In this document: piece by piece, positions 1 through 44,664 of the stretch
Layout of the letters: every line of letters starts with the position of its first letter
Numbering within the stretch: position 1 is the first letter of the stretch
From: a phage
DNA length: 44,664 nucleotides
Sequence record: OZ077758.1
Reading direction: 5' to 3' (one strand)
Translations under genes and position numbers: made by a program
Notes under the pieces: generated by a model
What the model saw: only the letters and a program-made list of their open reading frames with translations
What the model was told of the DNA's origin: nothing
The model's database searches: none

Positions 1-552
1 ATGGCAGAAATCAAAGTTAAGGGCCGACGCGCCAAACTGGACGGACGAGTAGCAGTAACCCCGCGCCGTAAACCAGGCGAGCAAACCGAGCATACCAATC
101 TCGGACCTGAAATCGAGTACGGAAAGCGCCGTAAAGGCGGCAAATGTGGACGCCCTACTGACTACCGATCCGTTTACTGCGACCAGCTTCGTCGCTATTT
201 CGCCGACGCCGACGCCTGGCAGGTCAACTACTCCGATAAAGGCGCTGCGCAGGTAATCCCTCGCAACAAAATGCCAACCTTCGGCAGATTTGCCGCGGAA
301 ATCGGTGTGGGCGTCGCTTGCCTGTATCGCTGGGCGCGCGCACATGAGGAGTTCGCCGAGGCGATGGCGGACGCTATGGAATTGCAGAAAACTTTCCTGA
401 TGGAGGCTGGCGGCGTAACCATCGCGGCGGGCTTCGCTACGTTCCTGCTTAAAGCCAACCACGGCGTACGCGACGATATCCCACTGGATGACGACGAAGA
501 TGATAACGGCGACGTCGTTGTCGAACCTACCGGCAAAGGCCAGGGCGAATAA
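1..552 (+). CDS. terminase small subunit (putative)
   Basis: 183-aa ORF directly upstream of the large terminase with TAATG overlap; basic N-terminal half and acidic C-terminal tail (DDDEDDNGD); call is positional. Confidence 0.5.
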   Translation: MAEIKVKGRRAKLDGRVAVTPRRKPGEQTEHTNLGPEIEYGKRRKGGKCGRPTDYRSVYCDQLRRYFADADAWQVNYSDKGAAQVIPRNKMPTFGRFAAEIGVGVACLYRWARAHEEFAEAMADAMELQKTFLMEAGGVTIAAGFATFLLKANHGVRDDIPLDDDEDDNGDVVVEPTGKGQGE

Positions 553-1937
553 TGCGTAACTATGCGGCAGAACACCGCGCACTGGAGCGCGCGATCGCGA
601 AGCGCAACCGACCACCACGCCCGACACGCGTTGCGCAGGCCGTCCGCCTTTACCAGCCTGATTGCTTGCCGCACCAGGTTGAACTACTGCGCGACACAAA
701 GACTAAAATCCTCGGCCTGTGTTCCGGCTTCGGCGGCGGTAAGTCATGGGTCGCTGCGCGTAAGGTCATCCAGCTTTTAACCCTGAACCCCGGTCATGAC
801 GGCATCGTGACAGAACCGACTATTCCACTTCTGGTCAAAATCATGTACCCGGAATTGGAAAAGGCATTCGACGAGGCCGGCTTCCGGTGGAAGTTCAATA
901 AGCAGGACAAGATCTATAACGTGCTTGTGAAAGGCAAATGGACCCGCGTTATCTGTGAATCAATGGAGAACTATACCCGCCTGATCGGGGTTAACGCCGC
1001 GTGGATTGTTGCCGATGAATTCGATACCACGAAGCAAGACGTTGCGCTGGCGGCGTATCACAAATTGCTAGGTCGTCTGCGTGCAGGCTTTGTACGCCAG
1101 TTCGTCATAGTGTCCACCCCGGAAGGCTACCGGGCGATGTACCAGATTTTCGAAGTGGAGAAGGATAGCCAAAAACGTTTGATCCGGGCGAAGACTACCG
1201 ACAACCACCATTTGCCCGCAGACTTTATCGACACGCTGCGCAGTCAGTACCCGGCTAACCTGATTGATGCGTACCTGAACGGCCTGTTTGTCAACCTTAC
1301 GTCGGGTGCGGTATACAAGATGTTCAACCGGGAGGAGAACGCCAGCACCGAAGAAGTGCAGCCGGAAGACACGCTGATTATCGGTATGGACTTTAACGTC
1401 ACGAAGATGGCGGCGGTTGTGTACGTCAGACGGCAGCGAGTCACCGAAAACAAGGAATTCCGCGACGAGATACACGCAGTGGATGAATTTGTGGACCTGT
1501 TTGATACCCCGGCTATGATTGAGGCGATCGAGGAGCGCTACCCCGATCATTGTGCCGCTGGTCGGGTCGTTGTTTACCCGGATAGCAGCGGCAAGTCTCG
1601 CAAGACTGTCAACGCATCATCATCCGATATAGCGCAACTGGAAGACGCAGGCTTCGAGGTGGAATACGACAGCGTTAACCCGCCTGTGAAAGACCGATTA
1701 ATCGCGATGAATACGATGATGTGCAACTCGAAGGGCGTGCGCCAGTATTTTGTCAACCTGGATAAATGCCCTACACTAGCGAAATGTCTGGAACAGCAGG
1801 TTTACGACCTGAAGAAAGGCGAGCCGGATAAAACCGCCGGGGTGGACCACATGAACGATGCCGCGGGGTATCCAATTGCGCACCTGTTCCCAGTGATTCG
1901 CCCAATCGCCGTTGTTCCAACTGTAGACTTCTACTAA
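552..1937 (+). CDS. terL: terminase large subunit
   Basis: 461 aa; Walker A-like GLCSGFGGGKS near N-terminus; acidic nuclease-type motifs in C-terminal half; position before portal. Confidence 0.85.
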   Translation: MRNYAAEHRALERAIAKRNRPPRPTRVAQAVRLYQPDCLPHQVELLRDTKTKILGLCSGFGGGKSWVAARKVIQLLTLNPGHDGIVTEPTIPLLVKIMYPELEKAFDEAGFRWKFNKQDKIYNVLVKGKWTRVICESMENYTRLIGVNAAWIVADEFDTTKQDVALAAYHKLLGRLRAGFVRQFVIVSTPEGYRAMYQIFEVEKDSQKRLIRAKTTDNHHLPADFIDTLRSQYPANLIDAYLNGLFVNLTSGAVYKMFNREENASTEEVQPEDTLIIGMDFNVTKMAAVVYVRRQRVTENKEFRDEIHAVDEFVDLFDTPAMIEAIEERYPDHCAAGRVVVYPDSSGKSRKTVNASSSDIAQLEDAGFEVEYDSVNPPVKDRLIAMNTMMCNSKGVRQYFVNLDKCPTLAKCLEQQVYDLKKGEPDKTAGVDHMNDAAGYPIAHLFPVIRPIAVVPTVDFY

Positions 1938-1948
1938 GGAAAACGACC

Positions 1949-3469
1949 ATGACCGTTAACGTTGACAACCAGCACCCACTATATGCGCGCATCGCGCCAG
2001 AGTGGAAGATGATCCGCGATTGTGTAGCAGGGGAGCGCGCAGTGAAGGCGTGCGGCCCCTTGTACCTGCCTCATCCCGCCAGTGGCGACAATACTGACCC
2101 GAAAGCACGGGCGCGGTATAAGGCGTACAAGCAACGCGCTGTATTCCTGAACGCCACCGCCCGCACACTTAACGCGCTGTTAGGCGTTGCCTTTGCTAAA
2201 CCGGTAAGTCTGGACCTTTCCGGGGCGATGGCTGACCTGATTGACGACGTAGACGGCAGCGGTATGCCTCTGCCGCAACTCCTGCGCGGTGCTATGTCGG
2301 AAGTGCTGCAATCAGGCCGTGCGGGCTTTATGGTGGACTACGACCGCCAGGCGCATTTTGATGAACTGGGTAACGTAGTACCGCAGACCGCCGCTGAAAT
2401 GGCAGCACACCGCCCGCTTATCCGCCTGTATACGGCTGAACAGATCATTAACTGGCGGCAGACCCACGGCGTCGACACGCTGATTGTGCTGAAGGAAACG
2501 GACGAAATCAGCACCGAAGACCCGGACGACTTCGCAAACCACGAGGTAACCATCTGGACCGAGCTTCGCATGATTGACGGCAAGGCACACGCCCGACGCT
2601 GGTTTTACAATGCGGACACGTCAGAAGTGCAAATGGACTTGCCGCGTGGATTTACCCGCACCGACCTTGTGCCGCTGGTGGATGCTGCCGGTAAAGCGCT
2701 GACACAGCTTCCGTTTTGCTGGTGTGGCGCGGTGGACAACAACGCAACGCCTGACGCCGCTCCGCTGGCGGATATCGCATCCATCAACATTAAGCACTAC
2801 AACGCCGAAGCGGACGTCGCCGAGATTGCGCACATCGTGGGTCAACCGACCCTGGTGGCGACGGGCTTGACTCAATCATGGGCGGACAAGAACCTGAAGG
2901 GCGGCATTGCCCTCGGCGCGACTAAGGGCGTTATCCTGGGCCAGAATATGGATGCTAAACTGATCCAGGCGGAGGAGCGCAACTTGTCGGTTGCACTGTG
3001 TGAGCGTCGCGAATTGCAAATGGCTAAACTGGGCGCGGCCCTGGTCGAGAAGGGGACCGCACCTAAGACGGCAACCGAGGCGGCATACGATGCGCAGACT
3101 GATAACAGTATCCTGTCGCTTATTGCCGGTAACGTTGAGAAGGCGTTCAACCGTGCGCTGCAAATCGTGCAGCTTTTCACTGGTGACACCGCCGACCAGC
3201 GTGTGACGCTGAACAAGTTCTACACCGAAATCACGGTTGACGCACAGCTTATGACCGCGATGATGGCAGGTGTGCAGACCGGTACGGTCCGTCTGGCGGA
3301 CTTTATCAAGTGGATGATGGCCCAGGGCGTTATTGATGACTCGCAAACCGTCGAGCAGGTGGAAGACGAACTGCGAAATCAGAATCCATTGCCTCAAATG
3401 TCCCCGGATGCGGTAGAATCGACCGAAGAAGCCCCGGACGAGGTAGTGGACAATGGCGAAGACAATTAA
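1949..3469 (+). CDS. portal protein
   Basis: 506 aa, directly after terL, acidic C-terminal tail; RBS AAGGAAAA before ATG at 1949. Confidence 0.8.
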   Translation: MTVNVDNQHPLYARIAPEWKMIRDCVAGERAVKACGPLYLPHPASGDNTDPKARARYKAYKQRAVFLNATARTLNALLGVAFAKPVSLDLSGAMADLIDDVDGSGMPLPQLLRGAMSEVLQSGRAGFMVDYDRQAHFDELGNVVPQTAAEMAAHRPLIRLYTAEQIINWRQTHGVDTLIVLKETDEISTEDPDDFANHEVTIWTELRMIDGKAHARRWFYNADTSEVQMDLPRGFTRTDLVPLVDAAGKALTQLPFCWCGAVDNNATPDAAPLADIASINIKHYNAEADVAEIAHIVGQPTLVATGLTQSWADKNLKGGIALGATKGVILGQNMDAKLIQAEERNLSVALCERRELQMAKLGAALVEKGTAPKTATEAAYDAQTDNSILSLIAGNVEKAFNRALQIVQLFTGDTADQRVTLNKFYTEITVDAQLMTAMMAGVQTGTVRLADFIKWMMAQGVIDDSQTVEQVEDELRNQNPLPQMSPDAVESTEEAPDEVVDNGEDN

Positions 3470-4556
3470 TCAATATATGGCGGATCGAATGATTCGCCGT
3501 CACATCTTCACCCAGCGCCTGAGTAATGACCAGGCGCGGAGGGTGTTGGCTATGTGGGAGAAGTTCCGGCCCACGTTACTGGGTAAGCTGACCGAGTTGC
3601 TTGATGGTAAAAAGTCCATGAGCAACAAGGCGCTTACCACCCTGTTAACGCAACTCGACAAGACCGTCAAAACGGAACTGCGCACCGAGTTTAAGGTGCT
3701 GGCTGAAAGCCTTCAGGAGTTCGCCGACACCGAGGCCGATTATCTCGCCGACACATTAACGGCAGCGATCCAGCCGGTGGTCGCCGTACCAGCGGTCGAG
3801 GTGGTTGGCGTAGTGACCGGTGCGCAGATCGCAGCGACGGCAATGAAAAACCCGTTCCAGGGTAATACGATGATGCAATGGCCTGACTCACTTTCTGAGT
3901 GGACCAGGACGCAGATCGGCAATCAGGTGCGCGCCGGATTCATCCAGGGCAAGCCAACGATGGAAATTATCGCGGACGTGAGGCGCGCGCTAGGCGGTCG
4001 TAGTGCGCAAGCCATCTCAAGCGTTGTTAAGTCCGCAGTCAACCACTATGCGGCGACCGCCCGCGAACTAATGGTAAAAGCAAATGACGATATTCTCGAA
4101 GGTCGCCAATGGTTATCTACATTGGACACGCATACTTCTCCCATGTGCCAGCTACGCGATCGCCTGTTTTATCCGGTTGATGTTACTCCCGATACGAAAG
4201 GGAAGCGAGGCGGAAAAGTGGTGGCGGGATCACAATATGGCGCTGGTCCGGGCAAGCTACATTATTGCTGCCGCTCGACGGAGACGTGGAAAGTCAAAGG
4301 TATGGAAGATTGGCCCAGTGGTAAGCGTCCGGCACTGAAGGCCGACGCAGGCAGATTGCTGAGTGAGCAGGTCGACGCGCAGACGGATTTCTTCTCATGG
4401 GTGCAGCGCCAGCCGCGCCATATCCTGGAGGAATTATATGGAGTGCAACGCGCCGACCAGATTATGCGCGGCGTGAAAGTGCCGAAGATGTTCACCGATT
4501 CCGGCGAACTAATGACTATCGCGCAGCTTAAAAACCGGGGGTTATGGCGTGATTAA
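3453..4556 (+). CDS. head morphogenesis protein (Mu F-like / SPP1 gp7-like)
   Basis: 367 aa, overlaps portal stop, position portal-F-scaffold-capsid typical of SPP1-like head modules. Confidence 0.6.
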   Translation: MAKTINQYMADRMIRRHIFTQRLSNDQARRVLAMWEKFRPTLLGKLTELLDGKKSMSNKALTTLLTQLDKTVKTELRTEFKVLAESLQEFADTEADYLADTLTAAIQPVVAVPAVEVVGVVTGAQIAATAMKNPFQGNTMMQWPDSLSEWTRTQIGNQVRAGFIQGKPTMEIIADVRRALGGRSAQAISSVVKSAVNHYAATARELMVKANDDILEGRQWLSTLDTHTSPMCQLRDRLFYPVDVTPDTKGKRGGKVVAGSQYGAGPGKLHYCCRSTETWKVKGMEDWPSGKRPALKADAGRLLSEQVDAQTDFFSWVQRQPRHILEELYGVQRADQIMRGVKVPKMFTDSGELMTIAQLKNRGLWRD

Positions 4557-4878
4557 ATATGCAGCTATTGGACTGGTTATCGGTCTGGCGGTAGGATTCT
4601 GGCTAGGTGACTCCTATCGTGCTGGCGTAGTGGCGGAGGCGGCGCAAGAAGCGCAAGCCCAAGCCCAACGGCAGCAAACTAAAGTTGTCGAGCGCTCCGT
4701 GCAGGCCGAACAAGCCCGCGACGTAGAATACCGGACTATCACGAAAGAGGTTGTTAAATATGTTACGCGCCCTAACCGCCCTGATTGTAGTTTTGATGCT
4801 GAGCGCGTGCGGATCAAGCAACGCGCCGTTGATGCCGCTAACGGAGTCGGCACTGCGACCGCCGTGCAAGTTCGATAG
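4549..4878 (+). CDS. i-spanin (Rz-like)
   Basis: GTG start; N-terminal transmembrane helix (AAIGLVIGLAVGFWLG) followed by charged Q/A/E-rich periplasmic region; o-spanin ORF embedded in +1 frame. Confidence 0.6.
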   Translation: MIKYAAIGLVIGLAVGFWLGDSYRAGVVAEAAQEAQAQAQRQQTKVVERSVQAEQARDVEYRTITKEVVKYVTRPNRPDCSFDAERVRIKQRAVDAANGVGTATAVQVR

Positions 4879-4990
4879 CCCGTCCGCAGACCCCGACGAG
4901 GATTTGATGATTGACGTGAAAAATATGGAATGCGGGGCGAAGCTAAGGGCGCAGGTGCTGGAGTTGCAGCAAATAATTAAGGGGCCGTAA
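4760..4990 (+). CDS. o-spanin (Rz1-like lipoprotein)
   Basis: ATG at 4760 with RBS AAGAGG; signal peptide ending in lipobox LSAC; Pro-rich; overlaps and extends past the i-spanin gene. Confidence 0.6.
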   Translation: MLRALTALIVVLMLSACGSSNAPLMPLTESALRPPCKFDSPSADPDEDLMIDVKNMECGAKLRAQVLELQQIIKGP

Positions 4991-5003
4991 TGGCCCCCTT
5001 TTC
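4981..5003. terminator. bidirectional rho-independent terminator between convergent genes
   Basis: hairpin GGGGCCGTAATGGCCCC followed by CTTTT on + strand and T-rich tract on - strand; lies between Rz1 stop and stop of minus-strand gene at 5005. Confidence 0.6.
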
Positions 5004-5004
5004 G

Positions 5005-5769
5005 TTAGCGCGGAATACCGCAAATCTCGTTGAGAGTTTTCACATCCAGCGCCACCGCCGTGGATTTTGGCTTGTCCGGGTAAGGGATGAATTGCTCAAC
5101 TTCAGGCCATGCCTTAATCAGCTTCTTGTCAGTATTGTGCAGGTCCAGCACACCGGTAACGGTCAACTTGAACGCGTCATACTTAGCCCGCAATTCGCGG
5201 CGGGCATGATCGTTACGGTCCAGGCGCTTACAGAAGTCATGATCCGCAGGGTAGTCTATACGACCGCGTGGCTTATAGATCGGCAGCGATTTTCCGTCCT
5301 CGTCCACTTCACACACCGAAGCCAGCATAACTTCCTCGAACCCCGGTACGATATCGCCGAGATCGGGAGATAGCTTATTCATGTATTTATATTCCCAGTA
5401 TCCGCGATGTACGCGGTATTGGTGACCGTCACCGCTCAAGGACAAGGTGCGAACGTTTCCGCCTGCATTTATTTCGAAAGTGGCGTCGTAAACGCTGCCG
5501 ATGCCTTTCGGGCGGTCGGTGTTATAACTATACGTCGCCTTGTTGGTGTATACACAGACGCCGTACATCTGCGACGGGTCATCGCCGATTGCTTCAATGC
5601 GCGCGAGTAGCTCGGCGAACGTGCGAATGCCTTCTGGCATACAGTCCAGCGTAATGGCGTACGCCAGGTCGCGCGAGTCCATCATTATTGATTTTGCTTC
5701 TGTCGCGATTTCGTGGTCGCGCAGGATGTTAGCCAGAATCTGATTTTTAATGTCTTTAGTCAGTCTCAT
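5005..5769 (-). CDS. hypothetical protein, counter-oriented moron in capsid module
   Basis: 254 aa from ATG at 5769..5767 (MRLTKDIK...), RBS GAGGA; the longer track ORF to 6216 overlaps the scaffold gene and promoter and is rejected; no recognisable catalytic motif. Confidence 0.7.
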   Translation of the reverse strand: MRLTKDIKNQILANILRDHEIATEAKSIMMDSRDLAYAITLDCMPEGIRTFAELLARIEAIGDDPSQMYGVCVYTNKATYSYNTDRPKGIGSVYDATFEINAGGNVRTLSLSGDGHQYRVHRGYWEYKYMNKLSPDLGDIVPGFEEVMLASVCEVDEDGKSLPIYKPRGRIDYPADHDFCKRLDRNDHARRELRAKYDAFKLTVTGVLDLHNTDKKLIKAWPEVEQFIPYPDKPKSTAVALDVKTLNEICGIPR

Positions 5770-5798
5770 TTTTGTGTCCTCGTTGTTGGTGTGCAACC

Positions 5799-5827
5799 AA
5801 TATATGCAACCAATACGAGGATTGCAA
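5799..5827 (-). promoter_or_regulatory. sigma70-like promoter for the minus-strand moron
   Basis: minus strand reads TTGCAA - 17 bp (TCCTCGTATTGGTTGCA) - TATATT about 30 nt upstream of ATG; two direct copies of GCAACCAAT at 5793..5801 and 5806..5814. Confidence 0.45.
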
Positions 5828-5917
5828 GTGAATTTTGCGATTATTTTTATCGCTGATAATATTAGAAGCGTGAAGTCGAGCGGGTGGCCCGCTCTGCCAC
5901 AATCCCAGGGGGATAGC

Positions 5918-6619
5918 ATGAAACTTACTAAAGCAGAATATGACGCGTTGCCGGAAGGTATGAAGGCGCTTTTTGTTGCCGATGGCGACGGGTATAAATC
6001 AACGTTCATGACCGCAGAAGAAGTACAGGCGGAAATTAAGGGTCTGAAAGACAACAACGCGAAGCTGGTGAGCGAGAAGAAAGCAGAAGCCGAACGCCGC
6101 GCCGAAGCTGAGCGCCTTGCGAAAGAGAAAGAGGAAGCCGCCGCGCGCAAAAATGGCGACCTCGAAGCGATCGACAAGTCCTGGAAAGATAAGTTTGCGA
6201 AACACGAAGCAGACACATCGGGAAAAATCGAAGCCTACCGCAAGCAGATCCACGACCTAACCATCGGCAGCGCTGCCAAAGACCTGGCATCGAAGCTATT
6301 CGGTAAGAATGCGGGCATCATGCAACGCCACGTAATGGACCGTCTGACGCTGGAAGACGGCGAAGACGGCAGCTTGAAAGTGCGTGTCTTGCAGGATGGC
6401 AAACCGTCCGCGCTGACTATGGAAGAGCTGGAAAAAGAGTTCCGTAATAACGCCGATTTTGCATCCGTCCTGGCTGGCACGCCAGCCGGTGGCGCGCCTA
6501 GCAAACCGACGCAGGTTGTCGAAGATGTGAAGTCTAAAATTACGATGGGCCATAGCTTCGGTATCACCGATCTCACCAAACAGGCCGGGGATATCATCGC
6601 TAAAATGGGCGACGAGTAA
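5918..6619 (+). CDS. scaffolding protein
   Basis: 233 aa from ATG 5918 (RBS AGGGGGA); highly charged coiled-coil-like (AEAERRAEAERLAKEKEEAAARK); immediately upstream of major capsid gene. Confidence 0.65.
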   Translation: MKLTKAEYDALPEGMKALFVADGDGYKSTFMTAEEVQAEIKGLKDNNAKLVSEKKAEAERRAEAERLAKEKEEAAARKNGDLEAIDKSWKDKFAKHEADTSGKIEAYRKQIHDLTIGSAAKDLASKLFGKNAGIMQRHVMDRLTLEDGEDGSLKVRVLQDGKPSALTMEELEKEFRNNADFASVLAGTPAGGAPSKPTQVVEDVKSKITMGHSFGITDLTKQAGDIIAKMGDE

Positions 6620-6716
6620 GCAGATTGCCCGCGAAAGCGGGCAATTTTGCGAGCGCGTAAAACTAAGGTAACATTAATGCCACTGGGCGAATGCTCACAA
6701 CTCAAAGGATTTCGAT

Positions 6717-7817
6717 ATGTCTTTAACAGTGTTCCAGCGTAAACTCGTTACCGCGGTTACGCAAATGATCCCCGACAACCTGAACGTTTTCAACGCCGCC
6801 GCCAATGGCGCTGTTGTTCTCGGTACTGGTGAAGTGCTGAAGGACGTTATTGAGAAAATGTCCGTAGGCTTGATCGCCAACCTCGTTACCGACCGTAACG
6901 CCTACGCCCCTGTCGGCACTCCGGCAACCGCGAAAGTGCTGGCGCGTATGCTGACCAACTCGGTTAACCTTTCCGCAAAAGTGGGTCCGGTAGCAATCAC
7001 TAAGGCTATGATGGCTAAGATCGAAACCAACGTTAACAGCGTTGCGGCTGAGATTGCGGCACAGGCTACTCAAGCGATTATGCTGCACTACCTGAAAGCT
7101 GGTATCGGCGCAAGTAAAGCGGCGATCGAAAGCAACGTAGCGGCAAAATACACCCAACCGGCGCGCGTTGACGGCGTTGGCGGTCGTACCTTCCCGACCC
7201 TGGCAGACTTCCCGCTGGCGGCTTCTAAGTTCGGCGATCAGGCGTCTTTGATTAAGTCCTGGTTTATGGACGGGGTTACCTGGGCAAACTTCATCGCATA
7301 CCAGGCGCTCCCTTCCGCTGAACAGGTATTCGCAATTGGCGATCTCCAGGTAATGGGCGATGGCCTGGGCCGTCGCTTCATTATCTCCGATGCCGCTGCC
7401 GATGCTATGGGCGCTGGTAACATGCTGGGTCTGGTCCCTGGCGCGGTTGCAGTTACCACCAACGGCCTCGATATGCTGGCGCAGGAGAAAGGCGGTAACG
7501 AGAACATCGAGCGCTGGTGGCAGGGCGAGTTCGACTTCAACGTAGCGGTTAAAGGCTATCGTCTGAAGGCGTCCGCTCGTACCCCGATCGAAGGCGTCCG
7601 CTCGTTCAAGCTGGACGATATCACCACTTCCGCTAACTGGGAACTGGACCAGGGCCAGGTAGACAACGCACCGGCAACCGTGCAGGACGTTGGCGCTGTG
7701 GGTGATGGCGATACTAAAGGCCGTCGTAAGACCCAGGCAGCACAGGCAGTGCCTACCCGTCACATCAAGGAAACCGCTGGCGTACTGGTTACGCTGACGG
7801 CGACCACAGCGTCCTGA
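6717..7817 (+). CDS. major capsid protein
   Basis: 366 aa after scaffold, RBS AAAGGA, followed by strong terminator; size and position typical of an HK97-fold capsid protein. Confidence 0.7.
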   Translation: MSLTVFQRKLVTAVTQMIPDNLNVFNAAANGAVVLGTGEVLKDVIEKMSVGLIANLVTDRNAYAPVGTPATAKVLARMLTNSVNLSAKVGPVAITKAMMAKIETNVNSVAAEIAAQATQAIMLHYLKAGIGASKAAIESNVAAKYTQPARVDGVGGRTFPTLADFPLAASKFGDQASLIKSWFMDGVTWANFIAYQALPSAEQVFAIGDLQVMGDGLGRRFIISDAAADAMGAGNMLGLVPGAVAVTTNGLDMLAQEKGGNENIERWWQGEFDFNVAVKGYRLKASARTPIEGVRSFKLDDITTSANWELDQGQVDNAPATVQDVGAVGDGDTKGRRKTQAAQAVPTRHIKETAGVLVTLTATTAS

Positions 7818-7835
7818 TCTACGCACATCCCAAAT

Positions 7836-7861
7836 GGGCGGGCTTATGCCCGCCTTTTTTA
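7836..7861 (+). terminator. rho-independent terminator after capsid gene
   Basis: GGCGGGCTTATGCCCGCC hairpin followed by TTTTTT. Confidence 0.7.
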
Positions 7862-7875
7862 TAGGAGCAAATAAG

Positions 7876-8376
7876 ATGTATGGCGACCCGCAAACCTTTG
7901 TCGATTATGCCGCTGCGCGAGGCGTTGAAGTCACGCTGAGCGATGCAACGCGACACCTTACCGTAGTTAATGACTTCCTTAACGGCATCAACTGGATCGG
8001 AGAACCCGCAGACCAGACCGGAATCGACGCATGGCCCCGCATAAATTACCCATCGGACGGTAAGCCGGTGCGCGACACGCTCACTGAAGTTGTGGCAGTA
8101 GTGCCTGCAGGGCAGATCGTAGATTTTGCATCAATCCCCATTGCCGTCGAGCAAGCCGTTTACAGGTTGGCGATGTTGGTGGCGGACGAGGTCGATATTT
8201 CTCCTGTTGGCAGTGGTAAGGAGACTATCCGCGAAACTGTTGGCCCGATCACGATGGAATATGACCCTGCGACGATTGGTAGCGGTGTCTCGTTCCCGTG
8301 GTGGGATGGCTTGCTGGGCCACTGGATTGACTCCGACGGCAACGCAGCGGGTAATTTTGACGTATTCCGGGGGTGA
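7876..8376 (+). CDS. head-tail connector / head completion protein (putative)
   Basis: 166 aa from ATG 7876 with RBS AGGAG; positional call between capsid and tail genes. Confidence 0.35.
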   Translation: MYGDPQTFVDYAAARGVEVTLSDATRHLTVVNDFLNGINWIGEPADQTGIDAWPRINYPSDGKPVRDTLTEVVAVVPAGQIVDFASIPIAVEQAVYRLAMLVADEVDISPVGSGKETIRETVGPITMEYDPATIGSGVSFPWWDGLLGHWIDSDGNAAGNFDVFRG

Positions 8377-8474
8377 TATGAATCCTGCATTACTGGCGGC
8401 TATTATCGCCGCAAATACTAAACGCCAACCAGAACAGGAGCCAGCACCAGAACCAGAACCACCGGTACAGGAGG

Positions 8475-8834
8475 ATGATAATGGCGGGCTTTAATTACGC
8501 AGGATTAAAGCGGAAAGTGAATCCGCTGATTAAAAAATTCGGCATGACCGTTACGGTTACGCGTCCGGGGTCGGTTGACCGCGTAGACGGCGACGAAGTG
8601 GTAATCCCGCCAACGTCGTTCGACGTCATAGGTCTTCGCGAGGAGTACAAGCCTAGCGAGATCGACGGAACGCGTATCGTTGCCGGTGATGTGAAGTTTT
8701 TATGTCGGGCGGTTGAGCAATTGCGGGTGGGCGACCTTGTTAACCTGAACGGCACTGACTACCGGGTCGTTAACCCTAACCCACTGCAACCGGCGGGGAC
8801 GACCATGCTGTTTCAACTACAGCTAAGGGGCTAA
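8475..8834 (+). CDS. head-tail joining protein (putative)
   Basis: 119 aa, position in head-tail joining cluster. Confidence 0.35.
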   Translation: MIMAGFNYAGLKRKVNPLIKKFGMTVTVTRPGSVDRVDGDEVVIPPTSFDVIGLREEYKPSEIDGTRIVAGDVKFLCRAVEQLRVGDLVNLNGTDYRVVNPNPLQPAGTTMLFQLQLRG

Positions 8835-8835
8835 C

Positions 8836-9429
8836 GTGGCTGAAGTCTACTCATTCGCCGCCACTATTGCTACGTGGGTGGATAAGACGAAGGAGAACAA
8901 CGATAAGGCGGTGCGGGCGTACGGGATGCAAATACTCGGACGCCTTATTGAGATCTCCCCGGTGGGCGACCCTCGCCGGTGGAAAATTAACAGGGCTTAC
9001 GCGCTGGCCCGCCAGCACGCGAACAAGGTGAACGCCGCGCAGCGTCGCAAGAATGGTGGCAAACTGAAGCGCGGGCAGAAAAAGCACGCCAGCGTGCTGG
9101 TGTCATTCAAGACTAAAAACGGCAACGTCACGTTCCGCCAGCGTGGCTGGGCTGCGAAGAATTACACCGGCGGACGCTTCCGGGGAAACTGGCAGGTTAC
9201 GTTCGACCGCCCGGCTGTTGGCGCTATTGACCGCGTGGACAAGGCCGGAACGGCAACATTAGCCGCTGGGCGTGAAGTGTTGGCGCACTATGATTCGAGT
9301 GAATACGGGTCGATCTGGTTTACTAACAACGTGCCATACGCGCAGCGACTTGAGTATGGCTGGAGTAAACAAGCGCCAGCGGGGATTGTTCGCGTCGTAG
9401 CGGCAGAAATTAATTCGAAGGTGAAATAA
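8836..9429 (+). CDS. tail completion / neck protein (putative)
   Basis: 197 aa, GTG start, position. Confidence 0.35.
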   Translation: MAEVYSFAATIATWVDKTKENNDKAVRAYGMQILGRLIEISPVGDPRRWKINRAYALARQHANKVNAAQRRKNGGKLKRGQKKHASVLVSFKTKNGNVTFRQRGWAAKNYTGGRFRGNWQVTFDRPAVGAIDRVDKAGTATLAAGREVLAHYDSSEYGSIWFTNNVPYAQRLEYGWSKQAPAGIVRVVAAEINSKVK

Positions 9430-9851
9430 TGAGCAATACCGCAATCCGCAAAGCGCTTAACAGCGTGGTTGAAGAGTTATCGGCAAGCCTGAGCACAAGC
9501 CAGCGTCCGATTAGGGTTAACTGGGAGAACGTGAGCGGCGACCACGCAAACGGCAGCGGTGTCTACCTGGAGCCGTACCTGCTACCGGCCCCGACCCAGT
9601 TTGTTGGCCTCCAGCAAAAGGGGAGAATATATGCAGGCGTTTATCAGGTTGCCGTTGTGTTTCCAGCGGGTACTGGCACACAGTACGCGAGCGAACTGGC
9701 GGACGCCATCGCTACGTCGGATAAGTGGCTGGCGGTGAAGATTTCCGGCGCTGTATTCCAGCTTCAGGACGCGCCATACACCAGTTCAGTGGTTGAGGAC
9801 GTTGATCGCGCCCGCATCGTGGTTACAGTCCCCTACACCTGTTGCGCCTGA
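9429..9851 (+). CDS. tail terminator protein (putative, gpU-like position)
   Basis: 140 aa, overlaps previous stop, immediately upstream of major tail gene. Confidence 0.35.
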   Translation: MSNTAIRKALNSVVEELSASLSTSQRPIRVNWENVSGDHANGSGVYLEPYLLPAPTQFVGLQQKGRIYAGVYQVAVVFPAGTGTQYASELADAIATSDKWLAVKISGAVFQLQDAPYTSSVVEDVDRARIVVTVPYTCCA

Positions 9852-9903
9852 TTTGGCGCTATTCTGCGCGTGCTGTATCATTGAACCGTATATCTAAACA
9901 GGA

Positions 9904-10638
9904 GTGTTCATTATGGGTTATCAACTTCCTAACGGGTCTAGCGTCCAGATTGGGTCCGTACTTGGCAGCGGCATCGCTGTTACGGCAGCTACCAACGCTG
10001 CCGCGTCGATCTCTGACCTTACGCAAGGTTGCGTAATTACCTGCGCGGCTTCGCATGGCCTGGTTGTAGGCGACGTTGTTATGTTCACTAAAACCCCGTG
10101 GGTACGTGCGCTGAACCGCGCGTTCATCGTGGGTAAAGTAGCCGAGAACGCTGTTACACTGGCGCGCTTCGACACCTCGGACGTCACCAAATACCCGACC
10201 GGTGCTTTCGGCGTAGGCACACCAGGCGAAGTGGTGAAGGTGTCGAGCTTTATCGACTTCCCGTTTATCACTAACGTCGCCGTGTCTGGTGGCGACCAGC
10301 AGACTACTACCTTCCAGCCGTTGCAGGTGAATACCGCGATTAGTCTGAATACCACGAAAAACCCGTTGGTCCAGACTTACACCTTCACCCATGACGAAGA
10401 AGACCCGATCCGCCCGATTCTGGAAGACCTGGACGACACACAGAAAACCACTGTGATTAAGTTCACTAACCCGGCAGCGGCAAGCGGCAAAGGTGAGATC
10501 CGCATTTACCCGGCTAAGGTGTCTTTCCAGAAGATTCCATCGGCTGAAGTAAACAACGTGGAGACGGTGGAGTCCACTCTGACCATGCAGTCTGATATGG
10601 TTATCTACCGTAAGGATCTGGTCGAGGCATTGTCTTGA
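9904..10638 (+). CDS. major tail protein
   Basis: 244 aa, RBS AGGAG, precedes G/GT chaperone pair and tape measure; followed by terminator. Confidence 0.6.
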   Translation: MFIMGYQLPNGSSVQIGSVLGSGIAVTAATNAAASISDLTQGCVITCAASHGLVVGDVVMFTKTPWVRALNRAFIVGKVAENAVTLARFDTSDVTKYPTGAFGVGTPGEVVKVSSFIDFPFITNVAVSGGDQQTTTFQPLQVNTAISLNTTKNPLVQTYTFTHDEEDPIRPILEDLDDTQKTTVIKFTNPAAASGKGEIRIYPAKVSFQKIPSAEVNNVETVESTLTMQSDMVIYRKDLVEALS

Positions 10639-10668
10639 TTTGGTCGCTTAAATAGCGAGTGATAATAT

Positions 10669-10692
10669 GGGGCCAGCACGGCCCCTTTTTTA
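10669..10692 (+). terminator. rho-independent terminator after major tail gene
   Basis: GGGGCCAGCACGGCCCC hairpin followed by TTTTTTA. Confidence 0.65.
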
Positions 10693-10707
10693 TTGGAGAA
10701 TACTACA

Positions 10708-11070
10708 ATGGCTAAAGCACCACTTTTCACACTTGACCCTAAGCCTACCTTTAAGCTGCCGATTGAGATCCCGCGCCCAGGCGAAAACGAACCGGGCAAA
10801 ATGACGTTTACAGTACGCCACCGCCCGATCGACGAATTTTCGCAAACCATGCAGGACACCGAACGGAAGCTGTCGGAATATGACGACAATGACCCGGACG
10901 GCTTTAACGTTATGGTCGAGGCCATCATGCACGTCGCTGAAGGCTGGAATCTGCCGGACGAATTTAACGCGGAAAACGTCCGCCGCCTGGTTGTCAACTA
11001 TCCACGCGCGTTCGGTGTGTTCCACACGTCGTACTATCTCGAACTGATGGGATTGCGTGAAAAAAACTAA
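10708..11070 (+). CDS. tail assembly chaperone G
   Basis: 120 aa from ATG 10708 (RBS GGAG); ends at slippery run GAAAAAAAC immediately before TAA. Confidence 0.7.
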   Translation: MAKAPLFTLDPKPTFKLPIEIPRPGENEPGKMTFTVRHRPIDEFSQTMQDTERKLSEYDDNDPDGFNVMVEAIMHVAEGWNLPDEFNAENVRRLVVNYPRAFGVFHTSYYLELMGLREKN

Positions 11071-11384
11071 TTGAGGCGGCGCGACGCTTTTATGGCCCGC
11101 CGCCACCCTCCGAAGATTTAGCCGCAAGTTTATGGGGTGCGGCCCCCGAAGATGTTTGTCCGCCTGTTGCGCTATGGCCCGACAACGCGAAGGTAGTCGC
11201 AGTCTTCACAGATTGCTCCACGCAATGGCGCACCGGTTTTGGTGGCGCATACGGCATCGACTACGGCGTGCTGGAGTGGTTATTTAAGATGCACGGTATC
11301 GAAAACGAGCAGCGCGCGTTTAAAGATATCAAGCTAATGGAACGAATCGCGCTTGATGAGATGGCGCAGCAGAACCCCGCATAA
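10708..11384 (+). CDS. tail assembly chaperone GT (-1 programmed frameshift product)
   Basis: slippery heptamer A_AAA_AAC at 11061..11067 bracketed by a -1 frame stop (TGA 11058..11060) and the 0-frame stop (TAA 11068..11070); -1 frame stays open with no start codon for 107 codons to TAA at 11382..11384. Confidence 0.6.
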
Positions 11385-11387
11385 TGA

Positions 11388-11516
11388 AGCGGGACAGGCG
11401 GGACGTCCCGTTTTGTCCCGCCCCTGCAAAACTGCATACCTATTCACTTCCACCGCATAAACTCAAAACGGGACAAGCGGGACGTCCCGTTTTGTCCCGC
11501 CCCTGAAAGGTGCATA
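11388..11516. repeat. two direct copies of a 36-bp GGGAC palindromic element
   Basis: GGGACA(G/A)GCGGGACGTCCCGTTTTGTCCCGCCCCTG at 11391..11426 and 11470..11505 (one mismatch); each contains the 12-bp perfect palindrome CGGGACGTCCCG and 8-bp inverted arms GGCGGGAC / GTCCCGCC. Confidence 0.8.
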
Positions 11517-11540
11517 ACTATTCTAATTTCGTGCATAAAG

Positions 11541-11712
11541 TAAGCGGGACAAAAAGCGGGACAGACAAGGGGCGGGACAAAACGGGACAGCACCCCGTCC
11601 CCGCCAGTGCTGCCGCGGTTTTCAGCCGATCGGGACAGCGGGACAGCACCCCAGTCTTTCAGACTAGACGGGGGTCATCGGCCCCCCTCGTCTGAGACTG
11701 AATAAGGTTTGT
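11541..11712 (+). repeat. GGGACA iteron array plus conserved double-hairpin element (copy A)
   Basis: four GGGACA repeats at spacing 12/16/10, a 34-bp variable block, two more GGGACA, then hairpins AGTCTTTCAGACT and AGACGGGGG..CCCCCCTCGTCT; near-identical to 39596..39772. Confidence 0.8.
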
Positions 11713-11768
11713 TTGAAATTCGCTGATACAATACCAATCGGCAACTGCATAAAAAAGGGGACTGCATA

Positions 11769-14411
11769 ATGGCAGATCAAGCGGCAGGCATCACGCTGAA
11801 GGCTGATGTTGCACAAATAAGAACGGCAAATACTGTGCTGGACTCCTTCGCACAGAAATCCGAGAACACAGAAAACAAGGTTAAGAAATTAAACGACACC
11901 CTCGGCAAATCCAAAAAGGTGACGAGTGACGCCGCGGGCGGAATGGAGAAGCTGGCGACTGAATCGCAGCGCGCCGCCGATGGCATGACGAAACAGGAGC
12001 GACTCGCCAACCGGTTGGGCATGTCGACCAAAAACCTGGGCTTTGCCTCGCGTAATGCCGCATTCCAGTTACAGGATATCGCGGTTACGCTTGAGATGGG
12101 GATGCCGGTGCACCGCGTCATGCTTCAGCAGCTCCCACAGCTTACTGGGGCGTTCGGCGGACTGGGTAACACGCTGCGTTATGTTGCGGGATTTCTTGGT
12201 CCGGTAGGGATCGGCCTCGCCGCCGTAACGGCAACGTTAGGCGTGGGCGTGGCAATTACGTCCCGCGCAGAGAACCAGGTCGCCGCGCTTAACAAGACGC
12301 TGGCACTTTCCGGTAACATTTCCGGCCTGACGGCAAACCAGATCCTGGTGCTATCCGAGAACGCCGAGCGCATGGGCGGGTCATTTCGCAAGACGCGTGA
12401 CACAATCCAGGCGCTGGCGGCGGCGGGTGTGAAAGCGGGTGGTGACTTCGGCGCACTGGCGAAGGTAGTGAATGACTTCGCGAAGGTGTCCAGCCAGCCG
12501 ATCGAGGATGTGGTCGCGGCGGTGGCGAAGCTATCTACCGACCCGGTAGGTGGCTTGCGAGCATTGGCGGATAAGTATCACGTCGTAAACGAAGCGCAGA
12601 TCCAGCAGGTGCAGTCACTAGTGACGGCTGGTCGCGAAACCGAAGCGGTGGCGCTGGCTAACAAAACAGCCGCAGCGTCGTTTACCACCATGACCAATGA
12701 GATCAAGTCCAACATGGGTACGCTTGAGCGGTCGATGAACGTCGTTACATCGGCAGCTAAATCTATGTGGGATGCTATCCTGGATGTTGGACGCGCGCAG
12801 TCCTCGAATGAGTCCGAGATGAAAGCGCGTGAGTCATTGCAGCGGCTGACAACGGCTTACTATGCCGAGATGAAAGCGGTAAACGCTGCCGGTGGGGTGA
12901 TGACCGAAGCGCAGAAAGCGCGTATTAACATGCTTTACAGCGAACTGGTCGCCCAGGAAAAAGTAGTGGCGTCGCTAACCCTGCGTAACCGTGCCGAGCG
13001 AGACAACGCAAGTGCCGCTGACGAAGCAGCAAAGGCGAACGAAGAGGCAAACCGCACCGCCCGCGACCGCGCCGCGTTTGAGAAGGAGTACGCAACCAAC
13101 GCGAAGCGGCGAGCCGACGAGATCGCCCGCCTCAATTTGCTGAATAAGCGCGGCGTGATTGACGAGAAAGAGCTTGCCGAGGCGGTGAAGCAAGTAAACG
13201 AGCGTTACAAAGACCCCGCCCCGAAGAAGGCCGCCGCTGTTCGAGTCGATGCCGGGCTGAAAATGCTGGAAGTCGCACGGAGCGAACTGGCCCAGCTTCG
13301 AGAATCCGGCAAGCAGATCGAAGCCAACGCGTCTACGCAGACCCGCACGCAACGCGCTCAAGCGGCCTTAAACAAGCTGATCGCCGACAATGAGCAGTTA
13401 ATCGCTGCGAGCAAAGAAAGAGCGCTAACGGCAGCAGAAAAGCAGCAATTAGTCGAGTTCGGGCGCGTGAAGGAAGTCCGCGAGCAGATCGTCGAAGAAG
13501 CCAAATTGCTGGATGCGAAAGAGCAGCAGGTTAAGGCGCACGCGCAGATCGATGCCTTCGTTAAGAACCAGAACGCCGAACTAAAAGCCACCGCCGCGGG
13601 GTATGCGCTTTCCACTCGCGAAGCGGCAAACCTGCGCGAAGAATTGCAGCTAATTGACCGCCTGAAGCGGGTTGGCGCTAACGATACCGATATTGACAAG
13701 GCGGTGTCTAAGCTGCGAGAAGTGCAGGAAGCACAGACCGGCGCTAACGCCTCGTTATGGGATGGATTCAGTCGCGGGCTTAAGGATAGCGTGGATGAAA
13801 TGGGTAACGGCTATACGCAGATGACGTCGCTCACAAAATTCACGTTCAGCGCTATGCAGGACACGATGAACGAGTTTTTCGAGACTGGCAAGCTAAACGC
13901 AAAGGATATGGTTAAATCCATCCTGAGCGAACTAATCAAGCTGGCTACCTCGCAGGCATTCAAGTCCATCGTTAGCGCTTTCGGCGGCGACGGCGGCAAA
14001 AACGGATTGTTCGGCGCTATCTTCTCGGGCCTCACTAAGAATGCGGACGGCGGAGCGTACGCAGGAGGCAATCTCGCGGCCTATTCCGGGCAGGTGGTAA
14101 GCCAGCCAACCTTTTTCAGTTATGGCGTCCAGGCGTTCGCTAAGGGCGCAGGATTGATGGGTGAGGCCGGACCCGAGGCCATCATGCCACTGAAGCGCGG
14201 GCCGGATGGCAAACTGGGCGTTGCCGCGTCTGGCGCAGGCGGTGGTATGGTCGTGACGACTAACGTTTACACGGGGACCGGTAAGACGGACACCAGTGTT
14301 AGCGGGCCAGACCCACGTACCGCGCAGGCGTTCGGCAAGCAAATCACCGAGGCGGTGAAGTCCGAGATCGTGAAAGCGACTAAACCAGGTGGTGTACTTT
14401 ACAAACGATGA
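11769..14411 (+). CDS. tail tape measure protein
   Basis: 880 aa, long alpha-helical Ala/Gln/Glu-rich middle region, Gly-rich C-terminus; follows G/GT. Confidence 0.85.
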   Translation: MADQAAGITLKADVAQIRTANTVLDSFAQKSENTENKVKKLNDTLGKSKKVTSDAAGGMEKLATESQRAADGMTKQERLANRLGMSTKNLGFASRNAAFQLQDIAVTLEMGMPVHRVMLQQLPQLTGAFGGLGNTLRYVAGFLGPVGIGLAAVTATLGVGVAITSRAENQVAALNKTLALSGNISGLTANQILVLSENAERMGGSFRKTRDTIQALAAAGVKAGGDFGALAKVVNDFAKVSSQPIEDVVAAVAKLSTDPVGGLRALADKYHVVNEAQIQQVQSLVTAGRETEAVALANKTAAASFTTMTNEIKSNMGTLERSMNVVTSAAKSMWDAILDVGRAQSSNESEMKARESLQRLTTAYYAEMKAVNAAGGVMTEAQKARINMLYSELVAQEKVVASLTLRNRAERDNASAADEAAKANEEANRTARDRAAFEKEYATNAKRRADEIARLNLLNKRGVIDEKELAEAVKQVNERYKDPAPKKAAAVRVDAGLKMLEVARSELAQLRESGKQIEANASTQTRTQRAQAALNKLIADNEQLIAASKERALTAAEKQQLVEFGRVKEVREQIVEEAKLLDAKEQQVKAHAQIDAFVKNQNAELKATAAGYALSTREAANLREELQLIDRLKRVGANDTDIDKAVSKLREVQEAQTGANASLWDGFSRGLKDSVDEMGNGYTQMTSLTKFTFSAMQDTMNEFFETGKLNAKDMVKSILSELIKLATSQAFKSIVSAFGGDGGKNGLFGAIFSGLTKNADGGAYAGGNLAAYSGQVVSQPTFFSYGVQAFAKGAGLMGEAGPEAIMPLKRGPDGKLGVAASGAGGGMVVTTNVYTGTGKTDTSVSGPDPRTAQAFGKQITEAVKSEIVKATKPGGVLYKR

Positions 14412-14445
14412 TAAAATGGCCCTCACTACAACGTGGGGGCTTTTT

Positions 14446-15045
14446 ATGTCACAAGGTACAATCACACTAACGAAAGGAAGTAAGACCGTCACGGGCGCGG
14501 GAACGGCGTTCCTTAGCGAGATCGGGAAGGTACTCGTATTCGCCCGCATCGACGGCAACGACTACACCGGCAAAATTGCGGCATTCAACTCGAACACGGT
14601 CATTACTCTGAAAGATAACTGGGCTGGGCCAACGAAATCCGGTGCGGCATATGAGCTAATCGAAGCACACGACCCGCGATCAAACGAATGGCCCTATTAC
14701 TGGCACATGCAATTGCAGGGCGGTGGCGACGTGCAGTTAGCTTTCCGGTCCGAGGAATTGCAATTCGGTAATGGCTACGGGCAGAACATCGCGGACGGCC
14801 CGAACGCCGAAACTAAACAGTTCCCCGTGCAATTCATAGGGCTGACTACTGACAAGTGGTGCAACCCTAAACTGGTTTACAACTTCCTTCGCGGGCACTT
14901 CGTCAAGCCGTTTGTCGTCACCGCGCCGGATGGCGAAACAGGTTTATTCGTGGTCGAGCGTTCGAGCTTGTCGTACACGGACAACGGACACCTCACGGCA
15001 ACCGTATCCGCCACCCTTAAGACTGCTATTGGATTCGTAAGATGA
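14446..15045 (+). CDS. minor tail protein (gpM-like C-terminal domain with extra N-terminal domain)
   Basis: 199 aa from ATG 14446; N-terminal ~70 aa align with the N-terminus of the tail fibre 21928..23841; position after tape measure. Confidence 0.55.
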   Translation: MSQGTITLTKGSKTVTGAGTAFLSEIGKVLVFARIDGNDYTGKIAAFNSNTVITLKDNWAGPTKSGAAYELIEAHDPRSNEWPYYWHMQLQGGGDVQLAFRSEELQFGNGYGQNIADGPNAETKQFPVQFIGLTTDKWCNPKLVYNFLRGHFVKPFVVTAPDGETGLFVVERSSLSYTDNGHLTATVSATLKTAIGFVR

Positions 15046-15830
15046 ATAAACTTTATCGCGAGGCGACGCGCTTTGACCCATCGGGTCGCGTTCGCCTGAT
15101 TCACATTGACGCGCAGGACGTGGAACCAGGCGACGGTGCGATCGGCGCGGGCCATCACTATTTCCACTACTGCTTTATTCCGCACACTGCCGAGGATATT
15201 GCCGCCGCAGGCGGTGACGAGGACAAGCTAAAACCTAAATCCATCTTCTTCGGCGGGCAGGAGTTCGAATTTTGGCCCTTCGATTTGTCCGGCCTCAACT
15301 TCTCCACATCAACGGCCGCAGAACCGCAACTAACAATCGTCGATATTGGCGGCATAATAACCCGGCTGTCGCTGAATCACGACCAGCTACTGGGCGCGAA
15401 GGTTGAGATCATTGATACGTTCGCGAAGTTCCTGGACAACGGGACAGATCCAGACCCGACGCAGAAACGAGTTCAGGAGTATTACATTGACTCGCAGGTC
15501 GGGCGCAATCCTGGCAAGCAAATCACCTTCGCACTATCCTCTCCTGCGGATATGGAGGGGCAAGTAGTTCCCCGCCGCCAAATCATGAATATGTGCGAAT
15601 GGGCGTTAAATGGGAAGTACGCCAGCGGGGACGGGTGCACTTGGAACCTTGCGAAGCCAGGTATCAAGTATTACGACGAGCGGGGTAATGAAGTCATCGC
15701 GATGAATATGGACCGATGCGGCGGCTGTTTGTCCGACTGCTATCTTCGTTTTGGTCAAGGTCTTGCGGACCCAAAAGCGGCTGTGCTGGACTTCGGCGGT
15801 TTTCCTGGGTCCAGATTAATTAAGGGGTAG
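15042..15830 (+). CDS. minor tail protein L (gpL-like)
   Basis: 262 aa; C-terminal Cys cluster CxW..C..C...C and terminal FGGFPG as in lambda gpL. Confidence 0.8.
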   Translation: MNKLYREATRFDPSGRVRLIHIDAQDVEPGDGAIGAGHHYFHYCFIPHTAEDIAAAGGDEDKLKPKSIFFGGQEFEFWPFDLSGLNFSTSTAAEPQLTIVDIGGIITRLSLNHDQLLGAKVEIIDTFAKFLDNGTDPDPTQKRVQEYYIDSQVGRNPGKQITFALSSPADMEGQVVPRRQIMNMCEWALNGKYASGDGCTWNLAKPGIKYYDERGNEVIAMNMDRCGGCLSDCYLRFGQGLADPKAAVLDFGGFPGSRLIKG

Positions 15831-15832
15831 CC

Positions 15833-16573
15833 ATGCTGACGAAAAAGGTTAAAAGCGATATCGCCGCACATGTCGCGGCATGTCTGCCGGAAGAAGCCTG
15901 CGGCCTTGTCGTCATGGTGGGCCGTAAGCAAGTATTCGTCCCGTGCCTTAACGTGTTTGAAGACCCGACCGGCGTGCGCTCACGCAAAGACGCTTTCACG
16001 ATTAGCGATATGGCCTGGATGGATGCCGAGGATATGGGCGACGTAGTGCGCGTAGTCCACTCGCACCCAGGTCAGCGCGAGTTAACCCCGTCGTTGGGCG
16101 ACGTTAACGGATGCAACGGCAGCGGCGTCGTCTGGACCATCACTAACGAATATGGCGACTTTATCGAGATCGACCCGGAAGACCCGCCGCTGGTGGGTCG
16201 CCGATTTGTTCTCGGAATTACGGATTGTTATGGCCTCGTTATGGACTGGCACAAAAAGCAGGGAGTAAATTTGCCAGACTTCCGCGTGCCGTACAACTGG
16301 TGGGAGACCGGGGAGAACCTGTACATGGATAACTGGTACGGTGCAGGCTTCAGAGAATGCGAGGAGAATACGCCTGGGGCGATGGTCATCATGCAGATTA
16401 GCGCGCCAGTGCCTAACCACGCTGGGATATTCCTTCCGGGCAACCAACTACTACACCATATCTACGGCAGTCTGTCGAGCGTAGTCCCCTTCCGGGCAGG
16501 ATTTTTCCGCGACAATGTGGTTAAATGGGTCCGTCATAAAGACCTACCGGGGAATATCACAGAATGGCAATGA
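15833..16573 (+). CDS. tail assembly protein K (gpK-like; JAMM/MPN plus NlpC/P60)
   Basis: 246 aa; JAMM motif VVHSHPG; C-terminal Cys/His-containing peptidase-like region. Confidence 0.8.
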   Translation: MLTKKVKSDIAAHVAACLPEEACGLVVMVGRKQVFVPCLNVFEDPTGVRSRKDAFTISDMAWMDAEDMGDVVRVVHSHPGQRELTPSLGDVNGCNGSGVVWTITNEYGDFIEIDPEDPPLVGRRFVLGITDCYGLVMDWHKKQGVNLPDFRVPYNWWETGENLYMDNWYGAGFRECEENTPGAMVIMQISAPVPNHAGIFLPGNQLLHHIYGSLSSVVPFRAGFFRDNVVKWVRHKDLPGNITEWQ

Positions 16574-17181
16574 CAACGTTTAAATTGTACGGCGTCTTAG
16601 GGCGTCGATTCGGTAAAGTTCATAAGCTGGACTGCTTCACTCCGGGCGAGGGTATTACCGGCCTGTGCGTGAAGTTACCCGGCTTACAGGACTTTCTAAT
16701 GTCAGCCCACCTGGACAATATGATGTTCAAGGTGCGCAAAGGCGACCACACGATGACCGGCTATGATGAGCTGGGTGAGTTCCACGGCAACCGCGTCGTC
16801 ACCATCGCGCCGGTTATGACTGGCGCAAAAAGAGGGTTGGGACAATTGCTGGCGGGTGTCGCGATCGTAGTGGCGTCGTTCTATACGGGCGGACTTGCTA
16901 CTGCCGCTTTCGGGGCTTCGGCTGCAACCGCTGCCGCTATCGGGACGGCGACGTTTTCGTTCGGGATGTCGATGGCGCTGGGTGGCGTTATGCAATTGCT
17001 GTCGCCACAACCGAAGGGATTGCAGACAAGGCAGGACGTGGATAACAAGGCGTCGTATGCGTTCGGCGGCCCAGTAAACACTACCGCGCAAGGCACGGCT
17101 CTTGGTGTATTATGGGGCGAGCGTGAGATCGGCGGCGCTATTATTTCAGCCGGAATCGTAACCGAGGACTTGAACGAATGA
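16564..17181 (+). CDS. tail assembly protein I (gpI-like)
   Basis: 205 aa; N-terminal ubiquitin-like region and Gly/Ala-rich hydrophobic C-terminal segment; position between K and J. Confidence 0.7.
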   Translation: MAMTTFKLYGVLGRRFGKVHKLDCFTPGEGITGLCVKLPGLQDFLMSAHLDNMMFKVRKGDHTMTGYDELGEFHGNRVVTIAPVMTGAKRGLGQLLAGVAIVVASFYTGGLATAAFGASAATAAAIGTATFSFGMSMALGGVMQLLSPQPKGLQTRQDVDNKASYAFGGPVNTTAQGTALGVLWGEREIGGAIISAGIVTEDLNE

Positions 17182-20100
17182 CGATTATCTACGACGTCAC
17201 AGGGCATAAAGGCGGCGGCGGCAAACAGCACACCCCACAGGAGACGCCAGATAGCCTGCATTCGCTGGCTAAAATCCGCATCTTGCTTGCGCTGGGGGAA
17301 GGGGAATTCGAAAGTATTACCAGCGCCAGCGAATTGCGGCAGCGTGTTTACCTGGATGGAACGCCGATCCAGAACGCTGACTTGTCCGAAAACTTCCCTG
17401 GCGCGCGTGTGGAGTTCCGCCCCGGCACACAGCACCAGGATGTGATCCACGGATTTTCAGCGGTGGAAAGTGAGCAATCTGTCGGCGTAAAACTGGAAAA
17501 CGGTACGCCGTGGGTACGCCAGATTAACGATACCAGTCTGGACGCCGTTCGCATTCGCATCGGAATTCCGGCCCTGTACACTAACGAAGATAATGGCGAC
17601 CTGGTTGGCGGACGCATTGACTATAAGATCGTTGTGTATACGGATAACGCCGACCCGCGTGAGTTCAGATTCGCCGCCGTTGGTAAAACAATGTCGCTGT
17701 ATGAGCGCGACCACCGCATCGAATTACCGCCGAACGTGAATACCGGCTGGCGCGTGGAGGTGCACCGCATAACGGCAGACTCCACATCGGCGAAAGTGGT
17801 TAATGATATCCGGGTGCAGTCCATCACTGAGATTATTGACGCCCGCCTGCGTTACCCGCTAACCGCGCTGTTGTTTGTGGAGTTCGACGCCAAAGCGTTC
17901 CAGAACATCCCGCGCGTGTCCATCAAGTGCAAAGGTCGCAAAGTTCTAATACCGAACAACTACGACCCGATCAATCATACCTATTCCGGGGACTGGGACG
18001 GCACGTTTAAACGCGCATGGACGGATAACCCTGCGTGGCACTGGTACGATATTTGTATTACTGAGCGCTTCGGCCTCGGTCGGCGTATCAAACCGCAAAT
18101 GCTAAACCGATACGCGCTCTACCAGATTGCGCAGCGCTGCGATCAGTTGGTCAGCGACGGCAACGGTGGTCGAGAAATCCGCTTTAAGAATGATATGTAC
18201 ATTCAGTCACAGACGGATGCCTGGACCGTGCTTAAGGATTTAGCCGCCATCTTCGCCGGAATGACCTGGTGGGGCAACCAGATGTTGAATATCGTCAGTG
18301 ACCAACCGGTCGCAGCAGTGTCGCACACTATCACCAACGCCTCGGTTATTGATGGGCGCTTCGACTACGCGTCCGGTAGCCAGAAAACTCGGTACTCCAC
18401 GTTCGCAGTAGCATACGGCAACCCGAAGAACCACTATGAAGATGCTATCGCAACGGGGCAACGTGTCGAACTGGTACGCCGCCATAAGATTAACCGTCTT
18501 GATATTACGGCGATCGGCTGTACGCGTGAATCTGAAGCGCAACGTCGCGGGCACTGGGCGCTAATTTCCAACCAGCTTGACCAGCAAGTTAGCTTTAAAG
18601 TTGGCATGGAAGGGTTATTCTTTATTCCCGGTAGCGTAGTCGCGATCGCGGATACAAACATTTCTGGCGGTTTTGAGACGCGCGGCGGTCGACTGTTGTC
18701 GGACCCAGGAACTCGTACCGTGCTGAACACGGACAGCGAAATCACATTCCGCCCTGGCGATAAGTTCCTGGTACGCACCGATAGCGGTAATGTGGAGACT
18801 CGCGAGATCGCCAGCGTCAACGGCAACAAGGTAACGCTAAAAACCGCACTGGACGCCAACCCTATTCCTGACCAGCCGTTTTGCATTGATGGCGACGATA
18901 TCCAGTTGCAGAAATTCCGCATCACCGACCTGGAGTATGACGACTCTACGAGCACTTTCTCGGTGCGCGGGATTGAGTACAACGATAGCAAGTATGATGC
19001 CGTCGATAATGGCGCGCGCCTTGATCCGGGTATCTTTACGCAAGTGCCTGACGGGGTAATGAAGGGGCCGGAATCCGTGACCATCACCCCGTCGCAGATT
19101 TCATCGCAAGGGCAGCTAATCACCAACGTGGATATTGTATTCCCTCCGGTGAAGGATGCCGTGGTGTATGAAATCCAGTGGAGGCGTACCAGCCTTCAGA
19201 ATATGGAAATCCAGTGGGGTAACGACTGGGTGAATATCCCACGCACGGCGTCGAATGGGGCGCACATCCCTAACGTGTTCTCCGGTAACTACCAGGCACG
19301 CGTCCGCGCGATCGGTATGGGCGAGATTTCATCTCCGTGGGTGTCGTCCGCCATCACGCCGGTGGAAGGTCGTCTCGGTGGGCTTAACGCACCAATCATC
19401 ACCAACGCTATTTCGGGCCTTCACCAGATCTTGTGGAAGTGGAACCACAACAACGCCGCTACTGATATCTCGTACACCGAGCTTGAAGTGCGCAAGACCG
19501 GTGAGACTGAATGGAAATTCCTTACCAACGTCCCATATCCGGGGGCGGAGTATGCGCAAACATCGCTGGAGTTCGGAATTTACCAGCAGTTGCGCGCCCG
19601 TGTAGCGGATAAAATCGGCAACCTGTCGGACTGGTCGGCCCCGTTTGAAGGGCAGGTGAGTGACAAAGTTGACGAGTACATGAAGGGGCTTGATGACGAG
19701 TTCTTGACTTCCGAGGATGGTAAACGCTTCCAGGAAGCAATCAACACGATCCCGCAGGGTATTTACGAGGCGATGCTCACCGACGCGCAGCAATTGTTCA
19801 ACGCCCGCGCCGAGTACAAGGGTATTTATGCGGAAATCTCGGTCGCGTATAACGTGGCGGCGGACGCCCACAAGGCGGTCGCTCAACTGGAGACGTTGAT
19901 CGGCACGCGACTTGATGACGCGGAAGCTGCGATCCACACGTTGCAGACCGCGCAGAGCACACAGGAACAAGCGTTCGCCCAGTATCAGCAAACTGTTGCC
20001 GCTAAGTTCGGGGAACAAGAAGCCGCCATCCAGCAGGTACAAACGGCAACGGCGGACGTGGCGGGCGCACTTGCGGAGTACAAAACCCAGGTGGCGGCAC

Positions 20101-20597
20101 AGTTCGGTCAGCAGTCCGCAGCTATCGAGCAGAAGATGACGTCAACGTTTAACCATGCGGGTGGTAGCGCCACCTACAGCCTTAAGGCGGGCGTGACGTA
20201 TAACGGGACTTACTATGATGCCGGTATGCAGCTTTCCGTTGTGACGTCGGGCAACGCGGTTAAATCGCGTATTGCGTTCAAGGCGGACCAGTTCTACATC
20301 ATGCACCCATCCAATGGGACGCTTTCGTCCGCGTTTATTGTGGACGGCGGACAGGTGTATATCGACACGGCACGCATCAAGAACGCGTCCATCAACTTCG
20401 CGCAGATAACAGACACGCTGCAATCGAATAACTACGACGGCAGCACGCGCGGCTGGCGCTTAGGGAAAGATGGAACGTTTATCAACCTGGGCACCGGTAG
20501 CGGCGGCGGGATGAAACAGACGAACACAAGAATCAGCGTGAAGGACGGAAACGGCGTTCTCCGCGTGCAGATTGGTGAGCTTACTGGTAGCTGGTAG
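17178..20597 (+). CDS. central tail fibre / host specificity protein (gpJ-like)
   Basis: 1139 aa, overlaps gpI stop; size and position of lambda J. Confidence 0.85.
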   Translation: MTIIYDVTGHKGGGGKQHTPQETPDSLHSLAKIRILLALGEGEFESITSASELRQRVYLDGTPIQNADLSENFPGARVEFRPGTQHQDVIHGFSAVESEQSVGVKLENGTPWVRQINDTSLDAVRIRIGIPALYTNEDNGDLVGGRIDYKIVVYTDNADPREFRFAAVGKTMSLYERDHRIELPPNVNTGWRVEVHRITADSTSAKVVNDIRVQSITEIIDARLRYPLTALLFVEFDAKAFQNIPRVSIKCKGRKVLIPNNYDPINHTYSGDWDGTFKRAWTDNPAWHWYDICITERFGLGRRIKPQMLNRYALYQIAQRCDQLVSDGNGGREIRFKNDMYIQSQTDAWTVLKDLAAIFAGMTWWGNQMLNIVSDQPVAAVSHTITNASVIDGRFDYASGSQKTRYSTFAVAYGNPKNHYEDAIATGQRVELVRRHKINRLDITAIGCTRESEAQRRGHWALISNQLDQQVSFKVGMEGLFFIPGSVVAIADTNISGGFETRGGRLLSDPGTRTVLNTDSEITFRPGDKFLVRTDSGNVETREIASVNGNKVTLKTALDANPIPDQPFCIDGDDIQLQKFRITDLEYDDSTSTFSVRGIEYNDSKYDAVDNGARLDPGIFTQVPDGVMKGPESVTITPSQISSQGQLITNVDIVFPPVKDAVVYEIQWRRTSLQNMEIQWGNDWVNIPRTASNGAHIPNVFSGNYQARVRAIGMGEISSPWVSSAITPVEGRLGGLNAPIITNAISGLHQILWKWNHNNAATDISYTELEVRKTGETEWKFLTNVPYPGAEYAQTSLEFGIYQQLRARVADKIGNLSDWSAPFEGQVSDKVDEYMKGLDDEFLTSEDGKRFQEAINTIPQGIYEAMLTDAQQLFNARAEYKGIYAEISVAYNVAADAHKAVAQLETLIGTRLDDAEAAIHTLQTAQSTQEQAFAQYQQTVAAKFGEQEAAIQQVQTATADVAGALAEYKTQVAAQFGQQSAAIEQKMTSTFNHAGGSATYSLKAGVTYNGTYYDAGMQLSVVTSGNAVKSRIAFKADQFYIMHPSNGTLSSAFIVDGGQVYIDTARIKNASINFAQITDTLQSNNYDGSTRGWRLGKDGTFINLGTGSGGGMKQTNTRISVKDGNGVLRVQIGELTGSW

Positions 20598-20603
20598 TAT
20601 AGG

Positions 20604-20622
20604 GGCTTCGGCCCCTTTTTAA
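20604..20622 (+). terminator. rho-independent terminator after gpJ-like gene
   Basis: GGGGCTTCGGCCCC hairpin followed by TTTTT. Confidence 0.65.
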
Positions 20623-20633
20623 CGAGGTTATTT

Positions 20634-20936
20634 ATGGCATTCGGTATCGCAACGTGGGACGCGCAAGGACGCCCAAACAACTACGGCATTAAACCGGTAA
20701 GCGTGGTCGGAAGGATTCATCTTGCGGAAGGACAAAAATCAGGCGCATGGTCATTCCCTGTACCGGCGGGGATGAAGGTCGGATACGTGGTCGCACTGGA
20801 TAAAGGCGCGGTCGGGCCAGGCCGCAGAATAACCGCCAGCGGGAACACTATCACGGTATCCGCGGCAAGTGCGGTAGGTGGCGGGGTTTACTCCGCATCT
20901 GAATGTGACGTTATTGTTTTTGTGGAGCGAGCATAA
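20634..20936 (+). CDS. hypothetical protein (tail-tip region)
   Basis: 100-aa ORF directly after gpJ terminator; coupled (ATAATG) to next ORF. Confidence 0.5.
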   Translation: MAFGIATWDAQGRPNNYGIKPVSVVGRIHLAEGQKSGAWSFPVPAGMKVGYVVALDKGAVGPGRRITASGNTITVSAASAVGGGVYSASECDVIVFVERA

Positions 20937-21610
20937 TGGCTAATTACGGCGCGTTGATTGACTTACCAAACGGCAACCCGTTTATCACACCAGAATCGAC
21001 GCCGTTTTGTCTATTCCGCCGTGTGGTTGTTGGGTCTTCGGCTAACGGCACTGCGCAGTCGGCGGCTGCCGATATTAATTTGGGTGGTGACTACCCTGCA
21101 ATAGCGTTTGTGAAAACTACGCACACCGCCCAGCCGACCGTCGTAGGGTCTTCTCGCGTTGGTAATGTGGTGAAGGTGAGCGCCAGCAATCCATTCGGGC
21201 AAGGCTTCACGATGACGGCTTACATCTTTGCCATATTCCCACAGACCCTTCCGCGGTGGGGCTTCGCTATTTGGGATAAGACGGGGAAGCTAGTGCTTAC
21301 TAATGAGAGTCGCGTACTAAGTGATTTAGTTACCGTCGGATCGCCAGGCGCTAACGGGGGGATTAACATTGACCAGACGCTAAACGGCAGCTACGCCGTC
21401 GCTCCGGGCATATTGGGGTCTACGCTGATCCGGTTTTTTGTGCAGGGCCAGCCGCAAGTAATATCGGTGACGGCGTACACGGGGGCCAGATTTGATGGGT
21501 CGCGAACGCGTATATCAGCAGCGTCGTCGGGGAACGCCACAGGGGATGTGGTAGGGTATACTAACAACGGCAACGCGATTATGGCGATTAACACCGCCAA
21601 TTATGATTGA
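20936..21610 (+). CDS. hypothetical protein, possible receptor-binding or tail-associated protein
   Basis: 224 aa, Gly/Ser/Thr-rich; position between gpJ and the exclusion-like lipoprotein. Confidence 0.5.
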   Translation: MANYGALIDLPNGNPFITPESTPFCLFRRVVVGSSANGTAQSAAADINLGGDYPAIAFVKTTHTAQPTVVGSSRVGNVVKVSASNPFGQGFTMTAYIFAIFPQTLPRWGFAIWDKTGKLVLTNESRVLSDLVTVGSPGANGGINIDQTLNGSYAVAPGILGSTLIRFFVQGQPQVISVTAYTGARFDGSRTRISAASSGNATGDVVGYTNNGNAIMAINTANYD

Positions 21611-21612
21611 AG

Positions 21613-21636
21613 AAAGCCCCGAAAGGGGCTTATTTG
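21613..21636. terminator. hairpin terminator between convergent genes
   Basis: AGCCCCGAAAGGGGCT hairpin with flanking T-rich sequence on both strands. Confidence 0.5.
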
Positions 21637-21848
21637 CAGGTGGTGCTTTTGAAGTGGTCGACCGACACATACTGGAAGTTGAACGGATACCCCGCCTTGA
21701 GCATTTTGTGCCCGCTAAAGTCGGCGACACCGAACACCGGTACAGAATACTCCATACCGCTATTCATATATGTCGCGTCGCAGATTTTAGACGGCATACC
21801 GGCACAACCGGACAGAAGAACCGCACAAATCATAATTAAAGTTTTCAT
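21630..21848 (-). CDS. small lipoprotein, candidate superinfection-exclusion (Llp/Cor-like role)
   Basis: 72 aa from ATG 21848..21846 with strong RBS AGGAGA; signal peptide MKTLIMICAVLLSGC with lipobox LSGC; opposite strand to flanking tail genes. Confidence 0.65.
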   Translation of the reverse strand: MKTLIMICAVLLSGCAGMPSKICDATYMNSGMEYSVPVFGVADFSGHKMLKAGYPFNFQYVSVDHFKSTTCK

Positions 21849-21927
21849 GTTATCATCTCCTATATTTGGTTGAGTTTTAGTATTACACCTCTCAACCAGG
21901 ATTGCAACCAATTATGAGGATTCAGCT

Positions 21928-23841
21928 ATGGCAGCGGGTACACTATCCGTAACGAATAACAGCAAGGCGGTTGTCGGGGTCGGCACAACGTTTACGGCGT
22001 TTAAAGCGGGCGACTTCTTAACGCTGGTGGTGGGTCAAGTCCCCTACACCGTAGCGATCGCGTCCGTTGAAAGTGCAACCGCGCTAACGCTGGTGCTGCC
22101 GTTCGACGGCCCTACGGCAACCGGCCTAGCGTGGGATGGCGTTAAGCGCGACACCATGTCGCTGGCGACGATGGGCGTAACCGTCCAGGCACAGAAAGCG
22201 TTGCGCTTGATGATCGCAGATGAAAACAACTGGCGTGCAATCTTCGGCGACGCTGAAGAAATCACAGTGACGTTACCTAACGGGCAAGTTATGCAGGGCA
22301 TGTCGTGGGGCTATTTGTCCTCCTTGCTGAAGGAAGTAGACCCCGTTGAGATGCGCAACCTTCAACAACAGGCCGAGACGGCGAAAAACCAAGCTGTTAC
22401 CGCTAAGGGGCAGGCAGAATCGGCGCGCGACGCAGCTAATACGGCGAAGACTGGGGCGGAGACGGCACGCGACGCCGCTAATACTGCGAAGACCGACGCG
22501 CAGACCGCAAAAGGCCAGGCCGAATCCGCACGCGACGCCGCTAATACTGCGAAGACCGGAGCAGAGAACGCTCGCAACCAGGCGCAAGGCTACCGTGATG
22601 AGGCGGAAGGTTTTAAAAACCAGATTAACCCTGCACTATTCGTGCAGAAGTCCCAAAACCTGAATGACGTTGCCGATAAAGCTGAGGCGCGCGCTAACTT
22701 GCAAGTTTTATTTGCGTCAAACTCTAACCTGGGGGCTACCGACCTCAACACGCTCAACAGCACGAAGGAAGGGCGTTATTACCAGACCACATCGGTGAAC
22801 GCTACACCAGAGCGTAACTACCCGTTTCAGGAAGCCGGTTGTCTTACCGTGTTTAAAACCGGCGGGGGTAGTGTGGAGGCTTGCATCCAGGAGTACACCA
22901 CGTTTTCAAGCCTGCGTCGGTTCGTCCGTTCGCTCGCTGGGGCGGTGTGGACGGAGTGGAAGGAGATCTACCTGCAAGGGTCGTCCCCAACATACGAAAA
23001 TATCGACTCGACAGGACGAGTTAGATCTGAAAAGGCATATCCAGCGTTCGAGTGGGTGTCGACGAGAGTAGCCGACGATTTCATCGGTAAGCGAGTCAGC
23101 ATTGAGAACGACACAGGCGTTAATATGTATATGTTCTTCATGCAGAAAGACACAACCGCAAACAGACGTGTCGTAGCGTTCGCAAGGCCAAACTCTACTG
23201 TTTTCCACTTCGTAGGGTATAACGGCGGGCTACCTACCGACGGCAACAGTGCGCCGTCAAATACCATCAACTTTAACACGCAACCGCAAGGCTGGCGTCT
23301 GGTGTCCGGCGGCTGGCAAAATGCACCGCTAGCCGGTAACAATTACGGGACACTATTCACGCAATGTATGCAGGGTGTCGCGCAAGGGGATTCGAAAGAC
23401 AACGGTACATCTGGCTTGTGGTATTCACAGCGATATTTTAATACCGAGTCTAGGGTGTTCATCCGAAATCAAACAAACAACGCCGCCTGGACTGGCTGGT
23501 ACGAGCTTACTAAAACAGCAGTATCGGATGAACGCCTGAAGAATGTAAAAGGTAATTTGAATGTTGAAGGTGCGCTCGATAACATCAACCGCATGGAATT
23601 TAAAATATTCTCGTTTAAGGATGAGAAGGCCGGTAAGGGGTATCGTCGCGGTGTTATCTCGCAGCAGATTCGCCAGATCGATAAAGAGTACACGAAGGAG
23701 ATCGGCGGGTACTATCACCTCGACCAGACACCAATGCTACTGGACGCCCTAGCGGCAATTAAGGCGTTGCGTGCGCGTGACGAGGCTAATAAAGCAGAGA
23801 TTGCAGAACTGAAGGCGGCTATTGCCGAATTGAAGAAATAA
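21928..23841 (+). CDS. tail fibre with C-terminal intramolecular chaperone (peptidase S74) domain
   Basis: 637 aa; tandem 20-residue repeats (ARDAANTAKTGAE...) encoded by nucleotide repeats around 22380..22600; C-terminal SDERLKNV motif and coiled-coil tail characteristic of the self-cleaving chaperone domain. Confidence 0.8.
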   Translation: MAAGTLSVTNNSKAVVGVGTTFTAFKAGDFLTLVVGQVPYTVAIASVESATALTLVLPFDGPTATGLAWDGVKRDTMSLATMGVTVQAQKALRLMIADENNWRAIFGDAEEITVTLPNGQVMQGMSWGYLSSLLKEVDPVEMRNLQQQAETAKNQAVTAKGQAESARDAANTAKTGAETARDAANTAKTDAQTAKGQAESARDAANTAKTGAENARNQAQGYRDEAEGFKNQINPALFVQKSQNLNDVADKAEARANLQVLFASNSNLGATDLNTLNSTKEGRYYQTTSVNATPERNYPFQEAGCLTVFKTGGGSVEACIQEYTTFSSLRRFVRSLAGAVWTEWKEIYLQGSSPTYENIDSTGRVRSEKAYPAFEWVSTRVADDFIGKRVSIENDTGVNMYMFFMQKDTTANRRVVAFARPNSTVFHFVGYNGGLPTDGNSAPSNTINFNTQPQGWRLVSGGWQNAPLAGNNYGTLFTQCMQGVAQGDSKDNGTSGLWYSQRYFNTESRVFIRNQTNNAAWTGWYELTKTAVSDERLKNVKGNLNVEGALDNINRMEFKIFSFKDEKAGKGYRRGVISQQIRQIDKEYTKEIGGYYHLDQTPMLLDALAAIKALRARDEANKAEIAELKAAIAELKK

Positions 23842-23847
23842 ATAGAA

Positions 23848-23870
23848 GGGGCCGTATGGCCCCTTTTTTA
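23848..23870. terminator. bidirectional terminator after tail fibre gene
   Basis: GGGGCCGTATGGCCCC followed by TTTTTT; same hairpin family as 4981..5003. Confidence 0.7.
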
Positions 23871-24443
23871 GTTTGAGTTTTCCCAGTCCATTTTGCGCCG
23901 CACTAGCGGGCTTTCGTAATACTCCTTCCCATCCACTTCCACTAAGGGCCAGTCATTAACAATGACGTAAGGCTCTGCGATATCCTCGATCACGCCGTGC
24001 GCACTATGTTGCCCGAAATCTACGCCCACCAGGATAACCCCGGCAACGCGACGAGTGAGATACTCGCGAGCGCAACGCGCCTCTACCAGTCCGCGACGTA
24101 TGCCACTGGTGGCCTTAACCTCGTAGGTCCAGACGGCATCGATCACATGTTCGCGGAAGTCGGGGCCGGATTTAACCTTGCGCTTGCCAACCATGATAAT
24201 ATCGCCGCGGTCGATAGTGTTAGCGCTAAACAGGCCGGTACGCATTAGCAAACCTTGCGGGATACAGCTACGCCCGCCCGCCTGCCCTTCGAGGTACATG
24301 CCCGCAAACATTTCGCCCAGCACACCGACGAGTCTGCTTTGCTTGCACGCGTCGGACTTATACCGCCACTGGTCAAACTCGATGCTTGCGATCATTGCCG
24401 CCAGGTGGAATTGTTTACCTGATATTTCATATTCGCCGTACAT
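23868..24443 (-). CDS. hypothetical protein (weak PD-(D/E)xK-like pattern)
   Basis: 191 aa, RBS GGGGGA; possible D...EVK motif (GDIIMV ... YEVKA); last gene of leftward block. Confidence 0.5.
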   Translation of the reverse strand: MYGEYEISGKQFHLAAMIASIEFDQWRYKSDACKQSRLVGVLGEMFAGMYLEGQAGGRSCIPQGLLMRTGLFSANTIDRGDIIMVGKRKVKSGPDFREHVIDAVWTYEVKATSGIRRGLVEARCAREYLTRRVAGVILVGVDFGQHSAHGVIEDIAEPYVIVNDWPLVEVDGKEYYESPLVRRKMDWENSN

Positions 24444-24485
24444 TGTGAATCCCCCATTGCCGCGGGCCGAAGCCCGCGATTAGTT

Positions 24486-24995
24486 TTATTTCAGCGCGCT
24501 ACGTACCAGTGTTTTTTCCATGTTGCGGAAGTCTTCCGGCGTCATGAGGATTTTGGACCCGTCTTCGCCGGTGAGCACGACCATAGGCTGGACTTCTTGG
24601 GCCGCAATGCCGAAATTAGCGGCTTTAACCGTTTTACCGGGGGTAAATGCGTCGCCTGTTTTGACGGGCCAACCTTTGAGGCTATCGAATTGTGCTGCCG
24701 TTGTATCGATCTGAATCTCGTCATGCACGGTCATGTAAGACTCGCCCAGCAGGGCGGCATACGCCACCAGGTCCACGATGTTATCTTCCTGGTGCTTACG
24801 GGTCTGGCGCACCAGCTTCAGGCAGATCAGGAAGGTCCAGGCTTCTTGCTCGGTAAGGTCGCGCCCGGTAAGCGCGTTAAACACGGCGGCGGTCTGTTTA
24901 GCGCTGCGTTCTTCTTTCGCGTTGTCATAGCCGTTTTCTTTCCCGCGCTGTTCCATAGTGGTGGCGGCGTTTTTGCAGTATTCGTATGCTTTCAT
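24486..24995 (-). CDS. hypothetical protein (conserved phage alpha-helical family, function unknown)
   Basis: 169 aa from ATG 24995..24993 with RBS AAGGAAAA; the longer track ORF to 25121 is rejected. Confidence 0.55.
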   Translation of the reverse strand: MKAYEYCKNAATTMEQRGKENGYDNAKEERSAKQTAAVFNALTGRDLTEQEAWTFLICLKLVRQTRKHQEDNIVDLVAYAALLGESYMTVHDEIQIDTTAAQFDSLKGWPVKTGDAFTPGKTVKAANFGIAAQEVQPMVVLTGEDGSKILMTPEDFRNMEKTLVRSALK

Positions 24996-25047
24996 TATGT
25001 TTTCCTTTTTAGTGGGGGAGGTATGGCCCCCAACGTGATTAAGATAC

Positions 25048-25069
25048 TGCAACCAACCTATTGGTTGCA
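25048..25069. promoter_or_regulatory. perfect palindromic operator TGCAACCAA-N4-TTGGTTGCA
   Basis: inverted repeat of the TTGGTTGCA motif, overlapping the 3' end of the HAD gene and upstream of gene 24486..24995; adjacent TTGCAAGTGAATTTTGC 17-mer also found at 5822..5838. Confidence 0.55.
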
Positions 25070-25528
25070 AGTGAATTTTGCAACGTTTATCGCATAAATC
25101 TTCGGGACTAGATCGCCGCACGCCCGACGAATTGCCGCGATGTTCTTCGGACAGTCTTCAATGATGACCAGTTCCGACACGTCCGCATAGCAGACCATTT
25201 TGAACACGGCGCACGCCTTAAACTCTGGTGGCGGGGTGTCGTCCAGCATGTGGCGCATAAACAACCGGCCTACCGGGAAGATCTCCAATTGCTCGGCGGT
25301 GGTGTCCCAACATTCTCGCTGCCGGTTGGTCAGATACGCGATCTCGAAGCCTCGCTCTTTGTACATGCGCAGCAACGGCAGCATATCCATATTCAGGTCT
25401 TCGCGTACGTGCGCCTTGTGCCACTTCGCCCAAAAGGTGGATTTAGTTTTTATACCAGGCACCAGGTCGGCGCGCGCATCGCTTGAGCCATTAATAACGC
25501 CATCCAAATCGCAAATCAGTAATTTCAT
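25058..25528 (-). CDS. HAD-superfamily hydrolase (possible nucleotidase/phosphatase)
   Basis: 156 aa; HAD motif I LLICDLDGVI at N-terminus. Confidence 0.5.
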   Translation of the reverse strand: MKLLICDLDGVINGSSDARADLVPGIKTKSTFWAKWHKAHVREDLNMDMLPLLRMYKERGFEIAYLTNRQRECWDTTAEQLEIFPVGRLFMRHMLDDTPPPEFKACAVFKMVCYADVSELVIIEDCPKNIAAIRRACGDLVPKIYAINVAKFTCNQ

Positions 25529-25749
25529 TTTAAGCTCTCAATAAGGGTTTGTCGGGCGCTGCGCGCGGTGTAGGAGTTGCACACGAAATGGCAACGTCGG
25601 GTAATGACAAGCCACCCGGTAAGGTCCATGCCCAAGATGTGTTCAGGCCGTGACACGCGACGCACACGATCGCGGCGCGGGTCGATGTTATAGTCTTTTT
25701 GCATTTGGTCTACGACCGCGTGGTCGCGGTCAACGATTAAGATATTCAT
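25525..25749 (-). CDS. hypothetical protein
   Basis: about 74 aa from internal ATG; overlaps neighbours, weak RBS. Confidence 0.3.
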   Translation of the reverse strand: MNILIVDRDHAVVDQMQKDYNIDPRRDRVRRVSRPEHILGMDLTGWLVITRRCHFVCNSYTARSARQTLIESLK

Positions 25750-26215
25750 GTAGCTCACTCTCGCTCATTATTTCAATTTGTGCGCTGCCGATGGGCGGCG
25801 CTTCGTCAAAGATTATCAACTGCTGGCACTTGTTATTGCTAGGCCCGACTTCGCCGGTGACGGCGTGTATAAATCTAATCCGCCAGTCCAGAAGAATTAT
25901 CAGGTTTGCAGTCTTCCTGGCCAGCTTCGCCCACTTCGTCGACGTGTCCTGATTCAGTAGCATGACCGTCCGGCGTCCGTGCGCTGCGCACTCTACCCAC
26001 GGCAGTGGATCGGAGTACGGCGGATTGCACCACTTCCACCCTTTCAACTCGGACCAGTCCACATCAAGCGCGCTGTGTTCTGCAGTGAAGTAACGCGGTA
26101 GCAGGTGGTTTGCATCGCTTGCCGCCATATCGTAACGGAATCGGTACTTCCGGCGCAGCGGTTTAAATAAAGCTGGCGGCGTGCGCCAGCTATCTTTTTG
26201 CTCACTCTTCTGCAT
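25730..26215 (-). CDS. DNA N6-adenine methyltransferase (phage Dam-like)
   Basis: 161 aa; catalytic NPPY motif (WCNPPYS) and N-terminal WRTPP..LF region typical of small phage Dam methyltransferases. Confidence 0.7.
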   Translation of the reverse strand: MQKSEQKDSWRTPPALFKPLRRKYRFRYDMAASDANHLLPRYFTAEHSALDVDWSELKGWKWCNPPYSDPLPWVECAAHGRRTVMLLNQDTSTKWAKLARKTANLIILLDWRIRFIHAVTGEVGPSNNKCQQLIIFDEAPPIGSAQIEIMSESELHEYLNR

Positions 26216-26660
26216 GGTCGGTGTCTATCGCATAAAGTGGAACCTTGCCTCCTTTACCAATGACGCGTTGCATGCGCTTTAAATCCTCGACACTAAGCGC
26301 TTTCGGGGAGATGCTGCCGTTTGTAGGGTTGCGCCACGCCATAAGCACAAGGTCTTTCCGGGCGATCGAAGACTGGCGGCCCTTCGGACGCACGTACTCC
26401 TCCGCACGTTTGCAATGCTCGCGCAGACCTTCGGCAGTGATGCGGTTTAGCGCGACGGTGGTGGTGTATCCGGTGCGCTGCATAATACCCATCAACTCAT
26501 ACAGCAGGTCGAAGCGCTCCTCTAATTCCTTGCGCGCCTTCTCCTCGCCTTCATAGCTCGCCAGGTAGGTGTCCGCCAGCGCGTTCGCGCGTTCGGCCTG
26601 TTCGCGGGCTTCGAGGCATTGCGCGGCCCAGTAATTTTTTTCTTCTTGTAAAATTTTCAT
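26202..26660 (-). CDS. hypothetical protein (coiled-coil)
   Basis: 152 aa, charged helical N-terminal half. Confidence 0.5.
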   Translation of the reverse strand: MKILQEEKNYWAAQCLEAREQAERANALADTYLASYEGEEKARKELEERFDLLYELMGIMQRTGYTTTVALNRITAEGLREHCKRAEEYVRPKGRQSSIARKDLVLMAWRNPTNGSISPKALSVEDLKRMQRVIGKGGKVPLYAIDTDHAEE

Positions 26661-26903
26661 CTATTTAGTCTCCGTAGTGCGGATTTCATCGCGTGGAATA
26701 AATTTGCCGTCCATCTCTACCCAGCAGACACCATAGCGCCATTGGGTGTTGCGACCTGTTTGCTCCGCGTACACAGTCCGGCATTCGTAGCGTTCCGAGT
26801 AGTAGACACCCGCGGCAGGTACGCAAACACAAACGGCAATCATGAGGGTGAGGAGCACCCAAAACCGAAGGTCGCCGTCGTAGTCGAAAAATAATGATTT
26901 CAT
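26661..26903 (-). CDS. small membrane protein
   Basis: 80 aa; hydrophobic helix WVLLTLMIAVCVCVPAAGVYY; RBS GGAGA. Confidence 0.5.
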   Translation of the reverse strand: MKSLFFDYDGDLRFWVLLTLMIAVCVCVPAAGVYYSERYECRTVYAEQTGRNTQWRYGVCWVEMDGKFIPRDEIRTTETK

Positions 26904-26920
26904 ATCACTGTCTCCGGGTA

Positions 26921-26948
26921 TTAAAAAGGGCGTCCAAACCGGACACCC
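26921..26948 (-). terminator. rho-independent terminator (minus strand) at operon boundary
   Basis: minus strand GGGUGUCC-GGUUU-GGACGCCC hairpin followed by TTTTTAAT; sits just downstream of the promoter -10. Confidence 0.55.
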
Positions 26949-26950
26949 TC

Positions 26951-26979
26951 AATATAATGCAACCAATATGGTTATGCAA
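26951..26979 (-). promoter_or_regulatory. sigma70-like promoter
   Basis: minus strand TTGCAT - 17 bp - TATATT; two direct ATTGGTTGCAT copies (one supplies the -35, one abuts the -10). Confidence 0.5.
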
Positions 26980-26984
26980 CCAAT

Positions 26985-27308
26985 TTACGAATAAAAATTT
27001 GGGTCGCGCGCAACGTCTACCAGATACAGGTTACTAATGCGGTTGCCGTAATGGCCTGGCGTGCGTTGACGGCACACTACGGCATAGCCTGGAGGGATTG
27101 TATTGCCAGTCTCAATAATCCACGCCACGCGTGCGCCGGATAGCGTCTTGCCGTTGCATTCGATACGAGTACCGCCATCGGCAGTGTTAAGGTTGCCGAT
27201 CTTGCAGCCTGTGGACTTCAGGCGAATGACGCCGGTCTTGCTGTCGTAGGAAAAAAGCTGATTGGTCATTGCCACTGAAAAGTCGATGGCTTCAAATGTA
27301 GTATTCAT
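26985..27308 (-). CDS. HNH_3/NUMOD4-like protein with degenerate catalytic residues
   Basis: 107 aa; pattern LSGARVAW..GNTIPPGYAV...GHYGNRISNLYLV resembles HNH_3 homing-endonuclease fold but the canonical first His is replaced; start overlaps methyltransferase stop (ATGA). Confidence 0.45.
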   Translation of the reverse strand: MNTTFEAIDFSVAMTNQLFSYDSKTGVIRLKSTGCKIGNLNTADGGTRIECNGKTLSGARVAWIIETGNTIPPGYAVVCRQRTPGHYGNRISNLYLVDVARDPNFYS

Positions 27309-28000
27309 TTTAAATTTTCCTCATTGACCGCTATCGCGAAGCCGCGCGGGGTGAGCGACCGGATTAATTTTGTGCGGGCAGATTTGCCTCCGAGGCGACT
27401 ATACTGCTTCGAGTACCCTTTTTCAACGAAAACAGGTTTCTTCTCGGGCATACGGAAGCCGTTGCCTGTCCATAAGCAGGTTAGCTTCGGATATGAATCG
27501 CGGGCGTTGATGTATTCCGGGAAGAGCGGGTGTACGTCATCCTCTGGCAGATATCCACCATACTCCCACGGGTCAAACGAGTGGTCCGGCTTACGCCATT
27601 GGGTGGAGAGCACGCTGCGCGGATTCTCAATCATATATGGCACTTCAAAGAAGTCCCCCAGGTAAGCGGCGATCTTCGCGGTGCGCACCGCCTTAAGCTG
27701 AAAGGCTGGGTCTTTTGCACGCTTGCGCGGGAAAGCTGGCGCGCCGCTCACCGCCAGATCAGTACACGGCGGGAATGCATAGATGATATCCGGCGTGCCG
27801 AAATCGCCATTCATCGCGCGGTCCACGAAGTCCAGATCAATAAACTCATTGCGATATCGGATCCCGCGACCATAAATCCGGTAGTCCAGGTACGACCCGT
27901 GGTCGGCTTCGGAGTAGTTGAAGCAATAACACTTATGCCCCATCTCGGCAGCACGCTCAATCATCAAGCCGCTGCCGTCAAATAATGACCAGATAATCAT
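27305..28000 (-). CDS. compact DNA cytosine-5 methyltransferase-like protein
   Basis: 231 aa; motif I SLFDGSG, motif IV FPPC with downstream SGA, motif VI-like ENP; much shorter than typical C5-methyltransferases. Confidence 0.55.
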   Translation of the reverse strand: MIIWSLFDGSGLMIERAAEMGHKCYCFNYSEADHGSYLDYRIYGRGIRYRNEFIDLDFVDRAMNGDFGTPDIIYAFPPCTDLAVSGAPAFPRKRAKDPAFQLKAVRTAKIAAYLGDFFEVPYMIENPRSVLSTQWRKPDHSFDPWEYGGYLPEDDVHPLFPEYINARDSYPKLTCLWTGNGFRMPEKKPVFVEKGYSKQYSRLGGKSARTKLIRSLTPRGFAIAVNEENLK

Positions 28001-29421
28001 TTGCGCGCCTTTTTAGCTTTCATGTATTCCATCAAGTCGTCCTGAATGTCTCGCTTACTGTCGCGACGCTCCGCGACCAGTTCGTCCAGTGTGCCGCGCG
28101 CCTGGATAATGTAGACGAATACGGGGCGAGGGTGCCCGGCTTGCATCTGGCGAACAGGCCCAATACGTTCCACGATCTGCGCAAAGTGCTCATAGTTCCA
28201 GGTGTCTGAGAAGATAGCAAGGTGGTGTCCGCCATCCTGCAAGTTAAGGCCGTGACCTGCCGAAGCCGGGTGCGCGAACATGATGGGGATCTCGCCCCTG
28301 TTCCACGCTTCCATATCCTTATTTCCTTGCTTACCCTTACCCATCGCTACTCCGTGCGGGAATTTCTTCTTGAGACGCGCCAGATCATGCTTATATTGGT
28401 ACGCGACGAGCAACGGTGCGCCGTTCAACTCCTCCACGATACTTTCCAGCGCGTCCAGCTTAGCGTCGTGAATTTTCACCCACTCGTCGGTCCGTTCACC
28501 GTCTTCGTCGACTTTATACACTGCCCCCGAAGCAAGCTGAAGGCACTTAATGGTCTTCGACGCGGCGTTCGCCGCCTCCACCGTTCCGCTTTCCAGTTCG
28601 GCAAATAGCTCCGCTTCGAACTGGTCATAAATCTTGCGGGCTTTCTTCGGCAGGTCCACAACAACCGGCGTATAGATTGGCTTGTCACATCCGAAGTATT
28701 CAGCCGCATCAACGGTGAGCGACACGTCGGACAGGCGTTGTTGTATTTCTTTCTCGGAGTTTTTTAGCGGGGCGTGCTGCATAGTGAAGCTGCCAGGCTT
28801 AACCGGCTTGCTAATAAACCAGCGGTCTGTGAATGCCTTATAACTACTGCCGAGGCGTTCGCCACCGTCGACAAACCACGTCTGACCCCATAAGTCCTTC
28901 AGCCCGTTTGGTGCGGGTGTGCCGGTAAGGTTAATCCAGCGCTTGACGTGCTTATGAGCAATCGCCGCCAGCGCACGGGCGCGCTTACTCCCCTGCTTGC
29001 TTCTATATCCTTTCAGCTTAGTGGATTCATCGGCAACAACTACCGTGAAGGGCCACTCGTCGCCGCAATACTCGACAAGCCACTCAACCACATCATAGTT
29101 AACACAAACCACGTTAGCGTCGCTCTCAAGCGCAGCGATGCGGTCCTTCTCTGACCCGGTGCCGTCTACTACCAGCAGGGCGGGGAAGCGCCATTTTTCT
29201 TGTTCCGGTGGCCATGTGCCCGATGCAACGCGCAGCGGGGCAAGCACCAGTACGCGGTCCTCCTGGTTGGACAGGATGCCGGTCTGGAACATTTTATTCA
29301 GTGCCCACATGGTCGCGCCAGTTTTACCCGACCCCATTGTCGCCCATATATTGCATCGCTTATGCTTGAGGATGAACGCGGTTATCAACTTCTGATATTC
29401 GCGACGTCGGAAACGTGCCAT
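27997..29421 (-). CDS. SNF2-family helicase
   Basis: 474 aa from ATG 29421; Walker A GSGKTG, DExx box VVADES, LTGTP motif. Confidence 0.8.
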   Translation of the reverse strand: MARFRRREYQKLITAFILKHKRCNIWATMGSGKTGATMWALNKMFQTGILSNQEDRVLVLAPLRVASGTWPPEQEKWRFPALLVVDGTGSEKDRIAALESDANVVCVNYDVVEWLVEYCGDEWPFTVVVADESTKLKGYRSKQGSKRARALAAIAHKHVKRWINLTGTPAPNGLKDLWGQTWFVDGGERLGSSYKAFTDRWFISKPVKPGSFTMQHAPLKNSEKEIQQRLSDVSLTVDAAEYFGCDKPIYTPVVVDLPKKARKIYDQFEAELFAELESGTVEAANAASKTIKCLQLASGAVYKVDEDGERTDEWVKIHDAKLDALESIVEELNGAPLLVAYQYKHDLARLKKKFPHGVAMGKGKQGNKDMEAWNRGEIPIMFAHPASAGHGLNLQDGGHHLAIFSDTWNYEHFAQIVERIGPVRQMQAGHPRPVFVYIIQARGTLDELVAERRDSKRDIQDDLMEYMKAKKARK

Positions 29422-29425
29422 ATCT

Positions 29426-29659
29426 TTATTCCGCCTTTTTCCAGACTTCGGTTTCACTGTTCCAGTTCCTTTTTGTGGCGTCGTAGTTGGTGCGGTGCCC
29501 GATGTGCACACCCGTCGCCCGGAAGCTCTTAAATTTTTGCCAGCATACCGTCAACGGCAGCGGGTCATTCATGCCCGCGATAAACCATACGCGATCGCCC
29601 GGTTTACATTCGCCCAGCTTGGTGAGTCGGTAATGATCTTTCATCGTCATGTCTCCCAA
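29426..29659 (-). CDS. hypothetical protein
   Basis: 77-aa ORF between Zn-ribbon gene and helicase. Confidence 0.4.
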   Translation of the reverse strand: MGDMTMKDHYRLTKLGECKPGDRVWFIAGMNDPLPLTVCWQKFKSFRATGVHIGHRTNYDATKRNWNSETEVWKKAE

Positions 29660-29687
29660 AAATGGCGGGACAAGCCCGCCGTATTAA

Positions 29688-29861
29688 TTATTTTTGCTCT
29701 GCGCGGTAGCGGCGCTGCCGTTCGCGCTCTTTTTTATTGCGGCACGATTTGCACTCGGCCCGATACCCGTCTGGACTGCGCGCAGTCTTACCGGTGTATT
29801 TGTGGAACTGGGATAGCGGTTTAACGCAGCCGCAATTACTGCAGCGTTTTTCTTCAATCAT
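29688..29861 (-). CDS. small zinc-ribbon protein
   Basis: 57 aa from ATG 29861 with RBS GAGGA; CxxC ... CxxC (CSNCGC ... CKSC); basic C-terminus. Confidence 0.5.
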   Translation of the reverse strand: MIEEKRCSNCGCVKPLSQFHKYTGKTARSPDGYRAECKSCRNKKERERQRRYRAEQK

Positions 29862-29892
29862 TTCTAAAATCCTCGATATGGCTAACCGGCAC

Positions 29893-29921
29893 AATATACC
29901 GCTACGCGACCAATTCAGCAA
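29893..29921 (-). promoter_or_regulatory. sigma70-like internal promoter
   Basis: minus strand TTGCTG - 17 bp - TATATT with ATTGGTTGC at the -35; lies inside the 3' end of the VRR-NUC gene. Confidence 0.4.
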
Positions 29922-30180
29922 CCAATAAATCACAGTCGGCTATGTTGTCGATAACGCGAACGTCCGCACCGCGGCGGGCCATCCGCTCATGTTCTCGTAC
30001 CTGGTGCGGCTTCGGTTTGCCTCCGGGGCGCTTCACTTCGACGAAAACTATTCTGCCGTTGATGATGATGATCAGATCTGGCGCACCTGCGCGCCCCTCC
30101 CAAGCCACTTTGCGGCAGAATCCGCCTACCGCTTTCACCCGTCGCATCAGGTGACTTTGAATCTTGCCCTCTGGTGTCAT
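29902..30180 (-). CDS. VRR-NUC domain nuclease
   Basis: 92 aa from ATG 30180 overlapping polymerase stop; motifs GAPDLIII and VFVEVKRPGGK..Q. Confidence 0.7.
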   Translation of the reverse strand: MTPEGKIQSHLMRRVKAVGGFCRKVAWEGRAGAPDLIIIINGRIVFVEVKRPGGKPKPHQVREHERMARRGADVRVIDNIADCDLLVAELVA

Positions 30181-32471
30181 TATTTCCTGTACCTGTACAT
30201 AATGTCGCCTTCCGCGGCAAGCGGGAAGCCTTTCGCCCAAATAGGCAGGTTGCACATCAGCGCGCACAATTCCTCGGTAGTGTAGTCGTCGGTATCCGGC
30301 ACTTCGGTTATCAGTTCATCGTGTACGGACAGTACGATCTCATACCCCGCAGCTTCAACGCCCGGCATGGACCATGCGAGGATATCGCGGCACAGCGCCT
30401 GCACGATGTTTTCCGTGAGTTTGCCGCCGTAGGTGTACTGGAAGCCCCACTGGCGGGTCGTCTGATTCTCGCCCTGATATTTAATGCGGGTGCTGGTGCG
30501 TTTCTTGCCAGTATCTTCGTCGATCTCGGTAGTGACAGACAGCGCGATGCCCGGATAACTCATAATACGCCCTGAAGGCAACTCAATTTTCAACCACCAC
30601 CCCGCGGCGTTCGGGTCGTCGCGTTCCTCGTCGAAGGTTGGGTCATGCTTCGCCTTCGTGCGGACTATCTTGAGCGCTTTCTTACCATCCGGGCGAACGT
30701 TCGCGCCAGCCCAGTACGCTTTGCCAGGATTGCGGATTGCACACAACACCGCGTCCTCAAGCTCGGCCCAAAAGGCTACCGTCTTCGGGTGCGCCTCTCG
30801 CCACATGCGTTTAATCGCATCACACGTAAGCCATACGTTTTTCGGCAGTATGTAAGTCGGGCGCTCGTCCTTCTTGCCAGGCTTCGGCGGTCGCTTCGCT
30901 TCGTTAATGCGGGCGTACTCATAACCCCGTTTAGCCGCTGCCCAAATGTGATCGGGGAATGTGCCCTTCATGACGTCCGCCATCGCGTAAAGGTCGAGGC
31001 CCAGGTTTTTAGCGAACTGCAAGAACGCAGCCACGCCGCCGCCATAGCCAAGTCCCAACTCACACGCCTTACCAATCTGGCGTAGGTCTTTGCGGTTGGC
31101 TTTAATGTATTCCGGGTCGAGGCCAAACATCTTACCGGCAGTTTCACAATAGATATCGCGACCCGCCCTAAACACCATTAGCGCGGTTTTCTCACCAGCG
31201 ATCCAGGCAAGCCCGCGACCTTCCACGTTAGAATAGTCAGCTACAACAAACTTCTTGCCCTTAGCCGGGATAATGCACCCGCGAACGGTCGAGGCCGTTA
31301 ACTTCGATATGTCATACGCCCAGTGCGCTGTCCCGCGTAACAGGGAGTTGATGCCGTTGGTGAGCATGTGCGACCGGACCCAAAAAGAAACGTCGCTCTC
31401 GCCATCACGGCGCTTAATCTTCCCTTCGTGGTCGTCGCTATACTCGCCGCGCGCCAGGTTTTGCGGCTGGAAGCCTTTGCCCGCCCAGCGTAGCGTGCGT
31501 TTCGCCCCACCATACTGGAGACACCCACGACGGCGACCATCTGCAGATAAGCCATTAACGAGCGGATTGTACTTAGTCGATGCCGTTGATGATGCACCGA
31601 GGCGCATCTCGATAAGCACTTTGCCCTCGTCGGGGAAGTCCGGGTCTTCCAGCAGGTCGTTAAGCGTGGATTTCTGCGCGTTGTGTATTGTGAACGCAGG
31701 CGCGAGGTCGCGCAGCGCTGGCAGGAAGTCATTGCCTGTCAGCTTACCGCCGAAGCGCTCCCATGCTTCTTCCTTCAATTCTTCCTTATGCGCCTGCACC
31801 GCTTTGATCGCGGCGTTCGCCAGGTCAACGTCAACGTAGAAGCCGCGGTCGTTAATCAACTGGTCGATGAGCAGGATTTCATCTTCCTTCGGTGAGTTGC
31901 CCCAGTCCGGTATGCGCCAGTAGACTTCACGCATGGCAACAATATCCAGCGCGGCATAGCGCAGAAATTTGGCCCATTCTTCCGGGTGAGTCTCGCGAGT
32001 GTAGCGGCGTATTTTGTAGGTCTTAGGGGTAGGCTTACAGAATCGTTTAATCAGCGCCTTGCCTGCCTTATCCTTCGCGTGCTCTGCGTCAACGCCCAGC
32101 ACCTGGCACTGCATATCGAGGCTACCGGGCAGCGCGTGGCGAAAGGCCATAATCATGGTGTCTTCGATCTGGCTTACCGGAAGGTCAATACCCCACTTCT
32201 CGCGAATAACCAGGCGGTCAAACAGGAGGCCGTTAGCCATCACTATTTTTGCTTTCTTGCGGGAAACACGGCGGAGCGCCTTGCGCAGTTCACGCGGCAT
32301 TGTTGGGGATTCAGTGGCGTCCCATGTCTGCACGCGGCCCTCGTCGATGGCGTAGGTGCAAATCATAATCTCGGTTGATGGGTGTTCTGCGTAGGCGTAA
32401 GCGCCTACTTTCTTCAGGTCCACCCCGCTAAATGTCTCGGTATCGAGAAACAGGCGTTCGAAGTCTTTCAT
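30180..32471 (-). CDS. DNA polymerase I (family A) with 3'-5' exonuclease domain
   Basis: 763 aa; Exo I DTETFSG, motif A DYSNVEGR, motif B RQIGKACELGLGYGGG, motif C SVHDELI. Confidence 0.9.
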   Translation of the reverse strand: MKDFERLFLDTETFSGVDLKKVGAYAYAEHPSTEIMICTYAIDEGRVQTWDATESPTMPRELRKALRRVSRKKAKIVMANGLLFDRLVIREKWGIDLPVSQIEDTMIMAFRHALPGSLDMQCQVLGVDAEHAKDKAGKALIKRFCKPTPKTYKIRRYTRETHPEEWAKFLRYAALDIVAMREVYWRIPDWGNSPKEDEILLIDQLINDRGFYVDVDLANAAIKAVQAHKEELKEEAWERFGGKLTGNDFLPALRDLAPAFTIHNAQKSTLNDLLEDPDFPDEGKVLIEMRLGASSTASTKYNPLVNGLSADGRRRGCLQYGGAKRTLRWAGKGFQPQNLARGEYSDDHEGKIKRRDGESDVSFWVRSHMLTNGINSLLRGTAHWAYDISKLTASTVRGCIIPAKGKKFVVADYSNVEGRGLAWIAGEKTALMVFRAGRDIYCETAGKMFGLDPEYIKANRKDLRQIGKACELGLGYGGGVAAFLQFAKNLGLDLYAMADVMKGTFPDHIWAAAKRGYEYARINEAKRPPKPGKKDERPTYILPKNVWLTCDAIKRMWREAHPKTVAFWAELEDAVLCAIRNPGKAYWAGANVRPDGKKALKIVRTKAKHDPTFDEERDDPNAAGWWLKIELPSGRIMSYPGIALSVTTEIDEDTGKKRTSTRIKYQGENQTTRQWGFQYTYGGKLTENIVQALCRDILAWSMPGVEAAGYEIVLSVHDELITEVPDTDDYTTEELCALMCNLPIWAKGFPLAAEGDIMYRYRK

Positions 32472-32638
32472 TGCTTTATCCTCACTACGGCGTCAGCGCT
32501 GCCGATCATGGAGAAGATGCCGTCGGACAGGGAGATTTCTTCGCCGTTGTTGCGAATCTCGGCAACTGTGAAATATTCCCCCAGTAGCTTGGACCATACT
32601 TGCATTCCGACTTTTACTTCGCTGGCTTTAATACGCAT
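32468..32638 (-). CDS. small hypothetical protein coupled to polymerase
   Basis: 56-aa ORF hand-translated (not in supplied track); stop overlaps polymerase ATG (ATGA), RBS AGGA. Confidence 0.3.
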   Translation of the reverse strand: MRIKASEVKVGMQVWSKLLGEYFTVAEIRNNGEEISLSDGIFSMIGSADAVVRIKQ

Positions 32639-32653
32639 TTTTCATTGTCCTAT

Positions 32654-32677
32654 TAAAAAGCCCGCATTAAGCGGGCT
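32654..32677 (-). terminator. rho-independent terminator (minus strand) inside early operon
   Basis: minus strand hairpin GCCCGCTTAATGCGGGC followed by TTTTT; between SSB-like gene and polymerase. Confidence 0.65.
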
Positions 32678-32696
32678 TGAATAGTGGGCTTTGCCC

Positions 32697-33476
32697 TTAA
32701 CGGCGGCGACGTTTACGTGGCGCTTCGTCTTCGTCGTCGTCCTCATCTTCGTCATCGCGTGGCTTACGACGTTTGCGAGGTTTTTCATCTTCCTCATCGT
32801 CGTCGTCATCGCGGCGCTTGGATTTCTTGGACTTGCGCGGCTTGTCATCATCATCGTCATCACGACGTTTTGACTTTTTGGACTTGCGCGGTGCTTCGTC
32901 TTCGTCGTCGTTGTCCAGGTCTTCATCGGAGCAAGAAGACCCGCCACCTCCGAAGGCTTCGCCGTCTTCACGGAATCGCAGACCCAGCAAGCCAGCACCG
33001 AGACCCTTGCCGTTGGTATTGTTCCATGCCCAAATATCAAGGGACACGTTGCAATAACAACCGGAGTAGATCTCCTGGCCTTCAATCTCGTCGCCGTCGA
33101 TGGTCAGACCTTGTTCAGTCTGCTTCTCGCCGAGTGACGTTTGAATGATTGGTTGTTTGAACGATTTGGCGTTGATATACAACATGCCTTCGAATTCTTC
33201 GGTTACTTCATCGCGTTCGTCGCCGTCGCGAACTGCACATTCCTTAGAATCCTGGGCGTAGTGGCGGTCCATCCACTTATCGGCATTCTTCTCGGATTTC
33301 AGCTTATCGGTGAGCACTGCGCGCGCTGCCGCTTCCACTTTGTCCACCTGCGGATCTTCTTTATCAAGAAGAATCACGGCACGGTATGCCGGTTTTTGTC
33401 CATCCTGTTTAGGGGTGTCACGTTCCCAAATTTTCAGGAAGCATACGCGCACATTTTTCAGGTTGACTTTAGCCAT
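32697..33476 (-). CDS. putative ssDNA-binding protein (DUF2815-like) with charged repeat tail
   Basis: 259 aa from ATG 33476 (RBS GAGGA); N-terminus MAKVNLKNVRV; C-terminal 70 aa are alternating poly-Asp/Glu and Lys/Arg blocks; position next to Cas4-like nuclease and polymerase. Confidence 0.5.
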   Translation of the reverse strand: MAKVNLKNVRVCFLKIWERDTPKQDGQKPAYRAVILLDKEDPQVDKVEAAARAVLTDKLKSEKNADKWMDRHYAQDSKECAVRDGDERDEVTEEFEGMLYINAKSFKQPIIQTSLGEKQTEQGLTIDGDEIEGQEIYSGCYCNVSLDIWAWNNTNGKGLGAGLLGLRFREDGEAFGGGGSSCSDEDLDNDDEDEAPRKSKKSKRRDDDDDDKPRKSKKSKRRDDDDDEEDEKPRKRRKPRDDEDEDDDEDEAPRKRRRR

Positions 33477-33541
33477 TTTCCAATTCCTCATTTTCACATG
33501 TATCGGGGTTATTGGAAGCCACCCCGTTCGGCTTGGTTGCT

Positions 33542-33570
33542 AATCTACTTGGTTGCGCCTAAGCGGTCAA
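33542..33570 (-). promoter_or_regulatory. sigma70-like promoter upstream of SSB-like gene
   Basis: minus strand TTGACC - 17 bp - TAGATT; two TTGGTTGC copies on + strand at 33533..33540 and 33549..33556. Confidence 0.4.
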
Positions 33571-33809
33571 GCATTTTCATTAAAAAGATTTCTGGTAACG
33601 TAGTTGGTCGCGTTCTCGATCCAGCTTAACGGCGGGCGGTTAATGTTCTTCTCCACCCAATCGACGGCCGCTTCGCTATAACCGTCATCCAGCCAGCGGG
33701 TCGGATGGCGAATCATCCACGCCACCATTAACACGCCTTGCACGCAATGCAGGATAAAGCCCAGCGCGCCGAGCAAAAACATCAATAAGATTGCGAATAC
33801 TTTATTCAT
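33567..33809 (-). CDS. small membrane protein
   Basis: 80 aa; N-terminal hydrophobic segment. Confidence 0.45.
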   Translation of the reverse strand: MNKVFAILLMFLLGALGFILHCVQGVLMVAWMIRHPTRWLDDGYSEAAVDWVEKNINRPPLSWIENATNYVTRNLFNENA

Positions 33810-35232
33810 TGCTTAAGTCCTCGTCAGTGGCTTCAGACCACGCAGGGCGCGGGTCGTCAATTGGTGCTAATACAGGTTTAGCCGGTGCGCGCGTGATTTT
33901 ATCACACAACTTCGCCCACACTTTCGGCTTCTCGTCCTTAAGTACCTTCTCGGCATCCGTAGGACTGAGCAATGTTTCTTTGTACATCACATCGCGCTTG
34001 ATCCGGGCCTTCGTGAAGATCTCAATCACTTCGCTCTCGTCCGCCCACTTGCGGATCCCTTCCTTACCGGCAACCATCTTGAGGCCAAGCGATTCGCCAT
34101 CGCCCGCCATAACCGCCTTGAATACCGCGGACTCGATAGCCTTGATGTGCTGGCGCATTGCGTCTAAACCTTCATACGCCTTGCGCAGTTCCGCGGCAGT
34201 CATAGCGCCGGGGGCCGCTTCTTTCTTGCCACGCTTCGCACGTCGTGCCGCCTTCCGGGCTTCGCGGGCCATATTGCGATCGTGGTTGGCGCATTCCTCC
34301 TCTGTAGCGATACTCACGTCGTCGCCCAGGTCTTCGTCGGTTGCCGTTGGAGGTGTCATCGTGTCGATTGCGGCCTTAGCGCGGGCACTACACTGATCCG
34401 CAAATCTGCACCACTGGCACGCATCAACGCTCGGTCGGAAGTCGGCACGGGTGAGTCCCTTTTTGCCGCGGGAGTACGCTTCCAGGGCGGCGACAGCACG
34501 CTTGGACGCAAACTTCGCGAATATCTCCAGGGCTTCTACCGTAATATCCCACTCCGACGCCCCGCCGCAATACGGCTGGAAGATAACCAGGCGCACGGTC
34601 GTAATGTCGTACATGGTTTTCAGCTTGCGCAGCAGGCCCAGCGCATACAACATAAGCTGTTTGTTCTCTTTCGCCTCGACCTTATGCCGCCCGGTCTTCA
34701 GGTCGCCAACAATCAGCATGTACGTCCCATCGGTCTTTTTCATGACCATGACCATATCGGCAGTACCGAACGTTTTAATCCTGTTGCCGTCGATCTCGTA
34801 GCCTGAGTGAAGGACGCGGGTCAGATCGGCGCGCATCTCAAGCTGAACAAACTCCGCCACTTCGAGGAGCGGTCGCCAGTGGTCGATGTATGCGTCGCAC
34901 TGTTTCACCATGTCGTCGTTGACCAGTACGCCGCCTTTCGGTGCTTTCGGGTGCGCCTTTACCGGCCCCTTACCTTCGTTCTCGACGTAGCACCCTTTGT
35001 ACGTCTTAGCGGTTATCAGCTTCTCACCGGCAATGATGCGGTTGAGCACGACTTCCGATACGGTGTGCATACTCGTACCGTTAATAGCCGCTTGCCCGGA
35101 TTCGTTCGGTATCCCTTGTTCTACCACCAGGGCCGCGGGACACCCCATCCATTTTTTAGCACCGGACGGGCCGAGTAATGAGTGTTCCGTGTTGCTACCG
35201 GATTGTGTTTTGCGCTTCGGTTTAATCGCCAT
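33802..35232 (-). CDS. PD-(D/E)xK nuclease with Cas4-like Fe-S cysteines (DUF2800-like)
   Basis: 476 aa from ATG 35232; GDLKTG...VEAKENKQLMLY (D, ExK, QxxxY) plus one N-terminal Cys and C-terminal CQWC...C cluster; long charged C-terminal extension. Confidence 0.65.
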   Translation of the reverse strand: MAIKPKRKTQSGSNTEHSLLGPSGAKKWMGCPAALVVEQGIPNESGQAAINGTSMHTVSEVVLNRIIAGEKLITAKTYKGCYVENEGKGPVKAHPKAPKGGVLVNDDMVKQCDAYIDHWRPLLEVAEFVQLEMRADLTRVLHSGYEIDGNRIKTFGTADMVMVMKKTDGTYMLIVGDLKTGRHKVEAKENKQLMLYALGLLRKLKTMYDITTVRLVIFQPYCGGASEWDITVEALEIFAKFASKRAVAALEAYSRGKKGLTRADFRPSVDACQWCRFADQCSARAKAAIDTMTPPTATDEDLGDDVSIATEEECANHDRNMAREARKAARRAKRGKKEAAPGAMTAAELRKAYEGLDAMRQHIKAIESAVFKAVMAGDGESLGLKMVAGKEGIRKWADESEVIEIFTKARIKRDVMYKETLLSPTDAEKVLKDEKPKVWAKLCDKITRAPAKPVLAPIDDPRPAWSEATDEDLSNE

Positions 35233-35420
35233 TATTCCACCCTTGAAAATTGAGCAATGTAATAATCGTGTTCGACATTGGCCCGCTTCGCGGCATTGTT
35301 CATGGTAGCCGCCAGTCCTCGAGCTTGCATCCAGCAGCAATTCCAGTTTTGATTCATAACAATTTCTGGTTGCTCGTCGCCGGTAATACGGCAACGAAAT
35401 AAAACAAAGAATATAGCCAT
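35232..35420 (-). CDS. hypothetical protein
   Basis: 62-aa ORF coupled to neighbours. Confidence 0.35.
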   Translation of the reverse strand: MAIFFVLFRCRITGDEQPEIVMNQNWNCCWMQARGLAATMNNAAKRANVEHDYYIAQFSRVE

Positions 35421-35672
35421 TTATTTTGTCTCCCAGCGGTCAATTGTTTTTGCTTCGGATGCAACTGCGAAGCGAACATATTCCAGATTGGAATCCGCCC
35501 AAATATAAAAGTCGGGGTTAGTAAAGGTGGTGCGCTTAATTTGCGCGGGGGTGTTACGGCGTTTATCTATTACGGCAACGCGTGACTGAAAGCTGCCGAT
35601 GCGTTCGAATAGCCAATAGTACGGGCGCTGGTCGCGGGAGTCCACCGCCTCGATTAGCGTGAAGCGTGCCAT
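35421..35672 (-). CDS. hypothetical protein
   Basis: 83-aa ORF, RBS GAGGA, preceded by hairpin GGCCCGC..GCGGGCC. Confidence 0.45.
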   Translation of the reverse strand: MARFTLIEAVDSRDQRPYYWLFERIGSFQSRVAVIDKRRNTPAQIKRTTFTNPDFYIWADSNLEYVRFAVASEAKTIDRWETK

Positions 35673-35850
35673 TGTCTCGTCCTCTAAAAATAGGCCCGCA
35701 GATTAGCGGGCCGGAATATATTAATCTTCACCGCCGAGTTGTCTATAAACCTCGTCCGGGTCGTCGCCTCTTTCTTCGCAGAAGGCGGTGAACGCCGCCC
35801 AATTTTCTGCTATGAAATCGAGCATGATTCGCATTTCATAGTCCATGATA

Positions 35851-36363
35851 TTAATCTTCCAGTTCGAAATAGGTTTCGACGATTTCTTTTAGCTCTGTGT
35901 GGAAGTCTTCGACGTCGTCATCTTCCAGCTTGGCGATTGATTTGATCTCGAACGATTCCAGCAGGTCGTCGAATTCGTCGTTCGCATCGTCGTCATCGCC
36001 ACCGGCGATAATAGCGGCATACTGTTTGATTTCGTCGCGCATCTCCGCCAGCGGATCGGCATCTTTCTTACCTTTGCCTTTCGCCGGTGCTTTCTTAGCC
36101 TTAGCCGGTTTTTCGTCTTCGGCGTCTTCGTCGTCGTCATCTTCTACGACTTCTTTTTTGGCCTTACCTTTCGCCGGTGCTTTTTTAGTTTTCGCCGGTG
36201 CTTCGTCTTCGGCGTCGTCATCTTCTACGACTTCTTTTTTGGCCTTAGACGGCTTCTTGTCTTCCTGCTTACCAACGGCAGCGCCAACGGTTTCATAATG
36301 TTTAGCGATGGTTTCCAGTGCTACTACGCCGCGAGTGATCAGGTTTACGATTTGCTCAAACAT
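35851..36363 (-). CDS. acidic repeat protein, first gene of leftward early operon
   Basis: 170 aa from ATG 36363 (RBS GGAGA); two tandem ~23-aa repeats (KKEVVEDDD.EDE.PAK.KKAPAKGK) from a ~69-bp nucleotide repeat; poly-Asp C-terminal half. Confidence 0.6.
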   Translation of the reverse strand: MFEQIVNLITRGVVALETIAKHYETVGAAVGKQEDKKPSKAKKEVVEDDDAEDEAPAKTKKAPAKGKAKKEVVEDDDDEDAEDEKPAKAKKAPAKGKGKKDADPLAEMRDEIKQYAAIIAGGDDDDANDEFDDLLESFEIKSIAKLEDDDVEDFHTELKEIVETYFELED

Positions 36364-36559
36364 GGTACATCTCCGATTGGTTAAGTTTAGGTGTCGGCAG
36401 TTAACTTCGTCGGTGGCCTTAACATATTGCCAGGTTACGCGTTCTCCCGTTCGGGTAGTGGACCTGGTTATATAATCACGGTTGGGAATCCTGACACTTC
36501 GATCCGGCCCCTGCGTTGCCCCTCTCCAGTTTGCGTCCTGCATCCTGTCGACGGAGTGA

Positions 36560-36589
36560 ATAATAGATTGGTTGCAGGATGGGTGTCAA
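36560..36589 (-). promoter_or_regulatory. strong sigma70-like early promoter (leftward)
   Basis: minus strand TTGACA - 18 bp - TATTAT with GCAACCAAT in the spacer next to the -10. Confidence 0.55.
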
Positions 36590-36600
36590 CAACTAATTTC

Positions 36601-36635
36601 AAAAAAAAAAGCGCCGAGGCAAAATGCGACGGCGC
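36601..36635 (-). terminator. rho-independent terminator (minus strand) insulating divergent early region
   Basis: + strand A10 followed by GCGCCG-N13-CGGCGC; on minus strand this is a hairpin followed by T10. Confidence 0.6.
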
Positions 36636-36706
36636 TAACCAATAAGAGACAATGAGACGGGAATTATTATTACACGCGTGCGCGCCCGTTTCAATATCCA
36701 AAGGAT

Positions 36707-36753
36707 TTGACACCGTGCGGTTTTGGGTGTAGTTTCGTTGGTCATTAACCAAC
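36707..36753 (+). promoter_or_regulatory. rightward early promoter with palindromic operator at transcription start
   Basis: TTGACA (36707..36712) - 17 bp - TAGTTT, followed by palindrome GTTGGT-CATTA-ACCAAC (36737..36753) and RBS GAGGG. Confidence 0.5.
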
Positions 36754-36766
36754 TGAGGGCAGAGCA

Positions 36767-37096
36767 ATGAATGTAAACGACGCAATCGAAATGTTAACGA
36801 AGACTGTTTGCAGTGAGACAAGCCGGTCATGGGCATACACCGATGCCGTGGGGGCTGTGTTATTTGAAATCGAACGACTGCGGCTTACCGAAAAAGAATT
36901 GCGCGCCAGGCTGGAACTACTCAACGGTACAGCAGCAAGCAAGCTGCAAAAACACAATGAAGAAATGGAAGAATACAAAAAGCAGGTTATCCGTTTGCGC
37001 GCCGAGGGTAAATCATGGGCGATGATTGCCGAGTTGACCGGAATTAATCAGAGCACAGTGCGCTCCTGGGTACGCAATAATAAAACTTCTAAGTAA
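36767..37096 (+). CDS. helix-turn-helix DNA-binding protein (putative regulator)
   Basis: 109 aa; C-terminal HTH-like KSWAMIAELTGINQSTVRSWVRNN; first gene of rightward early operon. Confidence 0.6.
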   Translation: MNVNDAIEMLTKTVCSETSRSWAYTDAVGAVLFEIERLRLTEKELRARLELLNGTAASKLQKHNEEMEEYKKQVIRLRAEGKSWAMIAELTGINQSTVRSWVRNNKTSK

Positions 37097-37106
37097 GGCC
37101 ACGGCA

Positions 37107-39323
37107 ATGAGCTTGATTAAATTCGCTGTAACAAAACCCGCTAAAAAAGGCGAAAAAGCCAGGGCGGAGAACTTCCAGATGACGACCGATGAGTTTTTCG
37201 AATTTATCAAAGATGCGAAAGAAATCTCCTCGGTGCATATCAACAAGACGGAAGATAAAGCCGAGTATGCGCGCCGCAAGCGTAAGGCCGATGGCATCGT
37301 GGCGTATACCAGTGACGGATTGCGTCGTAAGACCAGTGCGGTGGACCGCTCGATCCTGTTCTTTGATATTGACCGCACCGACACCCGCACCCTGCGCCGC
37401 TGCCGTAAGGCGTTCATCGACGCGGGTCTGGAACACGTATTTCACACCACCACCGGCGACCGCCACCCGCTGAAGGGCGGCACGCGTTGCGCCCGTTTCC
37501 TGGTGCTCACTGACAAGCCTGTACCGGCTGAAGACCTGGGCCGCGTCCAGTATGCACTATTACACCAACTGGGTCTGTCAGATGTGGACTTCGACGATTG
37601 CACGAAAGACACAAACCGCCTGATGTACCTGCCACACCAGCAGTCCGTTATTAAGTGCCACTATGGCAAGCGCGCCAATGTGCGTCGTCTACTCCGTCGG
37701 GCGGACAAGCTGGGGGTGGAAAAAGAGGAAGTACGACGCGAACTGACCCAGGGCGATGACGGCGTGGCGGACGGTATTCTGGATTGGTGCTTCCAGGCAG
37801 GATTCGAACCGCTGTCGTCCGGTCGTGGCTATGAAGTACCGTGCCCGAACGAACACCTGCACAGCGGCGAAGGGTCCACCGCGATCATGGTTAAGGATGG
37901 CGAGATCCGTTTCAAGTGTATGCACACCGGCAACGAGTGTTGCTCGGAACTGAACAGACACCAGCACCTGGCGCTACGTCTTATCGGTATCCCGGACCAC
38001 CTGAACGTAGAACCGCACAACATGTCACGTAAGCAAATTGCCGCCATCCTCCCCGGACTGGACGACGAGGAAGTGGAATCGTGCTATGAACATATCGTTG
38101 ATGCGGTCGGTGACGGCGACGAGTACGGCGGATGTACGGACGCAGACCTGGACAACGAGCCGGTTGCACTGTTCAGTAAGCACGACCCGATCATCGAGGG
38201 GTTGATTAACTTCAAATCGACCTGGTATATGGCTGGCGAATCGAACATCGGTAAATCGTTCTACGTGCTGGGACAAATGGGCGCGGTTGCCGCGGGGATT
38301 CCGTTCGGTGGTGCGAAGGTAGTCCAGTCTCATTGCTTCTATTTCGACGCGGAAGGTGGCGAAGCCTCCAACCAGCGTAAGGAAGCATTGCAGATCAAAT
38401 ATGAGCACGACCTCGACAAGCTGCACATTATAGACCTGCAATCACGCGGCTGGGATATCACCAGCAAATCCGGCTTGCGTGAAGTTATCAGCTTTATCAA
38501 CCGCACCGCTAACGGCGAACCGGTTGGCCTGGTGGCGTTCGACTCACTCAACCAGACTGTTGCGCTGCGGTCCGCCGATGCTAAGCCGTTCGACGAGAAC
38601 AACGCCAGCGATATGGGTGAAGTGGTCAAGGCGCTGAAGGCCATCGCGGAAAATACAGGCGGCAGTGCGGGCGTCATCCACCACCCGGCTAAAGGTGCGA
38701 ACGGCAGCAGAACGCCACGCGGGTCCGGCGCGCTTCATGGTGCTGTTGATTCCGCGTTCTTCCTGGAGCAACCGGACGACAACCAGCCCGGACAATTGAA
38801 CCTGTACCATGAGAAGGCACGTAACGGCATCAAGCAAGCGCCGCGCGGATTCGTCCTTCTCAAGTGCAAGGTTAAGGTGGATCTCCGCAAGTCCGAGGCG
38901 TTCGAAGCCCACCAGTCCACCAGCACCGGGCCGGACTTCGGTGATGTGGTTGCCGGTTGGGACGTCAAGCCAATTGCCTCCACGCCACGCGACGAGACTC
39001 TTTACCTCGTACCGGTCGCCCTGGCACCGTTCGCTATTGAACAGGCGAAGGCCGCGGGCAAGGCCGCAGTTAAGGAAGAGAACGCCGCGGGGCCGCGCAA
39101 CGAAAAAGAGAAAGTGCTTTATGCGGCACTGGAAAAACTGATGGAAGATAACCCGGACCATACCGGATTCAGTAAATCGGCAATTGTCCGCCAGGCTGGA
39201 CTGGCAAAAGGTGGCACATCGACGAAGGCAATCGACGATATGGTAGAGCGCGGAGTGTTAGGTTTTTATACCGATCCGCACAAAAAGGTGGCACATCGAC
39301 GAAGGCAATCGACGATATGGTAG
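37107..39323 (+). CDS. bifunctional DNA primase (AEP-type) / helicase, C-terminus altered by tandem duplication
   Basis: 738 aa; N-terminal AEP-like motifs (LFFDIDRTD, TTTGDRHP), Cys/His cluster, C-terminal RecA-fold ATPase with Walker A GESNIGKS and Walker B VAFDSL; reading frame is shifted by a 77-bp duplication near the 3' end. Confidence 0.75.
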   Translation: MSLIKFAVTKPAKKGEKARAENFQMTTDEFFEFIKDAKEISSVHINKTEDKAEYARRKRKADGIVAYTSDGLRRKTSAVDRSILFFDIDRTDTRTLRRCRKAFIDAGLEHVFHTTTGDRHPLKGGTRCARFLVLTDKPVPAEDLGRVQYALLHQLGLSDVDFDDCTKDTNRLMYLPHQQSVIKCHYGKRANVRRLLRRADKLGVEKEEVRRELTQGDDGVADGILDWCFQAGFEPLSSGRGYEVPCPNEHLHSGEGSTAIMVKDGEIRFKCMHTGNECCSELNRHQHLALRLIGIPDHLNVEPHNMSRKQIAAILPGLDDEEVESCYEHIVDAVGDGDEYGGCTDADLDNEPVALFSKHDPIIEGLINFKSTWYMAGESNIGKSFYVLGQMGAVAAGIPFGGAKVVQSHCFYFDAEGGEASNQRKEALQIKYEHDLDKLHIIDLQSRGWDITSKSGLREVISFINRTANGEPVGLVAFDSLNQTVALRSADAKPFDENNASDMGEVVKALKAIAENTGGSAGVIHHPAKGANGSRTPRGSGALHGAVDSAFFLEQPDDNQPGQLNLYHEKARNGIKQAPRGFVLLKCKVKVDLRKSEAFEAHQSTSTGPDFGDVVAGWDVKPIASTPRDETLYLVPVALAPFAIEQAKAAGKAAVKEENAAGPRNEKEKVLYAALEKLMEDNPDHTGFSKSAIVRQAGLAKGGTSTKAIDDMVERGVLGFYTDPHKKVAHRRRQSTIW

Positions 39324-39359
39324 AGCGCGGAGTGTTAGGTTTTTATACCGATCCGCACA
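39206..39359. repeat. perfect 77-bp tandem duplication
   Basis: 39206..39282 and 39283..39359 are identical (AAAAGGTGGCACATCGACGAAGGCAATCGACGATATGGTAGAGCGCGGAGTGTTAGGTTTTTATACCGATCCGCACA). Confidence 0.9.
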
Positions 39360-39457
39360 CCGGGGCCATATATGGGTCGTCGAATATCGTCATCAAAACG
39401 AATATACCCATCACGCTTTCGGCGACCGATGACGACCTGAAAGATTAATTTGTGCGC

Positions 39458-39560
39458 GTATTGGTTGCCGATATGGGAATTCCCATATCGCTAAAAGATT
39501 AAATTTTGCGCGCATTGGTTGCCATTTTGGGTGTTTTTATCAGGTCGTATTGGTTGCCGT
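39458..39560. promoter_or_regulatory. three spaced ATTGGTTGCC sites plus 20-bp perfect palindrome
   Basis: ATTGGTTGCC at 39460..39469, 39514..39523 and 39549..39558; GATATGGGAATTCCCATATC palindrome at 39470..39489. Confidence 0.6.
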
Positions 39561-39595
39561 GTAGTGTGATTATTATGAATAGTTATGCAATAAAA

Positions 39596-39772
39596 CTGCA
39601 TAAAACAAACGGGACAAAAAGCGGGACAAACAAGGGGCGGGACAAAGCGGGACAGCACCCCCGTCCCGCCCCGGATGACGCGGCCTGGAGAGGAGCGGGA
39701 CAGCGGGACAGCACCCCAGTCTTTCAGACTAGACGGGGGTCAGTGGCCCCCCTCGTCTGAGACTGAATAAAA
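39596..39772 (+). repeat. GGGACA iteron array plus conserved double-hairpin element (copy B)
   Basis: same architecture as 11541..11712; flanks nearly identical, central 34-bp block diverged at about half the positions with length conserved; preceded by AT-rich segment 39565..39610. Confidence 0.8.
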
Positions 39773-39925
39773 TCCGGGGATTGCAAAATACACGGCAGCA
39801 TGATGCGAAGTGCGGTCGTAGGTGAACTAGGCAACCAATGCGAGTTGCATTATGCGAAGTGAAAAATGCAGTTTGCAGTCACAGCGGATAGCGATCAACT
39901 TTTTCATGCGCGTGATTAATATTGG

Positions 39926-39954
39926 TTGCACCCCGCCTGGCACCCTGCTATATT
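39926..39954 (+). promoter_or_regulatory. sigma70-like promoter
   Basis: TTGCAC - 17 bp - TATATT, built from two ATTGGTTGCAC copies; leader GGTTGCACACCAACATGAGGA also found at the moron promoter. Confidence 0.5.
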
Positions 39955-39982
39955 GGTTGCACACCAACATGAGGACTGAACG

Positions 39983-40288
39983 ATGAAAGCGATTATCTGG
40001 AATTACGCATTAGCCGTGGCAAAGCTGTACGAAGCGAAACACACAAACGGCAACGCAGACGAAGCGCGCGAGGTCGTCATCCTGACCCAGCAGGCAATCA
40101 TGGACGCGTTCGACGATATGTTTGCCAGCCTGGACGAACTGGAACCGCTGCGTGTGGCAATCTGCGAATATGCGATGGCATTTGCCCGTGAGCGCCTGGC
40201 GTATCGTTTCGGGATCGGCGATAAGGCAGTGACAAACGTCGCCCGGATTAAAGCCCAGCGCGAACTATTCGCGCAGCTTGCGAAATAA
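39983..40288 (+). CDS. hypothetical protein
   Basis: 101-aa ORF with RBS GAGGA. Confidence 0.55.
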   Translation: MKAIIWNYALAVAKLYEAKHTNGNADEAREVVILTQQAIMDAFDDMFASLDELEPLRVAICEYAMAFARERLAYRFGIGDKAVTNVARIKAQRELFAQLAK

Positions 40289-40297
40289 GGGGCCAAA

Positions 40298-40567
40298 ATG
40301 GGCCGTAGACGAGAAAAACAGCTTTCGTGGCATATTCCCCTGCATTGCATACGAATATGGGCTAAGAATGCGGTTGAGGGCGATTCTGTGTTCTGGTGCT
40401 ATCGAGACGACGTAAAGCCACTGACGCAGACTCGCTACTTGCACCAGTTCGCAGCACAACACGATTTCAGGGTGCGGACTTCCTTGCAACCAATGGGAAT
40501 ACGTATTACATTACGCCGGAAGCCCGCCATTGAGCGGGTAGGCAAACACTGGAGACTGAGCAGATGA
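40298..40567 (+). CDS. hypothetical protein
   Basis: 89-aa Arg-rich ORF. Confidence 0.4.
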   Translation: MGRRREKQLSWHIPLHCIRIWAKNAVEGDSVFWCYRDDVKPLTQTRYLHQFAAQHDFRVRTSLQPMGIRITLRRKPAIERVGKHWRLSR

Positions 40568-40694
40568 TGATAGGCGGATTCTCGCAGGAGTATATCTACC
40601 TGCATATGTGCGTACTTGACTACGAACAAAACGGCATCGCTACGGTGTGCGATGGCGACACGAAGACTATAGAAGAGATCGAGGAGACAGAGCA

Positions 40695-41252
40695 ATGAAA
40701 TTACTATTCCGCCGTAAGCACGATGGCCGAATCTTGAAGCCGATCCAAACCCTGGATTCCCACGTCCGCTTACAAAACGCGGCTGGCGGTCGGGTGTGGT
40801 GGGCAAAGAAAGACAAGCTGCCGGAAAACTTTGATGTACTCACTCACGATATCGAGCGCGGCGATGTGCTGCGTGATATTCGCGACGGCAGCTTGTGGAT
40901 CGTTGAATATGTCGGTCTTCATGGTCTGCGTATGCAGAACCGCAAGGATGGCGTCGCCGGTATGACTTACTTCGGCCTTGTCAACTACGAACGAGTGGGC
41001 CGCAAATACAGCCTGCGCGACCGCCAGCCTCATGAGCGCGTTGAGTTCCGCAAGACCCAACACGCCTACGCAACCTACGACGCAAGCAAAGTGATGGAGC
41101 CGATCCGCCAGGCCACGCGTGAGATAGTCAATCGCTTCGATGCCGTGACGAACGCACAGCGCCATGCGCAGGAATACGGCGTTGGATTCATCCGGGTAGA
41201 ACAAGACGGCAGCATGAAAGCCATCGACCCGCGCTCGGTGATTCTGAAATGA
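40695..41252 (+). CDS. hypothetical protein
   Basis: 185 aa from ATG 40695 with RBS GAGGAGA. Confidence 0.5.
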   Translation: MKLLFRRKHDGRILKPIQTLDSHVRLQNAAGGRVWWAKKDKLPENFDVLTHDIERGDVLRDIRDGSLWIVEYVGLHGLRMQNRKDGVAGMTYFGLVNYERVGRKYSLRDRQPHERVEFRKTQHAYATYDASKVMEPIRQATREIVNRFDAVTNAQRHAQEYGVGFIRVEQDGSMKAIDPRSVILK

Positions 41253-41373
41253 GTGCGACGATCCGTGATATGCTGATGCATAACCGCTTTGAGATAGGCG
41301 GTCGTGTGTTCCGCAATTACTTCGTGGCGCGTGCCTGGGCGCGCCATATTGGCAAACCAGAGGGGGCAATACG

Positions 41374-41661
41374 ATGCTACACGATTTGATTTATTGGTTT
41401 GGATTGGGGTGCGCGACACTCTTTGCTACGGTGCTGGCGTTGTTGGTATGGGTGTTCCTGATTTGGCCCGCGGTGGAAGCCGCCAGTATTACCCGCATGA
41501 CGTTCCAGATATACAAGCGCCGTGGCATCACGGAGCACCCTACCCGGTTGCGCATGTGGTGGCTGTGGTATCGGGATATGATAGGCGGGCGAACATTCGA
41601 AGCCGTCCGGTCGAGTGGATGGGAGTGGAAAGGCGTCGGCAAGTGGTCCATTTTCGATTAA
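41374..41661 (+). CDS. small membrane protein
   Basis: 95 aa; hydrophobic helix GLGCATLFATVLALLVWVFLIW. Confidence 0.45.
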   Translation: MLHDLIYWFGLGCATLFATVLALLVWVFLIWPAVEAASITRMTFQIYKRRGITEHPTRLRMWWLWYRDMIGGRTFEAVRSSGWEWKGVGKWSIFD

Positions 41662-41678
41662 TTATGCAAGCGTGATAT

Positions 41679-41713
41679 AGTCCCAGTGAGCTAAAACTTA
41701 CTGGGACTTTTTT
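41679..41713 (+). terminator. rho-independent terminator immediately upstream of holin start
   Basis: GTCCCAGT-N12-ACTGGGAC hairpin followed by TTTTTT, ending 1 nt before holin ATG. Confidence 0.6.
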
Positions 41714-42004
41714 ATGGATAAGCTAAACGAGTGGTTATTTGCCCTCGCATGTCTGGCTGGCGGCTTCGTAGGCGCACGCATTCATGGCGAGGCTACGAAA
41801 GGGCCGCTAAACTTCGTTTTATATATCGTGGTAGGCTTCTTGTGTGCCATCTTTGGCGCTCCAGCTATCGCCGAGTGGGCTGGCTTATCTGGCGAGCGCA
41901 CTGTTGCCGGTTTGGGCTTCGTAACTGCAATCTTCTGGATGCCAATAGCCGCCCGGATCAGGGAGACTATTGAGTCGTTCCGACTTCCGGGGGGTGCAAA
42001 ATGA
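41714..42004 (+). CDS. holin (putative)
   Basis: 96 aa; hydrophobic transmembrane segments and charged C-terminus; directly upstream of endolysin. Confidence 0.6.
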   Translation: MDKLNEWLFALACLAGGFVGARIHGEATKGPLNFVLYIVVGFLCAIFGAPAIAEWAGLSGERTVAGLGFVTAIFWMPIAARIRETIESFRLPGGAK

Positions 42005-42246
42005 TTATCTCCGTCCTGTTGTTTGTTATCATAGGGGCTTCGTCCCTGTTTAACGTGTATGCGCCGTCCGTCCGGGATGGCATTTTCGGTCGGGTGCTGT
42101 ATCTGTTAACGGCAATGGTCTGTATTATCGGATTGTTGCAAACAGGAGACGTATCTGACACCACCTGGACCGCGTTAATCTGGCTGTTTGCATTGCGCAC
42201 GCTGCGTAATGCTGTTTTGAATGGGGTAAAACATGCGATTCAGTGA
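42001..42246 (+). CDS. small membrane protein (second holin-like / antiholin candidate)
   Basis: 81 aa, two hydrophobic helices, ATGA overlap with holin and overlap with endolysin start. Confidence 0.5.
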   Translation: MIISVLLFVIIGASSLFNVYAPSVRDGIFGRVLYLLTAMVCIIGLLQTGDVSDTTWTALIWLFALRTLRNAVLNGVKHAIQ

Positions 42247-42724
42247 CAACGGTCTACGATTTACGGCAGCATGGGAGCAATTCAGCCCAGTGCCGTATTT
42301 CGCGACTAAGAAAGAGCAGGCCCGCGGCCTGTACACCTGGGGTTATGGTCACACCGGCACTAACCCGCCTCGAAGCATTACCCGAGCGGAAGCGCTGGAG
42401 CTACTCAAGCGCGATGTGGCGTATGCGGAAGATTGGGTGAACAAATACGCACATCCGAGCATCAATCAAGCGCAATTCGACGCGCTGGTGGACCTGGTTA
42501 TCAATGCTGGTCAAGGCCCGATCGTACCGGACCATATCGCGAACGATTTTGATGATGCGGTGCGACTTGGCGACTGGGCGAAGGTCCGTGCTACTCTGCC
42601 GCAGTTCCGCAAGCAAGGCGGGGAAGTGCTTAAGGGTCTGGTCCGTCGAGCAATCGGCAGGCAAGCGCTATTCGATGGAAAGCAGTGGGACGTTGCCGAG
42701 AAGATCGGGCGTAACGCAGCATAA
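42233..42724 (+). CDS. endolysin, GH24 lysozyme family
   Basis: 163 aa; motif GLYTWGYGHTG and N-terminal E/D pattern typical of T4 E / lambda R type lysozymes. Confidence 0.8.
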   Translation: MRFSDNGLRFTAAWEQFSPVPYFATKKEQARGLYTWGYGHTGTNPPRSITRAEALELLKRDVAYAEDWVNKYAHPSINQAQFDALVDLVINAGQGPIVPDHIANDFDDAVRLGDWAKVRATLPQFRKQGGEVLKGLVRRAIGRQALFDGKQWDVAEKIGRNAA

Positions 42725-42740
42725 TACGGGGTAACACAGT

Positions 42741-43154
42741 ATGTTAAAAAGTATTCTTGATCATAACGCCGACGCGCTTGCCGCGCTGGCTAAAACCGAA
42801 GACCCAGGCGCACGCGCTATTGTAGCGGATACGATCAGCCATGCGGGGGTATTCGACGCGAAGTTACCCAGCCCGCCGGAAAGTAAGCCGGTGACAAGTG
42901 CGACCGTAACTATCGCACCGGAATCCGCCGCAGTTGGTGCGAAGGCCACCGCTTCGGTTGAGGTCCAGCCCCCCGACGCAACTAACAAGGCAGGGAAGTG
43001 GGTGTCGTCGAATCCTGCCTGTGCGGCAATCGATCAGACTACCGGAGAAATCACAGCCCAAACGGAAGGTAGCGCCCACATCTTTTGGGTGGCATCCGAC
43101 GGCAGCGGGGCGATGGCGTCCGCCATTTTCACCGTAACGGGAGCAGGAGAATAA
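42741..43154 (+). CDS. bacterial Ig-like (Big_2-like) domain protein
   Basis: 137 aa; C-terminal region with Big_2-like pattern (WVSSNPACAAIDQTTGEITA...GSAHIF). Confidence 0.5.
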   Translation: MLKSILDHNADALAALAKTEDPGARAIVADTISHAGVFDAKLPSPPESKPVTSATVTIAPESAAVGAKATASVEVQPPDATNKAGKWVSSNPACAAIDQTTGEITAQTEGSAHIFWVASDGSGAMASAIFTVTGAGE

Positions 43155-43160
43155 AACCAC

Positions 43161-43187
43161 AAGCCCGGTTAATTCCGGGCTTTTTAT
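43161..43187 (+). terminator. rho-independent terminator
   Basis: GCCCGG-TTAATT-CCGGGC hairpin followed by TTTTT. Confidence 0.65.
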
Positions 43188-43190
43188 TGC

Positions 43191-43220
43191 TTGACTTGCA
43201 ACCAACTATCGGCCCATACT
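43191..43220 (+). promoter_or_regulatory. sigma70-like promoter
   Basis: TTGACT - 18 bp - CATACT with TGCAACCAA in the spacer. Confidence 0.4.
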
Positions 43221-43250
43221 GCGACCGATCAACTAGAGGAGTAATACACT

Positions 43251-43331
43251 ATGGCACGTAATGATATTTGGGTATTGGCAATCTGGTCCGCCGCGGCATT
43301 TATCGGTATGGTTATTTGCGAATTGCTATAA
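43251..43331 (+). CDS. small hydrophobic peptide (26 aa)
   Basis: hand-translated ORF MARNDIWVLAIWSAAAFIGMVICELL with RBS AGAGGAG 10 nt upstream; not in supplied track (below length cutoff). Confidence 0.3.
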   Translation: MARNDIWVLAIWSAAAFIGMVICELL

Positions 43332-43392
43332 CCCGCCACAATATGGACCGTGGTATATTGTCCTCGGTCCCATAATCTGGAAGTGAATTAAT

Positions 43393-44535
43393 ATGCACCC
43401 TCAAACTAAAATCACCGACGAGCAATTGATTGCTGAATTACAATCCGGCGCTACATCGAAAGAGATTTCTAAGAAGTACGGCCTTTCCCTCCGAAATGTC
43501 TACATGCGCAAAGCCCGCCTGTCGAAGAAAGGTATTGGTCACGGTAACGATGCCGTAATCCGTAAGCGCGTTGCCGATGGCTTTGGCGTTAAGCGCGTAT
43601 CCGCCCTGGTGCGAGGAAATGGCGAAGAGGTCATGTCGTGGGTCATCACTGAGCAGGACAAAGAGCGCCAACTCGAAGCCATGCGCGCTGTTGTCGAGGG
43701 TATGAACAGCGAAATCACACCGGCAGCGCCAGTGAAAGCCCCGCCAGTCCCGATCCAGGCGCTCGACTTGCTCAACCTGTACACCGTGTCAGACTTCCAC
43801 CTGGGAATGCTGGCATGGGGCGAGGAGACTGGCGAGGACTGGGATATGGCGATCGCCGAAGACCTGTTCTACCGCTGGTTTGTCGAAGCCTTCGCACGCG
43901 CCCCGGACGCAGGCACTGCCGTAATTAATATCCTCGGTGATATGGCCCACTTTGATAGCCTCGATGCTGTCACTCCGGCAAGTGGTCACATACTGGACGC
44001 GGACACCCGCTACCAGAAACTGGTACGATACATGATTCGCATGGTGCGCAACGTCGTCGAACTGGCGCTGCAAAAACACCACAAAGTCAAACTGCTAATC
44101 GTCCAGGGGAATCATGATGAGTCGGGCATGATTTGGCTTGCTGAGATGTTCAACACGCTGTACGAGAACGAGCCGCGCGTCGATGTGGACACGTCCCCGG
44201 ACGTCTACAAAATGGTGCAGCACGGTAAGACCACGCTATTTTTCCACCACGGGCACAAAGCGCGATTCGATGCTATCGAGCAGGTTATGATCGCTAAATT
44301 CAGACAGGCGTTCGGGGCGAGCGAATACAGCTACGCGCACGTAGGTCATTTGCACCACCAGAAGATTGTTGAGTCCCGCAACATGATTGTTGAACAGCAC
44401 CGGACGCTCGCAGCGAAAGACGCCTACGCCAGCCGTGGTGGTTGGATGTCCGGTCGCAGCGCCAACGTCATTACCTACAGCGCCAACTACGGCGAAGTAG
44501 CGCGCTTAACCATTAGCCCGGAAATGTTGAAGTAA
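43393..44535 (+). CDS. calcineurin-like metallophosphoesterase with N-terminal HTH
   Basis: 380 aa; N-terminal HTH-like KEISKKYGLSLRNVYMRKARL; phosphoesterase motifs DFHLG, GDMAHFD, GNHDE, HHGH, GHLHH. Confidence 0.7.
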   Translation: MHPQTKITDEQLIAELQSGATSKEISKKYGLSLRNVYMRKARLSKKGIGHGNDAVIRKRVADGFGVKRVSALVRGNGEEVMSWVITEQDKERQLEAMRAVVEGMNSEITPAAPVKAPPVPIQALDLLNLYTVSDFHLGMLAWGEETGEDWDMAIAEDLFYRWFVEAFARAPDAGTAVINILGDMAHFDSLDAVTPASGHILDADTRYQKLVRYMIRMVRNVVELALQKHHKVKLLIVQGNHDESGMIWLAEMFNTLYENEPRVDVDTSPDVYKMVQHGKTTLFFHHGHKARFDAIEQVMIAKFRQAFGASEYSYAHVGHLHHQKIVESRNMIVEQHRTLAAKDAYASRGGWMSGRSANVITYSANYGEVARLTISPEMLK

Positions 44536-44566
44536 CGGCAACCCATAAGCCTCCCAGCCTGCCGAT

Positions 44567-44595
44567 TTGGTGGGCTTTTTTGTGCCTGTTATAAT
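44567..44595 (+). promoter_or_regulatory. sigma70-like promoter reading across window end toward terminase
   Basis: TTGGTG - 17 bp - TATAAT (perfect -10); joining the window ends places AAAGGG as RBS about 9 nt before the ATG at position 1. Confidence 0.5.
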
Positions 44596-44664
44596 CCCCC
44601 TTAGATGGCAGGGCCGTCTCCTATGTTGCCGATGGTCGGCGCATATGTACAAAAGGGCTTATAT

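Follow-up and report, generated by a model that had tools for sequence, protein, structure and literature searches.

Two genes, here called gpA and gpB, are the final leftward genes of a new Dhillonvirus-type Escherichia coli phage (sequence record OZ077758.1; about 92% identity to EC115, Over9000, and TheodorHerzl), and they lie ahead of the convergent tail fiber gene, which ends at position 23841. The window, in what follows, is the whole stretch of 44,664 nucleotides that was analyzed. A sequence-only reading of this DNA had placed two leftward genes of 169 and 191 amino acids (aa) at the end of the series, and both open reading frames exist with these sizes. The genes of relevance are the following.

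23868..24443, minus strand: gpB, 191 aa
24486..24995, minus strand: gpA, 169 aa
25525-25749: homolog of Ksap1, an upstream neighbor of the pair
26202-26660: anti-Tmn candidate, homolog of SM_S22 CDS0035, an upstream neighbor of the pair
29902-30267: VRR-NUC nuclease
36767-37096: HTH protein of 109 aa, only a candidate for the protein that binds the 9-mer described below
5005-5775: Nmad5 gene, leftward and standing alone

The gene directly upstream of the cassette encodes a HAD phosphatase and ends in a TAG stop codon at 25058-25060. Genes for Dam-like and Dcm-like methyltransferases are found on the same strand 1.3 and 2.9 kb upstream of the cassette, neither of them adjoining gpB, and the cassette in the window does not include an HTH gene. 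Ksap1 is a trigger of Avs2 (PMC11564622), and SM_S22 CDS0035 has been inferred to be an anti-Tmn protein (PMC11846954); both map to upstream neighbors of the pair, and these identities were rejected for gpA and gpB themselves. A longer gpA of 211 aa, starting at a GTG at 25121, was likewise rejected: it would run into the promoter as well as the HAD gene, and in relatives the start is an ATG or GTG that aligns with 24995.

Conservation of the gene pair

In about 155 of the 159 matching phage records, at least 80% of the cassette is present and its position is unchanged. This position is also kept in the distant relatives L009, L010, L011, and L028, and relatives with only 55 to 57% identity in gpB still carry the pair there. 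The dN/dS values of 0.04 for gpB and 0.12 to 0.14 for gpA indicate strong purifying selection, and the GC content of the cassette is that of the genome. A single 90%-identity cluster of gpB comprises 492 member sequences, the protein being among the most conserved here. To judge from these comparisons, the pair is a core, syntenic part of the genome rather than a mobile or accessory cassette, and the earlier suggestion of an accessory cassette is abandoned.

The promoter region and its 9-mer motif

The predicted control elements of the cassette, together with a similar region elsewhere in the window, are as follows.

25048-25056 and 25061-25069: perfect 9+4+9 palindrome, TGCAACCAA-TAGG-TTGGTTGCA, made of two 9-mer copies, with the TAG stop codon of the HAD gene in the loop
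25041..25046, minus strand: predicted -10 element TATCTT, 1 nt past the proximal motif copy; TATAGT or TATATT in relatives
25065..25070, minus strand: predicted -35 element TTGCAA, inside the distal motif copy
25078..25084, minus strand: upstream element GTTGCAA, located in the GCAAAATTCACTTGCAA block and, together with TTGCAAC in the distal motif copy, making up an inverted repeat of 7 nt
25013..25032, minus strand: stem-loop in the 5' leader, U-GGGGG/CCCCC-A with an 8-nt loop, at or just past the predicted transcription start
24461-24478: intercistronic hairpin CGCGGGC-TTCG-GCCCGCG, a 7-bp GC stem with a UUCG loop
23844..23867: bidirectional intrinsic terminator common to the cassette and the convergent tail fiber gene
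5776..5850, minus strand: Nmad5 promoter region, GCGATAAA..GCAAAATTCACTTGCAA-N8-TTGGTTGCA-TATATT, upstream of Nmad5

The claim that the motif occurs as a perfect inverted repeat only ahead of this cassette proved correct: of all exact copies in the window, only the two at 25048-25069 oppose each other, and the remaining ten occur singly or as direct pairs. The 9-mer itself is strongly overrepresented, with 12 exact copies in the whole window versus 0.38 expected, a number reached in none of 100 shuffles. The copies fall into about eight promoter-like regions genome-wide, at positions that are conserved in three genomes. In the literature, nothing was found on the 9-mer except primer matches.

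The palindrome is kept in 20 of the 25 distinct leader variants, being perfect in most Dhillonviruses, and folds with -12.4 kcal/mol (z = -3.2). At the orthologous promoter, L021 carries two direct copies of TGCAACCAA, and L009, L010, and L028 carry two direct copies of TTGGTTGCA, while in L016/L026 the loop of the palindrome is flipped. Hence, the twofold symmetry that would be expected of an operator for a dimeric repressor is not conserved at this site. With direct copies in relatives and single or directly repeated 9-mers elsewhere, it is the 9-mer that is conserved and not the pairing of its copies.

Both promoter hexamers were read from the sequence, and so placed, the palindrome fills the -35 element and the spacer of a sigma-70-like promoter. 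With a spacer of 18 nt, this predicted promoter matches the consensus at 8 of 12 positions here, which is under the threshold of the promoter scan, and at 9 of 12 in most relatives. The spacing between motif and -10 element recurs at 26.9 kb, at 5.8 kb, and in L009. The GCAAAATTCACTTGCAA block is common to the cassette promoter and the Nmad5 promoter, and by this likeness the two are paralogous.

A promoter-like element and a conserved leader ahead of the pair make a dedicated transcription start plausible. Consistent with this, the homologous unit in the distant phage L033 lies between a terminator and a promoter of its own, which is homologous to that of the cassette. The idea that the cassette is regulated separately from the genes upstream can therefore be retained in part, but the 9-mer is present at some eight regions, no terminator was found between the cassette and the HAD gene, and a natural deletion variant, L023, has lost promoter and leader while retaining both genes.

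The leader, the intercistronic hairpin, and the terminator

The leader hairpin (-10.5 kcal/mol) had been described from the letters as a structured GGGGG..CCCCC leader. Such a stem-loop is indeed present, but taken alone it folds no better than shuffled sequences (z = -1.5 to -0.9). It is supported because all 21 distinct leader variants of the relatives contain it, although formal covariation, at one compensatory pair, is weak. L033 has an almost identical leader, GGGAGGCAATACCGCC, and the loop sequence CAATAC is conserved, L033 included, which hints at a sequence-specific role beyond that of a simple stabilizer. A search of 23600-27200 against Rfam gave only two subthreshold matches at chance level. 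In IMG/VR, the leader element gave four matches, about the number expected by chance, of which only the Dhillonvirus match is meaningful.

Stem-loops at the 5' terminus, such as that of the ompA 5' untranslated region, stabilize bacterial and phage mRNAs. The GC-rich leader hairpin is reminiscent of these in lying a few nucleotides from the predicted transcription start in every relative, but the conservation of its loop sequence may set it apart from a simple stabilizer of this type.

The intercistronic hairpin is real as well and lies 2 to 4 nt from the position first noted (24459..24474). It is very stable (-16.1 kcal/mol, z = -3.3) and is kept in relatives including L009 and L010; in L028, the two genes instead share an ATGA start/stop overlap. 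It does not have the makings of an intrinsic terminator for the cassette, as the sense (minus) strand continues with GCAAUGGGGG and lacks a U-tract. A T-rich tail follows the hairpin on the plus (antisense) strand only.

gpB has the predicted fold of a PD-(D/E)xK nuclease

The AF2 model of gpB (pLDDT, 83) shows secondary-structure elements in the canonical alpha-beta-beta-beta-alpha-beta order, the core fold of restriction-endonuclease-like proteins. DSSP assigns a helix to residues 34 to 54 (H34-54) and strands to residues 81 to 87 and 101 to 112 (E81-87 and E101-112). The residues E44, D81, E108, and K110 are invariant among 16 homologs, down to 22% identity. D81 is located at the beginning of strand 81-87, and strand 101-112 contains both E108 and K110, which gives the PD-(D/E)xK layout of an Asp in strand 2, a (D/E)-x-K in strand 3, and a Glu in helix 1. 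Structural comparison using Foldseek against viral models retrieved many uncharacterized phage proteins, of which two carry the name restriction endonuclease.

Among known proteins, PD-(D/E)xK nucleases are closest to gpB (I-Ssp6803I, which is the best structural match, archaeal Hjc, SSV D212, and type II restriction enzymes, e.g., NhoI and DpnI). gpB differs from these in having additional helices at the N terminus and a beta/alpha extension at the C terminus and in belonging to none of their families at the sequence level. Searches with the gpB sequence yielded no matches in Pfam, NCBIfam, PADLOC, or the PDB sequences. The family is narrow and phage restricted, with only 15 clusters among 1.84 billion representatives. 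Model and alignment together show gpB to be a predicted PD-(D/E)xK-fold nuclease of a small, previously unclassified family, with E44, D81, E108, and K110 as candidate catalytic residues. The weak PD-(D/E)xK pattern that had been noticed in this protein is thus considerably strengthened.

The homologs of gpB are always located in phage replication or modification modules, with DNA methyltransferases nearby in five of seven lineages. Since methyltransferases are frequent in phage replication modules, this co-occurrence is only suggestive. In two lineages, L033 and L034, the gpB homolog is overlapped by a small HTH gene of the Cro/C1 type; the gene order in L033 is 305aa-DUF6378-HTH-gpB. In L035, only a single small gene separates the gpB homolog from a RusA resolvase gene upstream of it. 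The contigs of three more distant homologs were too short to show a gene context.

gpA is a DUF6378 protein

Three parts can be distinguished in gpA.

Residues ~1-90: DUF6378 domain
Residues ~91-137: variable linker, rich in indels
Residues 138-169: conserved beta-beta-alpha tail

The match to Pfam DUF6378 (PF19905) covers residues 16 to 85 and scores 36.1 bits, above the gathering cutoff of 27.1. All 19 aligned homologs of gpA match this domain, which was also the only one detected when they were scanned against Pfam at relaxed thresholds, and the N-terminal domain of gpA also matches PHROG 9871 over its full length. The linker is strikingly polymorphic for indels among proteins that are otherwise 90 to 95% identical. 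The tail of 30 aa is specific to the Dhillonvirus-like group, so that gpA differs from other DUF6378 proteins by the addition of a hypervariable linker and a conserved C-terminal extension.

The DUF6378 alignment contains four helices and the invariant residues D24, E29, D71, D75, E85, R17, R30, K60, and R63, and the invariant charged residues of gpA are also present in homologs from N4-like and other phages. In other phages, DUF6378 genes lie beside those for dCTP deaminase, ThyA/ThyX, MazG, NrdD, and DNA polymerase, and these gene contexts show the domain to be located in modules of nucleotide metabolism and replication. MazG-like all-alpha NTP pyrophosphatases have a metal-binding signature EExxE...ExxD, and the motif pattern of gpA tentatively suggested a likeness to these proteins or to Nmad1. 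Its helices and invariant charged residues are compatible with a MazG-like family but not diagnostic of it; comparison by hhalign with a MazG-like protein of a phage yielded a probability of 0.4%, and profile searches of the PDB with gpA were empty or spurious, linking it to no characterized enzyme family. Phage annotations of PHROG 9871, 474, and 1167 and of DUF6378 read "phosphofructokinase" or "nucleotide modification associated protein"; for gpA, we found no support for the former label. A literature search on DUF6378 returned nothing functional, and a proteomics paper on Dhillonviruses holds no information on gpA or gpB. The structural and remote-homology analysis that had been proposed for both proteins thus gave a nuclease fold for gpB and only a DUF6378 assignment for gpA, the predicted model of which (pLDDT, 49.5) was of insufficient quality for fold comparison.

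Apart from the Dhillonvirus-like group, L033 is the one case in which DUF6378 adjoins gpB. In four other lineages, it was not found within the flanks of 3 to 6 kb on each side of the gpB homolog, which suggests that neither may strictly require the other.

Discussion

We consider it fairly likely, with a probability of roughly 0.6, that gpA and gpB make up a conserved transcription unit, distal in the leftward early/DNA-metabolism arm, and that gpB acts on DNA as a Mg2+-dependent endonuclease. In the arrangement that we propose, a weak sigma-70-type promoter would be followed by the stem-loop leader, gpA, the UUCG hairpin, gpB, and the shared bidirectional terminator. A DNA-binding factor, probably phage encoded, may bind the 9-mers and so time expression of the cassette, Nmad5, and about six other promoter-like regions, and read-through from the upstream genes would presumably feed transcription of the cassette as well. 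A core, strongly conserved gene pair with its own promoter and a recurring motif argues for ordinary phage DNA-handling equipment.

As to the DNA that gpB would cut, the likeliest single role, put forward tentatively, is that of a restriction-like enzyme attacking DNA of the host or any other DNA left unprotected. The phage DNA might in this case be covered by the Dam-like and Dcm-like methyltransferases encoded upstream, and the resulting nucleotides might be handled by gpA and the HAD phosphatase. Precedents are the restriction-modification (R-M) enzymes of chlorella viruses and the T4 endonucleases II and IV with hmC DNA, in which modification spares the viral genome while host DNA is degraded. 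The location of gpB in the same arm as two methyltransferases, a HAD phosphatase, and DUF6378 resembles these systems, but gpB does not adjoin a methyltransferase, degradation of host DNA by Dhillonviruses is only putative, and T4 EndoII has a GIY-YIG fold, which differs from that of gpB. E. coli hosts already carry Dam and Dcm methylation, which would argue against a simple discrimination between host and phage if the phage enzymes share those specificities.

Possible, though with the odds against it, is that gpB instead processes replication or recombination intermediates of the phage. The more specific proposal of a structure-specific endonuclease, a Holliday-junction resolvase or debranching enzyme like Hjc or T7 endonuclease I that resolves replication and recombination intermediates before packaging, is rather doubtful: the genome already has a VRR-NUC nuclease, the RusA gene of L035 lies close to the gpB homolog there, and gpB, with 191 aa, is extended at both termini relative to the 120-aa Hjc proteins. 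The best structural match, I-Ssp6803I, might suggest a free-standing homing endonuclease and hence selfish DNA. This is hardly credible, as the cassette has a fixed position in nearly all records and in distant relatives instead of a sporadic distribution, shows no presence/absence polymorphism, is under strong purifying selection, and has a normal composition. It is also improbable that the pair is strictly a conflict module, in which gpB, with or without gpA, would serve anti-defense or competition between phages and neither the phage's own DNA metabolism nor recycling of host DNA. The Ksap1 and anti-Tmn homologs and the two methyltransferases in the same operon stretch might favor this, as might the restriction-like contexts of gpB homologs, the indel polymorphism of the gpA linker, and the narrow, phage-only distribution of the gpB family. 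Yet gpA, gpB, and the HAD protein had no PADLOC match at E <= 1, and no homology to known defense or anti-defense families was found; the low dN/dS and large 90%-identity cluster of gpB are unlike those of typical arms-race proteins, and the pair is found throughout the genus, in contrast to the anti-Tmn and Ksap1 genes, which vary or can be deleted (PMC11846954, PMC11564622).

The palindrome could, apart from any role as an operator, be mainly an RNA or DNA hairpin, for instance the 3' end or a partial terminator of the HAD transcript. Its folding energy, its position across the HAD stop codon, and its terminator-like appearance on the plus strand in the scan point this way. Still, the sense strand has no U-tract, the direct copies in L021, L009, L010, and L028 cannot form this hairpin, and at the other promoter-like regions the 9-mer is single or in direct pairs, which makes such a function quite unlikely.

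With ordinary DNA handling as the preferred reading, a more far-reaching one has a low probability, namely, that the cassette provides the effector of a co-regulated phage system that tells DNA apart by modification. Here, gpB would destroy DNA that lacks the phage's own modification; the 9-mer regulon would time gpB after the upstream methyltransferases and, via the duplicated promoter, co-regulate it with Nmad5; and the DUF6378 protein and HAD phosphatase would act on released or modified nucleotides. The orientation-tolerant 9-mer and the sequence-conserved leader hairpin might then both belong to a timing circuit not previously described in phages. R-M operons controlled by C proteins, with a palindromic C-box upstream of the C and R genes, offer a partial parallel. 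The gpB cassette likewise lies behind its own palindrome-bearing promoter, downstream of methyltransferase genes, and in L033 and L034 small Cro/C1-type HTH genes overlap the gpB homologs. In the window, by contrast, the cassette has no C-protein gene, and the approximately 12 genome-wide sites, the symmetry of which is not conserved, are unlike a private C-box.

Dhillonviruses are common coliphages that are used in phage therapy engineering and as models for Avs2 and Tmn defense, yet gpA and gpB, although universally conserved, are still annotated as hypothetical. If gpB does prove to be sensitive to modification, this would explain the two methyltransferases and would matter for the engineering and rebooting of phage genomes; otherwise, the finding is the more ordinary one of a core DNA-handling gene pair. 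The PD-(D/E)xK assignment, with named residues, makes the predicted function of gpB directly testable. Likewise, the set of 9-mers provides a first map of the possible transcription organization in this phage group, one that takes in the paralogous promoters of the cassette and of Nmad5, which is linked to Tmn escape.

gpB and its partner gpA

The leftward genes end, before the convergent tail-fibre gene, in two ORFs whose sizes are those given in the sequence-only reading.

24486-24995 (-): gpA, 169 aa, DUF6378 protein
23868-24443 (-): gpB, 191 aa, PD-(D/E)xK nuclease-like protein

We regard gpB as a predicted active, metal-dependent nuclease of an unclassified PD-(D/E)xK family. The protein has no match in Pfam, NCBIfam, PADLOC or the PDB sequences, and in PHROGs it belongs to family 10558 only, which has no function listed. 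Its AF2 model, built from 7 sequences, is nevertheless confident (pLDDT 83, pTM 0.81), with the order alpha-beta-beta-beta-alpha-beta, and a Foldseek search against viral models returned many uncharacterised phage proteins of the same size, two of them named restriction endonuclease. Among 16 aligned sequences, with identities down to 22%, residues that never change include E44 (helix 34-54), D81 (at the start of strand 81-87), and E108-x-K110 (strand 101-112), which by sequence constitute the classical catalytic set. The PD-(D/E)xK pattern that had been suspected in gpB thus agrees with both predicted fold and conserved residues. Purifying selection is evident from a dN/dS of 0.04 against relatives, matching the low value of the neighboring HAD phosphatase gene just upstream of gpA. 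The family is very small, with seven clusters in a word-indexed search of 5.8 billion proteins and 15 when 1.84 billion cluster representatives were searched exhaustively with a HMMER profile, and is a new family inside a known kind of enzyme. Since the phage also encodes a VRR-NUC domain protein (Pfam 1e-05; 29902-30267, minus strand, just downstream of the DNA polymerase gene) and a RecB/Cas4-like exonuclease of 530 aa, gpB is the third nuclease of the PD-(D/E)xK superfamily in this genome.

Its partner gpA carries a widespread domain to which no function has been assigned. Residues 16-85 match Pfam DUF6378 (36.1 bits; cut-off, 27.1), and PHROG 9871 matches the full protein. Alignments divide gpA into a conserved four-helix N-terminal domain, a variable linker, and a conserved tail of about 30 aa that is predicted to be beta-beta-alpha; insertions and deletions in the linker account for homologues of 130 to 199 aa. 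The residues kept across diverse phages (R17, D24, E29, R30, K60, R63, D71, D75, Y79, and E85) look like a site that might bind a charged ligand or act on it catalytically, and neither PDB profile searches nor hhalign against a phage MazG-like protein tied the domain to a characterised family. The structure model of gpA was unusable, and a fold search built on it carries no meaning. In other phages, DUF6378 genes sit in replication and nucleotide-metabolism modules, next to genes for dCTP deaminase, thymidylate synthase/ThyX, MazG, NrdD, DNA polymerase, or a RecB-like nuclease. Some records label DUF6378 proteins "phosphofructokinase" or "nucleotide modification associated protein," annotations that are unverified. 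Among Dhillonvirus proteins otherwise 90 to 95% identical, the linker (residues ~91-137) is a hotspot of modular indels, among them a 27-aa block, DLSVRLDGEINAYNSAMRVAEG...; the linker may simply be flexible and vary neutrally, or it may be under diversifying selection.

A core component of the Dhillonvirus-like group

The 3-kb region around the pair matches 161 phage records, nearly all of them Escherichia or Shigella phages of the genus Dhillonvirus. With a top identity of 92.5% (EC115, Over9000, and TheodorHerzl/Bas14), our phage is a new species-level member of this well-sampled genus, and its gene map follows the genus plan.

21928-23841 (+): tail-fibre gene, up to which the rightward structural genes extend
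~36.6 kb down to 23868 (-): leftward early/DNA-metabolism arm
Second rightward block: helicase-primase, small genes, and lysis genes

The pair had been proposed to be an accessory cassette, a view that the distribution contradicts. Of 159 matching phage records, 155 carry it at this same position, and its GC content (0.555) is that of the genome as a whole. Another 16 IMG/VR contigs have it there too, as do four relatives whose gpB is only 55 to 57% identical (L009, L010, L011, and L028), these four with an extra small gene between the HAD and DUF6378 genes. From this synteny we conclude that the pair is a core component of the group. In L028, the two genes overlap (ATGA) with no hairpin separating them, which argues for their co-expression. 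Remoter gpB homologues (22 to 36% identity) are all phage-borne and lie within replication/modification modules or at their ends. A DUF6378 gene adjoins the gpB homologue again in L033 and lies 1.7 kb off in L032, and none was found near those of four other lineages within the 3 to 6 kb searched on each side. Given this patchy adjacency, gpA and gpB appear associated rather than obligately linked.

A phage-wide 9-mer at the predicted gpA promoter

The perfect inverted repeat described upstream of gpA is present as a 9-4-9 palindrome at 25048-25069, which holds the TAG stop of the HAD gene, and it is indeed the sole inverted pair of the 9-mer in the window. Exact copies of the 9-mer number 12, against 0.38 expected from shuffles.

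5792, 5805, 21903, 25048, 25061, 26958, 26975, 36568, 39922, 39953, 40485, 43197: exact copies of TGCAACCAA/TTGGTTGCA

By our own reading, about 11 of the 12 fall in intergenic, promoter-like regions, as direct pairs spaced 13, 17, or 31 nt, as singles, or as the one inverted pair. On the minus strand, the putative gpA promoter reads GTTGCAA-AATTCAC-TTGCAACCAA-TAGG-TTGGTTGCA-G-TATCTT; a leader hairpin starts 7 nt past TATCTT and is followed by an AGGA ribosome-binding site and the ATG of gpA. With -35 TTGCAA, an 18-nt spacer, and -10 TATCTT, it has 8 of 12 consensus matches, rising to 9 of 12 in most relatives, where the -10 is TATAGT or TATATT; a promoter scan of the window did not call it. 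The same geometry, TTGGTTGCA plus 0-1 nt plus a -10-like hexamer, repeats at 26.9 kb, at 5.8 kb (upstream of the Nmad5 gene), and in L009. The strong early promoter at 36.5 kb (TTGACA-18-TATTAT) has one inverted copy in its spacer, and at 43.2 kb a copy directly follows the -35.

These sites keep their positions in three complete genomes, including TheodorHerzl and SM_S22, and are also kept in the relatives at 55 to 57% protein identity; they are absent from the remaining gpB-bearing phages examined. The arrangement at the gpA promoter varies: most phages have the inverted pair, and two copies in direct orientation are found in L021 (TGCAACCAA) and in L009, L010, and L028 (TTGGTTGCA). What these phages conserve is hence the 9-mer (extended consensus (t)A-TTGGTTGCA) rather than the palindrome. 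This speaks against the palindrome acting as a hairpin or terminator, as the 9-mer is conserved and the pairing is not, and fits a candidate site for a DNA-binding factor tolerant of either orientation. We found no description of the 9-mer in the searchable literature, and the promoter/operator network around the pair is undescribed, if conventional looking.

Several further features of these sites may be recorded. In L016 and L026 the palindrome loop is flipped (CCTA for TAGG), so that the HAD gene loses its stop codon and its product runs on across the promoter and leader. The rightward early block is headed, beside the divergent promoter region, by the gene for a 109-aa protein (36767-37096, plus strand) whose C terminus has an HTH_23/sigma-70-region-4-like motif; it is called a "transposase" in one relative and is a candidate for binding (A)TTGGTTGCA. 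At 26905-26945 (minus strand), upstream of an 80-aa gene, a promoter-like site (two direct 9-mers and TATATT) is directly followed by an 8-bp hairpin and T-run, GGGTGTCC-GGTTT-GGACGCCC-TTTTT. As the predicted start lies inside the 5' arm, transcripts reading in would form the terminator, whereas those starting there would not.

Is the pair separately regulated?

The upstream region of gpA aligns over about 60 nt with that of the Nmad5 gene, with which it has in common GCGATAAA..GCAAAATTCACTTGCAA-N8-TTGGTTGCA-TAT(A/C)TT, and this paralogy is retained in TheodorHerzl and SM_S22.

5005-5775 (-): Nmad5 gene, a lone leftward gene inside the rightward structural block (Pfam Nmad5, 1.8e-57)
5776-5850: Nmad5 upstream region, paralogous to the gpA promoter region

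The likeness suggests that Nmad5 may be co-regulated with the pair. In L033, with a gpB of 35% identity, TTTGCAACCAG-17 nt-TATATT lies behind an intrinsic terminator and ahead of a leader hairpin, GGGAGGCAATACCGCCACCC, that nearly matches that of several Dhillonviruses. Downstream of the leader come a 305-aa gene, DUF6378, a Cro/C1-type HTH gene, and the gpB homologue, the whole arrangement occupying 4300-6700; on its upstream side are Nmad5, an N6/N4 methyltransferase, and a HAD phosphatase. Together, the Nmad5 paralogy and the L033 arrangement support a dedicated, conserved transcription start for the pair. The separate regulation that had been proposed nevertheless stands only in part, because a terminator scan of the window found none between the HAD gene and the pair, and because the metagenomic contig L023 (IMGVR_UViG_3300045988_003101) keeps gpA and gpB intact after a deletion that removed Ksap1, the HAD gene, the palindrome promoter, and the leader. 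The private promoter thus seems dispensable, with read-through a sufficient source of expression. From sequence comparison, then, we infer that the gpA promoter is functional, co-regulated with Nmad5, and bound at its motif by a factor.

Two side observations concern these loci. The L033 leader, 27 nt of non-coding sequence, is conserved far better than the proteins (35 to 45% identity). The Nmad5 start differs among published records (172, 256, or 334 aa), the Pfam match favoring the 256-aa start.

RNA elements

Both hairpins described earlier are real. The leader hairpin (25013-25032) is by itself no better than shuffles (z about -1.5), and each of the 21 distinct leader sequences has it, at -8.5 to -18.5 kcal/mol. 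RNAalifold found a compensatory change in one pair only, so its support rests more on persistence in divergent relatives than on covariation; as its CAATAC loop is conserved, the element may do more than passively stabilise the 5' end. The intercistronic hairpin had been placed 2 to 4 nt off and lies at 24461-24478, with a UUCG loop, -16.1 kcal/mol, and z = -3.3. Almost invariant among relatives, it lacks a U-tract on the sense strand, its T-rich tail being antisense. Possible roles are stabilisation or processing of the mRNA, or a back-stop against late antisense transcription from the tail-fibre gene. The RNA elements of this region match no Rfam family.

23844-23867: bidirectional terminator closing the pair against the tail-fibre gene

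Role of the pair

DNA methyltransferases lie near gpB homologues in five of seven lineages (L030 being counted by a 260-aa PHROG-1008 methyltransferase), and small Cro/C1-type HTH genes overlap the homologues in L033 and L034. These contexts, with the VRR-NUC and RecB-like nucleases that the phage already has, lead us to rank slightly first a restriction-like role, in which gpB would attack unprotected DNA and be coupled to nucleotide handling. A role in replication or recombination ranks slightly below, a strict anti-defence role comes after it, and homing endonuclease activity is the least favored assignment. The analysis establishes the fold and catalytic residues of gpB, the domain make-up of gpA, the conserved gene order, purifying selection, and the enrichment and placement of the 9-mer; the substrate of gpB is in each case our inference. 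The sequence-only reading was sound in its observations and partly supported in its interpretation. Our searches of the literature found no study of gpA or gpB.

Neighboring conflict genes

Two ORFs close to the pair resemble proteins tied to defence systems.

25525-25749 (-): 74-aa ORF between the Dam-like methyltransferase and HAD phosphatase genes, 86% identical to SECphi18 Ksap1
26202-26660 (-): 152-aa coiled-coil ORF, 88% identical to SM_S22 CDS0035

KpAvs2, a defence system, is triggered by Ksap1 (PMC11564622). To judge from its numbering and the published architecture, the SM_S22 homologue would be the anti-Tmn ORF35 of PMC11846954; homologues are widely named "DNA ligase," which looks like a misannotation. 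In the same study, a mutation in Nmad5 lets these phages escape Tmn, and cloned Nmad5 was reported to be toxic (PMC11846954). The natural deletion in L023 (2910-3956) joins the Dam methyltransferase gene in frame to gpA as a 348-aa ORF, a genotype that could represent Avs2 escape in the wild. Elsewhere in the early arm, the ORF at 35851-36543 (-) encodes a highly acidic protein with a KKEVVEDDD...KKAPAKGK segment duplicated in tandem, and its DNA repeats at 36133-36150 and 36214-36231 gave identical hairpin-like matches in the terminator scan.

What the first reader, a model, noticed from the sequence alone, without database searches (positions are those of the whole stretch)
26985..28000. Compact C5-methyltransferase-like gene coupled to a degenerate HNH-like gene, near a Dam-like methyltransferase
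Gene 27305..28000 has clear C5-methyltransferase motifs I, IV and VI but is only 231 aa, leaving little room for a target recognition domain. Its stop overlaps the start of a 107-aa HNH_3/NUMOD4-like ORF whose canonical first catalytic His is replaced. A Dam-like N6-adenine methyltransferase (25730..26215) is encoded 1 kb away. Together these suggest a layered anti-restriction module, possibly a split enzyme in which the small HNH-like or AP2-like protein supplies DNA binding, or a remnant homing or restriction-modification-like unit.
Basis: partly seen in the sequence, partly recalled or inferred. Interest (0 to 1): 0.5.

Follow-up and report, generated by a model that had tools for sequence, protein, structure and literature searches.

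The report
Minimal phage cytosine methylase, dead HNH neighbour
This is the replication-module corner of an ordinary HK578-like (Dhillonvirus) coliphage: a very small DNA cytosine-C5 methyltransferase of a known phage family whose relative works on its own, followed by a conserved, probably nuclease-dead relic of a homing endonuclease that does not depend on it.

Summary
On the minus strand, an SNF2-type helicase gene (27997-29511), a 231-aa C5-methyltransferase-like gene (27305-28000) and a 107-aa HNH-like gene (26985-27308) are joined by ATGA stop/start overlaps. A Pfam Dam gene lies at 25730-26215.

The window is a Dhillonvirus. About 160 GenBank phage genomes carry the same genes, already annotated this way.

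The HNH-like protein is an I-HmuI/HNH_3 derivative. It lacks the catalytic His, the metal-binding Asn and the AP2 tail. It is nevertheless under strong purifying selection (dN/dS 0.05). It is kept in Dhillonviruses that deleted the methyltransferase (EP23). It also occurs in Edwardsiella phage eiAU beside an unrelated C5 methyltransferase. I read it as a domesticated, probably nuclease-dead protein of the helicase module, with unknown function.

Overall interest is low to moderate.

The parts
27997..29511 (-). SNF2-type DNA helicase gene, first gene of the translationally coupled run. The true start is probably the internal ATG, giving about 474 aa as annotated in relatives.
   Evidence: Pfam SNF2-rel_dom 3e-11 and PHROG 62 3e-157. 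Annotated as a 1425-nt helicase CDS in Oekolampad and SSL-2009a. ATGA overlap with the next gene.
27305..28000 (-). 231-aa minimal DNA cytosine-C5 methyltransferase of the short phage 'Dcm-like' family (PHROG 757)
26985..27308 (-). 107-aa I-HmuI/HNH_3-like protein lacking the catalytic His, the metal-binding Asn and the AP2 domain; conserved core gene of Dhillonvirus
26957..26984 (-). Tandem pair of the dispersed motif ATTGGTTGCAT (17-nt spacing), in the 81-nt gap directly after the HNH-like stop codon and upstream of the next gene. A likely regulatory boundary between the helicase-methyltransferase-HNH run and the genes leading to Dam.
   Evidence: The 10-nt core gives 17 hits in the window against 3.1 expected.
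26661..26903 (-). 80-aa ORF of unknown function between the HNH-like gene and Dam; absent from EP23
   Evidence: PHROG 18961 at 2e-52, no Pfam hit. No match in the EP23 locus L017.
26202..26660 (-). 152-aa ORF of unknown function (PHROG label 'DNA ligase' is not supported by any domain)
   Evidence: PHROG 10530 at 8e-88, no Pfam hit. It diverges fastest among the six genes compared (dN/dS 0.22).
25730..26215 (-). 161-aa phage Dam-family N6-adenine DNA methyltransferase
   Evidence: Pfam PF05869 at 9.6e-36 and PHROG 111 at 5e-55. TIGR01712 scores 86 bits, below its cut-off of 97. dN/dS 0.08.

Best explanation
**Context.** The window is a Dhillonvirus (HK578-like E. coli siphophage). Helicase, a 231-aa gene and a 107-aa gene are read one after another from the minus strand of its early/replication module. 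Their stop and start codons overlap.

**The 231-aa protein.** I read it as an autonomous S-adenosylmethionine-dependent DNA cytosine-C5 methyltransferase of a compact, phage-specific family.
- It should use the standard C5 mechanism. The target cytosine is flipped out. Cys79 (motif IV, PPC) attacks C6. Glu125 (motif VI, ENP) protonates N3. The methyl group is transferred from SAM, which is held by motif I (FDGSG).
- Target recognition would come from a short, highly conserved segment of about 45-60 residues between motif VI and the C-terminal RSLTPRG helix. There is no separate recognition domain and no partner protein.
- During infection it presumably methylates phage DNA, and any other DNA in the cell. 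This could blunt some cytosine-sensitive restriction.
- It would also make the phage visible to retron Ec86/Eco1, which fires when its msDNA is C5-methylated.
- The gene is accessory. About 7% of sequenced Dhillonviruses have lost all or part of it.

**The 107-aa protein.** I read it as a domesticated descendant of an HNH_3-AP2 homing endonuclease.
- It keeps the I-HmuI-like N-terminal sheet and the beta-beta-alpha core.
- It has lost the general-base His, the metal-binding Asn and the AP2 DNA-binding tail. It is therefore most likely not a nuclease.
- It is a core gene that travels with the helicase, not with the methyltransferase. Its present function is unknown; a DNA- or helicase-binding role is my guess.

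**Dam.** It is a separate, ordinary phage adenine methyltransferase. It lies after a likely regulatory boundary.

**Shown and inferred.**
- Shown here: gene order, family membership, predicted fold, conservation, loss patterns and missing catalytic residues.
- Shown by others for a 54%-identical counterpart: 5mC formation when the protein is expressed alone.
- Inferred: activity of this copy, its target sequence, its anti-restriction role, and the inactivity and role of the HNH-like protein.
For: **Identity of the phage**
- The region is about 92% identical in nucleotides to 161 Dhillonvirus-type records.
- Those records are annotated helicase / Dcm-like C5 methyltransferase / putative homing endonuclease / Dam.

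**Methyltransferase**
- PHROG 757 at 2e-82.
- 2,886 clusters at 90% identity and 823 representatives at 50% identity, mostly about 210-260 aa.
- Invariant F7, G9, S10, G11, P77, P78, C79, T80, E125, N126, P127, W135, R136, K172 and the LGGKS..TK.IRSLTPRG block.
- Model pLDDT 90.3.
- Foldseek best hits are DNMT3A/3B, E about 1e-6.
- 54% identity, E 1e-86, end to end with KarlJaspers bas06_0055. Its C82, E128 and K175 are C79, E125 and K172 here.
- Preprint 10.1101/2023.08.16.553469 on K42 Dcm (K42's genome is 95.4% identical to KarlJaspers): expressed alone from pBAD, it raises 5mC in Ec86 msDNA by LC-MS and triggers the retron. The C82A/E128A/K175A/K176A mutant does not. 34 of 35 Ec86-sensitive phages encode such a Dcm.
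- dN/dS 0.027.

**Independence of the two genes**
- The methyltransferase family is in 1,512 phage records. The HNH-like protein is in 163.
- Among 66 non-Dhillonvirus loci, only a Dhillon-like contig has the HNH-like gene abutting.
- In EP23 the helicase is followed directly by the HNH-like gene. The junction keeps the last ~17 nt of the methyltransferase gene.
- 11 of 158 records have partial or full methyltransferase deletions.

**HNH-like protein**
- Alignment A5 shows His to Cys79/Leu, AHR to GAR, the final Asn to Val99, and no AP2 domain.
- dN/dS 0.053.
- eiAU gp31 is 40% identical and sits between the helicase and a PF00145 methyltransferase followed by Dam.
Against: - No activity data exist for this protein or for any Dhillonvirus copy.
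- The second Lys mutated in K42 (K176) is Leu173 here and varies within the clade. Its importance is unknown because only a quadruple mutant was tested.
- The K42 work is a preprint. Its CCWGG specificity was assumed from the name rather than measured.
- Profile comparison with E. coli Dcm finds only motif IV, at probability 0.3%. The target sequence therefore remains unknown.
- No canonical motif X (GN[AS]V) is visible, and the C-terminal helix could not be mapped onto motif IX or X without residue-level superposition.
- The HNH-like protein keeps an invariant Gly85-His86-Tyr87 and Asp98. A rearranged active site cannot be excluded from sequence alone.
- Abutting placement beside C5 methyltransferase genes recurs in eiAU and, with a canonical HNH_3-AP2 gene, in Vequintavirus EmilHeitz. 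Some functional or mobility link is therefore not excluded.
Confidence: 0.8

Rival explanations
1. Split or two-subunit methyltransferase. The 231-aa catalytic core needs the 107-aa HNH-like protein as its DNA-recognition subunit, and translational coupling ensures matched amounts.
For: - ATGA overlap between the two genes.
- The methyltransferase has no separate recognition domain.
- The HNH-like protein keeps an I-HmuI-like DNA-contacting N-terminal sheet.
- The adjacency holds in diverged Dhillon-like contigs.
- HNH-family genes also abut C5 methyltransferase genes in eiAU and EmilHeitz.
Against: - K42 Dcm, whose KarlJaspers counterpart is 54% identical to the window protein, works when expressed alone.
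- More than 1,300 phage records carry the methyltransferase family without any homologue of the 107-aa protein.
- EP23, Dru_SM5, Opt212 and Teewinot lost the methyltransferase but kept the HNH-like gene intact.
- The helicase and methyltransferase genes overlap in the same way, so the overlap is simply how this operon is packed.
Confidence: 0.04
2. Decaying remnant of a mobile homing-endonuclease cassette. The 107-aa ORF is a pseudogene-like leftover with no present function, and the methyltransferase was its cargo.
For: - Its nearest canonical relatives are 165-190-aa HNH_3-AP2 homing endonucleases, often next to helicase genes.
- It has lost catalytic residues and the AP2 domain.
- SSL-2009a carries a frameshifted C-terminus.
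- The methyltransferase is present or absent as a unit among Dhillonviruses.
Against: - dN/dS is 0.053 across 14 distinct alleles while dS is 0.67.
- It is full length in about 158 Dhillonvirus records and in 58-63%-identical metagenomic relatives.
- A 40%-identical homologue lacking the catalytic His is kept in Eiauvirus.
- It survives deletion of the methyltransferase.
Confidence: 0.08
3. The HNH-like protein is still a nuclease with a rearranged active site (for example His86 and Asp98). It could act as a nicking or homing enzyme, or as the cutting half of a restriction-modification-like pair with the methyltransferase.
For: - Gly85-His86-Tyr87, Arg90, Asn93-Leu94 and Asp98 are invariant across all ten family members, including eiAU-group gp31.
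- The beta-beta-alpha core is predicted with high confidence.
Against: - The His present at the general-base column in all seven canonical relatives is Cys or Leu here.
- The helix Asn that binds the metal aligns to Val99.
- His86 sits in a two-residue insertion within the hairpin loop, not at the end of strand 1.
- There is no C-terminal DNA-binding domain.
- The gene persists without the methyltransferase, which an R-M-like pair would not tolerate in that direction.
Confidence: 0.08
4. The 231-aa protein is not a DNA methyltransferase in this phage. It could be inactive, it could methylate RNA or free nucleotides, or it could transfer a group other than methyl, such as carboxymethyl.
For: - No Pfam or NCBIfam model recognises it.
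- Motif X is not visible.
Against: - The characterised K42 protein produces 5-methyl-dC in DNA by LC-MS.
- All residues conserved in the family are intact here, and selection is very strong (dN/dS 0.027).
- No CmoA-like carboxy-SAM synthase showed up among the eight neighbouring ORFs scanned.
Confidence: 0.05

Closest known systems
Dcm of Drexlerviridae phage K42 / KarlJaspers (bas06_0055, 236 aa), the trigger of retron Ec86/Eco1
   Same: - Same family: the KarlJaspers protein is 54% identical, E 1e-86, over the full length.
- Same size class.
- Same catalytic Cys, Glu and first Lys.
- Same DNMT3-like predicted fold.
- Located in the early/replication region near a helicase gene.
   Different: - Different phage lineage.
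- Flanked by small hypothetical genes, not by an HNH-like gene.
- K176 there is Leu173 here.
- Activity was shown for K42 only.
DNMT3A/DNMT3B catalytic domain (closest solved structures)
   Same: - Both are C5 methyltransferases with an unusually small target-recognition region.
   Different: - Only 11-17% sequence identity.
- The DNMT3 chains matched are about 270-290 aa.
- DNMT3 enzymes have a clear motif X and work as DNMT3L-containing oligomers (the latter from general knowledge).
- The oligomeric state of the phage protein is unknown.
Classical bacterial C5 methyltransferases (Pfam PF00145: M.HhaI, M.HaeIII, E. coli Dcm)
   Same: - Motifs I, IV and VI in the same order.
- The profile aligns motifs I to IV with M.HaeIII.
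   Different: - About 100 residues shorter than the HhaI and HaeIII chains (327-328 aa) and half the size of E. coli Dcm (472 aa).
- No separate small/recognition domain.
- No PF00145 hit.
- hhalign probability against E. coli Dcm is 0.3%. The name 'Dcm-like' therefore says nothing about CCWGG specificity.
I-HmuI and HNH_3-AP2 phage homing endonucleases
   Same: - It shares the YD.KTG, R.AW and NR..NL sequence blocks.
- Canonical relatives also sit next to helicase genes.
   Different: - Catalytic His replaced by Cys or Leu.
- Metal-binding Asn lost.
- Two-residue GHY insertion.
- AP2 or HTH C-terminal DNA-binding domain absent.
- It is fixed in a whole genus rather than sporadic.
Naturally split C5 methyltransferases (M.AquI, M.EcoHK31I; recalled from general knowledge, not tested here)
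   Same: Two adjacent or overlapping genes, one of them a short C5 methyltransferase core.
   Different: - In those enzymes the second polypeptide carries methyltransferase motifs (IX-X) or is needed for activity.
- Here the neighbour is an HNH-fold protein and is absent from almost all phages that carry the methyltransferase. The K42 homologue also acts alone.
Edwardsiella phage eiAU replication module (helicase, gp31, C5 methyltransferase, Dam)
   Same: - Same module order: DNA polymerase I, small genes, helicase, then the HNH-like protein, a C5 methyltransferase and a PF05869 Dam.
- gp31 is 40% identical to the 107-aa protein and also lacks the catalytic His.
   Different: - The methyltransferase there is a 330-aa PF00145 enzyme with no detectable similarity to the 231-aa family.
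- It lies after, not before, the HNH-like gene.

Membership tests
DNA cytosine-C5 methyltransferase superfamily | Motif I (FxGxG, SAM binding) near the N-terminus | tested here: met
   F7-D-G9-S10-G11, invariant in 35 family members.
DNA cytosine-C5 methyltransferase superfamily | Motif IV Pro-Cys dipeptide with the catalytic cysteine | tested here: met
   P77-P78-C79-T80 is invariant. It aligns with the PC of M.HaeIII and E. coli Dcm. It equals C82 of K42 Dcm.
DNA cytosine-C5 methyltransferase superfamily | Motif VI ENV with the catalytic glutamate | tested here: met
   E125-N126-P127 is invariant. It equals E128 of K42 Dcm.
DNA cytosine-C5 methyltransferase superfamily | C5-methyltransferase fold | tested here: met
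   [not shown]
DNA cytosine-C5 methyltransferase superfamily | Passes the curated sequence model (Pfam PF00145 gathering score) | tested here: not met
   No PF00145 hit at E<=0.1. Only 3 of the 120 listed relatives carry a precomputed PF00145 hit.
DNA cytosine-C5 methyltransferase superfamily | Variable target-recognition domain between motifs VIII and IX, and C-terminal motifs IX and X | tested here: inconclusive
   Only about 87 residues lie between ENP and RSLTPRG. That segment is highly conserved rather than variable. No GN[AS]V motif is seen, and the C-terminal helix could be IX-like or X-like. No residue-level superposition was available.
DNA cytosine-C5 methyltransferase superfamily | Transfers methyl to C5 of cytosine in DNA | not testable with these tools
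   Shown by LC-MS only for the K42 homologue, in a preprint.
Short phage 'Dcm-like' methyltransferase family (PHROG 757, K42 Dcm type) | Full-length similarity to family members, length about 225-250 aa | tested here: met
   PHROG 757 at 2e-82 over residues 1-229. 57-84% identity to 34 aligned members. 54% identity to KarlJaspers Dcm.
Short phage 'Dcm-like' methyltransferase family (PHROG 757, K42 Dcm type) | The four residues mutated in the inactive K42 variant (C82, E128, K175, K176) | tested here: inconclusive
   C79, E125 and K172 are present. K176 is Leu173 here and varies in the Dhillonvirus clade.
E. coli Dcm (CCWGG-specific) | Sequence homology that would justify transferring CCWGG specificity | tested here: not met
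   hhalign probability 0.3%; only 25 columns around motif IV align.
HNH_3 / I-HmuI-type HNH endonuclease | Passes Pfam HNH_3 gathering score | tested here: not met
   13.7 bits against a cut-off of 24.8. Only profile positions 5-21 match.
HNH_3 / I-HmuI-type HNH endonuclease | I-HmuI-like fold (N-terminal sheet plus beta-beta-alpha core) | tested here: met
   [not shown]
HNH_3 / I-HmuI-type HNH endonuclease | General-base His at the end of strand 1 (the 'DH' of HNH_3) | tested here: not met
   All 7 canonical relatives have His. The window protein has Cys79 and diverged family members have Leu.
HNH_3 / I-HmuI-type HNH endonuclease | Metal-binding Asn/His in the helix after NL | tested here: not met
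   The canonical Asn column aligns to Val99.
HNH_3 / I-HmuI-type HNH endonuclease | C-terminal DNA-binding module (AP2 or HTH) | tested here: not met
   The protein ends 13 residues after NL. Canonical relatives carry a further C-terminal extension, which scores as AP2 in EmilHeitz.
Split (two-polypeptide) C5 methyltransferase | Obligate co-occurrence of the two genes | tested here: not met
   1,512 phage records carry the methyltransferase and 163 carry the HNH-like gene. Genomes with the HNH-like gene and no methyltransferase exist.
Type II restriction-modification pair | An active endonuclease gene paired with a methyltransferase of the same specificity | tested here: not met
   Nuclease catalytic residues are missing. 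The 'nuclease' gene persists without the methyltransferase.
Phage Dam family (Pfam PF05869) | Passes the Pfam gathering score | tested here: met
   123.4 bits against a cut-off of 28.1, E 9.6e-36. NCBIfam equivalog TIGR01712 scores 86.4, below its cut-off of 97.

The most novel reading that the evidence does not exclude
The nuclease-dead HNH-like protein may be a domesticated homing endonuclease that now acts as a sequence-specific DNA-binding factor of the replication module, for example an origin- or operator-binding protein or a helicase loader.

- Its candidate site is the (A/G)TTGGTTGCA motif.
- That motif is strongly over-represented in Dhillonvirus (17 against 3.1 expected) and in Eiauvirus (18 against 2.9 expected). 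These are the two genera that share the protein.
- It is not over-represented in the controls KarlJaspers and SETP3.
- In both genera the motif clusters in the non-coding stretch after the primase gene.

The co-occurrence rests on two genera that share many other genes, so it is only a lead.
Probability: 0.1. Interest if true: 0.5.

Novelty: new member of a known kind. Interest (0 to 1): 0.25.

Why it matters
For the main claim there is little to add. The compact methyltransferase is an already annotated, widespread phage gene, and one member has been shown to work alone.

Three points are still useful:
- **Annotation.** The family is missed by Pfam and NCBIfam, so automated pipelines often call it hypothetical.
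- **Target sequence.** The name 'Dcm-like' suggests CCWGG, but no sequence evidence supports that. The real target of one of the smallest known C5 methyltransferases remains unmeasured. It bears on which restriction systems and retrons these common coliphages evade or trigger.
- **The 'HNH endonuclease' next door.** It is almost certainly not an endonuclease. It is a conserved core gene linked to the helicase, so its role is an open small question. It is also a caution for phage-therapy genome screens that list it as a homing nuclease.

Tried and rejected
- **Sequence searches of the 231-aa protein.** Pfam, NCBIfam and PDB gave nothing significant. The family profile gave only E=0.89 to M.HaeIII. 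hhalign against E. coli Dcm gave probability 0.3%. Sequence alone could not place it; the predicted fold and a characterised homologue did.
- **A general methyltransferase/HNH partnership.** A home-made HNH_3 HMM was run on ORFs of 80 viral contigs carrying the methyltransferase. Apart from the Dhillon-like contig L046, 7 of the other 65 non-Dhillonvirus loci had a canonical HNH_3 ORF within 2.5 kb, and none abutted the methyltransferase. I take this to be the ordinary scatter of homing endonucleases in such phages, though no control was run. The idea was rejected as a rule, although Vequintavirus EmilHeitz has an abutting canonical HNH_3-AP2 gene.
- **Longer family members.** Proteins of 290-450 aa were scanned for a fused recognition or partner domain. 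No Pfam domain was found.
- **Profile search of the HNH-like family against PDB sequences.** No hit.
- **Literature.** I searched for a measured methylome or target site for Dhillonvirus or this methyltransferase family. None was found.
- **Site-frequency statistics.** GATC (157 against 198 expected) and CCWGG (143 against 158) are not avoided, while many 6-bp palindromes are absent. This is compatible with protection by methylation but far too weak to assign specificity.
- **Promoter and terminator scan.** It gave nothing decisive around the genes.
Full report
**What is there.**
- The window is 92-93% identical in nucleotides across 25000-30000 to Escherichia phages EC115, UAE_MI-01, SSL-2009a, Oekolampad (Bas18) and about 160 other records of the genus Dhillonvirus, the HK578-like siphophages.
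- In those records the same stretch is annotated DNA helicase, Dcm-like C5 cytosine methyltransferase, putative homing/HNH endonuclease, two hypothetical proteins, then Dam-like N6-adenine methyltransferase.
- In the window the genes are all on the minus strand:
  - helicase, 27997-29511
  - a 231-aa ORF, 27305-28000
  - a 107-aa ORF, 26985-27308
  - an 80-aa ORF, 26661-26903
  - a 152-aa ORF, 26202-26660
  - a 161-aa Dam, 25730-26215
- Helicase/231-aa and 231-aa/107-aa each share an ATGA stop/start overlap.

**The 231-aa protein is a C5 DNA methyltransferase, but not by ordinary sequence criteria.**
- It has no Pfam hit at E<=0.1, no NCBIfam hit at E<=10 and no significant PDB sequence match.
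- A 35-member family profile reaches only E=0.89 against M.HaeIII, although that alignment correctly lines up motifs I and IV.
- It matches PHROG 757 ('DNA methyltransferase') at 2e-82.
- The family is large: 2,886 clusters at 90% identity and 823 representatives at 50% identity, mostly about 210-260 residues. It occurs in 1,512 phage records, including Drexlerviridae, Vequintavirinae, Klebsiella phages and Salmonella phage 9NA.
- Invariant positions include FDGSG (motif I), PPCT (motif IV), ENP (motif VI), W135-R136, K172 and a C-terminal LGGKS..TK.IRSLTPRG block.
- An AlphaFold2 model built on that alignment has mean pLDDT 90.3.
- Foldseek places it with DNMT3A/3B catalytic domains, E about 1e-6.

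**A family member has been characterised.**
- A preprint on retron Ec86 (10.1101/2023.08.16.553469) isolated escape mutants of phage K42. K42's genome is 95.4% identical to BASEL phage KarlJaspers. All four escape mutants disrupted, or potentially disrupted, a 711-bp 'dcm' gene.
- The 236-aa protein expressed alone from pBAD raised 5-methylcytosine in purified msDNA (LC-MS) and triggered the retron. A C82A/E128A/K175A/K176A mutant did neither.
- 34 of 35 Ec86-sensitive phages in that collection encoded such a Dcm.
- I retrieved the KarlJaspers gene (bas06_0055, 711 bp). Its product is 54% identical to the window protein from end to end, E 1e-86.
- Its C82, E128 and K175 correspond to C79, E125 and K172 here. 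K176 corresponds to Leu173.
- The family is therefore a stand-alone, active DNA C5 methyltransferase. The window gene is an intact member under very strong purifying selection (dN/dS 0.027 over 14 distinct Dhillonvirus alleles).
- This is inference by homology for this copy, not a measurement.

**What remains open for the methyltransferase.**
- The 'little room for a recognition domain' remark is right. Only about 87 residues separate ENP from the RSLTPRG helix, the segment is conserved rather than variable, and I see no GN[AS]V motif X.
- The target sequence is unknown. The preprint assumed CCWGG from the name. It showed only that mutating a CCTGG in the msDNA stem abolished defence.
- Profile comparison with E. 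coli Dcm finds nothing beyond motif IV, at probability 0.3%. The name carries no specificity information.
- CCWGG (143 sites against 158 expected) and GATC (157 against 198) are not avoided in the window, whereas several 6-bp palindromes are completely absent. This is compatible with protection by methylation but does not assign it.
- The BASEL study found Dhillonvirus and Drexlerviridae phages comparatively restriction-sensitive. Among Drexlerviridae it saw no simple relation between methyltransferase genes and resistance (PMC8594841).

**The 107-aa protein is a degenerate HNH_3/I-HmuI derivative.**
- Pfam HNH_3 scores 13.7 bits against a cut-off of 24.8. PHROG 99 ('HNH endonuclease') scores 1e-16.
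- Its more distant relatives in viral contigs are canonical 165-190-aa HNH_3-AP2 homing endonucleases. One of them lies directly after a helicase gene.
- Aligned with seven canonical proteins:
  - the His of the 'DH' general base is Cys79, and Leu in 58-63%-identical metagenomic family members
  - the conserved AHR is GAR
  - the helix Asn aligns to Val99
  - a two-residue insertion carries an invariant Gly-His-Tyr
  - the whole AP2 tail is missing
- It therefore keeps the N-terminal sheet and the beta-beta-alpha core but lacks what an HNH nuclease needs. The catalytic roles of these residues come from general knowledge of I-HmuI, not from a test here.

**It is nevertheless a functional, conserved gene and does not depend on the methyltransferase.**
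- tblastn finds it in 163 phage records. About 158 are Dhillonviruses at 80% amino-acid identity or more.
- Its dN/dS is 0.053 while dS is 0.67.
- Only ten protein clusters exist in a 5.8-billion-protein collection. All are Dhillonvirus-like or from the Edwardsiella phage eiAU group. Two of the diverged contigs were examined, and both keep the order helicase, methyltransferase, HNH-like, one small ORF, Dam.
- In Shigella phage EP23 the helicase gene is followed directly by the HNH-like gene. The junction still carries the last ~17 nt of the methyltransferase gene (GAGGAAAATTTAAAATGA), so the methyltransferase was deleted.
- Of 158 Dhillonvirus records, 11 cover less than 80% of a probe spanning the methyltransferase (PS2 60%, Teewinot 45%, Opt212 42%, EP23 10%). 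In those examined, the records still annotate or match the HNH-like gene.
- Conversely, more than 1,300 phage records have the methyltransferase family without any homologue of the 107-aa protein.
- Among 66 non-Dhillonvirus methyltransferase loci, only one Dhillon-like contig (L046) has the HNH-like gene abutting. Seven others have a canonical HNH_3 ORF somewhere within 2.5 kb, which I take to be ordinary scatter.
- Together with the stand-alone activity of K42 Dcm, this rules out the split-enzyme reading for practical purposes.

**Deeper synteny.**
- Edwardsiella phage eiAU (Eiauvirus) has the same module order: DNA polymerase I, small genes, helicase, gp31, methyltransferase, Dam.
- gp31 is 40% identical to the 107-aa protein and also lacks the catalytic His.
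- The eiAU methyltransferase is a 330-aa PF00145 enzyme with no detectable similarity to the 231-aa family.
- So the stable pair is helicase plus HNH-like protein. The C5-methyltransferase slot beside it has been filled by different genes.
- In Vequintavirus EmilHeitz a member of the 231-aa family is followed, with an 8-nt overlap, by a canonical HNH_3-AP2 gene and then the primase/helicase gene.
- That recurrence may reflect homing endonucleases settling in replication modules and occasionally moving neighbouring genes. It is not a rule.

**Dam and the 'module'.**
- The 161-aa protein is a clear PF05869 Dam-family enzyme (E 9.6e-36).
- An 81-nt gap lies between the HNH-like stop and the next ORF. 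It holds two exact copies of ATTGGTTGCAT spaced 17 nt apart.
- That motif is dispersed through the genome, often just upstream of gene starts.
- The helicase/methyltransferase/HNH-like run and the genes leading to Dam are thus probably separate regulatory units. 'Layered module' overstates the linkage.

**Verdict.**
- Observation confirmed. Interpretation partly supported.
- The methyltransferase is a new member of a known, already annotated and partly characterised phage family.
- The HNH-like gene is a conserved, most likely nuclease-dead derivative of a homing endonuclease, with unknown function.
- Interest is low to moderate. The useful residue is the unmeasured target of a minimal C5 methyltransferase and the role of the domesticated HNH-like protein.

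Noticed in passing
window 5792-5814, 21903, 25048-25069, 26958-26984, 36567, 39460-39962 (seven copies), 40485, 43197; eiAU locus L114 26867-27641 and elsewhere: The 10-mer (A/G)TTGGTTGCA is strongly over-represented. The window has 17 hits at up to one mismatch against 3.1 expected. Edwardsiella phage eiAU has 18 against 2.9. KarlJaspers has 6 against 6.8 and Salmonella phage SETP3 has 0 against 2.7. Copies lie mostly between genes, often as tandem or inverted pairs 25-80 nt upstream of start codons. In both genera they cluster in the long non-coding stretch after the primase gene (window 39324-39982). This looks like an operator, iteron or promoter element of this phage lineage.
   Followed up: partly
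window, whole sequence: Several 6-bp palindromes are absent: GGCGCC, TCCGGA, AAGCTT, CAGCTG, GGGCCC, AGGCCT and CCCGGG, each 0 against 9-20 expected. GGCC and CTAG are depleted. GATC and CCWGG are near expectation. This is a classical restriction-site avoidance pattern.
   Followed up: partly
window 26202-26660 (-): This 152-aa ORF matches PHROG 10530, labelled 'DNA ligase', and is annotated as such in SSL-2009a. It has no Pfam domain and is far too small for a ligase. It evolves fastest among the six genes compared (dN/dS 0.22). The label looks like annotation drift.
   Followed up: no
L031 (Escherichia phage EmilHeitz, Vequintavirus) 1965-3390: A 253-aa member of the same methyltransferase family is followed, with an 8-nt overlap, by a canonical 223-aa HNH_3 plus double-AP2 homing endonuclease, and then by the primase/helicase gene. 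This is a second, independent methyltransferase/HNH adjacency.
   Followed up: partly
L002 / P0125 (Escherichia phage SSL-2009a) HNH-like gene: The SSL-2009a copy is frameshifted after about residue 73, giving a 111-aa product with an unrelated C-terminus. It is the only such allele seen. It could be a sequencing error or a real disruption.
   Followed up: no
P0223, P0229, P0250 (metagenomic relatives of the 231-aa protein): A few family members are 400-450 aa long, with an N-terminal extension of about 180-200 residues. Neither the extension nor the methyltransferase part has any Pfam match. These could be fusions worth a structure prediction.
   Followed up: partly
window 29422-29511 (-): The mechanical ORF for the helicase starts at a GTG and gives 504 aa. 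Relatives annotate 474-475 aa (a 1425-nt CDS). The real start is therefore probably the internal ATG, at MARFRRREYQ.
   Followed up: no
L115 (Salmonella phage SETP3) 24737-28196: The related Jerseyvirus replication module carries an intein-containing SNF2 helicase and a separate HNH endonuclease gene between the helicase and the polymerase. This is another sign that this module is a favoured landing site for homing elements.
   Followed up: no

Follow-up and report, generated by a model that had tools for sequence, protein, structure and literature searches.

An acidic replication-module protein of Dhillonvirus and Guernseyvirinae phages and the structured leader RNA predicted ahead of its gene

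A small, strongly acidic protein encoded by a Dhillonvirus is the product of a core gene of the phage replication and recombination module, conserved across Dhillonvirus and Guernseyvirinae phages of E. coli and Salmonella. The window that we analyzed is the complete 44,664-nt genome of this phage (OZ077758.1). The original prediction had compared the protein to DNA-mimic anti-restriction proteins such as T7 Ocr, an analogy that our analysis disfavors. We tentatively propose instead that it could engage, in stoichiometric amounts, some DNA-binding partner of the replication/recombination module as an acidic decoy or adaptor, with RecBCD as the first candidate. The features on which this account draws are collected in Table 1.

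Table 1. Features of the acidic gene, its leader and its flanks, in coordinates of the window
Feature	Coordinates	Strand	Basis or detail
Upstream terminator-like hairpin, GCGCCG..CGGCGC + T10	36601..36635	minus	read from sequence
Sigma-70-type promoter, TTGACA-18-TATTAT	36560..36589	minus	TTGACA 36589..36584, 18-nt spacer, TATTAT 36565..36560
Structured leader RNA (predicted), ~160 nt	36393..36552	minus	covariation; covariance-model match spans 36556..36379
Leader closing helix P1	5' strand GTCGACAG 36552..36545; 3' strand CTGCCGAC 36400..36393	minus	
Leader P2	about 36541..36532	minus	
Leader P3	36522..36518 with 36417..36412	minus	
Leader P4	36516..36514 with 36480..36478	minus	
Leader P5	36511..36502 with 36495..36484	minus	
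Leader P6	36467..36462 with 36435..36430	minus	
Leader P7	36458..36453 with 36448..36444	minus	
Shine-Dalgarno GGAG, 7 nt 5' of ATG	36371..36374	minus	read from sequence; conserved in alignment
Acidic-protein CDS, 170 aa, PHROG 3127	35851..36363, stop included	minus	ORF, composition, profile match
Amphipathic N-terminal helix, residues 1-27, MFEQIVNLITRGVVALETIAKHYETVG	36283..36363	minus	family alignments, AF2
Disordered polyampholyte linker, residues 32-101, holds the 27/30-aa repeat	36061..36270	minus	pLDDT below 50
Acidic three-helix bundle, residues 103-170	35854..36057	minus	AF2, pLDDT 84-94
Optional acidic mini-ORF, 41 aa (or 37 aa), PHROG 15754	35721..35846	minus	PHROG match; on a 130-bp insertion/deletion
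Intrinsic terminator-like hairpin, GGCCCGC-TAATCT-GCGGGCC then TATTTTT	35685..35712	minus	sequence; same terminator marked in PTXU06 annotation

The 170-aa gene that had been called from the sequence stands: the minus-strand ORF runs from an ATG at 36363 to a stop at 35853..35851, follows a Shine-Dalgarno sequence and has the same start as that annotated in the near-identical phages welsh, PTXU06 and jat. An in-frame ORF of 230 aa that begins at an ATG at 36543 was rejected as the gene because the leader stretch containing this ATG, ~140 nt that are near-invariant in 12 of 16 Dhillonvirus loci, is cleanly deleted in the other four. We also agree that the promoter is the strongest-looking one in the genome. 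It is the only match to 11 of 12 consensus positions across the whole 44.7-kb window and is conserved in the 16 Dhillonvirus loci; transcription is predicted to start near 36553, and ~190 nt separate the promoter from the ATG. It is from the promoter alone that we infer that this is the first early gene. A search for its expression timing in the Kagunavirus K1B4 transcriptome and in papers on MB78 yielded no usable gene-level data.

Two hairpins flank this transcription unit. The upstream terminator-like hairpin, 97% conserved and 12 nt before the -35 hexamer, probably insulates the promoter; in three further copies of the promoter-leader cassette, a terminator is found 50-62 nt upstream. The downstream hairpin, to judge from its sequence, closes the unit of promoter, leader and acidic gene ahead of the remaining operon, and a terminator is likewise found 3' of the homologous gene in Jerseyvirus Ent1 and in locus L024. 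With the best promoter in front and a terminator right behind, the unit would fit a protein required at higher levels than the enzymes encoded downstream. The mini-ORF ahead of this terminator is present in 6 of 19 Dhillonvirus loci, the remaining loci having a 47- or 48-bp spacer.

The protein is indeed strongly acidic, as first described, with 51 D/E against 28 K/R, a net charge of -23 and a pI of 4.43. In its middle third the charges balance, with 22 acidic residues to 21 basic ones, and nearly all of the net charge resides in residues 102-170 (26 acidic, 5 basic). A tandem repeat had been reported and is present, but its units are AKKEVVEDDDAEDEAPAKTKKAPAKGK and AKKEVVEDDDDEDAEDEKPAKAKKAPAKGK, of 27 and 30 aa rather than 23; at the DNA level (36247..36152 versus 36166..36062) they are 81% identical, and Tandem Repeats Finder did not score this repeat. 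The poly-Asp C-terminus proved to be a misreading: the protein ends in ELED, and DDDD (123-126) and DDD (148-150) lie in loops of a folded three-helix domain.

Structures predicted for monomers, together with family alignments, divide the protein into three parts. The N-terminal helix (residues 2-27 in the AF2 model, pLDDT about 60) is the most conserved part of the family; R11, V13, A15, E17 and A20 are invariant in an alignment of 36 family sequences, and a hydrophobic heptad stripe runs along it (F2-V6-I9-V13-L16-A20-Y23; hydrophobic moment 0.52). The linker ranges from 21 to 118 aa across family representatives when the first 28 and last 66 residues are removed as fixed cuts, the longest one containing a second copy of the C-domain; a few family members carry two heads, and the whole protein is 142-180 aa within 19 Dhillonvirus loci. 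The C-domain, with helices predicted at 104-121, 125-137 and 148-166, has an invariant hydrophobic core and the motifs GD.D...D.F.DLL and KL.D.DV..F. Acidity is itself conserved, with a net charge of -4 to -21 for the C-domain and -6 to -23 for the total protein across the family. Beside the head lies a lysine-rich patch whose K95 and K97 occur in at least 90% of the family alignment.

The original prediction had allowed that a nucleoid or chaperone role was equally possible. The alternating acidic and basic blocks raise the question of a nucleoid- or chaperone-type polyampholyte, in which the Lys/Ala/Pro-rich blocks would bind DNA or RNA like histone H1-like tails and the acidic parts would chaperone basic proteins or modulate H-NS/HU-type host nucleoid proteins. 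The PAKKAPAKGK-type repeats are consistent with such a role, as are the basic blocks of some kind that recur in all family linkers and the K-rich patch kept even in the shortest members (P0082 and P0097). However, neither the sequence nor the length nor the composition of the linker is conserved, and the shortest member, P0097, has only ~15-20 residues between the conserved helix and the C-domain. It is the helix and acidic bundle that are conserved, whereas the basic repeats are not, and the net charge is always negative; we consider this role unlikely.

The family itself is widespread. The protein matches PHROG 3127, a family of unknown function, over its full length (1-170 of 170, E=3.3e-53), and 179 homologues were found at E<=1e-3, with lengths of 99-239 aa as called among the 120 matches listed. 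Roughly 650 phage records carry the family (155 Dhillonvirus-type, 484 Jerseyvirus/Kagunavirus-type and 17 Cornellvirus-type), and many of the carriers are E. coli or Salmonella phages described as candidates for therapy or biocontrol. Among 80 loci with a homologue of the DUF2800/PD-(D/E)XK nuclease (44-99% identity), the acidic gene lies upstream on the same strand in 77; the other three loci are cut off, so that all 77 assessable loci carry it. Gene order is kept in distant phages, with primase-helicase, SSB and, where the locus reaches, PolA, and with the acidic gene at a fixed position between primase-helicase and nuclease. Overall identity of the acidic protein in these phages is 35-43% (~59-61% for alignments limited to the C-domain) versus 44-60% for the enzymes, and the gene diverges at about the same rate as those for primase-helicase, nuclease and SSB. 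By these measures of synteny and divergence it is a core part of the module, not a swappable accessory gene.

The deposited annotations that we examined give the family no function. Guernseyvirinae homologues bear an inherited label, '13.88 kDa late protein', taken from Salmonella phage MB78. The acidic protein is homologous to this protein by its shared N-helix and C-domain and by synteny: a Foldseek search of BFVD matched MB78 Q9T1Z8 (E=1.2e-3, 28% identity), and HMMs of the N-helix and C-domain match the syntenic ORF in nuclease-bearing loci, the type of ORF that is so labelled in several Jerseyvirus/Kagunavirus records.

Co-occurrence in 77 of 77 assessable loci, at a fixed place and with enzyme-like divergence, would also be expected of a positive accessory factor of the phage replisome or recombination machinery. 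Its N-helix might dock on, or oligomerize with, the primase-helicase, the gp2.5-like SSB, PolA or the PD-(D/E)XK nuclease, or serve as a membrane tether, while a further component binds the acidic head, in the way that T7 gp2.5 and E. coli SSB use their acidic tails for partner recruitment. Strongest conservation of the N-helix would befit a co-evolving docking motif, and the tether's tolerance of large length changes, with two heads in a few members, fits as well. Against such a role, the protein has no similarity to known loaders, clamps or organizers; its gene has the strongest promoter in the genome and its own terminator; and in other phages the same cassette drives small, unrelated genes that look accessory, a hint of an early function directed at the host. 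We regard a replisome factor as conceivable but somewhat unlikely.

Searches for known relatives returned no known or catalytic domain in Pfam, PHROGs, NCBIfam, PADLOC or the PDB. Nothing in Pfam rose above noise, the Ocr model included, and when a C-domain profile was run against all PDB sequences, no match had an E-value below 0.37 and none was an Ocr chain. Fold comparison with the PDB produced generic helical-bundle matches only, with no match to Ocr, ArdA/KlcA or Gam/gp5.9 and no sign of the Ocr-type fold, an elongated all-helical dimer that mimics bent B-form DNA. In a word-indexed search with the C-domain profile, acidic words drowned out any other signal; an exhaustive HMM search of 1.84 billion representatives recovered only 38 clusters, which share a single architecture and show no fusion to an informative domain. 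NCBIfam TonB models scored 14-15 bits against cut-offs of 265-315, which reflects composition only. The layout of an N-terminal helix, a long, variable, low-complexity spacer and a small C-terminal domain is shared with anchor-spacer-head proteins such as TonB/TolA and phi29 p16.7, and Glu-Pro/Lys-Pro runs in distant family members resemble the TonB spacer. Unlike in those proteins, the N-helix is not a membrane-spanning segment, because R11, E17 and K21 lie within it.

Several published Dhillonvirus proteins with ties to defense systems were compared and proved to be products of different genes. The anti-Tmn of Dhillonvirus is ORF35, which has a beta sheet; Ksap1, the trigger of Avs2, is a 74-aa protein encoded between methylase and phosphatase; Retron-Eco8 is triggered by the SSB and RAZR by the portal; and escape from Borvo maps to the DNA polymerase.

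The comparison to Ocr draws on acidity and on first position behind the best promoter, and the likeness extends further: T7 Ocr (gp0.3) and ArdA/KlcA are also small, very acidic, all-helical and non-enzymatic, and come first behind a strong host-type promoter. Ocr, however, is a rigid 117-aa dimer that lacks basic and disordered segments, whereas in the acidic protein a disordered, lysine-rich tether joins a helix to a small head of three helices, and it has no sequence or fold similarity to Ocr or ArdA. Relatives of this phage, moreover, remain sensitive to a type I restriction system. In the BASEL data, which are published phage platings and not assays of the protein itself, Bas15, shown to carry a homologue, plated on the type I system EcoCFT_I with an EOP of 0.006-0.014 in four experiments (~100-fold restriction) with a single site in its genome. 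Bas17 (2 EcoCFT_I sites), a presumed carrier in which the leader lies at the syntenic position under an annotated ORF, had an EOP of 0.0016 in the one experiment covered, which puts the restriction of BASEL Dhillonviruses with 1-2 EcoCFT_I sites at about 100- to 600-fold. Type II and III systems restrict the BASEL Dhillonviruses heavily too.

On EcoKI, Bas15 plates at 0.7-1.0, which would be consistent with an inhibitor, but it has one EcoKI site, possibly too few. EcoKI sites have been purged from the genome of our phage (0 versus 8.0 +/- 2.7 expected), as a phage without a type I inhibitor would need. Given this avoidance, the missing similarity, the type I restriction of a Dhillonvirus carrier and a place in the core module rather than among accessory genes, we judge it very improbable that the protein mimics DNA in the manner of Ocr or ArdA to block type I restriction-modification and BREX, and restriction enzymes are unlikely targets. 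Of the DNA-mimic idea, the specifics of Ocr are unsupported, and the more general notion of a probably abundant, strongly acidic, non-enzymatic occupier of a DNA-binding surface survives. Acidity together with first position is thus a weak predictor of Ocr-like function.

Being small, acidic and helical, presumably expressed first from a host-type promoter and encoded beside a divergent helix-turn-helix regulator, the protein might alternatively act on host RNA polymerase or sigma-70, as an appropriator or inhibitor that drives the switch from early to later transcription. Analogues would be T4 AsiA, T7 Gp2 and the acidic region 1.1 of sigma-70, whose three helices form a bundle lodged in the DNA channel of RNA polymerase. 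Region 1.1 shares with our protein a compact acidic three-helix bundle on a flexible charged linker and is itself a DNA surrogate, but it is part of a large sigma factor and has no detectable similarity, so this is an analogy only. No fold match rose above noise, with RNA polymerase-related chains at Foldseek E>1.9 only, and the linkage is to replication genes, not to a late operon; a transcription factor seems quite improbable.

How might an acidic decoy or adaptor work? The promoter, 160-nt leader, acidic gene, optional mini-ORF and terminator would form a unit, transcribed by host RNA polymerase, that looks designed for a high output of a single small, non-enzymatic protein. The amphipathic helix would serve self-association or docking, and the flexible, charge-balanced tether would tolerate any length in the observed range. 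The compact, strongly acidic head could then act stoichiometrically as a nucleic-acid-like decoy or adaptor, occupying the basic DNA-binding surface of a protein that acts on phage replication or recombination intermediates. The most plausible target would be a host DNA-end-processing or nucleoid protein, RecBCD being the first candidate. Our analysis establishes the anatomy, the conservation, the core status of the gene and the lack of known relatives; that the protein is highly expressed, that it binds by mimicking charge and which partner it binds are what we infer.

RecBCD comes to the fore by comparison with lambda Gam and T7 gp5.9, which are likewise acidic helical proteins made early and encoded with phage recombination genes. 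Both are RecBCD inhibitors that trigger the P2 OLD protein, and Dhillonviruses are reported to be sensitive to P2 OLD (bioRxiv 10.64898/2026.07.10.737580), a sensitivity that they share with lambda; in the same study, ssDNA hairpins at the replication origin are given as another activator of OLD. OLD sensitivity is thus circumstantial support for a RecBCD target. Other data count against RecBCD inhibition: the genome has 6 Chi sites (GCTGGTGG) versus 1.4 +/- 1.3 expected, as if phage DNA still met active RecBCD, an enrichment that would be unexpected if the enzyme were switched off, and in the BASEL 2021 data the effects of Old on Bas14-16 were weak (EOP 0.07-1.0). The acidic protein has no homology or fold match to Gam or gp5.9, and no recognizable Gam/gp5.9 homologue is present in the genome; a neighboring 109-aa gene carries the label 'Gam' in some records, but its protein scores only as helix-turn-helix.

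More general points also weigh against a decoy. The protein has no homology or fold match to any DNA mimic, and three-helix bundles are too generic a fold to carry an argument. The acidic residues conserved at fixed places in the loops might just as well bind metal or make a specific contact with another protein, a pure mimic leaves the lysine-rich patch beside the head unexplained, and strict co-inheritance with replication genes fits a positive replisome role equally well. A core and probably abundant replication-module protein without an assigned role marks a gap in the understanding of how these phages take over the cell, and the family could yield a new inhibitor of some host enzyme that handles DNA.

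Between the promoter and the start codon lies a leader RNA on which the original prediction did not remark. That it is structured is well supported by covariation. Related copies occur in Drexlerviridae, Murrayvirus and a Klebsiella phage, and a covariance model (R1) matched 27 copies at 165-189 bits. In the alignment, 90.2% of cells are paired versus 30-46% in slid controls, 17 pairs are changed on both sides versus at most 5 in those controls, and none of 500 shuffles reached the observed score. The structure is seen only by comparison across phage families: the single-sequence fold is unremarkable (z=+0.95), and RNAalifold on a raw MAFFT alignment recovered it only in part. Searches of Rfam 15 gave no leader match in the window segment 35300..37200 at E<=1, where a weak match fell on the upstream terminator only, and nothing on the element for four diverse leader copies at E<=10.

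The element starts at or near the predicted +1, contains many invariant unpaired nucleotides and ends 13-20 nt before the ribosome-binding site. A comparable -35/-10 pair lies 5' of nearly every copy in other phages, with ambiguous -35 spacing in two, and the same promoter-leader cassette precedes unrelated small genes in several siphovirus lineages. One possible reading of leader and gene, which together occupy one 900-bp unit, is advanced here with caution: it is that the leader is a new class of phage RNA, portable with its promoter, and that its cargo here is the founding member of a new family of acidic decoys. If so, leader and sigma-70 promoter, often with an upstream terminator, would form a portable cassette placed before unrelated small early genes; the leader would be a ligand- or protein-binding regulatory RNA, acting for example on RNA polymerase or the ribosome or as a riboswitch; and the decoy family, hard-wired into the Dhillonvirus/Guernseyvirinae replication/recombination module, would neutralize a host DNA-end or nucleoid protein. 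An RNA that is absent from Rfam and tied to strong early promoters across phage families could embody a new regulatory principle, make a useful expression part and be a reason for the spread of the cassette between phages.

Riboswitch-type 5' leaders and HK022 put share with this leader a promoter-proximal position, at or near the +1 of the predicted early transcript, and a multi-helix fold. Unlike riboswitch-type leaders it has no obvious expression platform and matches no Rfam family; a resemblance to glycine and THF riboswitches (GGAGAG, ACGAAG) found no support in Rfam. The position just after the promoter fits an antitermination RNA like HK022 put, which in cis lets RNA polymerase pass terminators further downstream. 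Terminator-like sites within 2.5 kb downstream are present in 8 of 15 leader copies and so are not universal; an antitermination role would be conjectural.

The window is in essence a complete 44.7-kb Dhillonvirus genome: the 1.7 kb around the acidic gene share 97% identity with Escherichia phage welsh and match 176 phage records, nearly all Dhillonvirus, and the ORF map runs from plus-strand structural genes (to ~23.8 kb) through a leftward replication/recombination block to a rightward block whose first genes encode a helix-turn-helix protein and a primase-helicase. As an observation, the original prediction of a strongly acidic product behind an exceptional promoter was largely right. The reading frame is preceded by a GGAG, annotators of welsh, PTXU06 and jat chose the identical start codon, and the 170-aa product (51 D/E, 28 K/R) has a net charge of -23 and a pI of 4.43. 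The promoter, ~190 nt from the ATG, is the genome's single 11-of-12 consensus match. The predicted tandem repeat exists, with 81% DNA identity between units, but the units are 27 and 30 aa long rather than 23. Acidity is strong but uneven, residues 32-101 being charge-balanced and residues 102-170 holding 26 acidic and 5 basic residues, and the supposed poly-Asp C-terminus gave way to two short Asp runs within a folded domain.

Features of the acidic-gene region, its product and related elements (protein features in residues; other positions in the window unless a locus is named)
Feature	Position	Strand	Remarks
Promoter TTGACA-18-TATTAT	36589..36560	minus	
Leader RNA	36393..36552	minus	~160 nt, 5' end of acidic-gene transcript, eight helices
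Acidic gene CDS	ATG 36363 to stop 35853..35851	minus	GGAG 7 nt upstream of ATG
Terminator after acidic-gene unit	35712..35693		also annotated in PTXU06; seen in Jerseyvirus Ent1 and viral locus L024
Amphipathic N-helix	residues 1-27		alignments and AlphaFold2
Linker	residues 28-102		disordered, pLDDT <50
Acidic three-helix bundle (head)	residues 103-170		predicted structure, pLDDT 84-94
Acidic mini-ORF	35721..35846	minus	41 aa (or 37 aa), PHROG 15754
Divergent 109-aa gene	36767..37096	plus	
Promoter-like site TTGAAA-17-AATAAT	36694..36666	minus	extended TG; upstream of main promoter
Strong terminator GCGCCG..CGGCGC + T10	36635..36601	minus	~25 nt past promoter-like site
GAT/GAC-rich acidic stretch	32719..32927	minus	within 266-aa ORF
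266-aa ORF	32697..33497		SSB-like gene
Chi sites	2674, 7513, 16189, 22023, 42484; 38917	plus (five); minus (38917)	
Leader RNA copies in viral loci	L112 839-1015; L113 2486-2661; L114 2471-2649; L115 2486-2660; L005 7080-7257		and 21 further loci

The acidic gene is a widespread core gene without assigned function. Its sole family match is PHROG 3127, which has none; Pfam, NCBIfam and PADLOC searches returned composition noise only, and when 1.84 billion representative proteins were searched exhaustively by HMM, just 38 clusters emerged, every one with the same architecture. In the phage collection the family occurs in Dhillonvirus (155 records), Jerseyvirus and Kagunavirus (484) and Cornellvirus-type Salmonella phages (17). 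Fold matches in BFVD extend to Gp46 of Edwardsiella phage eiAU and to a Salmonella phage MB78 protein called '13.88 kDa late protein', a name inherited in several Guernseyvirinae records. The Dhillonvirus proteins whose roles are known (anti-Tmn, Ksap1, SSB, DNA polymerase and portal) are all encoded by separate genes.

Distant phages keep the gene in the same position, after a small divergent DNA-binding gene and adjoining the primase-helicase, with a DUF2800/PD-(D/E)XK nuclease and a gp2.5/Enc34-like SSB downstream, as well as PolA and SNF2 where the locus reaches that far. In a set of 80 viral contigs chosen solely for their nuclease (44-99% identity), N-helix and head HMMs locate the acidic gene upstream on the same strand in 77; the remaining three end before that point. 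Its divergence (35-43% overall, ~59-61% where the alignment covers the C-domain only) parallels that of the module enzymes (primase-helicase 44%, nuclease 46-50%, SSB 45%, PolA 60%), and it is a core part of the module passed on by vertical descent rather than an accessory gene that gets shuffled. The terminator closing its unit fits a product required at higher levels than the enzymes encoded downstream. Between gene and terminator, the acidic mini-ORF sits on a 130-bp insertion/deletion; 6 of 19 Dhillonvirus loci carry it, and the others have a 47-48-bp spacer. The acidic stretch in the SSB-like gene has DNA similarity to the acidic gene; homologues of that ORF in related loci have an Enc34_ssDNA-bd domain, and in the related phages SECphi4/6/18 it is reportedly the SSB that triggers Retron-Eco8.

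Alignments of close and distant homologues and two AlphaFold2 runs were concordant on three protein modules. The N-helix is the most conserved, with R11, V13, A15, E17 and A20 invariant across 36 sequences that are elsewhere as low as 25% identical; its heptad-like hydrophobic stripe (F2, V6, I9, V13, L16, A20, Y23) suggests self-association or docking. The linker is free in sequence and length, spanning 21-118 aa among family representatives under fixed cuts (the longest includes a second C-domain copy), and the whole protein varies from 142 to 180 aa in the 19 Dhillonvirus loci by gain or loss of repeats. Linkers as a rule mix acidic and basic blocks, and most members retain a lysine patch directly before the head. 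The head has an invariant hydrophobic core and acidic loop motifs at fixed positions. Net charge is negative in all members (-6 to -23), the Dhillonvirus form being the acidic extreme. Some family proteins (P0129, P0130, P0137) have two acidic heads, and one member, P0160, replaces the usual N-helix with FTIGDLLALLADFTPEEVRDALAA, which resembles a helix-extended-helix or SAP-like motif.

The original prediction likened this protein to Ocr-type DNA mimics that block restriction, a reading that is now very improbable. The protein has no similarity to Ocr. In published data for the BASEL phage collection, Bas15 (PaulFeyerabend), which carries a homologue and one EcoCFT_I site, plates at 0.006-0.014 across four experiments with this type I system; Bas17, which has two sites and is included here on the basis of a leader at the syntenic position beneath an annotated ORF rather than of gene sequence, plates at 0.0016 in one experiment in the portion of the data considered. 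Bas14 and Bas16, with zero sites, are unaffected, and type II and III systems strongly restrict all these Dhillonviruses. The point in favor of an Ocr-like activity, an efficiency of plating of 0.7-1.0 for Bas15 on EcoKI with one site, is ambiguous. The window has no EcoKI sites (AACN6GTGC) against 8.0 +/- 2.7 expected, and the BASEL Dhillonviruses have 0-1 EcoKI and 0-2 EcoCFT_I sites, indicating that these genomes avoid type I sites, an alternative strategy to carrying an inhibitor.

Another candidate target is RecBCD. P2 OLD is reported to protect robustly against Dhillonviruses, its identified protein triggers being the RecBCD inhibitors lambda Gam and T7 gp5.9, with ssDNA hairpins at the replication origin also named as an activator (bioRxiv 10.64898/2026.07.10.737580). 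Together with the lack of a recognisable Gam in these phages, this lends appeal to an acidic RecBCD decoy heading the recombination genes. The only matches of the 109-aa neighbor, labelled 'DNA recombination nuclease inhibitor gamma', 'transposase' or 'resolvase' in public records, are to helix-turn-helix families (HTH_23, Sigma70_r4_2); its Gam label seems to be a misannotation carried from record to record. However, Chi (GCTGGTGG) is enriched, with 6 sites against 1.4 +/- 1.3 expected (6 was reached by just 1 of 100 shuffles), as if RecBCD remained active on phage DNA, and Old effects on Dhillonviruses were weak in BASEL 2021; both count against a RecBCD decoy. A rival held to be only slightly less probable than the decoy is a positive replisome adaptor, which strict co-inheritance with the module fits equally well. 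For these reasons we commit only to a general mechanism, offered tentatively, in which a stoichiometric, tethered and possibly oligomeric acidic head would bind a basic DNA-binding surface; the looser notion of an acidic decoy is our best guess.

The acidic-gene transcript would begin with a conserved leader. A ~140-nt stretch of it is near-invariant in 12 of 16 Dhillonvirus loci and cleanly missing in 4, with 5-25% variation in the coding DNA on either side. Its core recurs at 77-92% identity in Drexlerviridae (ityhuna, PHB17), Murrayvirus Lumpael and Klebsiella phage KA2-1, always in intergenic gaps and oriented with the surrounding operon, with more copies in further viral contigs. Compensatory changes are plain by eye in helices P6 (CCAGGU/ACCUGG, CCUGGU/ACCAGG, CAUAAC/GUUAUG, CAUGAU/AUCAUG, CAUUGG/CCAAUG), P7 (CCC/GGG, CUC/GAG, GCC/GGC, CCG/CGG) and the closing helix P1 (GACGGGC/GCCCGUC, GGGCGGCG/CGCCGCCC, GUCGAC/GUCGAC). 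A covariance model based on a structure of eight helices drawn by hand matched 27 copies at 165-189 bits; in the model alignment 90.2% of cells pair, versus 30-46% with slid partners, and 17 pairs changed on both sides, versus at most 5 in controls, counts that lean towards the model since the alignment was fitted to its structure. The covariation score was 0.302, versus at most 0.062 in controls, and was reached by 0 of 500 shuffles. Conserved G-U pairs place the structure on the transcribed strand. Rfam 15 has no similar family, and scanning 185,579 species genomes for the pattern gave a single match, on a 42.7-kb MAG contig of a size typical of these phages. On this comparative evidence the leader, which falls within the coordinates of the original prediction, is a new, well-supported structured RNA.

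Nearly all copies begin within a few nucleotides of a recognisable sigma-70 -10 hexamer that precedes them; most also have a -35 at a spacing of 16-18 nt (ambiguous in two), and each stops 13-20 nt before the next ORF's ribosome-binding site and start codon. These ORFs are unrelated: the acidic protein, 68-aa, 71-aa, 120-aa and 313-aa products, a lipoprotein-like 104-aa product and others. Leader and promoter form a cassette placed before small, mutually unrelated ORFs in Dhillonvirus, Drexlerviridae, Murrayvirus and the Klebsiella phage. Since Guernseyvirinae loci with the acidic gene lack the element beside it, leader and protein are modules that exist independently of each other and happen to occur together in Dhillonvirus. 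A terminator lies 50-62 nt upstream of some copies, as it does in the window, and 8 of 15 have one downstream. Many unpaired nucleotides are invariant, which suggests that a particular ligand or protein binds there; the element may act on RNA polymerase in a put-like manner, affect translation or stability, or work as a riboswitch. On two 41-kb contigs (L144 and L151), the cassette drives a 104-105-aa ORF starting 16 nt after the element, with a lipoprotein-type signal (MKRITAIAITLAAVLGC); its product could be a superinfection-exclusion-type lipoprotein. Upstream of the main promoter, the promoter-like site and strong terminator lie in a stretch (36601..36694, minus strand) that is 97% conserved among Dhillonviruses; together they could yield an RNA of ~55-60 nt, or the hairpin may merely insulate the main promoter.

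Follow-up and report, generated by a model that had tools for sequence, protein, structure and literature searches.

A short inverted repeat lies between a phage promoter and the gene of an HTH protein, raising the question of whether it is an operator and, if so, which protein binds it. The window, meaning the whole stretch of 44,664 nucleotides that was analyzed (sequence record OZ077758.1), represents all or nearly all of the genome of a Dhillonvirus, one of the HK578-like siphophages of E. coli, and shares 92–95% identity with many deposited phages over the 3.6 kb tested. Dhillonviruses are common E. coli phages and are used in therapy and in studies of defense systems. A literature search returned no account of the box motif described below, of Dhillonvirus promoters or of transcription regulation in these phages, and no transcript data.

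Predicted promoter PR and the dyad upstream of the HTH gene

The genes of the window were mapped against an annotated relative. Two divergent gene blocks are separated by a gap of 403 bp (36364–36766), which contains the predicted rightward early promoter PR and the inverted repeat. The nearest gene of the leftward block is located at 35851–36363; the rightward block is led by the gene of the 109-aa HTH protein (36767–37096, plus strand; ATG at 36767), and the primase-helicase gene (738 aa) starts 10 nt after it. The product of the first leftward gene (35851–36363, minus strand) is 170 aa long and carries acidic and lysine-rich repeats in tandem (KKEVVEDDD...KKAPAKGK); it belongs to PHROG 3127, and the records of some relatives annotate it as a repeat_region.

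An earlier note on this DNA had described the palindrome GTTGGT-N5-ACCAAC behind a perfect TTGACA -35 hexamer and upstream of an HTH gene, and this arrangement was confirmed in the sequence. The -35 hexamer of PR, TTGACA (36707–36712, plus strand), is evident in the sequence, and none of 30 main-clade relatives departs from it. After a spacer of 17 nt it is followed by the -10 hexamer TAGTTT (36730–36735, plus strand), which matches three of the six consensus positions, among them the important A (position 2) and T (position 6); its counterpart in diverged lineages is TATATT. The two hexamers thus stand within the 16–18 bp of a sigma-70 layout (TTGACA-17-TAGTTT), upstream of a gene, and both are kept at this distance in the 30 close relatives, so that the rightward promoter proposed earlier is plausible.

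The dyad, a proposed PR operator on the basis of its sequence and its conservation in 30 relatives, occupies 36737–36753 (strand-neutral) and is made up of GTTGGT (36737–36742), CATTA (36743–36747) and ACCAAC (36748–36753). A single C separates it from the -10 hexamer, and a single T separates it from GAGGG (36755–36759, plus strand), the RBS of the HTH gene as read from the sequence. Because the -10 hexamer lies at 36730–36735, transcription from PR is expected to start near 36742, and the dyad would cover about -5 to +12 relative to this predicted start, not +1 to +17 as the earlier note had it. This position is within the polymerase footprint.

The palindrome alone is not significant, because 13 perfect 6-N5-6 palindromes were seen in the window, compared with 13.6 ± 4.5 in Markov simulations. 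The core sequence TTGGT-N5-ACCAA, found again at other promoters, is a different matter: three copies are present in the window (5786, 36738 and 39953) versus a chance expectation that we estimate at ~0.04, and all three directly follow a -10 hexamer. Zero copies were found in the window when TTGGT and ACCAA were spaced by N3, N4, N6 or N7. Judged from the sequence, recurrence, conservation and positional equivalence (see below) together raise the dyad above chance.

A box shared by many promoters

The genome-wide box, GCAACCAA, is the reverse of ATTGGTTGC. In the window, TTGGTTGCA occurs in 12 copies where 0.34 are expected, and TTGGTTGC in 21 copies where about 2.4 are expected. From 84 distinct contexts across lineages, the unit of the box is A-TTGGTTGC-(A/C/G); the logo revealed neither conserved flanks nor a conserved partner half-site, and since the flanks are not conserved the box is an asymmetric site of 9–10 bp. 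Nineteen of the 21 boxes are located between genes or at most 16 nt from a stop codon, with only 9% of the window being intergenic. Sixteen of the 21 fall inside promoter-like footprints, which represent 33% of the intergenic bases; this association is partly circular, because the box contains TTGCA, which was scored as a -35. Judging from the sequences compared, the box is specific to this phage group.

Boxes occur in either orientation and at varying promoter positions (about -40 to +15). They supply the -35 of the promoters at 21907, 26979, 29921 and 39926, and in reverse of those at 25070 and 40484; they lie in the spacer of the promoters at 5827, 25070, 26979, 33570 and 43191 and of PL; and they cover the -10 hexamer and start site at 5827, 33570 and 39926. 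Six promoters combine a weak -35 (TTGCAN), which the box provides or overlaps, with a near-consensus -10 (TATATT) at 17–18 bp. Since the sites are spread over the polymerase footprint in both orientations, occlusion, and thus repression, would fit better than an activator of fixed geometry.

The leftward early promoter PL (TTGACA-18-TATTAT, 36560–36589, minus strand) carries the box ATTGGTTGCA in its spacer at 36567–36576 (plus strand), and the PL spacer contains one or two boxes in every lineage. A rightward promoter-like site (TTGCAG-16-TAATTT, 36571–36598, plus strand), whose -35 is the box at 36567–36576, overlaps PL face to face; it was read by eye and is below the scanning threshold. The promoter TTGCAA-17-TATATT of an Nmad5-like gene (5005–5769) has two boxes (5785–5814, minus strand), the proximal of which forms the dyad ATTGGT-TGCAC-ACCAAC over the -10 hexamer and start site. 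The same dyad is found over the -10 hexamer and start site of the promoter TTGCAC-17-TATATT upstream of the gene at 39983–40288, which also has two boxes (39921–39968, plus strand); here the first box supplies the -35, the second forms the dyad, and the dyad is kept in other lineages despite different flanks.

Two direct boxes, 17 bp apart, are present in the promoter TTGCAT-17-TATATT (26958–26984, minus strand), and L020 has the same pair; two inverted boxes are present in the promoter TTGCAA-18-TATCTT (25048–25069, strand-neutral). The boxes CTTGGTTGCT and CTTGGTTGCG (33532–33557, plus strand) occupy the spacer and start of a leftward promoter, TTGACC-17-TAGATT, and ATTGGTTGCT (29917–29926, minus strand) supplies the -35 of the promoter TTGCTG-17-TATATT. 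Boxes in promoter-like sites were found at 21903–21912 (minus strand; at the -35 of a leftward site), 40485–40494 (minus strand; overlapping the -35, TTGCAA, of a rightward site) and 43197–43206 (minus strand; in the spacer of a rightward site, TTGACT-18-CATACT). Downstream of the box-bearing promoter-like site at 21907, between tail genes, is a short leftward reading frame (~21800–21848, minus strand) that begins with MKTLIMICAVLLSGC, a sequence resembling a lipoprotein signal.

Conservation across lineages

In 30 main-clade sequences, the dyad changes at only two positions, the outer G (A or T in five sequences) and one A (G in two), and the GGTGTAGTTTC block is nearly invariant. Many positions of the promoter spacer and of the 13-nt ribosome-binding region are variable in the same 30 sequences. 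Six diverged lineages were reached via homologs of the HTH protein. At the same promoter they have a -35-like hexamer (TTGACN, TTGCAC or TTGCCT), a spacer of 17–18 nt that differs in sequence, and TATATT; a perfect GCAACCAA follows 9 nt past the -10 hexamer, next to a 5' untranslated sequence that differs. At the identical offset the window has TTAACCAA, the right arm of its dyad (36746–36753, minus strand), which is thus the positional counterpart of the perfect box and appears to be a weakened copy of it. This equivalence supports the earlier proposal that the half-site ACCAAC is tied to the genome-wide motif.

The symmetry of the site is another matter. The inverted repeat that the earlier note reported is indeed perfect in the window and its main clade, but symmetry is not what is conserved: outside this clade the left arm is partial (TTGGC, TGGT, TTGCT) or absent. 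Of the six diverged lineages, four have a single mismatch in this arm and two lack it. By this comparison the left arm of the dyad is lineage-specific.

Two further genomes carry more distant HTH homologs. That of CHD5UKE2 (L166; 3725–4174) has 149 aa and shows 47% identity over the aligned C-terminal 66 residues; that of the contig L168 (10001–10318) has 105 aa and shows 44% identity in the C-terminal 54 residues. No box or dyad follows the PR -10 hexamer in either CHD5UKE2 or L168, yet both keep ATTGGTTGC boxes at other promoters, including PL. It follows that these phages can do without the PR site, and that the presence of boxes is not strictly coupled to the canonical HTH domain. A search covering part of each genome found no second canonical HTH copy. 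Both homologs retain TGINxST[VI][RK]xW, i.e., the turn and the first half of the recognition helix, and may still recognize this box. CHD5UKE2 and the window cease to be similar right after the -35, indicating that the gene and the operator region are exchanged together; this fits a functional unit, but weakens the correlation between operator and HTH protein as evidence. These two variants are useful natural controls.

Searches of larger collections added little. An exact scan of IMG/VR for the 15-mer TTGGTCATTAACCAA returned mostly unrelated contigs, which are chance matches in a very large collection and uninformative. A metagenome scan with an alignment of the HTH protein added only main-clade sequences. 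A scan of IMG/VR for relatives of P0025 returned none; the contig was found via an exact-protein look-up.

The HTH protein

The downstream gene had been assigned to an HTH protein from the sequence, and the Pfam search agrees. Residues 65–105 scored 30.8 bits with HTH_23, 28.4 bits with HTH_28 and 27.8 bits with Sigma70_r4_2, above the respective cut-offs of 24.6, 25 and 25.7 bits. In the AlphaFold2 model (pLDDT 84), a short helix is followed by a helix of 59 residues (21–79) and by two further helices forming the HTH, and the long helix of the model suggests a dimer. Residues 49–106 are nearly invariant, and the N-terminal 48 residues are unalignable between lineages, as in a mosaic protein. 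The near-invariance of the HTH domain fits a protein tied to many sites. The Pfam matches, the structural model and this conservation together make the 109-aa product a candidate binder of the box. The scan of about 30 phage proteins turned up no further Pfam DNA-binding domain, and some 20 small phage proteins lack any Pfam match.

The evidence on the symmetry expected of a dimeric binder is mixed: the long helix of the model and the perfect dyad of the main clade stand against the asymmetric logo of the box. With no conserved partner half-site in the box, and no left arm in two of the six diverged lineages, binding of a dimer to the dyad would not be general.

The family itself is rare. A search of 1.84 billion representative proteins found only three full-length members, and the others share just the HTH. 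The matches that Foldseek gave were local, between the HTH and domains of resolvase, LuxR/GerE, DeoR and IstA, with no full-length structural match (best E = 0.7), and a sequence search of the PDB returned only a designed repeat protein and coiled-coil noise. The C-terminal 35–45 residues superimpose at 0.4–1.5 Å on the HTHs of resolvase/Hin, IS630 transposase, LuxR/GerE and sigma region 4, and in resolvases, too, a long helix precedes the HTH; unlike these proteins, the HTH protein has no catalytic domain and no full-length structural match.

In deposited annotations, the protein is called a transposase, a resolvase or the nuclease inhibitor Gam, and nothing beyond the HTH supports any of these names. 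A transposase or resolvase identity was rejected, as only the HTH matches and a catalytic domain is absent; Gam was rejected, as the Pfam hits at E ≤ 0.1 include no Gam family. NCBIfam scores of the HTH protein are far below cut-off. An ECF sigma factor was likewise discarded: TIGR02937 scored 21.3 bits, well short of its cut-off (42.9), and its alignment covers region 4 alone. As for an iteron-type Rep initiator, Pfam found no Rep-family domain.

Proposed mechanism

It is about an even call, in our judgment, that the dyad is an operator of the box family that blocks PR, its most probable binder being the HTH protein, encoded by the first gene of PR. This would amount to negative feedback as in Cro or Ner systems, and the HTH protein would also act at PL and further promoters. 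The operator (36737–36753) would sit between the -10 hexamer and the RBS of PR, the promoter that would drive the HTH and primase-helicase genes. Its right arm would be a weakened form of the 9–10-bp box that is embedded in most Dhillonvirus-like promoter cores, and in the main clade the second, inverted TTGGT arm, 10 bp away, may compensate for this weakening. A dimer of a phage DNA-binding protein would occupy the site and block RNA polymerase. The binder is most probably the 109-aa product, with its putative dimerizing long helix and C-terminal HTH. The expected outcome is negative feedback, in which the HTH protein holds down its own synthesis; via the boxes at PL and other promoters, the same protein may turn down phage transcription more widely (compare lambda Cro and Mu Ner).

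A much broader role is rather unlikely. The HTH protein would then be the master switch of a virulent siphophage, acting through one 9–10-bp box in almost every promoter core: it would repress PR and PL, which have a consensus -35, and at the promoters in which a weak -35 (TTGCAN) comes from the box itself and the -10 (TATATT) is strong, it would replace or assist sigma region 4, reprogramming the host polymerase in the manner of MotA or CII. It could also mark a replication origin beside the primase-helicase gene.

Alternative explanations

That a different factor binds the box-family operator is a real, if minor, possibility; PR would then be regulated, not autoregulated. Such a factor might be a phage protein without a recognized domain, the primase-helicase or a host factor. 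The lineages with a diverged HTH keep identical boxes genome-wide without a box at PR, the small phage proteins lacking a Pfam match supply possible binders, and the correlation between operator and HTH protein may just reflect the exchange of the gene and its upstream region as one module. Against this reading stands the TGINxST[VI][RK]xW motif kept in the diverged homologs. As for the individual candidates, the primase-helicase gave no hit to a DNA-binding family in its C-terminal 99 residues, and a host factor is disfavored because the box is specific to this phage group.

It is distinctly unlikely that no dedicated regulator is involved and that the 17-mer is conserved as a start site, initially transcribed region and 5' untranslated region, its palindrome being coincidental. 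Palindromes of this size do occur at chance frequency, the hexamer TTGGTT by itself is not rare (29 copies), and what is conserved is the whole block GGTGTAGTTTC...ACCAAC, including the CATTA spacer, rather than the arms alone. This account would leave unexplained both the perfect 8-nt box at the same offset in six lineages with differing 5' untranslated sequence and the TTGGT-N5-ACCAA copies at two other promoters, in the same position.

We regard it as very unlikely that the HTH protein is mainly a replication-origin protein, similar to iteron Rep proteins, with direct boxes near the AT-rich/CGGGACA region and an inverted repeat for autoregulation. In known Rep systems, a dyad of partial repeats is located at the initiator's own promoter. 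The HTH gene lies 10–13 nt upstream of the primase-helicase gene in every lineage. Moreover, three direct ATTGGTTGCC boxes (39460, 39514 and 39549; 39460–39558, plus strand) and one inverted box (39830–39839) flank an AT-rich stretch and the CGGGACA repeats within 39460–39840. Three of the four (39460, 39514 and 39830) are outside promoter-like sites, which hints at a role at a replication origin, and the fourth (39549) is inside a weak one (TTGCCG-18-AATAGT). Against this, most boxes lie in promoter cores across the genome, no Rep-type domain was found, and the CGGGACA repeats are better iteron candidates than the boxes. A perfect 22-bp palindrome, CGATATGGGAATTCCCATATCG (39469–39490), overlaps the last base of a ATTGGTTGCC box.

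Finally, it is hardly credible that the repeat acts as a hairpin in the HTH messenger, at its 5' end, and affects stability or translation. The 17-mer does fold with 6 bp directly upstream of the RBS (-5.2 kcal/mol, z = -3.1), but this fold is weak, and for a longer leader shuffled sequence folds just as well. With transcription predicted to start near 36742, the left arm is probably untranscribed. In 5 of 30 relatives the outer pair is disrupted and no compensatory change is seen, the hairpin is absent in diverged lineages, and boxes occur in both orientations relative to transcription. We therefore rejected the hairpin on the basis of its weak fold, its uncompensated changes and its absence in other lineages.

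Comparison with known regulators

The autoregulatory operator favored here most closely recalls the lambda Cro and Mu Ner systems, in which, as here, a small HTH protein is encoded by the first gene of the early rightward transcript and has sites, putative in this phage, that overlap two early promoter cores (here those of PR and of the divergent PL). By analogy, the expected effect would be lowered early transcription, including that of the HTH gene. The differences are considerable. The HTH protein has no sequence or family relationship to Cro or Ner; the phage is virulent, with no repressor-type HTH among the proteins scanned; its box is an asymmetric 9–10-bp site, mostly single or in direct repeats, whereas the Cro and Ner operators are symmetric; and boxes are found at a dozen promoters instead of two.

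Similar to the Rep proteins of iteron plasmids (pPS10 RepA, F RepE and P1 RepA), a direct-repeat unit reappears as an inverted partial pair over the protein's own promoter, and the gene adjoins replication genes near an AT-rich repeat region. Unlike in those plasmids, there is no Rep-family domain, and most boxes are in promoters and not at an origin. The box at the weak -35 of six promoters resembles the T4 MotA box and the lambda CII sites, which serve phage factors that act at the -35 region; in contrast to these, boxes here are also found within spacers or covering the -10 and start site, and in both orientations, so that occlusion would fit better, the protein matches neither the MotA nor the CII family, and the PR site is downstream of the -10 hexamer.

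Other features of the intergenic region and repeats

The PL leader (about 36390–36556, minus strand) holds a candidate structured RNA of ~165 nt, which is supported by covariation. It is about 73–94% conserved in unannotated intergenic DNA of Drexlerviridae, Jilinvirus, Sortsnevirus, BUCT618 and other phages, and is absent from some Dhillonvirus lineages. In a nine-sequence alignment, the fold has 7 helices with a total of 33 pairs, and 97.3% of the cells are paired. Both sides have changed in twelve of the pairs, compared with 6.3 ± 1.4 in shuffles (0 of 500 reach 12) and at most 4 in a slid-partner control. At gathering score, no Rfam 15 family matches the window, this RNA included. The ~165-nt RNA is probably more novel than the PR dyad.

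Between PL and PR, a candidate small RNA unit of ~60 nt was found on the minus strand (36600–36694); the most conserved stretch of the intergenic region is 36633–36699. The unit has a promoter-like site (TTGAAA-17-AATAAT, 36694–36666, minus strand) and a body of ~24 unpaired nt with a conserved CTCATTGTC, followed by a terminator hairpin (-16.7 kcal/mol) with T10 at 36636–36600, whose structure is kept and whose sequence differs between lineages. A search for its targets at phage gene starts gave best duplexes of -22.5 kcal/mol, no better than shuffled seeds (-19.6 ± 2.1).

Repeats of the form (A/G)GCGGGACA(A/G), some of them inverted, are arranged in two homologous clusters. The cluster at 11385–11768, upstream of the tape-measure gene, has ten CGGGACA copies, and that at 39600–39720, downstream of the primase-helicase gene and beside an AT-rich stretch, has six. 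In a layout resembling P4 ori and crr, these repeats may be origin iterons.

Conclusions

In sum, PR of this Dhillonvirus carries, between its -10 hexamer and the RBS of an HTH gene, a conserved site that is equivalent in position to an over-represented, promoter-associated box, and the HTH protein is its most probable binder. The regulatory principle itself is not new. Misannotation of the HTH gene as transposase, resolvase or Gam is widespread, and would be corrected if the pairing of box and HTH protein were confirmed; the pair would also provide a compact repressor and operator for engineering. For the Dhillonviruses, confirmation would yield a simple promoter map and would show how early transcription is shut down.

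Follow-up and report, generated by a model that had tools for sequence, protein, structure and literature searches.

Does the perfect 77-bp tandem duplication that interrupts the 3' end of the primase-helicase gene in sequence record OZ077758.1 belong to the phage, or was it introduced while the record was being made? The window, by which we mean the whole stretch of DNA analysed here (44,664 nt), corresponds to a complete genome of the genus Dhillonvirus, i.e., the HK578/SO-1-like siphoviruses of Escherichia coli. The original prediction had left three readings of the duplication unranked (a recent duplication, an artefact or a genuine variant), and the evidence now strongly favours the artefact on account of the k-mer length of the repeat, the rotation of the record and the single copy found in relatives. 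We conclude that the 77-bp duplication is very probably a circularisation artefact, namely an untrimmed overlap between the ends of a SPAdes contig, and so an error of the record and not a matter of phage biology. The features involved are the following.

1..3, plus strand: ATG of the small-terminase gene (terS); the first base of the record is the A of this start codon.
37107..39323, plus strand: primase-helicase ORF as recorded, 738 aa, the final 13 residues out of frame.
39206..39282, plus strand: copy 1 of the 77-bp unit, in the native primase-helicase frame, encoding ...(A)KGGTSTKAIDDMVERGVLGFYTDPH.
39283..39359, plus strand: copy 2, with the same 77 bases as copy 1 and facing a 77-column gap in relatives.
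39317..39448, plus strand: 43-aa ORF (MVERGVLGFYTDPHTGAIY...DDDLKD), created solely by the duplication.
39360..39448, plus strand: native 3' end of the primase-helicase gene, 29 codons and a TAA, severed by the extra copy.

The repeat was delimited by Tandem Repeats Finder, which returned positions 39206-39359 as a period of 77 with 2.0 copies, 100% matches, no indels and a score of 308, and by direct string comparison, in which 39206-39282 and 39283-39359 were the same sequence placed head to tail without a spacer; the perfect tandem copy originally claimed at these positions was thereby borne out. The junction between the copies reads ...GATCCGCACA / AAAAGGTGGC..., the slash marking the boundary. 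This pair is the sole perfect tandem duplication of 20-400 bp within the 44,664-nt window, and a perfect repeat of 77 nt cannot have arisen by chance. The left flank ends in ...CTGGC and the right flank opens with CCGGGG; the copies share no further base outward, and in-register microhomology was absent from the ends of the unit (C versus A on the left, C versus A on the right). The site of the repeat bears no relation to gene boundaries, no promoter-like site was found near the junction, and an Rfam search of the window gave no match.

The gene into which the repeat falls (37107-39323) is a replicative primase-helicase of the Dhillonvirus type with a RecA-type AAA_25 helicase core. The Pfam domain AAA_25 was detected at residues 357-531 of the 738-aa ORF (E=2.3e-19), and the product matched phrog_3228, 'replicative helicase-primase', with 1135.8 bits; the alignment to this family stops at position 728 of 766 for the product of the window, which is without positions 729-766, whereas the intact Opt212 homologue spans 3-765. 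The frame is shifted, 77 not being divisible by 3: the native frame is left at the junction between the copies, the protein is truncated after residue 725, and beyond ...YTDPH there follow 13 non-native residues, KKVAHRRRQSTIW, up to the TAG at 39321-39323. When one copy is removed, the gene runs 29 codons past the His to the TAA at 39446-39448 (TGAIYGSSNIVIKTNIPITLSATDDDLKD) and encodes 754 aa, which is the length of the Opt212 homologue. ORF translation thus confirmed the predicted frameshift, the stop at 39323 and the restoration to the TAA at 39446..39448 in the single-copy form; as to the out-of-frame peptide, its length of 13 residues was correct, but the string originally quoted for it showed 12, the junction codon (AAA, lysine) having been omitted.

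What the recorded protein lacks is a well-conserved stretch. The last 134 aa of the restored primase-helicase are 100% identical to those of the relatives L003, L004 and PTXU06, and the 29-codon tail is identical at the protein level in L003, L004, L015, Opt212 and PTXU06, with a DNA divergence of 5-7%. Across 18 sequences, 16 of the 29 codons vary synonymously only and 8 non-synonymously. The lost tail, which the phrog_3228 profile also covers, is under purifying selection and forms a conserved part of an essential replication protein. The 43-aa ORF at 39317-39448, whose start is a Met codon lying within copy 2, is spurious and could be annotated by a gene caller. We also considered that the gene might be naturally split or subject to programmed frameshifting, and rejected both, since in the relatives examined a single uninterrupted ORF passes through the site.

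A comparison of copy number with related genomes had been proposed together with the original prediction, and it gave a uniform answer. The region was matched at 80-95% identity by 160 phage records, nearly all from Dhillonvirus phages of Escherichia or Shigella, and in every match listed the relatives' span was 624 bp versus 701 bp in the window, and so shorter by exactly 77 bp. A probe of 78 nt with the junction at its centre had matches in 161 records; among the matches listed, its halves fell as separate pieces on a single 77-bp stretch, and the junction itself was present in none of these 161 phage records. In the alignment with Opt212 and PaulFeyerabend, copy 1 is paired with the single copy of both phages and the extra copy appears as one clean 77-column gap. 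A single copy was likewise present in 15 of 15 IMG/VR contigs, and with GenBank and IMG/VR taken together all of about 175 relatives appear, by sequence comparison, to carry the unit once.

Wider collections were searched as well. Neither the exact junction nor, by exact search, the restored single-copy sequence was found in IMG/VR, the JGI metagenomes or the GTDB genomes, and the exact 738-aa, restored 754-aa and 43-aa products were not found in a collection of 15 billion proteins. When 10 other long proteins of the window were looked up in the same collection, 7 were unique to it, and the three remaining, highly conserved ones occur elsewhere, in other phages. The phage itself was not among the phage records searched, and E. 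coli genomes and PLSDB contained no match to it. A second matching place in Over9000 was examined as a candidate for another duplication and rejected, as it consisted of short intergenic motif matches only; in PTXU06, no terminal overlaps or k-length tandem repeats were found.

The manner in which the record is opened bears directly on the question. The record begins exactly at the terS ATG, which is a curation choice, and therefore a circular assembly was re-opened after assembly, manually or by a script; its final bases match the ends of the TheodorHerzl and SM_A2 records. Dhillonvirus genomes have been described as circularising on assembly and as oriented with the small terminase first, with headful packaging predicted by PhageTerm (PMC9022532). 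Regarding the quality of the remaining sequence, every other conserved gene is full-length and in a single frame when compared with the annotated CDSs of PTXU06; annotated CDSs were used for this purpose, given that a stop-to-stop frame comparison was too noisy, with non-coding frames matching at 90% DNA identity. In this comparison the primase-helicase gene is the only broken conserved gene of an otherwise clean assembly without indel-type errors.

The duplication could have entered the record as follows. Reads from a headful-packaging, circularly permuted phage would close into a circle, and a de Bruijn assembler (SPAdes, with a largest k of 77) would write this circle linearly, with its first 77 bases equal to its last 77. 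The circle would have been cut arbitrarily inside the primase-helicase gene, at 39206, and the contig ends would begin with AAAAGGTGGCAC... (or its reverse complement). The contig end would then have been joined to the start and the molecule re-opened at the terS ATG, with one copy of the overlap left untrimmed; such a join would bring the 77-mers next to each other, add 77 bases (from 44,587 to 44,664) and shift the frame. The period of the repeat falls among the SPAdes k values (21, 33, 55, 77, 99, 127), and for reads of about 150 nt SPAdes by default goes up to k = 77. The assembler, the k used, the failure to trim and the step from contig to record are what we infer, with SPAdes and k = 77 being read from the repeat length alone.

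There is a direct precedent for such an overlap. Identical 77-bp sequences at both contig extremities of newly assembled, circularly permuted phages have been reported and attributed to the SPAdes algorithm, and the right-most 77-bp copy had to be removed from such contigs (PMC9409062). The present case resembles them in the 77-bp length, the 100% identity and the headful-packaging, circularly permuted phage, as well as in having genes that span the contig ends and a true sequence that requires the removal of one copy. It differs in that the copies are adjacent and internal to the record instead of placed at the contig ends, because the record would have been re-opened at terS before trimming. 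Copy 2 (39283..39359) is most likely the retained contig-end overlap of k = 77, and the stretch to delete. A case in the Phage Annotation Guide is similar in that linearising an apparently circular assembly led to a fault in the record and a false gene frameshift; there, however, true biological terminal repeats had been placed internally, whereas here the repeat would be a by-product of the assembler.

The alternative with the best standing is a genuine and very recent tandem duplication in the sequenced stock, arisen by replication slippage or illegitimate recombination, which we consider unlikely. The sequence at face value supports it, and perfect identity fits a recent event. Genuine tandem duplications in phages that arise by these routes usually show a few bases of microhomology, arbitrary lengths and read support. 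The repeat resembles them in its head-to-tail copies and its identity, which is perfect in recent cases, but its ends show zero microhomology and its length is an assembler k value, so that a real event would have to measure 77 bp by coincidence. Furthermore, the duplication is found neither in the approximately 175 relatives nor in the collections searched, and it removes a selected tail from an essential replication gene. The phage carries annealing and exonuclease genes of its own, through which 77-bp direct repeats would presumably be lost quickly unless selected, and the record is demonstrably rotated, which gives an artefact its opportunity. On the other side, the PTXU06 record has a duplicated block of about 1 kb, so that records of this genus do show duplications, and split expression is conceivable, with an ATG at 39317, 4 nt before the new stop, and a weak GAAGG 11 nt upstream. 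Were the duplication real, the phage would replicate with a primase-helicase without the conserved 29-residue acidic C-terminal tail, a proposition to which we give little credence; the native C-terminal 43 aa would then perhaps be supplied separately from the ATG at 39317, and such a mutant would perhaps have been selected in the laboratory, or else by a host defence able to sense the primase-helicase. The frameshifted 3' end announced in the original prediction stands as a property of the record, and is probably not one of the phage.

A different technical origin, such as manual joining of contig ends, the overlap of another assembler, or a fault of polishing or scaffolding that came to 77 bp by chance, seems very unlikely. 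It shares all the evidence for the untrimmed overlap except the assignment to SPAdes; certain Dhillonvirus genomes were assembled with Geneious and not SPAdes, and the Phage Annotation Guide names misplaced terminal repeats and frameshift assembly errors among the common problems of records. Nevertheless, the overlaps of overlap-layout or long-read assemblers are usually arbitrary in length and often imperfect, exactly 77 bp at 100% identity points to a k-mer graph, and indel-type errors are absent from the remainder of the genome.

The untrimmed-overlap explanation can be compared with a contig in which such an overlap is still visible. IMGVR_UViG_3300045988_011231 (45,178 bp) comes from a different Dhillonvirus, locally 92% identical to the window, and retains an untrimmed, exact 55-nt overlap of its ends, equivalent to positions 39205-39259 of the window and within the primase-helicase gene; closing its circle with one copy of the overlap yields an intact primase-helicase C-terminus. 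The default largest k of metaSPAdes is 55. Both sequences thus have an exact end overlap of k length in the same gene, with starts 1 bp apart, and they differ in that the overlap of the contig is 55 nt, is still terminal and was never rotated. An untrimmed rotation of this contig would yield a comparable 55-bp frameshifting duplication.

The 1-bp coincidence of the two cut sites could reflect the site rather than the assemblers. As a weaker variant, there may be something biological about 39205/39206 that makes independent assemblies break there. In its physical form, a DNA end at this place (a packaging cut or a short terminal repeat), this is hardly credible, in spite of the independent assembly of a related phage being cut 1 bp away, as headful packaging has been reported for the genus, the records of PTXU06 and of UDS3lw, which was analysed with PhageTerm, open at the window equivalent of 39882 and not at 39206, the cuts in five further metagenomic Dhillonvirus contigs lie elsewhere, and a location inside an essential gene would be unusual. 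We also considered the cut site as an extreme of simple k-mer orderings and rejected it: among 89,174 k-mers, the cut k-mer of the window is 314th in lexicographic and 342nd in bytewise order, a low rank due to its beginning with AAAA; it is not the global minimum, and an index-order rule came without clean proof.

With an untrimmed contig-end overlap as the preferred reading, the repeat is real in the record and most likely not in the phage. With 39283-39359 deleted, the genome measures 44,587 bp, the 754-aa primase-helicase is intact and the 43-aa ORF at 39317-39448 disappears; as deposited, the record is 77 bases too long and contains a truncated essential replication protein with a false 13-residue tail. 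The finding holds little biology, and its value lies in the correction of the record, as errors of this kind spread to protein databases, pangenome counts, and frameshift or pseudogene statistics. It also suggests a simple screen for other records: where a genome has been re-opened at a conventional start and contains two perfect tandem copies of a unit as long as a common assembler k (55, 77, 99, 127), an untrimmed overlap should be presumed until reads contradict this.

Other features of related records were observed along the way. In PTXU06 (MK373789.1), at approximately 31986-34059, the adjacent CDS pairs 31986-32995 and 33164-34059 both map to 26988-28000 of the window with 97-99% protein identity, which makes up the duplicated block of about 1 kb in that record. 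PQ843332.1 (Escherichia phage P-GXEC-L2P5) has a length of 88,607 bp, roughly double that of a unit genome in this genus, with three matching places, and may be a concatenated assembly. The records of PTXU06 and UDS3lw open at the identical base (CAGCAGATAGCGATCAAC...), which lies about 100 nt upstream of the ORF at 39983-40288, and position 39882 may be a packaging start shared by the genus and derived from PhageTerm; headful packaging with a preferred pac site was described in the UDS3lw paper.

Further repeats of a different nature were present in the window. A direct repeat of 174 nt with 87% identity occurs 28 kb apart at 11532-11705, upstream of the tape-measure gene, and at 39597-39770, downstream of the primase-helicase gene; CGGGACA units are frequent in it, UDS3lw and PTXU06 both have it conserved, and it had no Rfam match. 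Near it, a 43-nt pair (11387-11429 and 11466-11508) contains the palindrome GGGACGTCCC. Imperfect repeats of 45-90 nt at 32713-32928 and 35954-36256, in minus-strand genes, encode acidic and lysine-rich low-complexity stretches, and the minus-strand ORF at 35851-36543 shows a repeated KKEVVEDDDDEDAEDE...PAKGKAKK. Lastly, the 9-mer ATTGGTTGC occurs 15 times on both strands versus 0.5 expected, a count that no shuffle reached, at 5793-5814, 21904-21912, 25060-25068, 26959-26984, 29918-29926, 36567-36575, 39460-39557, 39831-39960 and 40486-40494. Its sites are mostly intergenic and clustered, with six copies within 500 nt after the primase-helicase stop, often in the form GCGCGYATTGGTTGCC, and it resembles an operator or promoter element specific to the phage.

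Follow-up and report, generated by a model that had tools for sequence, protein, structure and literature searches.

The closest analogue in logic to the sites described here is the operator/stoperator system of mycobacteriophage L5 and its protein gp71 (Brown et al., 1997, as cited in PMC11447400). The sites lie in a stretch of phage DNA of 44,664 nucleotides (OZ077758.1), the whole of which was analysed and is called the window below. They are copies of an asymmetric motif of 9-10 bases (9-mer, ATTGGTTGC; 10-mer, ATTGGTTGCC). As in L5, the site is short, asymmetric, multi-copy, mostly intergenic and co-oriented (15 copies; 16/21 copies of the core intergenic; 12/15 co-oriented), one class of sites lies over -35 elements (that of the early promoter in L5), and a single phage protein is proposed for all copies. 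L5 is a temperate phage with gp71 as immunity repressor, whereas the window has no lysogeny module and its genus, Dhillonvirus, is described as lytic. The sequence of the site also differs, and many copies in the window are inside core promoters, in both orientations.

T1/TLS-like phages carry a 21-nt intergenic direct repeat, aaATAGCACnnnTTGnTAAAA, which was compared by its authors to stoperators, enhancers or UP elements (PMC11447400). Drexlerviridae are the sister group of Dhillonvirus (PMC8594841), and the two repeats are alike in being genome-wide, co-oriented and intergenic in related virulent siphoviruses that use the host RNA polymerase. The T1/TLS repeat differs in sequence and length and is placed ~76 nt upstream of start codons; overlap with -35 or -10 elements was not reported for it, and no binder was proposed (PMC11447400).

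Further systems share parts of the arrangement. T4 MotA boxes, too, are phage-specific 9-mers that stand in for a poor -35 and keep a set distance to a good -10, which in the window applies to 6/15 sites, and a promoter feeding an AT-rich segment recalls T4 oriF/oriG, where a middle promoter is combined with an unwinding element. Unlike in T4, no MotA or AsiA domain (Pfam) was detected in the 21 proteins scanned, and other copies of the motif are reversed, in spacers or over -10 hexamers. Lambda OR/OL resembles the proposal made here in that one regulator has several neighbouring sites, may bind them cooperatively and may activate or repress depending on their position. The lambda operators are 17-bp dyads over divergent promoters beside repressor genes, whereas the sites of the window are asymmetric, 9-10 bases long and directly repeated; their number and spacing vary among relatives, two of which (L129 and L202) have them inverted, and the candidate regulator gene is 2.4 kb upstream. 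Also unlike lambda, a consensus scan found no promoter in 39300-40100, and a weak -10-like hexamer follows site 3 alone. In phi29, one small DNA-binding protein, p4, represses strong early promoters and activates a promoter without a good -35, as is proposed here; p4 acts at one control region, whereas the present sites are genome-wide, and the proteins are unrelated as far as tested. Like the present locus, the P4 alpha ori/crr and SaPI ori lie at a primase-helicase 3' end, have direct repeats next to AT-rich DNA and are matched by a related cis region elsewhere. They differ in that the repeats common to both regions of the window are CGGGACA and TGCATAA, and ATTGGTTGC is dispersed over promoters. 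A literature search found nothing on Dhillonvirus promoters, transcription control or this motif, and searches with the raw motif and with SO-1 'region B' were unproductive.

The cluster downstream of the primase-helicase gene

Matches to the 1.2 kb surrounding the cluster came from 162 phage records, nearly all Escherichia/Shigella Dhillonvirus. The best of them was JLBYU60 (93% identity), with which the window is collinear. By tblastn, 62 JLBYU60 proteins were collinear across the whole window, which starts inside the small terminase gene; judged by this order, the window is therefore a near-complete genome of a Dhillonvirus, that is, an HK578/SO-1-like virulent (lytic) siphovirus of E. coli. 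No immunity or integration module (integrase, repressor) is present in the annotation of JLBYU60. Minus-strand genes (replication, modification) occupy 23.9-36.5 kb, and the remaining genes are read rightward from a divergent control region at 36.5-36.8 kb. AAA_25 was the sole Pfam domain of the primase-helicase, and sequence searches of the PDB with this protein and with the helix-turn-helix (HTH) family described below gave no useful relatives. The features around the 3' end of its gene are as follows.

37107-39448 (+): primase-helicase gene, interrupted by a 77-bp tandem duplication in the window; stop codon at 39446-39448; 3' end adjoins the cluster
39437-39490 (no strand): 54-bp indel relative to most Dhillonviruses, composed of a ~32-bp tandem duplication of AAAGATTAAATTTTGCGCGCATTGGTTGCC and a 22-bp insert bearing the palindrome
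39460-39469 (+): site 1, ATTGGTTGCC, a lineage-specific copy within the 54-bp partial duplication/insertion
39470-39489 (no strand): 20-bp perfect palindrome GATATGGGAATTCCCATATC with a central EcoRI site, abutting site 1, in the same insertion
39514-39523 (+): site 2, ATTGGTTGCC, with conserved TTTTGCGCGC just before it
39549-39558 (+): site 3, ATTGGTTGCC, the sole cluster copy invariant in all forward-arrangement Dhillonvirus loci
39830-39839 (-): reverse ATTGGTTGCC on the far side of region B, invariant in 7 genomes and in the forward-arrangement IMG/VR loci

A sequence-only reading of the window had pointed to three repeats and a 20-bp perfect palindrome with an EcoRI site, placed between the primase-helicase gene and a GGGACA locus. 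Both the elements and their position were confirmed. The cluster starts 12 bp 3' of the stop codon, which ends at 39448, and ends ~50 bp 5' of six GGGACA copies (39611-39705); its 9-mer ATTGGTTGC occurs in 15 exact copies in the window, against ~0.34 expected. The 10-mer ATTGGTTGCC has four copies in all, every one flanking the GGGACA element. Together with two further copies at 39921 (+) and 39952 (+), the 534-bp intergenic region holds 6 of the 15 exact 9-mers, the densest local concentration of sites.

GATATGGGAATTCCCATATC was found once in the window and had no match in 100 shuffles; by our own arithmetic ~0.04 perfect palindromes of 20 bp are expected in 44.6 kb. As single-stranded DNA it folds into a hairpin of -8.2 kcal/mol. 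An intrinsic terminator was considered and rejected, because the hairpin is followed by GCTAAAAGATT and not by a U-run, and none was called there by a terminator scan. That scan, run over 39300-40100, gave no terminator-like site between the primase gene and the next operon. The palindrome recurs in many unrelated phage and prophage contexts, among them the DNA preceding hokD and KilA-N genes, in which it is read in frame as DMGIPIS; these occurrences indicated no function.

The whole intergenic region was aligned for seven genomes, and the comparison was extended by 15 IMG/VR loci, all Dhillonvirus-like (L numbers below denote individual loci). Across the seven genomes site 2, site 3, the reverse site and both promoter sites do not change and the DNA between them drifts, and site 1 and the palindrome are confined to the 54-bp segment of the lineage of the window and JLBYU60. 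The boundaries of this segment are ambiguous because of the tandem repeat, the ~32-bp duplicated unit of which comprises the primase stop codon region and site 2. Coverage of 39436-39530 was at least 80% in ~90 of 155 phage records. Site 1 is absent from YD-2008.s, BS4, EK99P-1, WFI and SO-1 and is changed to ATTGGTCGCC in L201 and L193; site 2 reads GTTGGTTGCC in SO-1 (L195) and ATTGGTCGCC in L193 and is deleted in L190. Site 3 is present in every IMG/VR locus with the forward arrangement. The sequence of Ioannina seems to have arisen by deletion.

Among these genomes, exact copies of the palindrome are confined to the window, JLBYU60 and L189. In L196, L199, L201 and L193 it carries mutations in one arm (AATATGGGAATCCCC..., GGTATGGG..., ...GGGGATTCCC...) without compensation. 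A role as a conserved operator of the genus was rejected on these grounds, and the part given to the palindrome in the operator layout by the sequence-only reading is withdrawn: from the alignments it is a lineage-specific, decaying insertion.

Across the genus the number of post-primase sites is 1 to 3, with spacings of 54/35 or 32/35 bp, or 35 bp alone. A different arrangement was found in L129, an ENA contig of a more distant relative (HTH protein 62% identical to that of the window), and in L202. Both have one forward copy of the motif inside the primase 3' end and two reverse copies, 16 bp apart, directly upstream of a conserved GAATAGTTATGCA block. L129 keeps the -10-like AATAGT and has a new -35, TTGCAA, with a 16-bp spacer, between the two reversed sites. 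The presence of the motif is thus conserved and its orientation is not, which fits sites for a protein that overlap a promoter, as opposed to a fixed promoter hexamer or a structural DNA element. Since site 1, site 2 and the palindrome vary, the arrangement of three sites plus palindrome is a derived, lineage-specific state; on the alignments, the constrained element is site 3 with the block downstream of it.

The motif on predicted promoters

Nine of the 15 exact copies are at loci other than the 534-bp intergenic region, mostly on promoters, and six other Dhillonviruses have 13-17 exact copies at syntenic places (Ioannina, 17 against 0.52 in shuffles). Intergenic DNA makes up 8% of the genome and contains 16 of the 21 copies of the core TTGGTTGC (binomial P = 4e-14). 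With up to two mismatches allowed, 33 copies were counted in intergenic DNA against 9.8 in shuffles. By our own reading of the gene map and contexts, 12 of the 15 exact copies face the way transcription runs locally. Site pairs are spaced by 9, 12, 13, 16, 17, 31, 35 or 54 bp, with no helical phasing, and the dyad TTGGT-N5-ACCAA is formed only by some copies elsewhere.

These counts bear on the reading of the post-primase sites as stoperators, in which a regulator bound to the co-oriented copies would halt elongating RNA polymerase, like gp71 at the stoperators of L5, replace the missing terminator and insulate region B. The site is asymmetric, multi-copy, intergenic and mostly co-oriented, 39300-40100 has no terminator-like site, the sites start 12 bp past the stop codon, and relatives of the T1/TLS group have an analogous co-oriented intergenic repeat that was likened by its authors to stoperators (PMC11447400). 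However, most copies elsewhere are on promoters and not at gene ends, two of the three post-primase sites are reversed in L129 and L202, a single site is left in some phages, and the phage itself is virulent, its annotation showing neither an immunity nor an integration module. A roadblock of this kind is considered unlikely.

Overlap with predicted sigma-70-type promoters took two forms. In class A, the forward motif supplies a poor -35 (TTGCAC, TTGCAT, TTGCTG, TTGCAA or TTGCCG) 16-18 bp before a -10-like hexamer, which is TATATT in three cases. A -10-like hexamer at this distance from the TTGCNN of the motif was found for 6 of the 15 exact sites against a background of 3.6% (P = 9e-6), namely those at 39921, 26976, 29918, 21904, 39549 and 5793, of which the last (AAAAAT, abutting a start codon) is probably spurious. 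In class B, the motif lies in either orientation in the spacer, the -10 or the +1 of promoters that already have good hexamers. Four promoters called by the consensus scan contain the motif (5827-5799, 33570-33542, 36589-36560 and 43191-43220). The promoters concerned are as follows.

36560-36589 (-): predicted promoter TTGACA-N18-TATTAT of the leftward early operon, 11/12 consensus matches, the best in the genome
33570-33542 (-): class B promoter TTGACC-N17-TAGATT, two motif copies
5827-5799 (-): class B promoter TTGCAA-N17-TATATT, two motif copies
43191-43220 (+): class B promoter TTGACT-N18-CATACT, motif inside
25081-25048 (-): class B promoter TTGCAA-N18-TATCTT, read by eye
39921-39960 (+): predicted promoter of the downstream operon, -35 TTGCAC (39926-39931) from the motif at 39921, 17-bp spacer, -10 TATATT (39949-39954)
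39554-39583 (+): putative weak promoter P_B, -35 TTGCCG (39554-39559, in site 3), N18, -10 AATAGT (39578-39583)

In the promoter at 36589-36560 the motif (36567-36575) is in the spacer and reversed relative to the promoter. In the downstream-operon promoter a second copy, at 39952, lies across the -10 and +1 and creates the dyad TTGGT-N5-ACCAA; the sites of this promoter are invariant and its spacer is variable in the seven-genome alignment. The same dyad is at the starts of the transcripts predicted at 39952 and 5793. P_B is directed into region B. It matches the consensus at 8/12 positions, which is below the threshold of the scan that called no promoter in 39300-40100. Its -35 and the sequence TGAATA(G/A)TTATGCA are conserved and its spacer is variable. 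Neither site 1 nor site 2 is followed by a -10 at the spacing of a promoter. The motif is found on promoters of replication, lysis and structural operons alike, and therefore follows no simple temporal logic.

A pure promoter box would account for part of this pattern: ATTGGTTGC would be a phage-specific extended -35 or UP-type element used, in the style of a MotA box, by the host RNA polymerase with a phage co-factor, and the three post-primase copies would act as weak promoters in tandem and not in repression. The fixed distance to a -10 at 6/15 sites, the co-orientation of 12/15 sites with transcription, the pairing of poor motif-derived -35 hexamers with near-consensus TATATT and the resemblance of the HTH of the candidate protein to sigma region 4 are in its favour. 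Against it stand the reversed copies within the spacers of promoters whose own -35 is TTGACA, TTGACC or TTGACT, the second copies over -10 and +1, sites 1 and 2 with no -10, and the reversal of the post-primase sites in the L129 lineage; the scanned proteins include no MotA or AsiA domain. This explanation was judged improbable.

Region B and the recurrent record end

The sites border a segment of unusual composition, which contains or adjoins the following features.

39525-39624 (no strand): AT-rich trough, richer in AT than the rest of the region, 34-38% GC against ~54% for the genome, between the sites and the GGGACA repeats
39597-39770 (+): region B element, 174 nt, in which CGGGACA is repeated six times, with GGGAC/GTCCC hairpins and, at 39716-39765, a long hairpin
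39881-39882 (no strand): recurrent record end, where BMA1, PTXU06 and WFI start and Pandora71 and SP1 end

Region B is 87% identical to a second element, region A (11532-11705), which lies 28 kb away between the tail chaperone and tape-measure genes. The CGGGACA spacing is identical in the two, the TGCATAA repeats are shared as well, and region A has no ATTGGTTGC. Both regions are annotated as repeat regions in the GenBank record of SO-1. The predicted RNA fold of region B was better than that of shuffles (z = -4). Rfam gave no match at gathering scores for the whole window, nor at E <= 1 for 39400-40000. The RNA stems are conserved, and clear compensatory changes were not evident when the sequences were inspected by eye.

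The anatomy is origin-like. ATTGGTTGCC could be an iteron beside an AT-rich segment for unwinding, placed where the gene of the initiator (the primase-helicase) ends, with region A as a second cis site: direct repeats lie beside the 34-38% GC trough directly downstream of the primase-helicase gene, a similar element is found 28 kb away, and both regions are flagged in the SO-1 record. Against this, 9 of the 15 exact copies are at other loci, mostly promoters, region A is devoid of ATTGGTTGC, and the number and orientation of the sites are not conserved. GC skew tracks gene orientation, gives no signal at 39.5 kb and is uninformative on where replication starts, and the CGGGACA repeats common to regions A and B are better iteron candidates. 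A role of the sites as iterons is quite improbable.

At least five independent Dhillonvirus GenBank records begin or end at 39881/39882, ~40 bases past the reverse site. The recurrence suggests that this point is a probable packaging (pac) cut or physical terminus, and the ends point to packaging at least as much as the AT-rich stretch and repeat region point to an origin. One relative, Opt-212, has been predicted to package by the headful mechanism (PMC9022532), whereas a report on another claims cos ends at a different place (PMC10673088). That the sites themselves belong to a pac region recognised by the small terminase would agree with these record ends and with the prediction for Opt-212. 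It is very unlikely, given a motif that is on promoters genome-wide, a cluster that is 320-420 bp from the end, a terminase small subunit without a recognisable match, and the cos ends claimed elsewhere in one report (PMC10673088). The element that is bracketed by the four ATTGGTTGCC copies may serve as replication origin, pac region or non-coding RNA gene, or combine several of these roles.

Candidate regulator and proposed mechanism

According to the sequence-only reading, no repressor gene was evident near the cluster. A candidate is encoded in the same operon.

36767-37096 (+): candidate regulator of 109 aa, directly upstream of the primase-helicase gene and first gene of the operon that ends with it
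36707-36735 (+): predicted promoter of this gene, TTGACA-N17-TAGTTT, followed by a conserved TTGGT-N5-ACCAA

Among the ~21 proteins scanned, a subset of the ORFs, this is the only recognisable HTH DNA-binding protein, the ~20 others showing no DNA-binding domain. HTH_23 (2e-7), HTH_28 and Sigma70_r4_2 (2e-6) were above the Pfam cut-offs over residues 65-105, and NCBIfam gave sub-threshold matches to ECF-sigma region 4 and to the HTH domains of IS630/IS1 transposases. Databases label the protein 'transposase', 'Gam' or 'HTH protein'. Its family consists of 24 clusters, all from Dhillonvirus-like contigs. The C-terminal 60 aa, with the HTH and its recognition helix (GKSWAMIAELTGINxSTVRSWVRN), are invariant in 15/15 aligned members, and in several lineages unrelated sequence has been swapped in for the N-terminal ~45 residues. 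In an AlphaFold (AF2) model (pLDDT 85) a 59-residue helix runs into the HTH, and the modelled HTH superposes at ~1 Å on the DNA-binding domains of LuxR/GerE/NarL, resolvase, sigma-4 and IstA.

The protein and the motif co-occur in every genome examined, and the constancy of both the recognition helix and the motif would fit, though not prove, the 109-aa protein as the binder. The HTH class is generic, being common to IS630/IS1 transposases, and the protein could instead be a replication or packaging accessory; equally, any of ~20 small ORFs without a recognisable domain could encode the real binder. A host factor in place of a phage protein is highly improbable. It would suit the indirect link between HTH protein and motif, but SO-1, whose recorded host is Sodalis, has kept the motif as well, and a phage HTH with an invariant recognition helix accompanies it in every genome examined. 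To our knowledge, no E. coli regulator has the consensus of the motif.

The reading preferred here, rated slightly more probable than not, is that ATTGGTTGC(C/A) is the operator of a global transcription regulator of the phage, most probably the 36767-37096 protein, that site 3 is the core of the post-primase cluster, and that the cluster serves the control of region B. At class A sites the protein would bind over the weak -35 (TTGCNN), 16-18 bp before a good -10, and help RNA polymerase; at class B sites it would bind in the spacer, -10 or +1, in either orientation, and occlude RNA polymerase. Site 3 would be the conserved core over the -35 of P_B, from which transcription would be read into the AT-rich segment and region B, and sites 1 and 2 would be dispensable upstream helper copies. 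Bracketing region B, sites 1-3 and the reverse site at 39830-39839 would control the transcription that enters it from the unterminated primase operon and from P_B, and site 3, with sites 2 and 1 as optional helpers, would also meet polymerase leaving that operon. The low consensus score of P_B, the missing -10 hexamers of sites 1 and 2 and the spread of the motif over operons of all kinds count against this reading.

A more specific proposal for the same protein is that it is a stand-alone surrogate of sigma region 4 that retargets the host RNA polymerase, the cluster being a regulator-dependent promoter that fires a transcription-activated origin, a packaging start or both. The variable N-terminal module would grip the host target and be joined by the long helix to the sigma-4-like HTH. 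RNA polymerase would be sent to the ATTGGTTGC promoters and blocked at others, in a MotA/AsiA-like 'sigma appropriation' that would have evolved independently in a small virulent siphovirus. This was rated distinctly unlikely.

The operator-like character that was first assigned to the cluster is supported, in that the site is genus-conserved, intergenic and overlaps promoters. A local tripartite unit is not supported, the motif being genome-wide and its post-primase copies varying from one to three and flipping in orientation. Motif and cluster would together be an undescribed but conventional object, the operator set of a phage regulator.

Dhillonviruses are among the most frequently isolated coliphages and are included in the BASEL reference collection for phage-defence work. 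The presence of one 9-base motif on most predicted promoters, together with a candidate regulator that is now mislabelled 'transposase' or 'Gam' in databases, provides a concrete and cheaply testable model of their regulatory circuit. Promoters, an insulator and a probable genome end would be offered as handles for engineering. The post-primase intergenic region is a hub, where predicted sites for a regulator are found together with one of two copies of a repeat element and a recurring physical end.

Duplication in the primase-helicase gene and a dispersed repeat

Towards its 3' end, the primase-helicase gene contains a perfect 77-bp tandem duplication (39206-39359), which was not present in JLBYU60, the best-matching Dhillonvirus relative, when the two were compared. 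Because the duplication shifts the frame, the open reading frame stops at 39323 and codes for 738 aa, versus 754; the final 54 residues are left out of frame, coded up to 39445. Two explanations are an error of assembly and a genuine truncating variant.

A 174-nt dispersed repeat was found at two sites, with 87% identity between the copies; a further pair of segments goes with it:

11532-11705, copy of the 174-nt repeat, in the gap separating the tail chaperone gene from the tape-measure gene
39597-39770, copy of the 174-nt repeat, 3' of the primase gene
11387-11429 and 11466-11508, additional pair of segments

The two copies are labelled 'region A' and 'region B' in the SO-1 record. The repeat contains six identically spaced CGGGACA motifs, and it also has TGCATAA repeats and forms a long hairpin. 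RNA folding gave z = -4, and no match to the 174-nt repeat was obtained in Rfam. The repeat may be an origin, a pac site or an ncRNA.

Palindrome in other genomes

Identical copies of the 20-bp palindrome (39470-39489) occur in at least 120 IMG/VR contigs (loci L007-L187), in at least 23 unrelated contexts ranging from 21% to 66% GC. In one such context, found in 634 of 5426 complete E. coli genomes, it precedes hokD in lambdoid prophages; in another, within diverged KilA-N genes, it is read in frame as DMGIPIS. A degenerate-codon scan yielded mostly the palindrome itself or a form mismatched at one central position, a hint of conservation at the DNA level.

Probable packaging cut or genome end, and antisense motif copy

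At least five GenBank records of Dhillonvirus genomes, independent of one another (BMA1, PTXU06, WFI, Pandora71 and SP1), have their start or end exactly at 39881/39882. The break falls inside a conserved sequence, between AAATGCAGTTTGCAGTCA and CAGCGG, with the terminase genes ~5 kb downstream. It probably marks either a cut made in packaging or a physical end of the genome.

An exact copy of the proposed operator motif ATTGGTTGC was located at 40486-40494 on the minus strand, antisense within a small gene (40298-40567). It is kept at the syntenic position in JLBYU60, WFI and Ioannina, and may be a site of internal or antisense regulation.

Divergent early control region and HTH protein

Within the divergent early control region, a transcript of ~55 nt was predicted on the minus strand (36601-36694), running from a promoter-like site to a hairpin with a T10 run:

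36694-36666, minus strand, leftward promoter-like site, TTGAAA-N17-AATAAT with TG upstream
about 36611-36636, minus strand, hairpin GCGCCG...CGGCGC followed by a T10 run, faced by the promoter-like site

The hairpin and A/T run are kept in all aligned Dhillonviruses, and the element is possibly a small RNA or attenuator.

The family of the HTH protein, the candidate regulator (36767-37096 and homologues P0011-P0024), is modular. Its 60 C-terminal residues are invariant and ~45 N-terminal residues are swapped for unrelated sequences between lineages, a pattern that, from sequence comparison, would fit an N-terminus acting as a swappable partner-binding module.
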